Shown here: piece by piece, positions 1 to 32,000 of the stretch
Layout: every line of letters begins with the position of its first letter
Position numbering within the stretch: the stretch's first letter is position 1
Assembly: GCF_021054785.1 (NCBI RefSeq)
Contig: NZ_CP088239.1
Span: forward strand, 1,680,001-1,712,000
DNA length: 32,000 nucleotides
Direction of reading: 5' to 3'
Source: Tannockella kyphosi
GTDB taxonomy: Bacteria > Bacillota_I > Bacilli_A > Erysipelotrichales > Coprobacillaceae
Position numbers and translations under genes: made by a program
Notes under the pieces: generated by a model
Database searches by the model: none
Seen by the model: the letters and a program-made list of their open reading frames with translations, nothing else
Told to the model about the DNA's origin: nothing

Positions 1-525
1 GGTAGCTTGCATTAAATAAAGAACATCTTCTTTATTTAATGGCATAAAAGCTACCTTTACAATATTTGCTTTTGTTGTTGCCATATCTTTTAATAAAGTT
101 TCTATTTCTAGTAAGGGTGGTGTTGATTTGAAATTATGATTTGATAAAATAACTTGCTTGTTATTTGATTGAATGATATCAATTAGATCATCCCGTATAC
201 CACAATTAAATTCAACATCAACATAAGTAATAGATGGATGTTTACTGATGACAGCTATCATTTCTTTTAAATAAGTATCTTCTAGTAAGATATTTCCACC
301 TTCTATTTTAGATCGATAAGTAAATAGAATTTCTTTATGATTTATAGAATCAATCGTATCTAATAAATCTTGCATCTTTTTTAAATCATCTATATCTTCA
401 TAATAATCAATACGTATTTCAATAATTTGAAAATCCAATACTTGTAATTCTTTGATATCATGAACTAACTTAGTACTAGTAGTAGCTACTACTGGTACAC
501 ATATGTTTGGTTTTCTCCCTTTCAT
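1..525 (-). CDS. aroD: Type I 3-dehydroquinate dehydratase, N-terminal 175 codons (3' end lies beyond window start)
   Basis: Not in the ORF track because there is no stop in the window. My own translation from ATG at 525 is open to position 1: MKGRKPNICVPVVATT..IEIRIDYY..FTYRSKIEGG..YVDVEF..SNHNFKSTPP..IVKVAFMP. It contains the AroD hallmark motifs (R..EGG, S.H.F..TP, Schiff-base Lys in KVA). AGGAGG lies 5 nt upstream of the ATG. Confidence 0.8.
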   Translation of the reverse strand, partial: MKGRKPNICVPVVATTSTKLVHDIKELQVLDFQIIEIRIDYYEDIDDLKKMQDLLDTIDSINHKEILFTYRSKIEGGNILLEDTYLKEMIAVISKHPSITYVDVEFNCGIRDDLIDIIQSNNKQVILSNHNFKSTPPLLEIETLLKDMATTKANIVKVAFMPLNKEDVLYLMQAT

Positions 526-534
526 ATTTACCTC

Positions 535-1461
535 CTATAATAGATAAAAATAAACTAATAATGGTATTGTAATTACGGATACTAATGTAGTTAGAAATAC
601 TGATTTAGAAGCAGTATCTACATCTCCATCATATTCAATAGAAAATAAGACTGCTGAATTAGCAATAGGCATTGCTAGTATGATAAAACTAATTCCTAAT
701 ATATAAGTATCTTTTACAAAATAAGATAATAATGGAAAAGCAACTACTGGTAATAAAATTTGTTTAATAAAGGTATAAGGATAAATAATAAAATCACTGA
801 AGATTTCTTTTACTGGTATGGTTGCTAGTGTAGAACCTATTAGTAACATTGCAATGGGAGTAGTAATACTTCCAATTAAGGCAACTGTATCTCCAATAAC
901 ACTAGGTACAGATATTCTTGTTAAATAAAAGAAAAACGCTAATAAAGATGCTATTACACCAGGACTTAAGAGACTTTTTAATTCAATTCTAGTATGTCTT
1001 TTTGTTCCATAATTCATCATCAATACACCTACTGAATAAATCATTAAATTAAATCCCATATTAATAATAGCTGCATAAAAAATAGCTTCACTTCCAAAAA
1101 TAGACTCTATTACTGGAAAACCCATAAACCCTACATTAGAAAAAACAGTCATAAACATATATAATCCTTGTTTTTCTTTTGGTATTCTTAGTAACTTTAC
1201 TAAAAAGAAACTAAAAATAGGTAATAATGTATACATCGCTATTGTTATCAATAACATTACTACTACTTCATTCATTGGTGCATAGTCACTACTTGTAATA
1301 ACTGAACTAAGTATTAAACAAGGTGTTGTTACACTTAGTAATAAGGTAGATAACTTCTTATTTAAGAGTGTATCAAAGATGTCTAGTTTATTTAATATAT
1401 ATCCTACACCAATCACTAAAAACAATTGAACCATTTGATTAATAATAACTCCTATATCCAT
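535..1461 (-). CDS. AEC (auxin efflux carrier) family permease
   Basis: ORF 535..1533 is polytopic and hydrophobic throughout. MDIGVIINQMVQLFLVIGVGYIL is a typical AEC N-terminus. I place the start at the internal ATG 1461 (GAGG 7-8 nt upstream) rather than 1533. The gene lies directly upstream of aroD on the same strand. Confidence 0.8.
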   Translation of the reverse strand: MDIGVIINQMVQLFLVIGVGYILNKLDIFDTLLNKKLSTLLLSVTTPCLILSSVITSSDYAPMNEVVVMLLITIAMYTLLPIFSFFLVKLLRIPKEKQGLYMFMTVFSNVGFMGFPVIESIFGSEAIFYAAIINMGFNLMIYSVGVLMMNYGTKRHTRIELKSLLSPGVIASLLAFFFYLTRISVPSVIGDTVALIGSITTPIAMLLIGSTLATIPVKEIFSDFIIYPYTFIKQILLPVVAFPLLSYFVKDTYILGISFIILAMPIANSAVLFSIEYDGDVDTASKSVFLTTLVSVITIPLLVYFYLL

Positions 1462-1577
1462 ATAAAACCTCACTTTATTTACTTTTAATACTATACCACA
1501 AATAGAACAAAATATGAAAATATTTCTACTCATTTGATAATTGTGGTATAGTATTAAAAAAGGGAGGTAGTAACATT

Positions 1578-2594
1578 ATGATGACAATAGGTTTTATTGG
1601 TAATGGGAAGAGTACTAATAGATATCATTTACCTTTTATTGTAGGTAGAGATTCCATTCATATTAAAAGTATTTATCAAAGAGATTTAACAAAGAGAGAT
1701 TGGAATAGAATAGAAGGAGTTCATTATACTGATAACATTGATGAGTTATTAAATGATGATGAAATACAAGTATTAGTAATCAGTACTTCTAGTCAAACAC
1801 ATTATGAGTATACTAAATTAGCGTTAGAACATGGTAAAAATGTTTTATGTGAAAAGCCATTTGTAGAAACATATAAAGAAGCAAAGGAATTATTTGATCT
1901 TGCTGATGAAAAAGGATTACATTTACAAACATATCAAAATAGAAGATATGATTCTGATTATTTAACTGTTCAAAAGGTATTAGAAAGTGGTAAATTAGGA
2001 GATGTTTTTGAAGTAGAAATGAATTATGATTATTTTAGACCTGAAGTATCGAAAGGTATTCATGAATATAAAAGATTTGATAATTTTATTTATGCTCATG
2101 GTAGTCATACAGTAGATCAAGCTATTGCTTTATTTGGTCAACCTGAACAAGTAGTTAGTGATATGAAACAAGTCTTAGGTCCTAATCGTTATGGAGATTA
2201 TTTTGATTTAGATTTTATCTATGAATCTTTTAAAGTTTCTATTCGTTCTAGTTATTTTAGAATAAAAGGGCGTCCTAGTTTTGTGGTTTATGGTACAAAT
2301 GGTATGTTTGTAAAACAAACAATTGATCGCCAAGAAGAACATTTAAAATTATTTTATATGCCTGGTAGTCCTGATTTTGGTAAAGATACATTAAGTCATT
2401 ATGGTGTTCTTACTTATGTTGATGAATGTGGTGAAATAAAAGAAGAAACTGTTACAACATGTAGTAGTGATTATGGCCGAACATATGATGATTTATATGA
2501 AGTTATCATTAATAAAAAAGAACCAACAATTACTAAAGAACAGATACTAGCACAAATCAAAATACTTGAAAATGCTGCTAGCAAATGTCAATAA
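1578..2594 (+). CDS. Gfo/Idh/MocA family NAD(P)-dependent oxidoreductase
   Basis: 338 aa. N-terminal Rossmann motif IGFIGNGKSTNRYHLPFI and the EKP motif (VLCEKPF) typical of the family. GGAGG lies upstream. Confidence 0.85.
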   Translation: MMTIGFIGNGKSTNRYHLPFIVGRDSIHIKSIYQRDLTKRDWNRIEGVHYTDNIDELLNDDEIQVLVISTSSQTHYEYTKLALEHGKNVLCEKPFVETYKEAKELFDLADEKGLHLQTYQNRRYDSDYLTVQKVLESGKLGDVFEVEMNYDYFRPEVSKGIHEYKRFDNFIYAHGSHTVDQAIALFGQPEQVVSDMKQVLGPNRYGDYFDLDFIYESFKVSIRSSYFRIKGRPSFVVYGTNGMFVKQTIDRQEEHLKLFYMPGSPDFGKDTLSHYGVLTYVDECGEIKEETVTTCSSDYGRTYDDLYEVIINKKEPTITKEQILAQIKILENAASKCQ

Positions 2595-2623
2595 TAGTTG
2601 TATTTCCTAGGAAATAGTAATAT

Positions 2624-3505
2624 ATGAAAGAAAATTATCATACTCACACATTCCGCTGTGGCCATGCCACAGGGAGTGAAGAAGAAATGATTCTAGGTGC
2701 TATGGAAGGTGGTTTTACAACCTTAGGAATGTCTTGCCATATACCATTACCTAACTTCCGTAAGCATTTATTAAGAGGGGTACCTTATCTATCATCCTTT
2801 GATAATGCCAAAACATTATTCCGTTGGTTTTGTTTCAATGGATTAGGTACAAGAATGCCTTATCCCTCAAAAAAAGAACATTTATCAATTATCAAAGAAC
2901 TAAAAGAAAAATATAAAGATCAAATTACTATCTATCAAGGTTTTGAAGCAGAATACTTTGAAGAATATTTGGATTATTATCAAAGTTTATTAGATAATCA
3001 AGAAGTTGATTATCTAATATTAGGAAATCATTTTCATAAAATTTGTTGTGATGCTTGTTACAATGGTTTTGCTTTAGATAAAGAAGGAATTGAAAACTAT
3101 GGAAAAGATGCTTGTCTCGCAATGGAGACTGGTCTTTATAGTTATTTTTGTCATCCTGATTTATTTATGGCAGAAACAGTAGAATTCGATGAAACATGTG
3201 TTCAAATCACAAGAGATATTTGTACATGTGCTATTAAGAACAATATTCCATTAGAAATAAATGAAGGCGGCTTTAGAAGAGGTATTAAAAAGATCGGAAA
3301 TCAAACACGTCTTCCTTATCCTCATGATGAGTTTTGGAAGATTGTTGGAGAAATGGGGGCTCCTGTTGTTTTAGGTTTAGACAGTCATAACCCTAATGAA
3401 TTTTCAAAAAAAGAAGTAGCTGATTTAGAAAACTATGCTAAAAAGATGAACTTAACTGTCATCCCTTCTTTTGAGTTTAAAAAAGGAAAGAAGAAGGATT
3501 GTTAA
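2624..3505 (+). CDS. PHP-domain phosphatase, HisJ (histidinol-phosphatase) family, paralogue 1
   Basis: 293 aa. N-terminal YHTHTFRCGHA metal-binding motif, with later HPD and LGLDSH motifs typical of PHP/HisJ-family phosphoesterases. Confidence 0.8.
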   Translation: MKENYHTHTFRCGHATGSEEEMILGAMEGGFTTLGMSCHIPLPNFRKHLLRGVPYLSSFDNAKTLFRWFCFNGLGTRMPYPSKKEHLSIIKELKEKYKDQITIYQGFEAEYFEEYLDYYQSLLDNQEVDYLILGNHFHKICCDACYNGFALDKEGIENYGKDACLAMETGLYSYFCHPDLFMAETVEFDETCVQITRDICTCAIKNNIPLEINEGGFRRGIKKIGNQTRLPYPHDEFWKIVGEMGAPVVLGLDSHNPNEFSKKEVADLENYAKKMNLTVIPSFEFKKGKKKDC

Positions 3506-4387
3506 ATGAAGAAAAATTATCACACTCATACCTATCGTTGTGGTCATGCTAGTGGTAGTGAAGAAGACATGGTAGTACAAGCAATTGCATCCGGTTTAGA
3601 TACGATTGGTATTAGTTGCCATTCTCCACTACCTTATTTTAGACTCTTTATGATTCGCTCATTTGGATATGTTCGTTCTATCTTTGCTGCAAAATTCTTA
3701 ACAAAATGGATTGTAGCAGATGGATTTGGTAGTCGTTTACCTTATCGTACCAAAAATGAACATCTTCAAATTATAAAAGAATTAAAAGAAAAATATAAAG
3801 ATCAAATGACTATATATGCTGGTTTTGAAGCAGAATGGTTTGTTCAATATGCTAATTACTTTCAATCTTTATTAGATAACAAAGAAGTAGATTATTTAAT
3901 ATTAGGTCTTCATTATGATCGTTACAACTGCATGGATCGCTATTACTTACGTATTAGTGATGACGCTAGTTTGGTCCGTTATGGACAAAATGCATGTTAT
4001 GCCATGGATACAGGATTATTTAGTTATTTCTGTCATCCTGATTTATTTATGTCAACAAAAGCAGAGTTCAATGAAACATGTCAAAAAATCACAAGAGACA
4101 TTTGTCACAGTGCTTTAAAAAACAATGTCCCTCTAGAAGTGAATGCTGGTGGTTTCCGCCGTGGTTTAAAACAAATTGGAGATCATGAACGTTATCCATA
4201 CCCTCATGATGAATTTTGGAAGATTGTAAGTGAACTAGAAGTACCTGTTGTTTTAGGCTTAGATGCTCATGCACCAGAACAATTATGCAAAGAAGAATAT
4301 GATCAATTAGAAGCTTATGCTAAAAGATTAAATCTAAAAGTTATTGATACTTTTGAATTTAAAAAGGGCACTACGAAAAGTGTGTAA
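3506..4387 (+). CDS. PHP-domain phosphatase, HisJ family, paralogue 2 (tandem duplicate)
   Basis: 293 aa, colinear without gaps with the preceding gene and sharing the same motifs (YHTHTYRCGHA, FCHPDLFM, YPYPHDEFWKIV). The start ATG directly abuts the stop of paralogue 1 (TAAATG). Confidence 0.8.
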   Translation: MKKNYHTHTYRCGHASGSEEDMVVQAIASGLDTIGISCHSPLPYFRLFMIRSFGYVRSIFAAKFLTKWIVADGFGSRLPYRTKNEHLQIIKELKEKYKDQMTIYAGFEAEWFVQYANYFQSLLDNKEVDYLILGLHYDRYNCMDRYYLRISDDASLVRYGQNACYAMDTGLFSYFCHPDLFMSTKAEFNETCQKITRDICHSALKNNVPLEVNAGGFRRGLKQIGDHERYPYPHDEFWKIVSELEVPVVLGLDAHAPEQLCKEEYDQLEAYAKRLNLKVIDTFEFKKGTTKSV

Positions 4388-4410
4388 CAACCGTTACACA
4401 CTTCTTTATT
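4380..4410 (+). terminator. Rho-independent terminator of the PHP gene pair
   Basis: GTGTGTAAC-aacc-GTTACACAC (4380-4401) followed by TTCTTTATT. The stem overlaps the stop codon. Confidence 0.6.
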
Positions 4411-4492
4411 ATAATAAAGGATAAATTCATTTTGGTTACAATAAGACATTATCATAAGTTAATCAGTAATAGATATTTTGAAACTAATTTTA

Positions 4493-4521
4493 TTGACTCT
4501 TCGCCAAAAAATGGGTATACT
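4493..4521 (+). promoter_or_regulatory. Sigma-A type promoter of the candidate antisense sRNA (module copy 1)
   Basis: TTGACT (4493-4498), 17-nt spacer, TATACT (4516-4521). Confidence 0.55.
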
Positions 4522-4527
4522 ATTTAC

Positions 4528-4585
4528 GAGGTAAGTAGATATGCCAAAGAAAAAAGAGATCCGCAAGATCTCTTTTTCCGTTCTT
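4528..4585 (+). ncRNA. Candidate antitoxin-like antisense sRNA (module copy 1), ~55-60 nt
   Basis: Predicted start is ~7 nt after the -10. It ends at hairpin AAAAAGAGATC-cgcaa-GATCTCTTTTT (4551-4577). The RNA is convergent with, and overlaps the 3' end of, the peptide mRNA. Its 5' part carries TAAGTAGATAT, which is repeated at 4605-4615. Confidence 0.45.
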
Positions 4586-4625
4586 TCGAACTAATCGTTG
4601 GAGTTAAGTAGATATTAGGCGTTAG

Positions 4626-4679
4626 TTATCTTTTTAAGATAACCGCAATCAATACAAGAACTACAATAAGTAGTTCCAT
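4626..4679 (-). CDS. 17-aa hydrophobic peptide MELLIVVLVLIAVILKR (candidate type I toxin)
   Basis: Below the ORF-track size cutoff; found by reading the minus strand. AGGAGG (rc of 4687-4692), 7-nt spacer, ATG 4679, TAA 4626-4628. A diverged paralogue with the same layout lies at 11700-11756. Confidence 0.5.
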   Translation of the reverse strand: MELLIVVLVLIAVILKR

Positions 4680-4690
4680 AATCAATCCTC

Positions 4691-4732
4691 CTAATTCAAA
4701 CTCGACCTCCAACAAAATACATCTTTAGTCAT
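4691..4732 (-). CDS. 13-codon upstream ORF (MTKDVFCWRSSLN) whose TAG overlaps the SD of the peptide ORF
   Basis: GGAGG (rc 4741-4745), 8-nt spacer, ATG 4732. The stop TAG (4691-4693) is the first part of TAGGAGG. The same arrangement is seen at 11644-11685. Confidence 0.25.
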   Translation of the reverse strand: MTKDVFCWRSSLN

Positions 4733-4758
4733 ACTATTTTCCTCCATCGACTGATAAT

Positions 4759-4767
4759 ATTATAACA
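4759..4767 (-). promoter_or_regulatory. Extended -10 promoter (TGtTATAAT) for the peptide mRNA of module copy 1
   Basis: The reverse complement of 4759-4767 reads TGTTATAAT. There is no good -35. The same extended -10 string recurs in front of tnpA, the IS transposase and the surface-protein gene. Confidence 0.4.
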
Positions 4768-5176
4768 TATTCTCCTAATTAAAATAATCTTTTCAATGAT
4801 AATTCTGTAACTATATTTGAATGTGCTCAAGCTAGTATTTATTCATTTGATATATCCTGATTTATAACTACTTCTGCATGATTTATCGCATATTTCATAA
4901 CATCCCATAAAGACGGTATCATTTGACATATATGTGAAAATCTTGGAGTTCTCCCTTAGAAGCTTATGCCAAAAGATTGAATCTAAAAGTTATTGATACT
5001 TTTGAATTTAAAAAAGGCACTACGAAAAGTGTGTAACAACCGTTACACACTTCTCTATTATAATAAAGGATAAATTCATTTTGGTTACAATAAGACATTA
5101 TCATATTTGGAAGACAGAATAGATATTTTGAAACTAATTTTATTGACTCTTCGTCAAAAATGGGTATACTATTTAC

Positions 5177-5234
5177 GAGGTAAGTAGATATGCCAAAGAA
5201 AAAGAGATCTTCGGGGATCTCTTTTTCCGTTCTT
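5177..5234 (+). ncRNA. Candidate antisense sRNA, module copy 2
   Basis: TTGACT 5143-5148, 16-nt spacer, TATACT 5165-5170. Hairpin AAAAAGAGATC-ttcggg-GATCTCTTTTT (5199-5226); the stem is conserved and the loop differs from copy 1. Confidence 0.4.
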
Positions 5235-5274
5235 TCGAACTAATCGTTGGAGTTAAGTAGATATTAGGCGTTAG

Positions 5275-5327
5275 TTATCTTTTTAAGATAACCGCAATCA
5301 ATACAAGAACTACAATAAGTAGTTCCA
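5275..5327 (-). pseudogene. Peptide ORF of module copy 2 that has lost its start codon, SD, uORF and promoter to the IS junction
   Basis: Codons 2-17 and the stop are identical to copy 1. The position of the ATG now reads TTG, with IS terminal sequence and no SD upstream. Confidence 0.45.
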
Positions 5328-7235
5328 ATGGAGTCAACTTAAGGTAATACCTTAGTTGGCTCTTTTTTGATTTTACTCAATTATTTTCACTATGACTCCC
5401 CTAACTAAAAAAAGCGCATAATCCCCCTTATGAAATCTCGCTATTTTTTCAAATATTCTTATGTTATAATAATTTTAGTTCTTAACTACGGTTTTATCGT
5501 TTGATGATAACCATTCTTAGCTAATAGCTTAGGATGATTTCTTCCATCAAGCGTAAACCTGTATTTGATGGCACCGACTATAATTCGGCCCCATCTTTGA
5601 TTGTGTCTATCAGGGCGGGTAGGCACTTTTATTTTGTCCACTATTATTAAGATATTCTCCACTAGTTCTATTATCTTCTTCCTTCGCTGCTTGTACATGT
5701 TAAACACTAGTTGGTTGGATCGTACTAGAATAATTAATTGTGTAATATTAATGGCATACTGTTTCTCATTCTTTTGAAGTAGTACATTATTTATATGTTT
5801 ACGGGTTACACCAACAATATTAAAGAATAATATTTTTCCATAGATACAACATTTTGTTATATTCGATTTACAACTAATTGACCTTTCCCATTCCATTGTT
5901 GACTTTAATGTTTTATAACTCACTTCAACATCCCATCGTTTTGTATATAAATCAATAATTCCTTGAGTACTGAACGTCTCTTCGCTTAAATTGGTAAAGA
6001 ATAATAGTTCCTTTTCTATATCTTCTCCTTTTTTATTTTGATACACATATTTTGATTTTACTACACGGATTTTCATTATGGGATTTTCTTCTCTTAATTG
6101 TATAGCTTCTGAAGAGTAACGAAATCTTTTCACCCATTTTTTATCTACATTTACATGAATCCACTCATCATCACCGGTCATAGCAGCTACTTCTTTTTTA
6201 TAAAAGTATGATTTCCCTCGAATGCAGTAGTTATACTCAAAGGATTCTAACGTAGAAATGATTTCTACCGATCCATAGTACCTGTCCGCTAAGTAAATGA
6301 CTTTATTATTGTTTAGGATATTTTTAGTATGATATAAATGTCGAAAGCTTAAAGGAGTTTCAGAACATTTTGCTTGTTCCATAGAAAAATCCAGGAACAA
6401 ACCATTGGTAACATCATATAGTCCAGCAGATTTAGAAACGACAGTTTTAACGTCATATATTGTTTGTACCGTTCTAGACTGGGAGAAATTAAATTCATTG
6501 ATATTATGTAAACTATAAGGAATTTGTATTGTAGTCCCATCTTCAGCTAAAAGAATAAAACCTTTATGTTTTTTTACTAATGAACTTTGATAGAACAACT
6601 TCGCAAATTCCTTCATCAAATAATGAAATACATTCGGGTTTAGTTTATTTGCCGCTTGATATAAAGCTTGCTTACTAACACGATCCATCTTATTGTTCAT
6701 TAATGCATAGAAGTTAGTGAGCTCTGTATTTGTATTGGCAGAGCATCTTGATAAAAAGTAGTAGATAAGTTTTGAATGCGTTAAATTACGGTTTCTCGTA
6801 AAGTCCGTTGCATTTGTTCTGGAAAGCTCTCTTACAGTGGAAGACTGAATAATCTTATCGAAGTTTAAAAAAGTTTTGATAACTCTTTCTTAACTACGCG
6901 ATTCTTCATCATAAACTAAACGTGGTTTCTTTTTTGCGAAAGCAGCCTTTAAGTAAGGAACACTTTCACCATCAACTAGCCCAAAGTTGATAATAACACG
7001 ATGTTTAGGAGTATCACCATCACGATATGATTCTACTAAAGCACAATAATACTTAGATGTATCTCCTTTATTATTTTTTACAGCCCTTAAAAACATAAAA
7101 TCACCTCTTTCTTAACTACATTATAACATAAAATATATATATTATAAATATAAACTATAATATTCCTTAACTACAAGATGAATTTTATCGCAAAAAAGAG
7201 CCAACTAAGTTATTACCTTAAGTTGGCTCCATTGG
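5325..7235 (-). mobile_element. IS1634/IS4-like insertion sequence (~1.9 kb)
   Basis: 44-nt terminal inverted repeats with 2 mismatches (5325-5368 vs rc of 7192-7235). They enclose a DDE transposase reading frame. Each IR contains a 13-bp hairpin followed by T6 pointing inward. Confidence 0.75.
5486..7096 (-). pseudogene. IS1634-family (IS4-related DDE) transposase interrupted by one in-frame TAA
   Basis: ORFs 6890..7096 (68 aa, MFLRAVKNNKGD..YCALVESYRDG..) and 5486..6700 (404 aa) are in the same frame. My translation of 6701-6889 is open, so the only interruption is TAA at 6890-6892. Catalytic signature: LLAEDGT, YLADRYY and YTKRWDVEVSYKTLK, an exact Y-2-R-3-E-6-K motif. Confidence 0.7.
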
Positions 7236-7265
7236 TGTGTAACGAAAGTTACGCACTTTTTCATT

Positions 7266-9518
7266 TTATAATACTTTCTTTTTCTTACTTACTAAAAAAC
7301 CAAGCATAGAGGATGTCAACAAGATCATTAAGAACTGAACACCATTTACGTCTCCTGTTGACACTTCAGGTAATTCTGTATCTTGTCCCACTATGTCACT
7401 TATACTATCATCTGCAGTAATACAATTTAACGTATATTCAGAAAAACAATCAGTAGTGAATGTAATAGTTGTAGGATCATTATCCTCATCTTCTAATAAA
7501 GTTATTACGCCATTATGATTTCGTAATATAAAGAAGGTTGCATCCATACTTTGATACTCCTCCGGAATACTGATAGTGATAGTTATAGGAGTTGTCAAAC
7601 TTGTTACTTCACTCACATCATCTCCAAATGTTCTGATCACTGAAATTTCCATGATCATTGTTTGCCTTGCAATTAAACCTTGACTATTTAATGTACTATT
7701 ATAATTAGAAAGATACCCATCAAATAGAGCCTGTATTTCAGCTGATACGGCATCGGAATCAGTAATATCTACCTGTACAGAAACCTTCATTTCCAAATTC
7801 TTTGAAACATCAGAGTCCGTAAATAGTTCATTAAGTAATTGTTCTTTCGTTTCATCATCTACTGAAATATCCACACTACCTGTTGTAGTCATTTCCTGTT
7901 CCACTTTCTCTTCTATAACAAAGGTACATGCATCACTAGTAGCAGACAAGTAATTGTCTGTTGATTCTATTACCGCCTTAACATAGTAAGTTCCACCTTC
8001 TGCAGAAGTGATGTCTTCTACCTCTATTAAACAATCTTCATCTCTATAGTAAATATAAGAAACATCAGTTCCATCACTCGTAGTTTTGTAAGATGGTTCA
8101 TTCACAGTTGCACCAAACACCCAACCCTCTATTGTAACTTCAATGCTTGGAAGCTCTTTTAATGAATCAAGATAAACAGTACGTTTTTCCTCGTATTCAT
8201 ATTCCTCCAAGCCTACTCCGTCTGTTTTACTACTTGTGTCAAAGTTATTATTAATTTTGTAATAACAATCCTCAATTTTAATATCCGGATTGGATTCTGT
8301 AGCATTACCAACTATGCCTCCCAGTGAAGATACTCCTACAACATCCCCTTCACTGAAACAATCAGACAACGTAACTACTCCATTTGCAATACTCCCAGCA
8401 ATTCCACCAACTTCAGCACCATTTCCTGTGATATCTCCAGTGTTAAAGCATCCTGAAATTTCTAATGTTGTAGAGCTACTGTTAGTATATATCCTTCCAA
8501 TAATTCCTCCAACATATGAATTTCCTGTAGAAGTCGCAATTACACTAGCTGTATTGGTACAGTCAATTACACAACTTTCTGTATTTGTTGTTCCGTTCAA
8601 TTCCCCTATAACACCACCAACGTGTTGAGACCCCTTAACCGTAGCATTATTACTACAATTTTTCACTGTACAATTGTTGTAGATCATTCCTATCACACCT
8701 CCAACATATGCTGAAGTACTTGATACATCTCCATAATTACTGCAGCTTTCTACAACACTAGTGCTACAGTTTCCAACCATACCAACTATGCCTCCAACTC
8801 GAGCAGAAGTTCCTGCCACAGTTCCATAGTTAGTACAATTAGTAATTACAATATTATATGCATAACTACTATCCTCGTTCATGCCACCAAAATCATCATC
8901 ACTTAAATTCGTTTCTATCGCATATCCAACAATTCCACCAACCATTTCACTACCACTTACACTCCCTATAAAAGTACAGTTGTCGACAGTAACATCTGCT
9001 TCGCTTGCAACTAGATAAGCGACAATTCCGGCTGTACATACACTTCCGTAAATTTCTCCTGTAACATTCACGTTTTTAATGGTACCATCTGCTATACAAC
9101 CAAATAAACCTTGACCCCAAGAGCTACTATTTTTAATATAAAGGTTACTTATGTTGTAATTACCTCCGTCAAAAGTCCCTTCAAATGTTTTTACATTATA
9201 CCAATTACTAAGTGTTCCTATCGGAGTCCATTCAATATTATCTAAATCAATGTCATTTGTCAGAACAACCGTCTTCCCACTAAATGTTGTTCCTTCATTT
9301 ACTAATTTAGCCAAGCCAGCAAGTTCTTCGGCAGTATCAATTTCAAAAGTAGTACTTCCTGAATTACCATCATACCAGGTAGTATCTATATCACCTTCCC
9401 ACTTTACTGTTGTTACTGCATTACTTTTAATCACTGTTCCAGAAATCACACCAAACAATAAAGCAACTACTAAAAAGATTACCGTAATGTTTTCCATGTT
9501 TTTAATTTTCATACGCAT
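7266..9518 (-). CDS. Secreted surface protein with GLUG-type (..VGGIVG..) beta-helix repeats and a C-terminal sorting-signal-like anchor
   Basis: 750 aa. N-terminal signal peptide (..VVALLFGVISGTVIKSNA). More than 8 repeats of the form C.N.G.V.G...VGG(I/V)(I/V)G. C-terminus is LPEVSTGD + hydrophobic stretch + KKKKVL. GAGGGAGG lies 7 nt upstream of ATG 9518. Confidence 0.8.
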   Translation of the reverse strand: MRMKIKNMENITVIFLVVALLFGVISGTVIKSNAVTTVKWEGDIDTTWYDGNSGSTTFEIDTAEELAGLAKLVNEGTTFSGKTVVLTNDIDLDNIEWTPIGTLSNWYNVKTFEGTFDGGNYNISNLYIKNSSSWGQGLFGCIADGTIKNVNVTGEIYGSVCTAGIVAYLVASEADVTVDNCTFIGSVSGSEMVGGIVGYAIETNLSDDDFGGMNEDSSYAYNIVITNCTNYGTVAGTSARVGGIVGMVGNCSTSVVESCSNYGDVSSTSAYVGGVIGMIYNNCTVKNCSNNATVKGSQHVGGVIGELNGTTNTESCVIDCTNTASVIATSTGNSYVGGIIGRIYTNSSSTTLEISGCFNTGDITGNGAEVGGIAGSIANGVVTLSDCFSEGDVVGVSSLGGIVGNATESNPDIKIEDCYYKINNNFDTSSKTDGVGLEEYEYEEKRTVYLDSLKELPSIEVTIEGWVFGATVNEPSYKTTSDGTDVSYIYYRDEDCLIEVEDITSAEGGTYYVKAVIESTDNYLSATSDACTFVIEEKVEQEMTTTGSVDISVDDETKEQLLNELFTDSDVSKNLEMKVSVQVDITDSDAVSAEIQALFDGYLSNYNSTLNSQGLIARQTMIMEISVIRTFGDDVSEVTSLTTPITITISIPEEYQSMDATFFILRNHNGVITLLEDEDNDPTTITFTTDCFSEYTLNCITADDSISDIVGQDTELPEVSTGDVNGVQFLMILLTSSMLGFLVSKKKKVL

Positions 9519-9609
9519 TATAATACCTCCCTCAAAATAATGTCTAATACATTATAACATAATATTATAATGATAAACACGAACATTATTGAATATTGTT
9601 GTATAAAAA

Positions 9610-10878
9610 CTAATTTTTCAAACACCCTAAGGGAACCACAAAAACTCCGTCTTTTCTTTGATACGCTAAATTTCCACCTGTTAAAATCATCATAAAAGAT
9701 GGTTCTTTCATTTTATCAGTATTTATTTTATCTCGTATTTTAAGCAAGTGTTCTGCTGCTTCATCTAGCTTTGAACCAAGTTTCACTTCCACAGCAGCCC
9801 ATCTTCCATCATTTAGAGCAATAATTGCATCACATTCAAGTCCACTCGAATCCCTAAAATGGAAAATTTGTCCATCAATAGAATCAGCATACACTTTTAA
9901 ATCCCTTGAACATAATGCTTCAAATAAAAAACCAAAATAATTAAAATCTTCCAGTAGTCGTTCTGGTGTCATTGCCATAATTGCAGTAGCAATAGAAGGA
10001 TCCACAAACTGTCTTTTAGGAGAAGTACGTATCGCTGATTTTGAACGTAACGAAGGATTCCAAGCTGGTATATTATCTATTACAAATATTCGTTCTAGTG
10101 CCAACAAGTATTGGCTAATACTTTTTTCTGACAAACTATCACCAATGTCACCATCGGCTATATCATCATGCAATATCTTAATTGTTGCAAGTGTTGAAAT
10201 ATTTCTTGATAAAGAACGCATAAGAGCTCTAACCCTTGCAGGATTTTTTTGTATATCGTCAACTTCCGATACATCTTGATTTATAACAGCTTCAACATAA
10301 TCAATAGCGTTCCTTAAAGCAACTTTCTCTGGTTGACCTACAGATGCAGGCCATCCTCCTCTAACAATTGCTAAAGCAATCTGCTCAATAGTTAATTCAC
10401 TCATCGAATCAATATTTGTTTTCCCATTAAATAAATCAACAAGCTAAACTGTACCATTTGATTCCTTCGATTCAAAAAGACTCATTGTTCTCATTGTCAT
10501 ACGAGAAATTCTTCCCGTTCCAGTGTGCTCCACCACATTATCACGTGGTACTGCTGAACCTGTTAAAATGAACTGTCCTAATTCTCCACGCATATCAACT
10601 GCATATCTTACGGCATCCCATAAAACCGGTGCCATCTGCCACTCAGCCAAAAGTCTAGGAGTTTCTCCCTTTAATAACAATGACGGTTTCACATCAGCCA
10701 CTTGTTGATAAGATGTTCTATTATCCAGATTTTGCATAAATAATTGACTATTAGAGTTTTCCATTGCTGTTCTTGTTTTTCCACACCATTTGGCACCCTC
10801 AATTAAAACAGCACCAGTGGCTTCAAGACGTTCTTTTAATATTTTATCTGCTATTCGTGGTATATAATCTCTTGTCAT
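9610..10878 (-). pseudogene. AAA+ ATPase with C-terminal DUF4143 (PD-(D/E)xK-like) domain, interrupted by one in-frame TAG
   Basis: ORF 10444..10878 has the P-loop (IEGAKWCGKTRTA). ORF 9610..10404 has the DUF4143-type C-terminus (..ECDAIIALNDGRWAAVEVKLG). The two are in the same frame, the 13 codons between them are open, and the only break is TAG 10444-10446. Confidence 0.75.
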
Positions 10879-10997
10879 CTATATCACCCGCCTTTGTTAA
10901 AAACAACTATACACCAACTTTTGAAATTATCAATGTTTTACTCCCGAAATTATTATTACTTTAAAAAATAAAAAATCAATCACAAAATACTACTTTG

Positions 10998-11262
10998 ATA
11001 CTCATTTTATTGACGCTTCGTAAAAAACGAGTATACTATTTACGAGGTAAGCAGATATGGCAAAGAAAAAGAGATCTTGGGGATCTCTTTTTTCGTTCTT
11101 TCGAACTAATCGTTGGAGTTAAGTAGATATTAGGCGTTAGTTATCTTTTTAAGATAACCGCAATCAATACAAGAACTACACTAAGTAGTTTCTCTCTAAT
11201 TCAAAATTGGTCTCTAGTATTATGGCTTATCCACCTGATTAAATGAGTATTTTCAATGATGT
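10998..11262. repeat. Degenerate third copy of the sRNA/peptide module
   Basis: Aligns with 4485-4800. The sRNA promoter, direct repeats, terminator and peptide codons 3-17 are recognisable. The SD+ATG region is deleted and about 46 nt of leader/promoter are missing. Confidence 0.8.
11044..11100 (+). ncRNA. Candidate antisense sRNA, module copy 3 (orphan)
   Basis: TTGACG 11010-11015, 16-nt spacer, TATACT 11032-11037. Hairpin AAAAAGAGATC-ttggg-GATCTCTTTTT (11066-11092). Confidence 0.35.
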
Positions 11263-11643
11263 TTTTTTAATTCCAACCAAAAATATCCCCTTTATACGTA
11301 AGATATCTTTTTCATACAATTACTATTATTTTTACCATTATCAAGAAGTATATCTACTATAAATGCTAACATAAAGATAACCTCTCTTTTTCCTTAACAG
11401 CGTACATGTTAAAGCGTTGTTAACCCCTTAACCCAAAAGGCTTGTCCAATACAATTGGATCATACCTTTTTAAATATAGAGGACAATATTATGAAATCAT
11501 CTATTTCATAATATCATACTTTTTCAAATCGTGCCAACCTCAGTTTTGATTCCTGCAAAGAGCGAGTTTCGCTCCGAAGTTGTTCGAGTTTTGTCTATTT
11601 TTGTAGTATAATAGATATGTTATTGAATACGGAGGACATGTTT

Positions 11644-11685
11644 ATGAATAAATTAAATTTGTCTCAATTAGGAGGTAATCTTTAG
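11644..11685 (+). CDS. 13-codon upstream ORF (MNKLNLSQLGGNL) whose TAG overlaps the SD of the downstream peptide ORF
   Basis: GGAGG 11631-11635, 8-nt spacer, ATG 11644. TAG 11683-11685 runs into GGGGAGG. Confidence 0.25.
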   Translation: MNKLNLSQLGGNL

Positions 11686-11699
11686 GGGAGGAAAGAAAA

Positions 11700-11756
11700 G
11701 TGAACGATGTAATTATCGTACTTATTCTAATAGTGTATATCCTAAAACACTGTTAG
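11700..11756 (+). CDS. 18-aa hydrophobic peptide (M)NDVIIVLILIVYILKHC (candidate type I toxin, family-2 paralogue)
   Basis: GGGGAGG 11685-11691, 8-nt spacer, GTG 11700, TAG 11754-11756. The composition pattern matches MELLIVVLVLIAVILKR: an acidic residue near the N-terminus, an aliphatic core, then ILK plus a basic residue. Confidence 0.45.
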   Translation: MNDVIIVLILIVYILKHC

Positions 11757-11794
11757 GTTTCCTAATCTAACTTTTTGTCCTCCATTTGAGATAA

Positions 11795-11847
11795 CAACGA
11801 AAAAAAGAGAGATGCTAGTCTCTCTTTTTTCATCTAACTTTTTGTCC
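11795..11847 (-). ncRNA. Candidate antisense sRNA of the family-2 module (~50 nt)
   Basis: Extended -10 TGATATAAT (rc of 11854-11862). The predicted 5' end GGACAAAAAGTTAGAT (rc of 11832-11847) is perfectly complementary to 11765-11780 in the peptide mRNA 3' UTR. The RNA ends at the shared terminator. Confidence 0.4.
11801..11830. terminator. Bidirectional rho-independent terminator of the family-2 module
   Basis: AAAAAAGAGAGA-tgctag-TCTCTCTTTTTT, with an A-tract on one side and a T-tract on the other. Confidence 0.6.
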
Positions 11848-12012
11848 AAAATCATTATATCATACTTTCTCAAATCGTACTAGGTTATTTTTGACAGGCT
11901 AATAGCATCAAATCTTCTAGCGATATAATCTTTAATTCCATTATATTCATTATAACAAAAGGCACCCAGCTTTAAGTAACAAAAGTGAGAACACTTTTAT
12001 TAGAAAAACTGG

Positions 12013-12498
12013 TTACTTTATGTTAGCATTTATATCTACCGCTTTTTTGCTTTTCATATAAGATGCATCCGTTTTAAGATTTTTCCTATTCTCTACCAGC
12101 AGTTCTTCATAATATTTAGGGTCATCATATATTTTTTGAAGTATTTTTGAATACTGTTTCGTTGGAACATCACCATCACAGTATCTAGAGAATGTTTGCT
12201 CAGCCCAACCCAACAATAATGACAAAGATCGTTTCCCTATCGCATATTTTTTAGGTATTTTTGAAATTGTTTCTAAAGAAACAATACCATGTTTTTCTCT
12301 GTACTCATCATATAACATCTTCAAATTATGATCCATTATTTCTTTAACATAAATTTCAGTATTGCAATCAATACAACGTGCCACTTTACCCAAATAACTA
12401 AATTTTTCACCTTTTAAAGTTCCTTCTATTTGAGCATTAACAATAGTGAATTCTACATCATCTCTACATTCTTCACAATAACCTAGCAGGAAGCCCAC
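12013..12498 (-). CDS. Zn-ribbon + HTH regulator (MqsA/YgiT-like architecture), with its 5' end displaced by the IS200/IS605 insertion
   Basis: CEEC..(34 aa)..CIDC zinc-ribbon spacing, followed by an HTH-like segment (KRSLSLLLGWAEQTFSRYCDGDVPTKQ). The annotated GTG start lies inside the IS left-end hairpin. A plausible original start with SD lies at 14729 on the other side of the IS. Confidence 0.55.
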   Translation of the reverse strand: MGFLLGYCEECRDDVEFTIVNAQIEGTLKGEKFSYLGKVARCIDCNTEIYVKEIMDHNLKMLYDEYREKHGIVSLETISKIPKKYAIGKRSLSLLLGWAEQTFSRYCDGDVPTKQYSKILQKIYDDPKYYEELLVENRKNLKTDASYMKSKKAVDINANIK

Positions 12499-12513
12499 TA
12501 CTTTAGGGGTGGG
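12494..12513 (+). repeat. IS200/IS605 left-end imperfect hairpin
   Basis: CCCACT.C-ttta-G.GGGTGGG. It shares CCCACTACTT..G.GGTGGGAG with the right end. Confidence 0.7.
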
Positions 12514-12575
12514 AGGAATGCGTAAGATGTGTATAAAAAGTACAAATCATACATAATTTATGTTATAATAAGTAT

Positions 12576-12974
12576 ATGAAAGAATATAGAAAAACAAAAA
12601 CAACAACCTCGTTAATTAATTATCATTTTATCTTTTGTCCAAGGTATCGTAGAAAAATATTTTTAATTCCAAATGTAGAAGAAAGGCTTAAAATCATAGT
12701 GGAAGAAACTTGCAAGGAATTAGAAATTGAAATTATTGCTATGGAATGTGATAAGGATCATATTCATTTGTTTATAAACGCATTACCAAAATATAGCCCT
12801 AGCGAAATTATGCAAAAAATAAAAAGGAAAAGTGGGTTGATATTAAGAAGTGAATTTTCAGAGTTGAATCAGATGAAAAGTTTGTGGACAAGAAGCTATT
12901 TTGTTTCAACTGCCGGTGTTGTTAGTAGCGAAACAATAAAGAGATATGTAGAAAGCCAGAGAAAAAGATATTAA
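12576..12974 (+). CDS. tnpA: IS200/IS605 family Y1 (HUH) transposase TnpA
   Basis: 132 aa. YHFIFCPRYRRKIF, HUH motif DHIHLFI and catalytic-Tyr region TRSYFVSTAG. Confidence 0.9.
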   Translation: MKEYRKTKTTTSLINYHFIFCPRYRRKIFLIPNVEERLKIIVEETCKELEIEIIAMECDKDHIHLFINALPKYSPSEIMQKIKRKSGLILRSEFSELNQMKSLWTRSYFVSTAGVVSSETIKRYVESQRKRY

Positions 12975-13002
12975 ATATCGAAATCAAGAAGGGAGAAACT
13001 TC

Positions 13003-14499
13003 ATGAGTAATTTTTGTATAACAATTCCATTAAAAACAGAAACCTATCAAGAACATATATTAGAAAAACGTTTTGAAATTGGTAGAAAAATATATAATTC
13101 TTTAATTGTTATCACTCAAAAACGATATAGAGAAATGACAAAAACAAAAGAATATAAATACATTATGAAACAATATAAGCGAATTCATGAAGGACATCCT
13201 AAAGCTGGTGTAACAAAGAAAGACCTAGCTAACCGATTAAAAGAAATGCAAAGAGAATATCGTTTATCCGAATATGATTTTCATAAAGATGTAAAAGAAT
13301 TACAACATTGTTTTCGTGAAAATATTGATTCAAACACGTCTCAAAAGATTGCTACGAATTTATGGAAAGCTTATAGCAAAGTAATGTTTAGTGATGGAAA
13401 AGAAATTCATTTTAAAAAGTATGGAGAATTCACTTCGTTAGAAGGAAAATCAAATACAAGTGGAATTCGTCTCGTAAATGAAACACTTATTTGGAATGGT
13501 CTTATTATTCCTGTTATCATTAATCATTCTAATAGTTATGAAAATGAATGTTTTCAAAACCCTCATTATAAAATCTGTTATAATCGAACACTTCAAAAAG
13601 AAATTAGAGGAAAGTATAAATACTATCTACAAGTAGTTTTTAAAGGAACTCCTCCTGTAAAATACAATCCAACGACTGGTGAAGTAAAGAATCCTAAAAG
13701 AGATGGTGTTGTAGGTATTGACTTAGGTACGCAAACGATTGCCTATTGCTCTAACAAAGAAGTAGGATTGATTGAGTTAGCTGATAAAGTACCAAATCTA
13801 GAAAAGAAAAAGCGAATCATTTCTAGAAAAATGGATCGTAGTAGACGAGCTATGAATCCTAATAACTATAACGAAGATGGAACTACTAAAACAGGGGCTA
13901 GAAAATGGAAGAACTCCAATCGCTATCTTCGATTAAGAAGCGAACTAAGAGAGCTTAGTAGAAAACAAGCAGCTATTCGAAAGTTACAACATGAGACCTT
14001 AGCAAATCATCTTTTAACATTAGGAACGACCATTTATGTAGAAACAATGCATTATAAAGGATTGCAAAAACGAGCAAAGAAAACAACGGTTAATGAAAAG
14101 ACAGGTAAGTTCAATCGTAAAAAACGTTTCGGCAAGTCTTTAGGAGAAAAAGCTCCTGCTATGTTTGTAGAAATTTTGAATAGAAAGCTAAACTACATAG
14201 ATAAAGAAGTTTTAAAAGTAAACAACTATACAACCAAAGCAAGTCAATACAACCATGTTAATCAAACATACAAGAAGAAAAAACTATCTCAAAGATGGAA
14301 TAAAATAGAACACAACAACGAAGTGATAATAGTACAAAGAGATTTATATAGTTCTTATTTATTAATGAATATGAACGAAGATTTAAAAACAATGAATCAA
14401 GAAAAATGTGAAATGAATTTTGAAAGATTTTTAATCAAACATAACCAAGAAGTAGAAAGATTAAAAGGAAAGAAAAACCTTTCTAGTATTGGCATTTAA
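13003..14499 (+). CDS. tnpB: TnpB-family (OrfB_IS605, RuvC-like) RNA-guided-nuclease homologue, 498 aa, lacking zinc-finger cysteines
   Basis: N-terminus fits the TnpB pattern (..IPLKTETYQEHILEKRFEIGRKIYNSL). RuvC motifs are VGIDLGTQT, IYVETMHYKGL and VQRDLYSSYLL. GGGAG lies upstream of the ATG. Confidence 0.85.
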   Translation: MSNFCITIPLKTETYQEHILEKRFEIGRKIYNSLIVITQKRYREMTKTKEYKYIMKQYKRIHEGHPKAGVTKKDLANRLKEMQREYRLSEYDFHKDVKELQHCFRENIDSNTSQKIATNLWKAYSKVMFSDGKEIHFKKYGEFTSLEGKSNTSGIRLVNETLIWNGLIIPVIINHSNSYENECFQNPHYKICYNRTLQKEIRGKYKYYLQVVFKGTPPVKYNPTTGEVKNPKRDGVVGIDLGTQTIAYCSNKEVGLIELADKVPNLEKKKRIISRKMDRSRRAMNPNNYNEDGTTKTGARKWKNSNRYLRLRSELRELSRKQAAIRKLQHETLANHLLTLGTTIYVETMHYKGLQKRAKKTTVNEKTGKFNRKKRFGKSLGEKAPAMFVEILNRKLNYIDKEVLKVNNYTTKASQYNHVNQTYKKKKLSQRWNKIEHNNEVIIVQRDLYSSYLLMNMNEDLKTMNQEKCEMNFERFLIKHNQEVERLKGKKNLSSIGI

Positions 14500-14708
14500 A
14501 AAGCATTAAAAAATATTAAAACAAACGTCTTGAAACGGGCGTTATACTATCGTTAATTTGTTCAATAGAACGAATGGATAGTGAAATTCTTAATGAAAAT
14601 AATTAGGATTCTCTACATTGTAAACAATAATTATTGTTTTATTTTTGTAGTCAAAGAAGGTTATTTAGTAGTTAAGAACCCCACTACTTCAGTGGTGGGA
14701 GTTTCAGA
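14440..14708 (+). ncRNA. Predicted omega/reRNA region of the TnpB element (3' end of tnpB through RE)
   Basis: Assigned by position only, by analogy with characterised IS200/IS605 TnpB systems. Contains palindrome AAACAATAATTATTGTTT (14621-14638) and the RE hairpin. Boundaries are not determinable from sequence alone. Confidence 0.35.
14680..14699 (+). repeat. IS200/IS605 right-end hairpin
   Basis: CCCACTAC-ttca-GTGGTGGG, an 8-bp stem including one G-T pair. Confidence 0.7.
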
Positions 14709-14940
14709 AAATACTTTCCTCTCACTCATAACTATATCTCCGTCCATTTATATTATTTAAATTAATAATCTATATTCCTTATCTACTTTTATCCAAAATT
14801 ATTATGTAATTTTGTTTTTAATATAGGTTTATTGAATCATCCCTATTTGATAATATAATACTCTCTCCTATTTTGTTTGTAAATAATTAATGCATCTGTT
14901 TTATGTTAACAAAAAAGAATATCTCTTATTTTACTAAGCA

Positions 14941-14982
14941 ATAACATAAAAACGACTTTGGTTAAACCAAAATCGTTTTTAT
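14941..14982 (-). terminator. Rho-independent terminator of the V-ATPase operon
   Basis: On the minus strand: AAAAACGATTTTGGTT-ta-AACCAAAGTCGTTTTT then ATGTTAT. It begins 8 nt after the subunit D stop. Confidence 0.7.
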
Positions 14983-14989
14983 ATTATTG

Positions 14990-15598
14990 TTAGGCACTTC
15001 TTTGTTTTATTACTTTTTGACGTGTAAATTCTTCACGTTCTTTTTCTTCTAAAGATTCCGTAATTAGTTTTACTGTTTCTTCGAATTCTGGTATAGAAAC
15101 ATTTTGAAGAGCATTTGCTCTTTTTTGCGTTTTACGAATAGCGTTAGCTAATCGAAAAACACTATTTTCAATTTGTGCTAATAGAACCGTTAACTCTTTT
15201 ACTTTTGCAAAGCATTCAAAAGCATAATCTACTTTAGAATTTGTTCTTTCTAAATCATAGAAAGGAACTGCATTTTTAGATTGATACGTAATCTTTGGTA
15301 TTTCTACCCCCATTACACTACGATATGCAATAGATATGCCTGTATCAACTGGTGTTGCTTTAGCAAGATTTGTAATAATTCCTAAAGAAATATTTGCTTC
15401 CTCTAGTGCACGATAAGCTTCTTGATAAGCATCTGTGATTTGATCACGTAATACTTTAACATCTTCTACTAGTTCCATCATTTCTTTGGTTAATACATTT
15501 CTTTTTTTATCTAACAGATCATATCCTAGTTTAGCAAGTGATAATGATTTTTTTATTGCAATGAGATTTCCTTTGGTTGGAACTACTTTAATTGCCAT
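14990..15598 (-). CDS. atpD: V/A-type ATPase subunit D
   Basis: 202 aa. MAIKVVPTKGNLIAIKKSLSLAKLGYDLLDKKRNVL is the canonical subunit D N-terminus. It is the last gene of the operon, after subunit B. Confidence 0.9.
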   Translation of the reverse strand: MAIKVVPTKGNLIAIKKSLSLAKLGYDLLDKKRNVLTKEMMELVEDVKVLRDQITDAYQEAYRALEEANISLGIITNLAKATPVDTGISIAYRSVMGVEIPKITYQSKNAVPFYDLERTNSKVDYAFECFAKVKELTVLLAQIENSVFRLANAIRKTQKRANALQNVSIPEFEETVKLITESLEEKEREEFTRQKVIKQRSA

Positions 15599-15600
15599 AA

Positions 15601-17043
15601 TTAATCACCTGACTTTTCTAGTTCTTTAATGATTTTTTCTTCTTTAATATGGAATAATTTTAATGCTTTTTCATGATCATAATATTGATCTAATAAATCA
15701 TTATCTAAACGTTCTAATGCACTTCTAGGTAATGTTGAAAGTAAGCTCCATCCTAAGTCTAATGTTTCAATAATAGAACGGTTAGAATCATCTCCTTGGT
15801 TTAAGAAATGTTCTTCAAATAATTTCCCAAAACCAATATATTGACGATCAACAGGAGATAACTCATCTTCTCCAATAACCGAAGTCAATGATTTTACATC
15901 TTGTACATGAGCATAACTTGCAAATAATTGGTTTGCTAAATCTTGATGTTCTTTTCTAGTATACCCTTGTCCAATACCATCTTTCATTAAACGACTTAAA
16001 GAAGGTAAGATTGCTACAGGAGGATAAATACCCGCACTATGTAAAGCTAAATCTAATGTGATTTGTCCTTCTGTAATATAACCTGTTAAATCGGGTACAG
16101 GATGGGTAATATCATTATTAGGCATTGTTAAGATAGGGATTTGTGTTACTGATCCACTAGCATCTTTGATAATTCCAGCTCTTTCATATAAAGAAGCTAA
16201 ATCTGAATATAAATATCCAGGATACCCTTTACGTCCAGGAATTTCTCCTTTACTACTTGAAAACTCACGAACAGCTTCACAATAAGAAGTAACATCACTA
16301 TAAATAACTAATACATGCATATTTTCTTCATATGCTAAATATTCAGCTGCAGTAAGTGCACAACGTGGTGTTAAGATACGTTCGATAATTGGATCATTTG
16401 CAAGATTCACAAACATAACAACACGATCCATTACTCCTGCTTCTTTAAAGCTTCTTTTAAAGTAATTAGCAACATCATTGGTAACACCCATTGCTCCAAA
16501 GACTACTGCAAATCCTTTTCCATCATCATCTGCTACTTTTGCTTGTTTTACAATTTGTACTGCTAATTGATTATGTGGTAAACCAGAACCTGTAAAGATA
16601 GGTAATTTTTGACCACGAATCAAAGTAGTTAAACAGTCTATCGAAGAGATACCTGTATTAATATAGTTACGAGGATATACCCTTGCTACTGGATTTAATG
16701 GTAAACCATTAATATCCATTTGTTTAGAAGAATATATTTTTCCTAAACCATCTATTGGTGTTCCAGCACCATTAAAAGTTCTTCCTAATAGCTCTTTAGA
16801 TACTGGTAACTCCATTGGTTTCCCTAATAATCTTGTTTTTGTATTTGTTAAAGAAACATCATTTGTTCCTTCAAATACTTGAATAATTACTTTTTCACCT
16901 TCAATTTGAACAATACGTCCTAAACGCATAGATCCATCATCTAAAGTTATTTCTACCATTTCGTCAAAAGATGCTCCTTGGACATGATCAAGAACAACTA
17001 ATGGCCCATTTATTTCACTTAAACCGATATGTTGTAGAGACAT
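15601..17043 (-). CDS. atpB: V/A-type ATPase subunit B (non-catalytic)
   Basis: 480 aa. Homologous to the alpha/beta fold of F/V ATPases but without a canonical P-loop. Motifs include ..GQKLPIFTGSGLPHN.. and ..PGRKGYPGYLYSDLA... Confidence 0.92.
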   Translation of the reverse strand: MSLQHIGLSEINGPLVVLDHVQGASFDEMVEITLDDGSMRLGRIVQIEGEKVIIQVFEGTNDVSLTNTKTRLLGKPMELPVSKELLGRTFNGAGTPIDGLGKIYSSKQMDINGLPLNPVARVYPRNYINTGISSIDCLTTLIRGQKLPIFTGSGLPHNQLAVQIVKQAKVADDDGKGFAVVFGAMGVTNDVANYFKRSFKEAGVMDRVVMFVNLANDPIIERILTPRCALTAAEYLAYEENMHVLVIYSDVTSYCEAVREFSSSKGEIPGRKGYPGYLYSDLASLYERAGIIKDASGSVTQIPILTMPNNDITHPVPDLTGYITEGQITLDLALHSAGIYPPVAILPSLSRLMKDGIGQGYTRKEHQDLANQLFASYAHVQDVKSLTSVIGEDELSPVDRQYIGFGKLFEEHFLNQGDDSNRSIIETLDLGWSLLSTLPRSALERLDNDLLDQYYDHEKALKLFHIKEEKIIKELEKSGD

Positions 17044-17056
17044 TATTCATTCCTCC

Positions 17057-18808
17057 TTATGCCACACTAGCAATCAATGTATCAATTTCTTGATAATAAT
17101 CATCAAATAATTCTAATTGATTGTTAGGGATATCATATTTCATTTTTACTACTTTATCAAAAATACCAGTTTCTACAATAGAACGAACTACCTTTCCTTG
17201 TGATACTGCTTCACTAGTACGTTGATTTAAATATAAAATAATTTCCATCATTTTTAATTGTTTTTCCATTGGTACATAAGTATCTTCTTTATGGAAAGCA
17301 TTTTGTTGTAAATAACCAACACGAATTACTTTTGCGATTTCAATAATTGCTTTTTGGTCTTCTGGTAAAACATCAGGTCCCATTAATTGCACAATCTCAT
17401 TTAATTTCGCTTCTTGTGCTAATAAATAAGCTAATTCTTGACGATCACTTACAAATTTATTACTTACATTTTTACTATACCATGCTTCCAAATCATAAAC
17501 ATATTCACTATAACTTTGATTCCAGTTAATTGCAAAATAATGACGAGCATATGCTAATGCTTTATCCAATGCCCAAAAGCATCTTACAAATCGTTTTGTG
17601 TTTTGCGTAACTGGTTCCGAGAAGTCGGCCCCTTGTGGCGATACAGCACCAATAATTGTTACAGACCCTTGGCTTCCATTTAAATTATCTACATAACCAG
17701 CTCTTTCATAGAACTGAGATAATCTAGATGGTAAATAAGCTGGGAATCCTTCTTCTGCAGGCATTTCTTCCAAACGTCCTGAGATTTCACGTAAAGCTTC
17801 TGCCCAACGTGATGTAGAATCCGCCATAATCGCAACATGATATCCCATATCACGATAATACTCTGCCAAAGTAACCCCTGTATAAATACTAGCTTCACGA
17901 GCAGCTACTGGCATATTCGATGTATTAGCGATTAATACCGTACGGTCTGTTAATGGTTTATTTGATTTAGGATCAATTAACTCACGGAACTCTTCTAATA
18001 CTTGAGTCATCTCGTTTCCACGTTCTCCACAACCAACATACACAATAATATCCGCATCACACCATTTTGCAATCTGATGTTGAGTCATTGTTTTTCCAGT
18101 TCCAAAACCTCCAGGAACTGCAGCAGTTCCTCCTTTAGCAATTGGGAACAACGTATCAATTACTCTTTGTCCTGTTACTAAAGGGATGGAAATTGGTAAT
18201 CTTTCCTTACAAGGACGAGCTTTTTTAATTGGCCATTTTTGTACTAATGAACAACTATGACGCACACCTTTCTCATCTTCTATTTCAATAATTGTATCAT
18301 TTAAAGTATAGAAACCATCTGTTACTACAGAAACAACTGTTCCTTGTAGTAGTGGACTTACCATACATTTATGTACAATTAAGTCTGTTTCAGGAGTTGT
18401 TGCATAAATAGCACCACCCTCTAAAACATCCCCTACTTGAACACATACATGAACATCCCATAACTTCTCATTATCCAATGATTCAATATTACTTCCGGCA
18501 TGAATAAATGCCCCACTTTGTTTTTCTAATACTTGTAACGGTCTTTCAATTCCATCAAAAATATTACGTAAAATACCAGGACCTAAAGTTGCACAAATTG
18601 GTGAACCTGTTGAAACAACTGGTTCTCCAGGTCTTAATCCTGATGTAGTTTCATATACTTGGATTGTTGTAAATTCTTTAGAAATAGAAATAACTTCTCC
18701 CATTAAAGAAGCATTTCCTACATATACCATTTCTAACATTGAAAAAGTAGTAGCATCTTTTACTTTTACAACCGGTCCATTAATAGAATAAATTGTATCT
18801 TTAGCCAT
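17057..18808 (-). CDS. atpA: V/A-type ATPase catalytic subunit A
   Basis: 583 aa. Walker A PGGFGTGKT, plus ..VYVGCGERGNEM.. and ..EGFPAYLPSRL.. motifs. Confidence 0.95.
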   Translation of the reverse strand: MAKDTIYSINGPVVKVKDATTFSMLEMVYVGNASLMGEVISISKEFTTIQVYETTSGLRPGEPVVSTGSPICATLGPGILRNIFDGIERPLQVLEKQSGAFIHAGSNIESLDNEKLWDVHVCVQVGDVLEGGAIYATTPETDLIVHKCMVSPLLQGTVVSVVTDGFYTLNDTIIEIEDEKGVRHSCSLVQKWPIKKARPCKERLPISIPLVTGQRVIDTLFPIAKGGTAAVPGGFGTGKTMTQHQIAKWCDADIIVYVGCGERGNEMTQVLEEFRELIDPKSNKPLTDRTVLIANTSNMPVAAREASIYTGVTLAEYYRDMGYHVAIMADSTSRWAEALREISGRLEEMPAEEGFPAYLPSRLSQFYERAGYVDNLNGSQGSVTIIGAVSPQGADFSEPVTQNTKRFVRCFWALDKALAYARHYFAINWNQSYSEYVYDLEAWYSKNVSNKFVSDRQELAYLLAQEAKLNEIVQLMGPDVLPEDQKAIIEIAKVIRVGYLQQNAFHKEDTYVPMEKQLKMMEIILYLNQRTSEAVSQGKVVRSIVETGIFDKVVKMKYDIPNNQLELFDDYYQEIDTLIASVA

Positions 18809-18820
18809 TGCTTTTCCCCC

Positions 18821-19414
18821 TTATTTCAATGTAAATCCTGAATTTTCATAAAACCAAGTTTTTTGATTTTCTAAAACAAAATCAAAAGACTGATCAATAA
18901 ATAATCCTTTTTCTAAATCTTCTAATAAAAATCCTCCAATAATATTCTTTGAACATTCTTTTATTTCTACTTCTGGATAAATATCTTTTAATATAGATGA
19001 ATATTGCATATCTTCTTGACGTATATATAAAATTGGATTCAAAAATGTATATTGTTCTTTTGTATAAGTTAACTTTTCTTTCAAGTAATCAAGATATTGA
19101 TTACTTGATACAAAGTCTATTAATTGTTGTTTTACTAGATTCATGATTTCTTGCACGTAGTTATCTCTTTTTGTTACTAATGCTTTTGTGTATTCACTAC
19201 TTTTTAGTAAGTGATCACTACTAGTTTCTTTTTGAATTTCTTTACGTTGGATATCATATTCTAGTTGAGCTTCTTTTTTTGCTTCATATACTAACTGTTC
19301 ATAGATTTCATCTTTGGACTGTTGCATTTCTTGGAGTAATGCTTGTTCCTCTTGTTTTGCTAGTCGCTCTATTTCTTCTTTCATATAAAGAAAGACTTGT
19401 TCGTTGTTTTGCAT
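18821..19414 (-). CDS. atpE: V/A-type ATPase subunit E (peripheral stalk)
   Basis: 197 aa. Charged coiled-coil N-terminal half, globular C-terminal part with GGFLLED. Sits between F and A in the operon. Confidence 0.7.
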   Translation of the reverse strand: MQNNEQVFLYMKEEIERLAKQEEQALLQEMQQSKDEIYEQLVYEAKKEAQLEYDIQRKEIQKETSSDHLLKSSEYTKALVTKRDNYVQEIMNLVKQQLIDFVSSNQYLDYLKEKLTYTKEQYTFLNPILYIRQEDMQYSSILKDIYPEVEIKECSKNIIGGFLLEDLEKGLFIDQSFDFVLENQKTWFYENSGFTLK

Positions 19415-19423
19415 CGTCTTCTC

Positions 19424-19732
19424 CTATAGTTTGACCCCTATTGCTTGAGATAGATAACTATCAATCGTTTCCCCAATCTTACTGTTTCCATGACGATCAG
19501 GTATTTCTACTAGCAATGGCTCCCTTTGTTTTAGTTTGATCTCAGAAATAACATTAGGACATAATTCAATTAGTTTTGTAGTTATTAAAATAATAGCAAT
19601 CGATGAATCTTTCATCTTTTCTTCTAATATTTCTAAAAACTCTAATCTTTCATGAACTACACATCCTTCGATACCAGCAAGACGCATTCCTACTAAAGTA
19701 TCATTGTTATCACTAAGTAGATAGAATTTCAT
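19424..19732 (-). CDS. atpF: V/A-type ATPase subunit F
   Basis: 102 aa. MKFYLLSDNNDTLVGMRLAGIEG matches the subunit F N-terminal pattern. Confidence 0.8.
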   Translation of the reverse strand: MKFYLLSDNNDTLVGMRLAGIEGCVVHERLEFLEILEEKMKDSSIAIILITTKLIELCPNVISEIKLKQREPLLVEIPDRHGNSKIGETIDSYLSQAIGVKL

Positions 19733-19745
19733 AATAACAAACCTA

Positions 19746-20177
19746 CTATAAAGCGTTAATAATTAAGATAGAAATTAATAAACCGTAAATAGCAACCCCT
19801 TCACCCATGGCAACGAAGATTAATGATTTACCAAAATTTTTCTCATTTTCAGAAATAGCACCAATTGCAGCTGGTGCTGCAGCCGCTACTGCAATCCCTG
19901 CTCCTAAAGCTGATAAACCTGTTGCTAATGCGGCTCCTAAAAATCCCATCCCTTGGGCAATCGTTCCTGTCATAGAACTAACTGCTGAAGTTTCTGCATA
20001 AACAGTATTTGTCATCATTTGAAATACAATAACTGCAAAGACTGTTCCAAAGAACCCACATACATGTGTAGCTAAACGCATTTTAGCACTTCTTTTCGTT
20101 GTTTTTCCTTGTACTACTTTTACTAATGGTAAAGAAATTAAAATAATTGCAACTGCTGGTAAAATAAATTGTAACAT
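19746..20177 (-). CDS. atpK: V/A-type ATPase proteolipid subunit K (c) with a non-proteolipid N-terminal extension
   Basis: 143 aa. The C-terminal ~75 aa form one Gly/Ala-rich helical hairpin with the carboxylate motif (GLSALGAGIAVAAAAPAAIGAIS..FVAMGEGVAIYGLL). GGGAGG lies 9 nt upstream of ATG 20177. Confidence 0.85.
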   Translation of the reverse strand: MLQFILPAVAIILISLPLVKVVQGKTTKRSAKMRLATHVCGFFGTVFAVIVFQMMTNTVYAETSAVSSMTGTIAQGMGFLGAALATGLSALGAGIAVAAAAPAAIGAISENEKNFGKSLIFVAMGEGVAIYGLLISILIINAL

Positions 20178-20198
20178 GATTAAAGCCTCCCTATTTTC

Positions 20199-22085
20199 TT
20201 AGTTTTCTTTTACGTTCACAAATGGTTTCCCATTTCCCTTATAATATCGACTAAACATTTCATAAAATTCTAGTCGTAATACTTGAATACCTACGATTAA
20301 TCCTTCTAACCCCATAACGAAGAGATTACCGAGTACTAACACTACCCAATATCCTGCACCTCCAACCATTTCGGCTAAAGTATAAACTACAAGCATCATT
20401 CCGGCATGAGATAAAACAAATCCTCCAACCCTTAAAAATGACATTGTATTGGTAACAAATGATAAACATACTTCAAATAATTCAAAGAACCCTTCCATAA
20501 AGAATGCCCCAAAACCATGAGGGAACATTATTTTTCCTTCTAGTTTATGAGTTAATGGTTCTTTTAGGAATACACCAATAATTGGTATTACTAATCCTAA
20601 TAGAATCGTAACTGGATTCATAAAAGAATATCCTAAAACACTCGTTCCTGCTAAAAATAAAGCACTTGTATAAAAGATAAACCCACATAATCCATTTTGA
20701 CTAAAATAAGCATCTCCATAATTCTTTTGTTTAAAATTCAAATAAATACTAAACAACATCGCTATTAAAATAAAGCAAACACCCAAACCTACTGCCATTA
20801 TTAACAATGTCATCGTATTACTAGAATCCATCGTATGGAAAATAGGAACTAATATTTCCTCATTACCAAAAACAGATCCATAAACAAATCCAAATATCAT
20901 ACTTGAAATACCTAAACGAACACCAACTAATCCTAGTTGCATATTCCACTTCTTATAAGCAAAATATCCAAACAACGATAATAACAACCCTTGTCCCATA
21001 TCTCCAAACATAATTCCAAATAATAAGGTATAAGATAAAGCAACAAATACAGTTGGATCTATTTCGTTATATCCAGGTACTCCATACATTTCTACAAACA
21101 TTTTAAATGGATCAACAAACCAATTACTAGTAAGTTTCGTTGGTGGATCCAAACGAGCATCACTCGTTGCTGGTGTTAACACTACTTGTACTTTTGGAAT
21201 ACTTTCTAATATTGTTTTTAATTGTTTTTCTTTTTTAACTTCCACAAAACCATAAATCGATAAACGCCCATCTAAATCAATAATATTCTTTTGCATTCCA
21301 TAAACATCATTTAAATGTTTTGCACGACTATATACTTTTTCTAAATGATCTCGATTATTTTCTAATAAATCATTCATCCGTTTCTTTAGATTCGTAACAT
21401 GCCCTCTAGCAGCATTTGTCTCTTCTTCCATTTCTGCTATTGCAAGCAATGGATTTCCATGAACAAATTCTGGAATCCGAATTCTTTCAAAGTACAAAGA
21501 TGAAAAGACATTATCTACTTCCGGTGCATATCCTGGTGAGGATGCATACATACACCATAAATGACTTTTATCTCGATCAAATTCAGTAAAAGTAAAAGGT
21601 AAACTTTGATAATATTGAATCTTTTCTAAGTTATTTAGTGGTATTTTACCAAATCTTATTTGTAAATATTTACAACTAAATAAATCATCAAAATTAATAT
21701 CCATTTCACTAACATGAGTTAATTGAATAATAGCTTCTTTATTTTCTTCAATAACCATCTCTAATTGCTCTTTTACATCCTCTAATGCCTCTAAATCCTT
21801 TACAAAAGAAGCTACATACTCTTTTTCTTTTATAATATGTATTTTAGAATCAATCTCTCTGTCTTTTAAATCAAAGTTATATTTTGATTGAATATCTTCT
21901 AATTGTAAACACAACTCCTCATAAGGATTTTCTTTGGAAAAAACGCCAATTCCAGCAACACTTTCCGTAAATTTAGAAGCAGGTTCTAAATGAAACTCAT
22001 CAAATTCTTGTATTTTCAACAACACTTCATCTAACTGCTCTTTTTCAAATCGAATATTTCCTAAACTCAATTTAGCAATTGCCAT
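20199..22085 (-). CDS. atpI: V/A-type ATPase subunit I (a), full length
   Basis: 628 aa. Soluble N-terminal half plus a polytopic C-terminal half containing the conserved essential-Arg motif (MSFLRVGGFVLSHAG). GGAGGGG lies upstream. Confidence 0.9.
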   Translation of the reverse strand: MAIAKLSLGNIRFEKEQLDEVLLKIQEFDEFHLEPASKFTESVAGIGVFSKENPYEELCLQLEDIQSKYNFDLKDREIDSKIHIIKEKEYVASFVKDLEALEDVKEQLEMVIEENKEAIIQLTHVSEMDINFDDLFSCKYLQIRFGKIPLNNLEKIQYYQSLPFTFTEFDRDKSHLWCMYASSPGYAPEVDNVFSSLYFERIRIPEFVHGNPLLAIAEMEEETNAARGHVTNLKKRMNDLLENNRDHLEKVYSRAKHLNDVYGMQKNIIDLDGRLSIYGFVEVKKEKQLKTILESIPKVQVVLTPATSDARLDPPTKLTSNWFVDPFKMFVEMYGVPGYNEIDPTVFVALSYTLLFGIMFGDMGQGLLLSLFGYFAYKKWNMQLGLVGVRLGISSMIFGFVYGSVFGNEEILVPIFHTMDSSNTMTLLIMAVGLGVCFILIAMLFSIYLNFKQKNYGDAYFSQNGLCGFIFYTSALFLAGTSVLGYSFMNPVTILLGLVIPIIGVFLKEPLTHKLEGKIMFPHGFGAFFMEGFFELFEVCLSFVTNTMSFLRVGGFVLSHAGMMLVVYTLAEMVGGAGYWVVLVLGNLFVMGLEGLIVGIQVLRLEFYEMFSRYYKGNGKPFVNVKEN

Positions 22086-23421
22086 AGCTTCCCCTCCTTT
22101 TTATTTTTCTAACTATCTCCATAAAAATAGTTCCTAGTACCTTAATCAATAGCATTCCTAAAACAAAATAAATAATCCCACGTTCTAACACCACCAAGCG
22201 ACTTACTCCTTGATACATTTCGACGTTATTCCAAATAGTCCCGTGCATAAAACCACCAGCACAAGAACCAAGACCAATATATTTAATCATTTTCCCGATA
22301 CTCGTTTTAGCACTAAGGATACCTACAATCAATAAGAAACATCCTATAATTAAATCCCCTAAACAAAATATCGATAAAACACTAACCAACATTGCCACAA
22401 TCAATGTCATATCAATACTGTCTGTTCCCTTAGAAACAATATAATTTTCAAAAGGACGAACAAACCAATGATTTTCTAAAATAACGGGTGCTTCAATATG
22501 AGCCCCCTCATAAATAGAAATAGGTAATTCAATAATCGAAACTTCCTTTGATATTGCTTTTAATTCTTCTAATGAACAAGTACTATATGCATAAATCGAA
22601 ACATAATTTCCAAAATCAACTAAACAATTAGAATGTTCTACCAAATCCTCATAATACTTTAAATAATGATATAACTCTTCTAAATGATCATAATATTGAT
22701 CCCTTAATGCTTCTTTTCTTTGAACAATATTCTCTAAATGATCTTCCATTGCCATCGTTGTCTCATGTAAAGATTCATAAGCATCCTGCAATGTTCCATG
22801 TAAAAAATCAGGTAAGTATACTTCTTCAAAAGCAAATCCTTTAAAGAAATTATCCGCATTTAATTTATCTTTGCCAAGGCAAAGATAAATGATCCATGCA
22901 TGTTCTTTATCTTTTGATAATGGGATACATGCAACATTATTAGGAATATGATGTTTTAATGAATCTAATTTTGAAGTATTTATTTTTCCAACACGATATT
23001 CTATATATTGATTATCTTTTAAATCATCTATATTAAAATCTTGCTTTTCTATTTGTTGTAACAAATAGAAAGCTTCTTTATTCTCTTCAATTTCTGCATT
23101 TAATTGTTCAATAACCAGATTCATCTTTTCTACTGGTTGTTTTACCTCTTGAATAAAGTCTTCTGCTTTTTCTAAGCTAAAGTTATGAAAAGAATGATTT
23201 GCTATCTTTTCTATATTTAATGTTTCCATTAATGACTCTACTTCTTCTAATAAAGATAAATAAGGATTCTCTAATTGATATACAGATACTCCTTTTACAT
23301 TTTGAACAATCTTAGAAGCTAATTGAGGAAAAATAGGTAACTCTCCTACTTTCTTTACTATTTCAAAACAATAAGTAGCAGGAAAACTCATTGTATAAAA
23401 ATGCATTTTCTTTATAGCCAT
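22072..23421 (-). CDS. Subunit I (a)-like paralogue, C-terminally truncated (no channel Arg motif)
   Basis: The first ~335 aa are colinear with the N-terminal half of the 628-aa subunit I (MAIKKM.. vs MAIAKL.., ENPY, IEENKEA, NHWFVRPFE vs SNWFVDPFK). Only 3-4 TM segments then follow. I place the start at ATG 23421 (MAIKKMHFYT), not 23439. Confidence 0.7.
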   Translation of the reverse strand: MAIKKMHFYTMSFPATYCFEIVKKVGELPIFPQLASKIVQNVKGVSVYQLENPYLSLLEEVESLMETLNIEKIANHSFHNFSLEKAEDFIQEVKQPVEKMNLVIEQLNAEIEENKEAFYLLQQIEKQDFNIDDLKDNQYIEYRVGKINTSKLDSLKHHIPNNVACIPLSKDKEHAWIIYLCLGKDKLNADNFFKGFAFEEVYLPDFLHGTLQDAYESLHETTMAMEDHLENIVQRKEALRDQYYDHLEELYHYLKYYEDLVEHSNCLVDFGNYVSIYAYSTCSLEELKAISKEVSIIELPISIYEGAHIEAPVILENHWFVRPFENYIVSKGTDSIDMTLIVAMLVSVLSIFCLGDLIIGCFLLIVGILSAKTSIGKMIKYIGLGSCAGGFMHGTIWNNVEMYQGVSRLVVLERGIIYFVLGMLLIKVLGTIFMEIVRKIKRRGSYGNC

Positions 23422-23429
23422 ATTTCCCC

Positions 23430-24461
23430 CTACATGCAAATCAACATTTCTTCAATCGTGCTCGGATCTTTTTGATAACGTATTCCTTCAATAATATGTT
23501 TTAGATTATCTATTTCAATAGACTCTAAAATAGAATAAGTTAAATATACAACCGGTGCATTACTAGAAAATCGTAAATATCTTTTTGCAACATTATATTT
23601 AATAGTATCAATATAATATTCAATATATGCATATTCTTGATCATCATAATAAGCTTGATATCTAGAAAGACTTAATTTCTTTAAAAACTCTTTACCATCT
23701 TTACTTTCCACTAATTGATCTAATGTGTTGCTATTTAGACGTCCATACTGCAATGATACCGTCTTTTTAATTTGTTCTGGTGTGAAATGGAAATATGTTT
23801 TTAAACGATATATCTTTTCCATATTTTTTAATTCAACCAACGTATATAAAACATCTAATAATTGTTGCTTTGTTTTTCCTCGAAAATGTTTTTCAATGCT
23901 CAATACATAAGATTGATAATAGAAATCTAATAGTTCTTTTTCAAGAATACTCATATCTTCAAAAGAAACAACATCAAACTTATTCATAATCTTTGCATAT
24001 TTAGAATGCATTAAACATTCTTTTATTTCTTGGATGTTTTTAGCTTGTACTAATTCATGAAAAGCAAAACTTGTTTTTGCTTCTAAGTAAGTTGGTAAGT
24101 CATAAGTCAATGCTTCTTGACTACCAAATAATACTCTTTGTATTTTATCCAAAATAATTTCTATTTCTATTTTCATCAATACTTTTAAATAAAATTCTTG
24201 ATTCTTTCTAGGAATATACTTTAACATCTTATTGCATCTTTCAAAGTATTCTCTTTTTAAAAGATCTTCTACTTGTTGACGATGAATGTTTCGTACATTG
24301 ATATCTTTTAGGGCATCTTGGTAGCCAACATGTCCTTTTAGATAAGTAACTACTTCTCCTATTGAATCTTTTCTTATTAATTCACTGTACTGTTCTTCTT
24401 TTAATCTTTTGCCATACATTGCTTTTGCTTTTGCACATAAGGCATTTGTTGATAAGTCCAT
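23430..24461 (-). CDS. atpC: V/A-type ATPase subunit C (eukaryotic d homologue)
   Basis: 343 aa, all-helical. Size and operon position are typical for bacterial subunit C. GAGGG lies 7 nt upstream. Confidence 0.7.
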   Translation of the reverse strand: MDLSTNALCAKAKAMYGKRLKEEQYSELIRKDSIGEVVTYLKGHVGYQDALKDINVRNIHRQQVEDLLKREYFERCNKMLKYIPRKNQEFYLKVLMKIEIEIILDKIQRVLFGSQEALTYDLPTYLEAKTSFAFHELVQAKNIQEIKECLMHSKYAKIMNKFDVVSFEDMSILEKELLDFYYQSYVLSIEKHFRGKTKQQLLDVLYTLVELKNMEKIYRLKTYFHFTPEQIKKTVSLQYGRLNSNTLDQLVESKDGKEFLKKLSLSRYQAYYDDQEYAYIEYYIDTIKYNVAKRYLRFSSNAPVVYLTYSILESIEIDNLKHIIEGIRYQKDPSTIEEMLICM

Positions 24462-24473
24462 ACATTCGCCCTC

Positions 24474-24782
24474 TTAGTCAATACAACGATTATATAATTC
24501 CTTAACCCATGTATCTTTGTTTTCGTTATATGTTTGTTCCATCTCTTGTAATTGATAAGTATACTCTTCTTCCAACTTAGTAAGTAATTGTTGATTTTCA
24601 ACAATTGCTTGTTGTCTTTTAGCTTCTAGCTCTTTGGTTTGTTCTTGAAGATACTGGTTGTATAACTCTTCTTTTTGTTCTTTTAAGTTAACGTGTACGG
24701 CATCTTTTGCTTTTTTTGCTTCTTCTACTCTTAATGCGTTTTGACGATCAATCTCAACTAATCGTTGAATAATACTATTCAT
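24474..24782 (-). CDS. Small coiled-coil protein, first gene of the V-ATPase operon (peripheral-stalk G/H-like subunit)
   Basis: 102 aa, highly charged (E/K/Q-rich) and predicted to be a continuous helix. The assignment rests on position and composition only. Confidence 0.45.
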   Translation of the reverse strand: MNSIIQRLVEIDRQNALRVEEAKKAKDAVHVNLKEQKEELYNQYLQEQTKELEAKRQQAIVENQQLLTKLEEEYTYQLQEMEQTYNENKDTWVKELYNRCID

Positions 24783-24809
24783 CGTTATCCCCCCTCACAT
24801 TCTTATTTG

Positions 24810-24837
24810 ATTATACTCTTATATTTATCAATTGCAA
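24810..24837 (-). promoter_or_regulatory. Promoter of the V-ATPase operon
   Basis: On the minus strand: TTGCAA (24832-24837), 16-nt spacer, TATAAT (24810-24815), about 25 nt upstream of the first ATG. Confidence 0.55.
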
Positions 24838-24945
24838 CGAAGAGTGTTCCATTTACCATCACTTATTTTTATGGTATGCAAATAATTTCTAATGGTTGAA
24901 ATGTGCTATAATTAATGCTAATGTAATAGAAGAAATGAGGTAAAT

Positions 24946-26682
24946 ATGATAAATCAACGAATTAAAGAAACACAACAATTATTAAAAGACAATAACATTG
25001 ATGCATACATCATTCCTACTGCAGACTATCATCAAAGTGAGTATGTTCATCCTCACTTTCAAGCTAGAGCTTTTTTATCAGGTTTTACTGGTTCGGCTGG
25101 AACATTTGTGATTAGTCAAACAGATGCTTGTTTATGGGTAGATGGAAGATATTATATTCAAGGGGAAGTACAAACAAAAGATACAATGATTCAATTAATG
25201 AAAATAGGATTACCTGGTGTAATAACTGTTCATAATTATTTAGAACAGTTTAAAGATGGGGTTATTGGTTTTGATACACGATTATTAAGTAGTAAGATGA
25301 TTAATAGTTTAGATGCTAAAAAGGTTCATTTTGATGTATTGGATTTATTGTGGAAAGAAAGACAACCTTTATCTAATGAAAAAGGATTTTTATATGATAT
25401 TGTTTATTGTGGTCAAGAGAGAACTGCTAAGATTCATCAAATTAGAGAAGATTTAGGTGATTTTGACTACCATATTTTAACTTCTTTAGATGATATTGCT
25501 TGGATTTTTAATATTCGTGGTAAGGATATTGCTTGTAATCCTACTTTATTAGCTTATGCTATTATTGGTAAAAAAGAGAGTTATTTATATGTTCAAGAGG
25601 ATACGTTGAGTAAGGAAGATATTGCTATTTTAGAGTCTCAAGCTATTTTTGTGAAAGATTATTTTTCTATTTATGAAGATGTAAAAGAGTTAGAAGGTAG
25701 CGTTGTTTTTGATAGTAGTGTTGTTAATTATGCTATTACTTCTAATTTATCTTCTAATGTCACAATTGTAGATCGAGAAAATCCTTCCCAACATAATAAG
25801 GCTATAAAAAATAATATTGAAATAGAAAATACAAAGAATGCTCATGTAAAAGATGGTGTTGCTGTTACTAAATTTATGTATTGGTTGAAAAATGAAATGC
25901 TAGAAACTGATGAATTAGAAGTAGCCAAACTAATGAAACAACAAAGAGAAAATCAAGCATTATTTTATGATTTAAGTTTTGAGTCTATTTGTGGTTATCA
26001 AGAAAATGGGGCTTTAATGCATTATCAAGCAACAAAGGAAGCTTTTAGTAAGATTAAAAAAGAAGGTTTGTTATTAATTGATTCTGGTGGTCAATATTTA
26101 GATGGGACTACTGATATTACTAGAACTTTTGCTGTTGGGGCAATTACAGAGGAACAAAAAACAGACTATACAATGGTTTTAAAAGCTTTATTACGTCTAT
26201 CTAATGCTAAATTCCCTTTAGGAACAACTGGTCAACAGTTAGATATTCTAGCAAGAGGAGTTATTTATGATTATGGATTAGATTATCGTTGTGGTACTGG
26301 TCATGGTGTGGGTCATTTCTTAGGTGTTCATGAAGGTCCTAATAGTATTCGTCCTCGAGGTTTAGTAAATACTGTTTTTTGTCCAATTGAACCAGGTATG
26401 ATTACTACTAATGAGCCAGGTATTTATAAAGAAGGAAAACATGGAATTCGTTTAGAAAACGAATTATTATGTAAAAAAGATTTTGAAAATGAGTATGGAA
26501 TATTTTGTTCTTTTGAAACCATTACTTATTGTCCTTTTGATAATGATGCTATTGATTTTAATTTATTAAATAGTGATGAGTTAAAACAATTAAATGACTA
26601 TCATCAACTTGTATTCACTACTTTAAAAGATCATTTAGATTCAAAAGAAATACTTTGGTTGCAACAATTCTTACAGCTTTAA
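24946..26682 (+). CDS. Aminopeptidase P family (M24B Xaa-Pro aminopeptidase) protein
   Basis: 578 aa. Creatinase/prolidase-type N-terminal domains plus an M24 catalytic domain with DSGGQY, DITRT, HGVGHFLGVHEGP, EPGIY and LEN metal-ligand motifs. Confidence 0.88.
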   Translation: MINQRIKETQQLLKDNNIDAYIIPTADYHQSEYVHPHFQARAFLSGFTGSAGTFVISQTDACLWVDGRYYIQGEVQTKDTMIQLMKIGLPGVITVHNYLEQFKDGVIGFDTRLLSSKMINSLDAKKVHFDVLDLLWKERQPLSNEKGFLYDIVYCGQERTAKIHQIREDLGDFDYHILTSLDDIAWIFNIRGKDIACNPTLLAYAIIGKKESYLYVQEDTLSKEDIAILESQAIFVKDYFSIYEDVKELEGSVVFDSSVVNYAITSNLSSNVTIVDRENPSQHNKAIKNNIEIENTKNAHVKDGVAVTKFMYWLKNEMLETDELEVAKLMKQQRENQALFYDLSFESICGYQENGALMHYQATKEAFSKIKKEGLLLIDSGGQYLDGTTDITRTFAVGAITEEQKTDYTMVLKALLRLSNAKFPLGTTGQQLDILARGVIYDYGLDYRCGTGHGVGHFLGVHEGPNSIRPRGLVNTVFCPIEPGMITTNEPGIYKEGKHGIRLENELLCKKDFENEYGIFCSFETITYCPFDNDAIDFNLLNSDELKQLNDYHQLVFTTLKDHLDSKEILWLQQFLQL

Positions 26683-26713
26683 AAAGGACTTGGCCTTGGC
26701 CAAATCCTTTTTT
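26683..26713. terminator. Bidirectional terminator between the convergent aminopeptidase and degV genes
   Basis: AAAAAGGACTTGGCC-tt-GGCCAAATCCTTTTTT. It overlaps the DegV stop codon. Confidence 0.65.
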
Positions 26714-27608
26714 ATATATCATATTTTTCTATTAAAGCTACTCCTAATGGACTAGGTCCAGTATGAACCCCAATAGTAGCACCAATTTGAATTAATTCCA
26801 TTGGGAATGTACAATCAGGATACTTTTGTTGCAAAGTATCAATAACCATATCCCTAAATACTAATCCTTCATTTTTATCAAAACCATAACCAGTTACAAA
26901 ATGAAACTTACTAGGATCTAAATCATTATCCTCTATATAACTAATTAATAATTCTAAAACTTTACGCTTTGAAACTTTACGGCCACGGACAACTCCTGCC
27001 TTCACAATTTCCCCACCTTCTAATAACACCAAAGGTTTCAATCCTAGTGTTCCTGCAGCAACTCCTGAAAGCTTACCAACACGACCACCTTGAACTAAAT
27101 AGTCAATACTGTCGATTGTAAAGAATATTTTAGCACAATGAATTAATTCTTCTATTCTTGTTACTGCTTTTTCATAAGCATAGTCATCTTTCATCATATT
27201 ACATGCTTCTAAAGCTAACAATCCCTGACTAGCAGTTGCAGCCATAGTATCAAATATTGTTATTTGAACATCTGGGTAATCTTCTAAAACTAATTCTCTA
27301 GCTAATCTAGCTGAGTTAATAGAACCACTAAATTTACTAGATATACATAAACATATAATATCAATCCCTTGACTTGCAAGTGGTGTAAAGACATCTATAT
27401 AATCTTGCATTGAAGGTAATGATGTTCTAGGAAATGTTTTTGGATTATCTACCATAAATTGATAAACATCTCTTATTGATATTTCAATTGCTTCCTTACG
27501 GTGATCATCTCCTTTTAAAGCAACATAGAATGGTACTGTTATTAAATTGTTTGCAGCAATTACATCTGCATCTAGATCACATGATCCATCACTAATAATT
27601 TGGTACAT
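26712..27608 (-). CDS. DegV family fatty-acid-binding protein
   Basis: 298 aa. MYQIISDGSCDL N-terminus and overall DegV-type pattern. Confidence 0.88.
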   Translation of the reverse strand: MYQIISDGSCDLDADVIAANNLITVPFYVALKGDDHRKEAIEISIRDVYQFMVDNPKTFPRTSLPSMQDYIDVFTPLASQGIDIICLCISSKFSGSINSARLARELVLEDYPDVQITIFDTMAATASQGLLALEACNMMKDDYAYEKAVTRIEELIHCAKIFFTIDSIDYLVQGGRVGKLSGVAAGTLGLKPLVLLEGGEIVKAGVVRGRKVSKRKVLELLISYIEDNDLDPSKFHFVTGYGFDKNEGLVFRDMVIDTLQQKYPDCTFPMELIQIGATIGVHTGPSPLGVALIEKYDI

Positions 27609-27675
27609 AAGTTTCCCTCCATTTCTTAGTTATACCATACTTTTAATAAACAAAAAAGGAATAACTATGAATTCA

Positions 27676-28224
27676 TCAAGAATTCTTACTTAATCCTTTC
27701 ATATTTGCTATTTTTATTAATATTGGTGCAGCCATCAAATAAAAAATAAAATTCCCTACTGCATGAAATGTATCAAACAATATTCCACTAGAATAATAAG
27801 TTAAAAACAATCCTAATCCACCTAATACAAATTGTTCTAAAGAAACAATAAAACCAAATACATATCCCATTAAAAATGAAAATACTGCCATCATTAATGT
27901 TGGTGGTTTTTTCTTAAACATGAAAAATAATTCTACTAATAATTGTGTTAATAAACAAATAACAATCCACGCTAATATTTGGAACACAGTCCATAAACCC
28001 ATTCCTAAAAGCATATTCGAAACAAGTGTTGTTACAATCGTTAATTTAATTCCAAAAGCTAAACCAAACAACAATACTGAAATAATGATAATCGAAGTAA
28101 CCGGTTTTATATTAGGTAACATTTGTAAAGCAACTCTAGAAGCAATATTCACTGCTGCTAAAATACCAATCAAACTAATTTCCTGTACTTTATTCATAGT
28201 TTGCATAGATCCATTCAATGACAT
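27676..28224 (-). CDS. Small polytopic membrane protein, ECF S-component-like (candidate corrinoid-specific, CbrT-like)
   Basis: ~182 aa with 5-6 TM segments. It is the last gene of a cobalamin-riboswitch-controlled operon. The start is placed at ATG 28224 (AGGAG 6 nt upstream) rather than GTG 28227. The family call is tentative. Confidence 0.45.
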   Translation of the reverse strand: MSLNGSMQTMNKVQEISLIGILAAVNIASRVALQMLPNIKPVTSIIIISVLLFGLAFGIKLTIVTTLVSNMLLGMGLWTVFQILAWIVICLLTQLLVELFFMFKKKPPTLMMAVFSFLMGYVFGFIVSLEQFVLGGLGLFLTYYSSGILFDTFHAVGNFIFYLMAAPILIKIANMKGLSKNS

Positions 28225-28837
28225 CACCTTCTCCTATTTCATAAGCACCACAACTCATTGATAAATAGTTTCCATTCACAGTATAAGTCCAACCAGAACG
28301 CCCACCATAATCAAACTCATTTAATCCACCTATTCCTTTTACATAAATAGAAGTACCTATTCCAGATGTCTTTAACTCCATTGATTGAGAAGTAGTATAT
28401 TCTAATAATACTTCATAAACTGTACTAGATTGTGCTACTTGAATTGTACCACTAGACATTGTTTCATTAACCCCATAAATAATAATAGAAACTTGGCTAA
28501 TCGCTTCTTGTTGTGAAGTTGAAGAACTTGAAGTTTCTTCTTCGAACTCTACTTCCTCTTGTTCAGTCTCTGTTTCAACTTGTTCAGTCTCTGCTTGCTG
28601 CTCAACTGAGTCTTCTTGTATTTCTTCTTGATCAGTTACAACTATCTCTTGATCATCTTCTACAATTTGTTCATCAATATTTTCTTCTTCATTTTCCACT
28701 ACTTCTTCTTGCTCGTAGATAACTTCTTCTTTTGTGTCTAGAGATTGGTAAATACCAATCCCTAGAATAACAAGGAAACTACATACTACAAAAGCAATGG
28801 TTATTTTTGTTGTATTATTAAATTGATTTTTTTTCAT
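28190..28837 (-). CDS. Membrane-anchored DUF4430 (transcobalamin C-terminal/beta-domain-like) protein with an acidic linker
   Basis: 215 aa. N-terminal TM anchor, a ~75-aa E/Q/D-rich linker, and a C-terminal ~95 aa with the DUF4430 pattern (..GWTYTVNG..GDVIEWIY). Confidence 0.7.
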   Translation of the reverse strand: MKKNQFNNTTKITIAFVVCSFLVILGIGIYQSLDTKEEVIYEQEEVVENEEENIDEQIVEDDQEIVVTDQEEIQEDSVEQQAETEQVETETEQEEVEFEEETSSSSTSQQEAISQVSIIIYGVNETMSSGTIQVAQSSTVYEVLLEYTTSQSMELKTSGIGTSIYVKGIGGLNEFDYGGRSGWTYTVNGNYLSMSCGAYEIGEGDVIEWIYANYE

Positions 28838-29825
28838 AAGACATTACGAATAATGCAAGAAGTGCTGTTGTTAGATAAAAAGTAATCATAGAAATATCAC
28901 TTGTTTGAACTATGTTAGAATCCATACTCTCTTCCACTTCAGGAACTAGTTCTAAAATCGCTTGATATGAAAGTTCTAATGCTTCATAGACACTTCCATT
29001 TTCATAAGTACCAATTGTTAATACTGCTTGTTTTGTCGCCCAGTTATTATCTTCTCCAGCTTCATAGTACCAAAAGCTTCCATCTTCATTTTGGAAAGTT
29101 AATAGTGCTTGATAAGCATCTTCATAATCTTGTTTAGCAGCTATTAAACCTAATAATACAGTAGCTTGTGTATTTGCATTTGCACTACCTGGATAATATA
29201 CACCATCGTATTCATATCCTAAAGGAATATAATAACTATCTTCCTGTACTGTTTCTAAATATGCTACAACATTTGTGATATTTTCACTATATTTACTTGC
29301 ATCTACTAACGCTAATGTTTCTAATACCCAACCTGTCACATCAACATCTTCGCCATATGCGGAACTAAATGAACCATTTTCATTTTGTAATGAAGCTAAA
29401 TAATCTGCTGCAATACTCAATTTTTCAGAATTAATTACGTATAATGCATTTACACAAATATACTGCCAACTACCATAACTAGTATCTCCTGTTAATGTTA
29501 CAGCACCATTTTCTTGTACTGCATCTTCTAACAATGTAACATAGTCAACATCATTATAATTATTTGGATTTTCTCCTTTTGCTACTAAAGCTAAAATACT
29601 TTGGGCAATATTAGATGCATAATCTGTACTTAATAAAGCATCAATTTCCATCTCACTACAATCCACACCCAAACTAGCAAGTGTTACCATTTCATCTAAA
29701 CCACTCACTGTTGTTACGTTTTGGTAATACGTACTTGCTGCTTGATAACTATCTCCTGTTTCTAAAGCTTGAATCTGACATACACTTACTAGTAATGCCA
29801 TTACTGCAATCATCATTTTTTTCAT
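28818..29825 (-). CDS. Exported alpha/alpha-toroid (prenyltransferase/terpene-cyclase-repeat) protein with a C-terminal TM anchor
   Basis: Signal peptide (MKKMMIAVMALLVSVCQIQA). Repeated Q(N)E(N/D)GSF motifs (LQNENGSFSSAYG, FQNEDGSFWYY). C-terminal hydrophobic helix. I prefer ATG 29825 (AAGGA upstream) over 29843, which abuts the riboswitch terminator T-tract. Confidence 0.65.
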   Translation of the reverse strand: MKKMMIAVMALLVSVCQIQALETGDSYQAASTYYQNVTTVSGLDEMVTLASLGVDCSEMEIDALLSTDYASNIAQSILALVAKGENPNNYNDVDYVTLLEDAVQENGAVTLTGDTSYGSWQYICVNALYVINSEKLSIAADYLASLQNENGSFSSAYGEDVDVTGWVLETLALVDASKYSENITNVVAYLETVQEDSYYIPLGYEYDGVYYPGSANANTQATVLLGLIAAKQDYEDAYQALLTFQNEDGSFWYYEAGEDNNWATKQAVLTIGTYENGSVYEALELSYQAILELVPEVEESMDSNIVQTSDISMITFYLTTALLALFVMSYEKKSI

Positions 29826-29843
29826 TTTCTTTTTTCCTTTCAT

Positions 29844-30019
29844 AAAAAAAATACTAGAACGCGTAGTCCTAGTGTCTAACTAGAACATCTTCATACTCCG
29901 TGAAGTGTCTATTGTATAAGTATCCGACTTAAGAATTATTTCTATTACGGTTGCGGGACAGTCCAGGATTCTAACCTGATTCCTTATCATTAGTTGTCTA
30001 TAAAAGATATCTCTTTTAC
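29844..30019 (-). promoter_or_regulatory. Cobalamin (B12) riboswitch with terminator expression platform
   Basis: The minus strand reads ..AAGGAATCAGGTTAGAATCCTGGACTGTCCCGCAACCGTAA.. (rc of 29945-29985). This matches the conserved cobalamin-riboswitch core (GGAA..GGU..AAUCC..CUG.CCCGCAAC.GUAA). An AAGTCGGA B12-box-like element follows, then a hairpin and T8 immediately before the CDS. Confidence 0.85.
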
Positions 30020-30025
30020 CGTCCT

Positions 30026-30053
30026 ATTGTAACACATCCTTTCTTCATTGCAA
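30026..30053 (-). promoter_or_regulatory. Promoter of the riboswitch-controlled operon
   Basis: On the minus strand: TTGCAA (30048-30053), 16-nt spacer, TACAAT (30026-30031). It is preceded by the terminator hairpin of the upstream operon (~30055-30078). Confidence 0.55.
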
Positions 30054-30096
30054 CAAAAAAAGAGGTTTACACCCCTTTCAGTTATAGCACTACTAT

Positions 30097-31080
30097 TTAT
30101 TTTTTATCTTGTGGAAATACTACACCTGCTTGTTCTCTACATTCTGTGAGGACACTGTGGATTGCTAGCGAAGTTTCATGAGAACATAATGTGTTTTCTA
30201 TCACTCCTTGTTCTACACAATCTATCATTGTTTTAATTTCATAATAGAACATATCTTTTTCACCCACATTTACCACTTCTTTTTCGCTAGTTTTACGATT
30301 TATAATAGTGAAATCTCTCATCATACTTGGTGTATTTATGAAAATAGATCCATCTTCCCCATTTATTTCACAACTATTTGTCGTATCACTCGCTTTAGAA
30401 TACATTAGTGTTGCTATAAAATCATCATATATTAAAATACTTGATCCAGATATATCTGCTTTCGTATCAAGCAAACTACATGCACTAAGAACTTTATTTG
30501 GCTTTCCAAATAATCCAACACAATCAGCCATAATATAAACTCCTAAATCCATTATTGCTCCATTACTCAATTTTGCTTGGAACGTTGTTGGATTTTCATT
30601 TCTTAAATATGCATCATATCTTGATGAATATTTACTGAAATTAAAAACTACTTGATGAATTCTTCCTATTGCTTTGATGCTTTCTTTTAATTTTATAAAA
30701 TTAGGATTATAAAGTGGAATTAACCCTTCTTGAATGTATACGTTATTTTCTTTTGCAAGATTCATTATTGATACCACTTCATCATAATTAGATGCCATTG
30801 GTTTTTCTAAGAAAACAGGTATCTTTCTTTCTAAAAAATAACAAGCTACTTCTTTATGCAATGCATTAGGAACTGCTATGTATACCGCTTCAATCACGTT
30901 TGCTTCATACATATCTTGATAACTTTTAAAACAATATTCAATTTTATGTTTTTCCCCAAATTCTTTTGCCAAATCAAGTGTTAAACTTGATACTGCAACT
31001 ACTTCACATCGACTCTCTTGTTTCGCTCCATCCATAAAGAAGTCAGAAACAAAGTTAGTACCTACTATTCCAAATTTCAT
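30097..31080 (-). CDS. Gfo/Idh/MocA family oxidoreductase
   Basis: MKFGIVGTNFVSDFF Rossmann N-terminus and an EKP motif (FLEKPM). The start is placed at ATG 31080 (GGAGG 7 nt upstream) rather than 31095. Confidence 0.85.
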   Translation of the reverse strand: MKFGIVGTNFVSDFFMDGAKQESRCEVVAVSSLTLDLAKEFGEKHKIEYCFKSYQDMYEANVIEAVYIAVPNALHKEVACYFLERKIPVFLEKPMASNYDEVVSIMNLAKENNVYIQEGLIPLYNPNFIKLKESIKAIGRIHQVVFNFSKYSSRYDAYLRNENPTTFQAKLSNGAIMDLGVYIMADCVGLFGKPNKVLSACSLLDTKADISGSSILIYDDFIATLMYSKASDTTNSCEINGEDGSIFINTPSMMRDFTIINRKTSEKEVVNVGEKDMFYYEIKTMIDCVEQGVIENTLCSHETSLAIHSVLTECREQAGVVFPQDKK

Positions 31081-31082
31081 TA

Positions 31083-32000
31083 TTATTCCTCCCAATCAAT
31101 AATAACACCTAAGTAATTATCTTTATCATACATAAGTCCACGATAAGCATCCATTGCTTCTTCTGGTTTTATTGTATGTGTTACAAATTGATTTACATCT
31201 ATTATTTTTTCATTTAATAACTTTTCTAAATATTTAAATGTACTTTGCATTGAATGTTTTGATCCTACTTCTTCACTAAATGGATATCTTCTATTAAAGC
31301 CTCCTACTACATTTAACATTTTCATATGAATAGCGTTTAACATTGGTGTTACATTACAATGATAATCTTCTCTAGGAGATCCTAATAATACAACATTTCC
31401 ATATCTTGCGGCAGCTTGGAAACATACTTCAATGCATCTAGACATCCCAGAAGCATCTACTACTACATCAAATCCATGTCCCTCTGTTTTATCTAGAATC
31501 ATTTCCATTTGTTGTTCTGGTGCTACATCTATTATATTTTCAATACCTAACTTCTCTGCTTTTTGACATCTATTCTTTGCAACATCAATTGCATATACTT
31601 CACAACCCATTTGTTTATATAATAATGTAAGAATTAAACCTAGATTACCTAATCCAAAAATACCTACTTTATCTGTTATTTTTACATCAATTGGTAAAAT
31701 ACCATTCATTGCTATCCATATCATCATTAAGAAACAACCTTCTTCATCCGTAGTCTTTTCATTTAGTTTATATAAAACACCACCATCACTTCTTAACTGA
31801 TTAAAATGATGCATCGATGCATGAGGAGCACTATATAAATATCGAGCCTGAAGTTCAACATCTTTCACATCTTTACCTAACTCTAAAACAGTACCTACAG
31901 AACAATATCCTGGACTAACAGGATAAGTAGCTCCTTTTTTTAAAGCATATACTCTTGATAATTCAGTACCTGGACTTATTAATGATTTATGACATTTCAT
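31083..32000 (-). CDS. Medium-chain (zinc-type) alcohol/polyol dehydrogenase family protein, partial (5' end probably beyond the window)
   Basis: SPGTELS.. region and the Rossmann motif VGIFGLGNLGLIL are typical of MDR dehydrogenases. The ATG at the window edge may be internal. Confidence 0.75.
   Translation of the reverse strand: MKCHKSLISPGTELSRVYALKKGATYPVSPGYCSVGTVLELGKDVKDVELQARYLYSAPHASMHHFNQLRSDGGVLYKLNEKTTDEEGCFLMMIWIAMNGILPIDVKITDKVGIFGLGNLGLILTLLYKQMGCEVYAIDVAKNRCQKAEKLGIENIIDVAPEQQMEMILDKTEGHGFDVVVDASGMSRCIEVCFQAAARYGNVVLLGSPREDYHCNVTPMLNAIHMKMLNVVGGFNRRYPFSEEVGSKHSMQSTFKYLEKLLNEKIIDVNQFVTHTIKPEEAMDAYRGLMYDKDNYLGVIIDWEE

Follow-up and report, generated by a model that had tools for sequence, protein, structure and literature searches.

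Does a short stretch of convergent transcription signals in the genome of Tannockella kyphosi (Coprobacillaceae, Erysipelotrichia), a lineage from the gut of a herbivorous fish, encode a type I toxin-antitoxin module, and does it belong to any of the families already described? The question was raised by a preliminary description of positions 4493-4770 of the 32,000-nt sequence analyzed here as a whole (hereafter, the window), in which a peptide of Ibs size and a convergent small RNA were proposed to form a par-like pair; by sequence reading and scans, all of the features listed in it were found to be present at the positions given. Our results extend the locus to four versions, designated A to D, which we regard, with a probability of roughly 0.7, as a type I toxin-antitoxin module whose family had not been described before, its transcription, toxicity and RNA control being predicted from sequence. 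Two generic traits of type I systems were found, namely a hydrophobic peptide encoded by a small ORF, equipped with translation signals, on a short predicted mRNA (within 150-400 nt) and, at the motif level, an antisense RNA with its own promoter and terminator and with predicted complementarity to the toxin mRNA. Type I toxins usually measure 20-60 aa (PMC8594479), a range slightly under which the A and D peptides (17-18 aa) fall. A more specific and tentative proposal, to which we would give somewhat less than an even chance, is that this family, seen only in the T. kyphosi lineage, combines a par-type DNA layout with a hok/mok-type leader ORF and a 5'-3' fold-back of the mRNA, with an antitoxin that would dock on the mRNA 3'UTR and a toxin of 17-18 residues, at or below the shortest known.

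Organization of the module and its copies

Four versions of the module lie within the window (Table 1): copy A (4493-4767), which is intact; copy B (5124-5328), interrupted at the start codon by an insertion sequence; copy C (10991-11200), from which the Shine-Dalgarno sequence (SD) and ATG were lost; and D (11607-11862), an intact, diverged paralogue on the strand opposite to A. Repeats B and C, paralogue D and the 13-codon upstream ORF of A (4732-4691), which ends on the peptide SD, had been missed in the preliminary description.

Table 1. Positions of the module features in the window, by copy.
Copy	Feature	Position	Strand	Details
A	Small-RNA promoter	4493..4521	+	TTGACT-17-TATACT; 10/12 matches in promoter scan
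A	Antisense small RNA, predicted	4528..4582	+	~55 nt; repeat 2 (4528-4542) is the 5' end
A	Peptide mRNA, predicted	4545..4752	-	~208 nt, from start site to U-tract past terminator
A	Two-way intrinsic terminator hairpin	4551..4577		AAAAAGAGATC/GATCTCTTTTT, 11 bp
A	Direct repeat 1	4601..4615	-	In mRNA 3'UTR, 10 nt past stop; proposed target of small-RNA 5' tail
A	Peptide ORF with SD	4626..4692	-	AGGAGG 4692-4687, 7-nt spacer, 17 codons 4679..4626
A	Peptide start and stop codons	4679; 4628-4626	-	ATG start
A	Leader ORF with SD	4691..4745	-	GGAGG 4745-4741, 8-nt spacer, ATG 4732
A	Peptide-mRNA start site, predicted	~4752	-
A	Peptide-mRNA promoter	4759..4767	-	Extended -10 TGtTATAAT, read from sequence
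B	Small-RNA promoter	5143-5170	+
B	Terminator	5198-5227
C	Small-RNA promoter	11010-11037	+	TTGACG-16-TATACT
C	Terminator	11065-11093
C	ORF remnant	11194..11141	-	SD and ATG deleted; 3'UTR retained
D	Peptide-mRNA -10 box	11607..11612	+	TATAAT; predicted start ~11620
D	Peptide mRNA, predicted	11620..11836	+	~217 nt
D	Leader ORF with SD	11631..11685	+	GGAGG 11631-11635, 8-nt spacer, ATG 11644; product MNKLNLSQLGGNL
D	Peptide ORF with SD	11687..11756	+	GGAGG 11687-11691, 8-nt spacer, GTG 11700, stop 11754-11756
D	Direct repeat 1	11765..11780	+	ATCTAACTTTTTGTCC, in 3'UTR, 8 nt past stop
D	Antisense small RNA, predicted	11795..11847	-	~50 nt; repeat 2 (11832-11847) is the 5' end
D	Two-way terminator hairpin	11800..11831
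D	Small-RNA promoter	11854..11862	-	Extended -10 TGaTATAAT, read from sequence

In copy A, the promoter of the peptide mRNA has no good -35 element, owing to which it was missed by a two-hexamer scan. The leader ORF (product MTKDVFCWRSSLN), whose own SD is mostly unpaired in the predicted fold (P 0.79), ends in a UAG (4693-4691) that overlaps the AGGAGG of the peptide ORF, and the latter encodes the 17-aa peptide MELLIVVLVLIAVILKR. The core of the direct repeat (TAAGTAGATAT) is found at both 4532-4542 and 4605-4615, and the extended repeats are identical at 14 of 15 positions (4528-4542 and 4601-4615); between them, the terminator is built on a GAGATC/GATCTC core, with A- and T-tracts flanking it on both sides. 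Coding capacity was also considered for the small RNA (MPKKKEIRKISFSVLSN in A) and rejected, as copy C does not preserve the frame, the stop in A falls past the terminator, and the equivalent ATG of D has no SD.

The layout first proposed for A (small hydrophobic ORF and strong SD, small-RNA promoter in convergent orientation, shared two-way terminator, direct repeat) holds, and it recurs in D, with which A shares no DNA similarity detectable by BLAST. The order of the parts is the same in both, namely promoter, leader ORF, peptide, two-way terminator flanked by the repeat, and convergent promoter; each leader ORF has 13 codons, a GGAGG, an 8-nt spacer, an ATG and a UAG stop abutting the next SD (in D, the TAG at 11683-11685 lies 1 nt ahead of it), and the repeat, of 16 nt in D as against 11 nt in A, is located 8-10 nt past the peptide stop and 6-7 nt downstream of the antisense -10 box. 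A strain variant (L011) carries one synonymous and one non-synonymous change in the D leader ORF, the length of which is unchanged. The recurrence of this layout on unrelated sequence constitutes the strongest available evidence that it is functional.

The D peptide (MNDVIIVLILIVYILKHC, 18 aa) matches that of A at 9 of 17 positions, with four synonymous codon differences at conserved residues, and the identities by codon position are 7, 13 and 8 of 17. When all non-self 17-mers of the window were compared to the A peptide (n=22,386), the best was D, with a BLOSUM score of 35 against 32 for the best unrelated hydrophobic segment. The likeness of the two peptides is largely compositional; hydrophobic residues at matching positions and Lys at position 16 are kept in D. 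Both peptides would form a hydrophobic helix, polar or acidic at the N-terminus and basic at the C-terminus. Both lack Pro and Gly, and with 12-13 residues their hydrophobic stretch is short for spanning a membrane. No Pfam match to the peptide was obtained at E values up to 10. By analogy, a toxin as short as 17-18 aa seems plausible, since IbsC (19 aa) retains its toxicity after truncation to 15 aa, at least 10 of them hydrophobic, and type I toxins typically have a basic C-terminus that faces the cytosol (PMC8309996).

The remaining two copies are incomplete on the peptide side. Copy B retains, on the minus strand, the 3'UTR and ORF codons 2-17, with the SD and ATG replaced by the end of an insertion sequence whose 45-nt terminal inverted repeat starts at 5325, and the remaining start is a TTG without SD. 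Both B and C keep the small-RNA promoter, with its hexamers, and the terminator stem, and the small-RNA repeat of C has one mismatch (TAAGCAGATAT). Since B and C lost the peptide start and kept the antisense promoter and terminator, their pattern fits toxin decay with antitoxin retention, and the best reading of the whole set is that A and D are intact, D as a diverged paralogue, whereas the other two copies would lack the toxin start and still carry the antitoxin gene.

Regarding the surroundings, the modules lie in a patch of mobile elements and toxin-antitoxin-type genes, including the insertion sequence, an IS200-type transposase and an MqsA-like antitoxin. A PHP phosphatase gene lies upstream of A, with no regulator close by, and the gene for the MqsA-like helix-turn-helix protein (12013-12498) adjoins D.

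Tests against chance

Taken together, the features of the module exceed chance. Seven terminator-like sites were observed within 4000-5600, against 0.5 expected. A flanking direct repeat of at least 11 nt occurs at about 1% of random positions, and among the 15 perfect hairpins of the window it is confined to those of the modules. The A peptide ORF is the only one with a perfect AGGAGG at 4-10 nt among the 1112 start-to-stop ORFs of 12-60 aa that the window contains, and the modules A and D contribute 4 of the 25 SD-bearing small ORFs. The 55-nt small RNA of A has a folding z-score of -4.1.

The small RNA and the mRNA overlap by about 35-44 nt, to which a cognate tail duplex of 15-16 nt is added. 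This complementarity of the small-RNA 5' tail to the mRNA outside the terminator overlap, pointed out in the preliminary description, withstood shuffling: the tail of A is predicted to pair with its 3'UTR at -16.6 kcal/mol, a value equalled by 5 of 1000 shuffles, and the tail of D at -22.6 kcal/mol, equalled by none of 1000. The cross pairs, in which each tail was combined with the non-cognate 3'UTR, were not significant; the modelled tail-3'UTR pairing is cognate-specific in A and D.

Predicted folding of the peptide mRNA

Both peptide mRNAs are predicted to be highly structured, with an MFE of -63.4 kcal/mol in A (z -5.6) and -60.2 kcal/mol in D (z -4.8), none of 200 shuffles being as stable in either case, and the predicted Y-shaped topology of D is that of A. 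In the fold of A, the leader (3' half of the upstream ORF plus the SD) is paired with the 3'UTR, and two hairpins form inside the ORF. Stability is lost when the 3'UTR alone is shuffled, the native energy being reached in 3/300 (A) and 9/300 (D) cases. The outer 9-bp helix (UUGUUGGAG/CUCCAACGA in A, UUGUCUCAA/UUGAGAUAA in D) differs between the two at 4 pairs with both sides changed, in a register set by eye; the pair counts from RNAalifold on a MAFFT alignment of A and D, an alignment unreliable at such divergence, were left out.

Opening the leader ORF in silico increased the unpaired probability of the peptide SD from 0.25 to 0.85 in A, and from 0.39 to 0.69 in D. This SD is predicted to pair with the 3'UTR and not within a local stem-loop, and does so no better or more frequently than with shuffled 3'UTRs (118/300 and 128/300 reach the native value). 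The duplex energy of the A leader with its 3'UTR is only modestly significant (reached by 47/1000 shuffles), the A leader pairs well with the D 3'UTR too, and blocking the small-RNA target in silico did not close the SD any further.

Searches for relatives

Relatives beyond the T. kyphosi lineage were not found in plasmid, phage, viral, metagenome, genome-contig or protein searches, and conservation rests on two paralogues and one near-identical strain variant. At the nucleotide level, blastn of 4440-4800 gave no match in plasmid and phage collections; a 20-mer of the small-RNA 5' region and a 3'UTR 26-mer gave none in viral contigs, nor did the 3'UTR-target 20-mer in metagenome contigs. A single exact match of the small-RNA 20-mer among genome contigs falls in the coding region of an unrelated MAG, has no further similarity around it, and was dismissed as chance. 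A degenerate pattern of SD, start and peptide derived from A and D matched these two alone in the window, and nothing in metagenomes or viral contigs; two looser patterns of peptide and stop likewise gave no match in viral contigs. A protein query built by concatenating the six-frame translations of the module, and aimed at spurious gene calls over other copies, matched none of 5.8 billion predicted proteins.

By location, the module is absent from the PHP-gene locus of the next species and from the loci of MqsA-like homologues in other taxa; in a strain of 95% identity, contigs end about 20 nt past the PHP gene, at the repeated terminator. The Rfam family RF02848 (RefB11, Enterococcus) scored 23.4 bits with A, 20.5 with B and 18.8 with C, below the gathering threshold of 54 and in near-identical copies that are not independent, and did not match D; membership in RefB11 was rejected, as the matches are sub-threshold, not codon-homologous, and absent for D. 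A full-text literature search retrieved no report of a type I system in Erysipelotrichia.

Proposed mechanism and alternative explanations

In the mechanism that we propose, an mRNA of about 210 nt would be translated into a 17-18-residue peptide that would insert into the membrane and damage it. The mRNA would be held poorly translatable by the predicted fold-back of the leader onto the 3'UTR, which would engage the 3' half of the 13-codon upstream ORF and the peptide SD; ribosomes on the upstream ORF, ending at this SD, may open the fold-back and allow translation of the peptide, a coupling that resembles that of mok and hok. The convergent small RNA of about 50-55 nt would act as the antitoxin; its contacts with the mRNA would be made by the shared terminator and by the first 15-16 nt of the small RNA, which are repeated in the 3'UTR just past the stop; the complementarity itself, in terminator and tail, is present in the sequence. 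Modelled on the 3'-overlapping systems of Gram-positive bacteria, the most likely outcome would be cleavage triggered by the duplex, with loss of the protective terminator and decay of the mRNA, and a reinforced translational silence would be a further possible outcome.

A small membrane peptide devoid of toxicity, serving for instance to modulate a transporter or sensor and tuned by the cis-antisense RNA, the upstream ORF and the mRNA structure, would account equally well for the translation signals, for the hydrophobicity of the peptide and for the antisense arrangement; the locus would then be an RNA-regulated gene for a small protein and neither an addiction nor a defence module. With 12-13 residues, the hydrophobic stretch is short for a pore-forming peptide. 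We nevertheless consider such a peptide unlikely, since the multi-copy state of the module, its setting among the insertion sequence, the IS200-type transposase and the MqsA-like antitoxin, and the lack of a conserved protein-coding partner gene are typical of type I loci and not of accessory subunits; furthermore, the decayed peptide genes stand beside retained antisense genes.

Very improbable, in our judgement, is that the whole constitutes a non-coding element repeated between genes, whether as a structured small RNA or as a mobile repeat, in which the 17-codon ORF is a by-product of U-rich sequence. Such an element would account for the 99-100% conservation of the 3' part of the ORF and the 3'UTR in B and C, where they are untranslatable, for the location of the only substitution in the C ORF within a hairpin loop, for the highly structured mRNA, and for the weak likeness to an Rfam entry annotated as sRNA. 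However, D, which diverged past BLAST detection, retains a properly spaced SD, a start codon, a 17/18-codon ORF, the hydrophobic positions with synonymous codon changes, Lys16 and the upstream ORF, and no terminal repeats or target-site duplications bounding the module were found.

Least probable of all would be a signalling-peptide precursor of the SHP or iCF10 style under counter-transcript control as at prgQ/Anti-Q: the peptides are small and hydrophobic, convergent RNA control occurs in pheromone plasmids, and D has the MqsA-like gene at its side, but no RRNPP/Rgg/PrgX-type regulator is adjacent to A or D, A follows the PHP phosphatase gene with no regulator near, SHP-type precursors have a charge pattern that is the reverse of the acidic or polar N-terminus and basic C-terminus of the A and D peptides, and the decayed copies retain the antisense gene only. 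An attenuator or leader peptide for a downstream gene was rejected, as the genes that follow are convergent in A and in D alike.

If the type I reading is correct, it would provide a toxin-antitoxin family in the class Erysipelotrichia, would reduce the minimum size of natural membrane toxins to 17 residues, and would indicate that a leader ORF with mRNA fold-back, thought to be typical of Gram-negative bacteria, can be combined with the convergent-terminator layout of Gram-positive ones. Two diverged paralogues in one genome, with RNA tails predicted not to cross-react, would constitute a compact test system for docking on the 3'UTR. As the protein search indicates, loci of this kind escape standard annotation.

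Comparison with known systems

A likeness in DNA layout had been proposed to the par locus of Enterococcus (Fst, RNA I/RNA II), known from pAD1 of E. faecalis and related to the Fst/Ldr superfamily, and this part of the comparison stands: the promoters converge on a shared two-way intrinsic terminator, a direct repeat transcribed both ways provides a second complementarity outside the overlap, and the sizes of the mRNA (~200-230 nt) and antisense RNA (~40-55 nt) are alike. An intramolecular structure involving the SD and 5' region is described in par (PMC7472228); the SD of our modules is predicted to be paired as well, at a frequency no higher than with shuffled 3'UTRs. The likeness does not extend further. 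In par, the repeats DRa and DRb cover the fst translation start, and Fst requires a PXXXG motif (PMC7472228), whereas our modules have one repeat, located in the 3'UTR, 8-10 nt past the stop and off the SD and start, and their peptides of 17-18 aa have neither Pro nor Gly, as opposed to the 33-aa Fst. Moreover, the SD is covered by a local 5' stem-loop in par and has the 3'UTR as its predicted partner here, and the leader ORF has no counterpart in par. Since the peptides lack the PXXXG motif and the repeat is located in the 3'UTR instead of over the start site, the modules are not members of the Fst family.

A leader ORF upstream of the toxin ORF, of putative regulatory role in our modules, and a 5'-3' fold-back of the full-length mRNA, predicted in our modules, are shared with hok/sok (with mok) and ldr/rdl of enterobacteria and with AapA1/IsoA1 of Helicobacter. 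In that group, the antisense RNA acts on the 5' side, at the start of the leader ORF or of the toxin, inside the mRNA, in contrast to the 3'-convergent position found here; mok overlaps hok, whereas our leader ORFs stop 11-14 nt ahead of the toxin start; and the toxins, of 30-50 aa, belong to Gram-negative hosts.

Among Gram-positive systems, SprA1/SprA1as of Staphylococcus aureus and bsrG/SR4 and txpA/RatA of Bacillus subtilis have a convergent antisense RNA over the 3' end. SprA1, like Fst, involves functional pairing outside the overlap (PMC8594479), and SR4, when bound at the 3' end, favours decay and also changes the pairing of the distant SD (PMC3834814), which provides a precedent for control exerted from the 3' end. 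SprA1as pairs with the toxin translation start, as opposed to the 3'UTR, and the B. subtilis antisense RNAs overlap part of the ORF of their toxins, which are 29-59 aa long; none of these systems has a leader ORF or sequence similarity to the module.

Finally, in Ibs/Sib of Escherichia coli the Sib RNA covers the entire ibs ORF in antisense (PMC8594479), whereas the small RNA of our modules is predicted to stop short at the terminator hairpin, some 50 nt away from the stop codon; IbsC, from a Gram-negative host, does not have a basic C-terminus, and terminator-flanking repeats and leader ORFs are absent from these loci. The peptides themselves are similar in hydrophobic type and, as first suggested, in size (17 aa in A and 19 aa in IbsC), and the Ibs/Sib loci are likewise present in multiple copies.

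Two predicted convergent peptide/antisense RNA modules with a common architecture

Every element and coordinate of module A (4493-4767) in the preliminary description was found in the sequence, namely the signals for a short minus-strand mRNA carrying a 17-codon peptide ORF and facing a convergent plus-strand small RNA across a shared terminator. Runs of A and T flank the hairpin on either side, and thus a U-tract follows it whichever way it is transcribed, in agreement with the proposed two-way use; the 11-mer described as directly repeated was also observed, and extends to a 15-nt repeat with 14 identical positions. These features are beyond chance expectation: terminator-like sites are 14-fold above the expected number in the 1.6-kb stretch around the module, a perfect AGGAGG precedes the A peptide ORF alone among the 1112 small ORFs of the window, and flanking direct repeats of at least 11 nt, expected by chance at roughly 1% of positions, were confined to the module hairpins among the 15 perfect hairpins of the window that were checked.

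Positions of the elements of modules A and D, the small-RNA promoters of copies B and C, and the adjacent insertion sequence (SD, ribosome-binding site; rc, reverse complement)
Feature	Module	Position	Strand	Description
mRNA promoter	A	rc 4759-4767	minus	extended -10 TGtTATAAT
mRNA promoter	D	11607-11612		TATAAT
Leader ORF	A			GGAGG, 8 nt, ATG; 13 codons, MTKDVFCWRSSLN; stop UAG overlapping peptide SD
Leader ORF	D			GGAGG, 8 nt, ATG; 13 codons, MNKLNLSQLGGNL; stop UAG 1 nt ahead of peptide SD
Peptide SD	A	rc 4687-4692	minus	AGGAGG, 7-nt spacer
Peptide SD	D			GGAGG, 8-nt spacer
Peptide ORF	A	ATG 4679, stop 4628-4626	minus	17 codons, MELLIVVLVLIAVILKR
Peptide ORF	D			18 aa, MNDVIIVLILIVYILKHC
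Repeat copy 1	A	4601-4615		stop +10 nt
Repeat copy 1	D	11765-11780		stop +8 nt
Terminator	A	4551-4577	both	11-bp hairpin, AAAAAGAGATC-CGCAA-GATCTCTTTTT
Terminator	D	11800-11831
Repeat copy 2	A	4528-4542
Repeat copy 2	D	11832-11847
11-mer of repeat	A	4532-4542, 4605-4615		TAAGTAGATAT
Antisense promoter	A	4493-4521	plus	TTGACT-17-TATACT, 10/12 consensus positions
Antisense promoter	D	11854-11862		TGaTATAAT
Antisense promoter	B		plus	TTGACT-16-TATACT
Antisense promoter	C		plus	TTGACG-16-TATACT
Insertion sequence, ~1.9 kb		5325-7235		45-nt terminal inverted repeats, 5325-5369 and 7191-7235, 96% complementary
DDE_Tnp_1 transposase		5486-6700	minus	404 aa

A scan for small hydrophobic ORFs preceded by an SD revealed module D (11607-11862), on the strand opposite to A. 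The order and geometry of parts are common to both modules, and no similarity between their DNA was detectable by BLAST. In D the two repeat copies match perfectly over 16 nt (ATCTAACTTTTTGTCC), and this sequence bears no relation to the repeat of A. Repeat copy 2 begins 6-7 nt past the antisense -10 box in both modules and would therefore supply the 5' end of each small RNA. The peptides are identical at 9 of 17 positions, 4 of these through different synonymous codons, the differences in the core mostly exchange one hydrophobic residue for another, and identities by codon position amount to 7, 13 and 8 of 17. Among the 22,386 six-frame 17-mers of the window, D was the best non-self match to the A peptide, with a margin (BLOSUM 35 vs 32) too small for peptide similarity alone to be convincing; the case for a relationship, as read from the sequence, is carried by the shared architecture. 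The two 0.3-kb modules hold 4 of the 25 small ORFs with an SD in the window.

Degenerate copies of module A

Two further copies of module A, B and C, were detected by a repeat search of the window. Copy B (5124-5328) belongs to a 649-bp tandem duplication in which the upstream PHP-phosphatase gene contributes its 3' end and its terminator alongside the module (97% identity, 4307-4456 / 4956-5105), and its homology with A ends precisely at the peptide start codon, where the insertion sequence begins. Since the module does not continue past the far end of this element, the junction is likely a rearrangement rather than a simple insertion. The PHP gene is one of two tandem paralogues (2624-3505 and 3506-4387, 73-78% DNA identity), and in a 95%-identical strain the contigs end about 20 nt past it, at the repeated terminator.

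Copy C (10991-11200) lies at an unrelated locus, with SD and ATG deleted. In both B and C the hexamers of the plus-strand promoter survive, as do the terminator stem and the 3'UTR; thus, judging from these signals, the peptide could be produced from one of the three copies and the antisense RNA from all three. The terminator loops vary (CGCAA, TTCGGG and TTGGG), and at 91-96% similarity the copies are too alike to provide covariation evidence. The differences between A and C (4475-4700 vs 10991-11200) are very unevenly spread, with about 10 within the 85 nt of the antisense promoter and small-RNA 5' region and 2 within the ~100 nt of the ORF 3' part and 3'UTR, though C is peptide-incapable; this pattern might reflect gene conversion or a constraint acting on the RNA.

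The antisense promoter region of D has a second copy at 11506-11532 (25/27 identical), which forms a strong minus-strand promoter, TTGGCA-18-TGaTATTAT, overlapping a 12-bp hairpin (11486-11514), both within 11486-11537. Downstream on the same strand lie a 26-codon ORF with an SD (MLAFIVDILLDNGKNNSNCMKKISYV, 11291-11371) and then the start-less copy C, so that a longer RNA begun at this promoter may include C as its tail.

Predicted pairing and folding of the RNAs

The complementarity proposed between the small-RNA 5' tail and the mRNA of A was borne out by a predicted duplex of -16.6 kcal/mol with the 3'UTR, an energy reached by 5 of 1000 shuffles, and the corresponding duplex in D reached -22.6 kcal/mol (0/1000). 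Cross pairs were no better than shuffles, both for the A tail with the D mRNA (-12.6 kcal/mol, 268/1000) and for the D tail with the A mRNA (-9.0 kcal/mol, 371/1000), which argues that the predicted interaction region co-evolved within each module.

The predicted mRNAs fold far better than dinucleotide shuffles (z = -5.6 for A, -4.8 for D), and their separate minimum-energy folds share a Y-shaped topology. In both, a predicted long closing stem pairs the leader (3' half of the upstream ORF and peptide SD) with the 3'UTR, and encloses one hairpin over codons 1-7 and another over the final codons and stop. The outer helix (9 bp) reads UUGUUGGAG/CUCCAACGA (A) or UUGUCUCAA/UUGAGAUAA (D); if the two versions are placed in a common register, which was chosen by eye, 4 pairs differ, with both sides changed. 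Three controls temper this fold-back picture. When the 3'UTR alone is shuffled the fold worsens, the native energy being reached by 3/300 (A) and 9/300 (D) shuffles; the pairing probability between SD and 3'UTR does not exceed that of shuffled 3'UTRs (reached by 118/300 and 128/300, respectively); and the leader-3'UTR duplex is strongly significant in D (0/1000) and modestly so in A (47/1000), whose leader also pairs well with the D 3'UTR via generic GGAGG/CCUCC and UUAGG/CCUAA motifs.

The SD of the upstream ORF is predicted to be open (0.79 in A, 0.93 in D). When this ORF was forced single-stranded in silico, mimicking a translating ribosome, the unpaired probability of the peptide SD rose from 0.25 to 0.85 (A) and from 0.39 to 0.69 (D), and in silico blocking of the small-RNA target did not close the SD.

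An ORF within the small RNA, with its ATG just ahead of the terminator A-tract (4541-4594, plus, MPKKKEIRKISFSVLSN in A; equivalents in B, C and D), is probably no gene: the frame is lost in C, the stop lies past the terminator and the D ATG has no SD.

Genomic setting and relatives

The modules sit in a 10-kb accessory patch flanked by housekeeping operons and containing the DDE insertion sequence, a large GLUG-motif protein, a split AAA_14/DUF4143 ATPase, an MqsA-like gene and an IS200-type transposase. AAA_14 (144 aa) and DUF4143 (264 aa) occupy adjoining ORFs (9610-10878, minus), and since they usually constitute one ATPase, the gene is probably split or frameshifted. The 161-aa MqsA-like protein (12013-12498, minus) is identical (100%) to T. 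kyphosi WP_249028941.1, whose annotation is that of an MqsA-family antitoxin (type II TA); its match to Pfam MqsA_antitoxin is weak (18.5 bits vs a cutoff of 30), and no obvious partner toxin gene was identified beside it. About 25 nt of its 3' end (…TATAAATGCTAACATAAAG…) recur inverted between C and D (about 11358-11382 and 12013-12040), which points to an earlier inversion, or else a partial duplication, in the surroundings of module D. At 12576-14499, an IS200-type Y1 transposase (132 aa, PF01797) precedes a 498-aa ORF that gave no Pfam match at E up to 0.001 and occupies the place where a TnpB-like partner would be expected. A cobalamin riboswitch (RF00174; 29903-30015, minus; 35.3 bits vs a gathering score of 31.5) is the sole Rfam family above threshold in the window.

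Elsewhere, the sequences were encountered in no more than a few Logan read-set assemblies, among them a contig identical over module D. A strain variant shows three base differences in D, with the 18-codon ORF unchanged: one at the base of the terminator, one synonymous in the upstream ORF, which replaces U·G by C·G at a predicted pair, and one non-synonymous in a predicted internal loop. No relatives were found in plasmids, phages, representative genomes, metagenomes, viral contigs or predicted proteins, nor at the loci of neighbouring-gene homologues. Work on the gut of Kyphosus fish cites T. kyphosi (Coprobacillaceae, Erysipelotrichia).

Proposed mechanism

Sequence and folding models together show two diverged modules, each with a leader ORF that ends on the peptide SD, putative promoters facing each other across a two-way terminator, and an mRNA predicted to be highly structured; in each, a cognate-specific repeat gives the predicted small RNA a 5' end that is complementary to the 3'UTR of the mRNA. 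The proposed reading as a peptide/antisense RNA module is supported, and extended by copies B and C and paralogue D. We consider that A/D probably represents a type I toxin-antitoxin module (roughly two chances in three), with lower confidence in the specific regulatory details; new candidate families of this type are regularly found by computation.

The peptide would act as a membrane toxin and the small RNA as its antitoxin, docking through terminator and repeat. Fold-back would leave the full-length mRNA poorly translatable, and translation of the leader ORF would open it, a coupling like that of mok/hok. The outcome of pairing is the weakest step: the small RNA would not target the start site, and no hint of SD closure came from the in silico analysis. 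Duplex-dependent cleavage, with loss of the 3' hairpin and subsequent decay, is favoured, this being the usual route in Gram-positive 3'-overlapping systems; SR4 shows that binding at the 3' end can, in addition, change the pairing of a distant SD (PMC3834814).

Several traits would make this a good experimental system: the devices that it combines, a putative toxin of very small size, a host class as yet unexplored, and a built-in pair of diverged paralogues.

Comparison with known systems

The likeness to par (Fst) put forward in the preliminary description holds for the DNA layout of convergent promoters, two-way terminator and direct repeats (PMC7472228), whereas two traits that define the Fst family were looked for and are absent: the repeat of the modules does not span the translation start, and the peptide lacks PXXXG. 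Pfam gave nothing for the peptide, and the sole Rfam resemblance was to RF02848 (RefB11; 18.8-23.4 bits vs a threshold of 54), seen only for A, B and C, themselves near-identical, in a different reading frame, and absent for D. The RF02848 consensus, filed as an Enterococcus sRNA, itself reads through an ORF ending in …SLVIAPLFVGLVILLVDHWLDD* with an Fst-type PXXXG motif; read in this way, RefB11 resembles the mRNA of an Fst-type toxin more than it does a non-coding RNA.

The proposed Ibs-sized peptide agrees with the 17 aa of A, IbsC having 19 aa and retaining toxicity at 15 aa (PMC8309996), and the size of Ibs matches both module peptides; the Sib antisense RNA covers the whole ORF, unlike the predicted module small RNA. 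Functional pairing beyond the 3' overlap is recorded solely for Fst/RNAII and SprA1/SprA1as (PMC8594479), and the pairing predicted here between small-RNA tail and 3'UTR would likewise lie outside that overlap, in the modules combined with a leader ORF.

Follow-up and report, generated by a model that had tools for sequence, protein, structure and literature searches.

Type I toxin-antitoxin loci are rarely annotated, and to our knowledge hardly any have been described from Erysipelotrichia, a class often found in gut communities. A region of about 270 bases in Tannockella kyphosi, a fish-gut bacterium, raises the question of whether a peptide gene of 18 codons and a convergent small RNA (sRNA) form such a locus. 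The region was analysed within a stretch of 32,000 nucleotides, referred to here as the window, which also holds three related copies (family 1). On the evidence of its sequence, the region is probably a chromosomal type I toxin-antitoxin-like module situated in an accessory island, with a toxic peptide and repression by the sRNA. It appears to be real and probably functional, an unusually small variant of the RNA-controlled toxin-antitoxin pairs.

Layout of the two strands

The putative -10 element of the toxin mRNA (TATAAT) lies on the plus strand at 11607-11612 and would place the start of the transcript near 11619. This promoter is weak or uncertain, as it has neither an acceptable -35 element nor a TG extension and was not listed by the promoter scan. 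It is followed by an SD sequence (GGAGG, 11631-11635) 8 nt upstream of an ATG at 11644; the same motif and the same 8-nt spacing are found in family 1. The leader ORF that begins there, MNKLNLSQLGGNL (11644-11685), has 13 codons and ends in a TAG that adjoins the SD of the next ORF. This second SD (GGGGAGG, 11685-11691) is separated by an 8-nt spacer from a GTG at 11700, the start of an 18-codon ORF (11700-11756) identified from the sequence and the ORF scan. The product, (M)NDVIIVLILIVYILKHC, is a putative membrane toxin.

The 18-codon peptide is 71% hydrophobic, and its SD is strong. An acidic residue near the N-terminus is followed by an aliphatic core of 12-13 residues and a basic C-terminus; a hydrophobic core of this length is too short to cross the bilayer as a simple helix. 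Among the intergenic ORFs of 10-40 codons in the 32-kb window, only two have a strong SD and are also at least 60% hydrophobic, and these are the two module ORFs. The predicted mRNA is approximately 213 nt long, against 150-400 nt for type I toxin mRNAs. Type I toxins are usually quoted at 20-60 aa (PMC8594479), and the module peptides, at 17-18 aa, fall below this range. Searches of Pfam and NCBIfam with the peptides extended upstream to 25 aa gave no match.

The 3'UTR carries the first copy of a direct repeat, ATCTAACTTTTTGTCC (11765-11780), and a second, exact copy is located at 11832-11847. No other exact direct repeat of 16 nt or longer has its copies separated by 20-120 nt anywhere in the 32-kb window, for which first-order Markov random sequences gave a mean of 0.02 such repeats. 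The two transcripts share a bidirectional intrinsic terminator (11800-11831), a 13-bp stem flanked by an A-run and a T-run; the terminator scan flagged it on the minus strand, and on the plus strand it was recognised from the sequence and the predicted folds.

On the minus strand, an extended -10 promoter, TGATATAAT (reverse complement of plus-strand 11854-11862), would drive the sRNA. It has no -35 element and rests on the extended -10. A 93% identical copy of this promoter region occurs at 11506-11532. The predicted antisense sRNA of about 53 nt (11795-11848, minus strand), with ends placed from the promoter and terminator positions, consists of a single-stranded tail, GGACAAAAAGUUAGAU, followed by the terminator hairpin. 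The complement of the second repeat copy forms its 5' tail, and the first copy is the predicted target. As a result of the 16-nt repeat, the tail is perfectly complementary to the mRNA 3'UTR, with a 16-bp match of -23.4 kcal/mol (predicted), while the mRNA and sRNA overlap at the terminator by approximately 43 nt of full complementarity. In both families the predicted sRNA promoters are strong and the toxin promoters weak, as would be expected of an antitoxin made in excess.

A first-pass annotation of this DNA had proposed the plus-strand -10 element, both SDs, the 13-codon leader and the ORF at GTG 11700, together with the 16-mer at its two sites, the bidirectional terminator and the minus-strand extended -10. 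Each of these was found where it had been placed.

Family 1 and the accessory island

The three family 1 modules occupy 4475-4800, 5124-5324 and 10991-11270 of the same window, and by sequence alignment the present module (family 2) is their diverged paralogue. The alignment of the module with family 1 reaches z = 6.6 over shuffles. This score and an identical order of elements uphold the shared architecture and homology that had been proposed at the outset. In both families a weak promoter precedes an SD with a 13-codon leader ORF, whose TAG adjoins the toxin SD. A hydrophobic ORF of 17 or 18 codons, the 3'UTR repeat, the bidirectional terminator, the second repeat and a strong convergent promoter then follow in turn.

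The two ORFs have diverged in different ways. The family 1 leader, MTKDVFCWRSSLN, also has 13 codons in the equivalent position, and its differences from the present leader are spread evenly over the codon positions (8:9:7), so the sequence of the leader peptide is not conserved. The toxin peptides are identical at 9 of 17 positions, start codon counted, and their ORFs differ by 10:4:9 over codon positions 1:2:3. Unlike the leader, the toxin ORF is by this pattern under coding-type constraint.

The repeat has also changed in a coordinated manner. On the sRNA strand it reads TAAGTAGATAT twice in family 1 and GGACAAAAAGTTAGAT twice in this module, and within each family the two copies share the indel and the extensions. 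Such coordinated change of the two copies points to selection for RNA-RNA complementarity. Predicted pairing of the sRNA tail with the 3'UTR amounts to -23.4 and -16.6 kcal/mol for the cognate pairs, against -9.0 and -12.6 kcal/mol for the cross pairs.

Decayed family 1 copies lose the start of the ORF and keep the sRNA gene: in copy 2 an IS element cuts at the start codon, and in copy 3 the toxin SD and ATG are deleted, a stop is present and the repeat has a mismatch. The family 1 copies lie within segmental duplications that take in the 3' end of a PHP gene, and they adjoin genes unrelated to the neighbours of the present module. The modules of both families are located on a 10.6-kb accessory island, together with IS elements and an MqsA-family antitoxin gene. 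This mqsA-like gene (12013-12498, minus strand) is convergent with the 18-codon ORF module, around which rearrangements and decayed copies are abundant.

The first-pass annotation had counted absence of the repeat or the ORF at orthologous loci as evidence against the module. Absence was found, in that the whole 10.6-kb island is missing from a related organism; ORF decay within a conserved locus was not. It is usual for accessory toxin-antitoxin loci that the whole island is absent from relatives. In a second strain, 98.9% identical, the 18-codon ORF, both repeats, the SDs and the terminator stem are all kept, and one of three SNPs converts a U-G pair of the long-range helix described below into C-G. 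The chromosomal copy is thus intact and stable in two strains, and the conservation support consists of the paralogues of one genome and this one near-identical strain.

No match was found to a known protein or RNA family, nor was the module found outside T. kyphosi in plasmids, phages, viral contigs, JGI metagenomes or the neighbourhoods of related genes. At the gathering threshold, the sole Rfam match in the whole window was a cobalamin riboswitch located elsewhere. A search of the genome collection for the terminator followed by CGTTSTT, a pattern common to both families, returned 31 matches, all of them ordinary terminators after unrelated genes and none with the repeat or a small ORF. Viral contigs searched with patterns for the terminator, the peptide core, and the SD, start, core and ILK gave chance or out-of-frame matches only. 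In JGI metagenomes, the pattern of an SD, a start, eight hydrophobic codons, ILK and a stop was found at 18 loci, none with the terminator and repeat architecture; several of these loci are small genes in phage-like operons. Searching both modules against plasmids and phages with blastn in 'distant' mode yielded no match, and nhmmer and small-ORF scans detected no module in the neighbourhoods of MqsA-like and PHP gene homologues.

Predicted mRNA fold and proposed action of the sRNA

Folding of the predicted mRNA, which the first-pass annotation had proposed as a check on SD sequestration, showed the toxin SD to be mostly paired, with an unpaired probability of 0.31-0.39. In the MFE structure it pairs with a 3'UTR anti-SD (UUUCCU, 11758-11763). 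A further 3'UTR segment (CCUCC...UUGAGAUAA, 11779-11794) pairs in the fold with the distal half of the leader ORF as a long-range closing helix. With both the leader distal half and the toxin SD base-paired to the 3'UTR, the toxin ORF is predicted to be enclosed in a long-range helix. The mRNA folds of the two families are unusually stable (z = -5.5 and -6.5). Their predicted topology is common and the paired sequences of the helices differ, a comparison made between helices of separate folds, as the MAFFT sequence alignment used for RNAalifold does not respect the structure.

The pairing that had been suggested between the leader SD and the 3'UTR was borne out in part. The segment GGAGGACA (11631-11638) is the exact reverse complement of TGTCCTCC (11776-11783), and the helix appears in the centroid; the MFE structure pairs the CCUCC instead with an internal GGAGG at 11671-11675, making this one of two competing predictions. 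The accompanying idea, that the mRNA fold competes with sRNA pairing, agrees with the predictions, since the toxin SD of each family is held in a long-range helix whose 3' arm is also the sRNA target.

The consequences of sRNA binding were modelled by constrained folds of the two families in which the sRNA target was blocked. Accessibility of the toxin SD rose from 0.18 to 0.32 and from 0.31 to 0.57, and that of the leader SD fell from 0.87 to 0.36 and from 0.22 to 0.04. The sRNA would bind the same strand by which the toxin SD is sequestered; in these models repression is not readable from structure and requires leader coupling or RNA decay. A co-fold restricted to nested structures favours a 37-bp terminator duplex and leaves the repeat unpaired.

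A mechanism in keeping with these predictions can be proposed. Ribosomes translating the leader would open the helix as a prerequisite for toxin translation, much as mok and hok are coupled. Contact between the mRNA and an abundant sRNA may be made, as in par of pAD1, by the complementary terminator loops together with the repeat, and the duplex beside or across the terminator would then be cut by RNase III, or the mRNA would be locked. No toxin would be made so long as the sRNA is replenished, and the hydrophobic peptide, once made, would damage the membrane.

A small membrane peptide gene under antisense control could have the same appearance if its product were not a toxin and the sRNA served to tune its level; such a peptide could be a membrane-protein modulator or a stress-response peptide. 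The anatomy is that of an antisense-regulated small ORF and is silent on toxicity, the hydrophobic core has just 12-13 residues, and the chromosomal copy has stayed intact in two strains. This interpretation is nonetheless unlikely. The element is multicopy and selectively loses its ORF start while keeping the sRNA gene, it lies in an IS-rich accessory island with another antitoxin gene adjoining, and its translation initiation region (TIR) is elaborately sequestered. These are hallmarks of type I toxins, which argues against a housekeeping small protein.

Relation to known type I systems

[quoted passage not shown] The Gram-positive type I systems described so far all overlap at their 3' ends (PMC4147584), and par also uses direct repeats and a bidirectional terminator (PMC7472228). 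The closest resemblance in organisation is to this par system (Fst/RNA I-RNA II) of Enterococcus faecalis pAD1 and its chromosomal homologues, in which, as here, convergent promoters share a bidirectional intrinsic terminator. Oppositely transcribed DNA direct repeats make the two RNAs complementary in a second region beyond the overlap, intramolecular structure hides the toxin SD (predicted in the present case), and the toxin is small and hydrophobic with charged ends (PMC7472228). The differences are of several kinds. par has two repeats, DRa and DRb, whose mRNA copies flank the toxin translation initiation region, over the toxin start. Here there is one, and the copy in the mRNA is placed after the stop codon and before the terminator, in the 3'UTR. 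The best duplex of the sRNA tail with the mRNA is at this 3'UTR site and at neither TIR. The par toxin has about 33 aa, with a PXXXG motif and a charged C-terminal tail, whereas the module peptides, MNDVIIVLILIVYILKHC and MELLIVVLVLIAVILKR, have 17-18 aa, no PXXXG and neither P nor G. The 13-codon leader ORF is a further difference from par.

These similarities allow the view that the module belongs to the Fst family itself, as a strongly diverged member shortened at its N-terminus. Rfam RF02848 (RefB11), taken as an RNA I-type model, was the top sub-threshold match on the toxin strand in all three family 1 copies, where the full model was matched at 18.8-23.4 bits (E = 0.007 in a 241-nt search). 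Its consensus encodes MHEIISLVIAPLFVGLVILLVDHWLDD, an Fst-type peptide, and the family 1 ATG is in frame and aligned with the codon preceding APLFVG; par, too, has convergent promoters, a bidirectional terminator and direct repeats (PMC7472228). Membership is improbable all the same: the RefB11 scores fall far short of the gathering score (54) and are not significant once the whole window is taken into account, and the present module has no RefB11 match at E <= 10. PXXXG, which is essential in Fst (PMC7472228), is absent from the peptides, the repeat is in the 3'UTR and not at the translation initiation region, and there is no match to any antitoxin RNA family or in Pfam or NCBIfam.

Other readings fare worse. 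It is highly improbable that the region is a relic or incidental, with the hairpin as terminator of the convergent mqsA-like gene, the repeat as a duplication scar (such as the target-site duplication of a small insertion) and the 18-codon ORF spurious: the minus-strand terminator is the first strong one downstream of the mqsA-like gene, which makes a read-through antisense RNA plausible, and the region is rich in rearrangements and decayed copies, but the layout recurs in family 1 with a different repeat sequence beside unrelated genes, chance would not be expected to produce an exact 16-nt repeat, the SD of the ORF is perfect and ideally spaced, the substitutions in the ORF are of coding type, and the fold z-scores are about -5.5 to -6.5. 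A leader-peptide attenuator for a downstream gene was ruled out, as the ORF is followed by the terminator and the convergent promoter, with no gene on its strand. A MITE was ruled out as well, the family 1 copies lying in segmental duplications without terminal inverted repeats.

For the toxin-antitoxin reading, hok/mok/sok of plasmid R1 offers a counterpart to the leader. It too has a leader ORF upstream of the toxin ORF, the translation of which could be required to open the toxin start, and long-range pairing of the 3' end keeps the full-length mRNA closed, as predicted here (PMC4147584). The present layout is of the Gram-positive type, with the sRNA convergent at the 3' end. Sok pairs with the leader initiation region, while this sRNA is complementary to the 3'UTR and terminator; mok overlaps the toxin ORF, while this leader ends before it. 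There is also no apparent need of 3' processing, unlike in hok/mok/sok. The Ibs/Sib systems of Escherichia coli share a very short and almost purely aliphatic toxin, the Ibs peptides having 18-19 aa. They are likewise multicopy, repeat-like chromosomal elements (PMC4147584). Sib covers the whole ibs ORF and RBS, whereas the overlap here is limited to the terminator and the ORF is uncovered, with the predicted sRNA (11795-11848) ending 39 nt downstream of the stop at 11756.

In txpA/RatA and bsrG/SR4 of Bacillus subtilis, whose toxins have 38-59 aa, the toxin mRNA is targeted at its 3' end by an antitoxin that has no complementarity to the RBS, as it would be here. Repression proceeds through RNase III-dependent decay, and SR4 in addition refolds the mRNA at a distance and so hides the RBS (PMC4147584); the constrained folds predict a similar long-distance effect here, on the leader SD. 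The overlaps in these systems are approximately 75-120 nt and extend into the ORF according to T1TAdb (PMC8594479), against approximately 43 nt around the terminator in the module. They have neither the direct repeat nor the leader ORF, both of which are present here. SprA1/SprA1AS of Staphylococcus aureus resembles the module in that the overlap of the mRNA with its cis-encoded antisense RNA is limited to the mRNA 3' end (PMC8594479). SprA1AS acts through its non-overlapping 5' domain (PMC8594479), on the toxin RBS and start codon, while the tail here would target the 3'UTR. PepA1 is an Fst-type peptide of 30 aa, compared with 17-18 aa here.

The best reading is thus of a module organised like par/Fst that departs from it in a toxin of 17-18 aa without PXXXG, a leader ORF placed like mok and an sRNA target in the 3'UTR. 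A bolder proposal, which can be put forward only tentatively, is that the two families form a new type I family with par-like geometry, a hok/mok-like gate, sRNA action from a distance and the shortest toxin known in Gram-positive bacteria, at 17-18 aa. Convergent transcription, the shared terminator and the direct repeat would together give trans-like complementarity. Translation of the 13-codon leader would have to unzip the 5'-3' closing helix before the toxin start is exposed. By taking the 3' arm, the sRNA would release the 5' arm to fold onto the leader SD, shutting the system from afar.

The practical importance of the module is modest, as it would be a further family of a well-known kind, found so far in one species. 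If real, its mRNA-sRNA pairs may be usable as compact RNA control parts, and two diverged, apparently orthogonal pairs in a single genome would be useful for studies of how cross-talk is avoided. It would also provide a natural example in which par-like direct-repeat control has shifted to the 3'UTR, away from the start codon, and occurs together with a leader ORF. Type I toxins of Gram-positive bacteria would extend down to 17-18 residues, and one would have to ask how an aliphatic helix of that length can damage a membrane.

Organisation of the family 2 module

The elements listed in the first-pass annotation for the family 2 module, a candidate type I toxin–antitoxin-like locus at approximately 11600–11865, were all found in place when checked against the sequence. 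On the plus strand, a −10 element, TATAAT (11607–11612), is followed by a leader Shine–Dalgarno (SD) sequence GGAGG (11631–11635) and, 8 nt further on, by the ATG (11644) of a 13-codon leader ORF that terminates at TAG 11683–11685. The toxin SD GGGGAGG (11685–11691) lies 8 nt before GTG 11700, which opens an 18-codon ORF (11700–11756, stop 11754–11756) with the translation (M)NDVIIVLILIVYILKHC. Two exact plus-strand copies of the direct repeat ATCTAACTTTTTGTCC (11765–11780 and 11832–11847) are accompanied by a 13-bp terminator hairpin (11800–11831), which is flanked by an A-run and a T-run and would act on both strands. The putative sRNA promoter is represented by the minus-strand TGATATAAT, the reverse complement of 11854–11862. 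One weak point is the plus-strand promoter, whose −10 is unaccompanied by a usable −35 and escaped the promoter scan.

Apart from this 16-mer, the window has no exact direct repeat of 16 nt or longer whose copies lie 20–120 nt apart; Markov-1 random sequences hold a mean of 0.02 such repeats. A strong SD combined with a hydrophobic product is likewise confined to two intergenic ORFs of 10–40 codons in the window, those of family 2 and family 1.

Family 1 copies and co-variation of the repeat

Three copies of family 1 were found, as the window repeat families D2 and D4. Copy 1 (4475–4800, toxin on the minus strand) is intact. Its minus-strand toxin ORF (4626–4679, MELLIVVLVLIAVILKR) has the SD AGGAGG, which is overlapped by the TAG of a 13-codon leader ORF (4691–4732, minus, MTKDVFCWRSSLN) with its own SD, GGAGG, 8 nt before the ATG. 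The convergent sRNA promoter is strong (TTGACT-17-TATACT, 10/12 matches), with a bidirectional terminator downstream (4551–4577) that is flanked on both sides by the 11-nt repeat TAAGTAGATAT (4532 and 4605). Copy 2 (5124–5324) breaks off precisely at its toxin start codon, where an IS element (5325–7235) is inserted. The missing half was not found past the right end of the element (7235), and therefore a rearrangement or deletion accompanied the insertion. The element itself is bounded by terminal inverted repeats of 45 nt with 96% complementarity and encodes a DDE_Tnp_1 transposase of 404 aa (5486–6700, minus). Copy 3 (10991–11270) has lost the leader, the toxin SD and the ATG, and carries an in-frame stop and a repeat mismatch. 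As the sRNA promoter and terminator are retained, this copy may represent an orphan antitoxin; its in-frame stop is reverted in the variant strain L085 (11181 C>A).

The proposed homology of the two families is upheld, since they align along their whole length with z = 6.6 against shuffled sequences. The toxin peptides align without gaps and are identical at 9 of 17 positions, start codon counted. Nucleotide differences between the toxin ORFs fall 10:4:9 over codon positions 1:2:3, a pattern of the kind expected where hydrophobic coding sequence is maintained, whereas those between the leader ORFs are even (8:9:7), and the leaders have only length, SD and stop-codon position in common. From these patterns it is concluded that the toxin peptide sequence is under selection and that, in the leader, selection acts at most on translation itself.

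The sRNA-strand repeat reads TAAGTAGATAT in both copies of family 1 and GGACAAAAAGTTAGAT in both copies of family 2, with a one-base indel and extensions each found in both copies of their own family. The predicted pairing of the sRNA tail is best with its own 3′-UTR (−16.6 kcal/mol in family 1 and −23.4 kcal/mol in family 2). Cross-family pairing is weaker, at −9.0 and −12.6 kcal/mol, the latter at another site, which indicates that the two families would not cross-react. Within the sequence itself, the repeat co-variation and this modelled cognate pairing make the strongest case that selection preserves the complementarity of the sRNA tail to the 3′-UTR.

Genomic setting and relatives

Tannockella kyphosi belongs to the Coprobacillaceae (Erysipelotrichales). 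The GC content of the window is about 30%, and three of its proteins are identical to WP_249028936, WP_249028940 and WP_249028941. The family 2 module is flanked by an AAA_14/DUF4143 ATPase gene (9610–10878, minus) and an MqsA-family antitoxin gene (12013–12498, minus), beyond which lie an IS200/IS605 pair (12576–14499) and a V-type ATPase operon. In a related organism (L078–L080), a single PHP gene and the V-ATPase D gene (57% and 93% identical, respectively, to the window proteins) are convergent with 65 nt between them. The corresponding distance in the window is 10.6 kb (4388–14989), and as this whole interval is missing from the related organism, all four modules sit in an accessory island. 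The island also holds two IS elements, a surface protein gene, the split ATPase gene and the MqsA-family gene.

The surface protein (750 aa) has GLUG motifs and an LPxTG-like C-terminus. The ATPase gene is frame-split into ORFs of 144 and 264 aa and is probably a frameshifted pseudogene, though NCBI annotates the N-terminal part as a protein. The MqsA-family gene is an orphan with no recognisable partner toxin gene adjoining; as the IS200/IS605 tnpA starts 78 nt upstream, the partner may have been displaced. Homologues of this gene elsewhere occur in varied contexts, some of them phage-like. Y1_Tnp clearly recognises the 132-aa TnpA, and the 498-aa TnpB-like protein is highly diverged (OrfB_IS605 17 bits, E = 0.006, under the Pfam threshold). 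The PHP-domain genes (2624–4387 and 4307–5105), which are histidinol-phosphatase-like, are tandem paralogues with approximately 75% nucleotide identity. A 649-bp segmental duplication comprises the 3′ end of the second together with one family 1 module, and short-read assemblies of related strains break precisely there. The genes at 28818–29843 are preceded by a cobalamin riboswitch (RF00174; 29903–30015, minus; 35.3 bits, exceeding the gathering score).

A copy of the sRNA promoter region at 11506–11532 (minus) is 93% identical to 11852–11878 and was read by the scan as TTGGCA-18-TATTAT with a TG extension (10/12 matches). Since it is fused to a segment (11478–11500) resembling the start of the module’s leader ORF, the stretch 11292–11540 (minus) could represent a third module with an internal deletion. 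A transcript from this promoter would cross a 26-codon ORF with an SD (11292–11372, minus, MLAFIVDILLDNGKNNSNCMKKISYV; no Pfam match) into the decayed copy 3.

The second strain, L085 (a Logan metagenome assembly), is 98.9% identical across 11161–12855 and has three SNPs in the module: 11676 T>C, synonymous in the leader, changes U-G to C-G in the closing helix; 11679 T>A (leader N12K) falls in a loop; and 11831 C>T lengthens the T-run of the terminator. L085 retains the toxin ORF, the two repeats, the SDs and the stems unchanged, which carries little weight given a background divergence of just 1%. No homologues of the module outside T. kyphosi were found in plasmids, phages, viral contigs, JGI metagenomes or the neighbourhoods of flanking-gene homologues. 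A genome-collection scan with the terminator pattern matched only generic terminators and does not establish the absence of the module from other genomes.

A JGI metagenome contig of 64% GC (Ga0206803_1214, L059) holds an intergenic 17-codon ORF (1089–1142, MQTLVIVLLLIAVILKR) identical to the family 1 peptide at 12 of 17 positions, including the unconstrained A12, V13 and R17. An upstream CCUCC is the predicted pairing partner of its GGAGG SD, a 9-codon upstream ORF stops just before the SD, and the contig stops 130 nt past the ORF. The ORF could belong to a distantly related module of a high-GC organism, or owe its resemblance to convergence.

Predicted RNA structure, control and known systems

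The predicted mRNAs of the two families fold at −61.7 kcal/mol (z = −5.5) and −63.4 kcal/mol (z = −6.5), far more stably than shuffled sequences and with the same topology. In both, a predicted long-range helix joins the leader ORF’s distal half to the part of the 3′-UTR that directly precedes the terminator: UUGUUGGAG pairs with CUCCAACGA in family 1, and UUGUCUCAA plus GGAGG with CCUCC...UUGAGAUAA in family 2. A further predicted pairing joins the toxin SD to the 3′-UTR immediately behind the stop codon (AUUAGG/CCUAAU in family 1, AGGAAA/UUUCCU in family 2). Within the toxin ORF, family 2 has two predicted hairpins, one near the start codon and one across the stop codon; family 1 has an extra predicted helix of SD and spacer GAUUGAU with the ORF-internal AUUGAUU. 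The leader SD pairing proposed earlier, GGAGGACA with UGUCCUCC, appears in the centroid structure; in the MFE structure it competes with pairing of the internal GGAGG. In each family the predicted sRNA target occupies the central part of the 3′ arm.

The mode of action of the sRNA is inferred from constrained folds and a co-fold. When the target is blocked, leader SD accessibility falls in family 1 from 0.87 to 0.36 and in family 2 from 0.22 to 0.04, and toxin SD accessibility rises from 0.18 to 0.32 and from 0.31 to 0.57, respectively. The nested co-fold gains about −30 kcal/mol from its preferred pairing, a 37-bp duplex spanning both terminators, which would serve as a substrate for RNase III. 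The sRNA could trigger decay through this duplex, as with RatA and SR4, shut off the leader at a distance and so block a coupled toxin ORF, or combine both modes. The geometry rules out plain occlusion of the toxin RBS. Read-through from the convergent mqsA-like gene could provide further antisense RNA, since transcripts of that gene would meet no strong terminator before the module hairpin.

In Gram-positive type I systems, the toxin mRNA and antisense RNA overlap at their 3′ ends (PMC4147584, PMC8594479), and the module shares this layout. Among known systems it is nearest to par/Fst, which has convergent promoters, a bidirectional terminator, direct repeats with complementarity outside the overlap, and SD sequestration (PMC7472228). 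The leader ORF and 5′–3′ closure recall hok/mok, and the peptide size recalls Ibs. On the features tested, the module does not fit the Fst family: the peptides lack PXXXG, the repeat sits away from the initiation region, and none of the antitoxin RNA families was matched.

One lead towards that family comes from Rfam: the best sub-threshold match on the family 1 toxin strand is RF02848 (RefB11, “Enterococcus sRNA B11”), which scores 23.4 bits where the gathering score is 54 and matches in frame with the toxin ORF. Sub-threshold matches to the whole model (4574–4720, 5223–5352 and 11089–11235, all minus) cover every family 1 toxin mRNA; the family 2 module gave no RefB11 match at E ≤ 10. As the RefB11 consensus holds an ORF for an Fst-type peptide, MHEIISLVIAPLFVGLVILLVDHWLDD, this “sRNA” family appears to be a par-type toxin mRNA.

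The interpretation offered by the first-pass annotation is supported within the reach of sequence analysis. It is reasonably likely that the module is a toxin and antisense-RNA pair, and each mechanistic step is held with less confidence than the pair itself. [quoted passage not shown]
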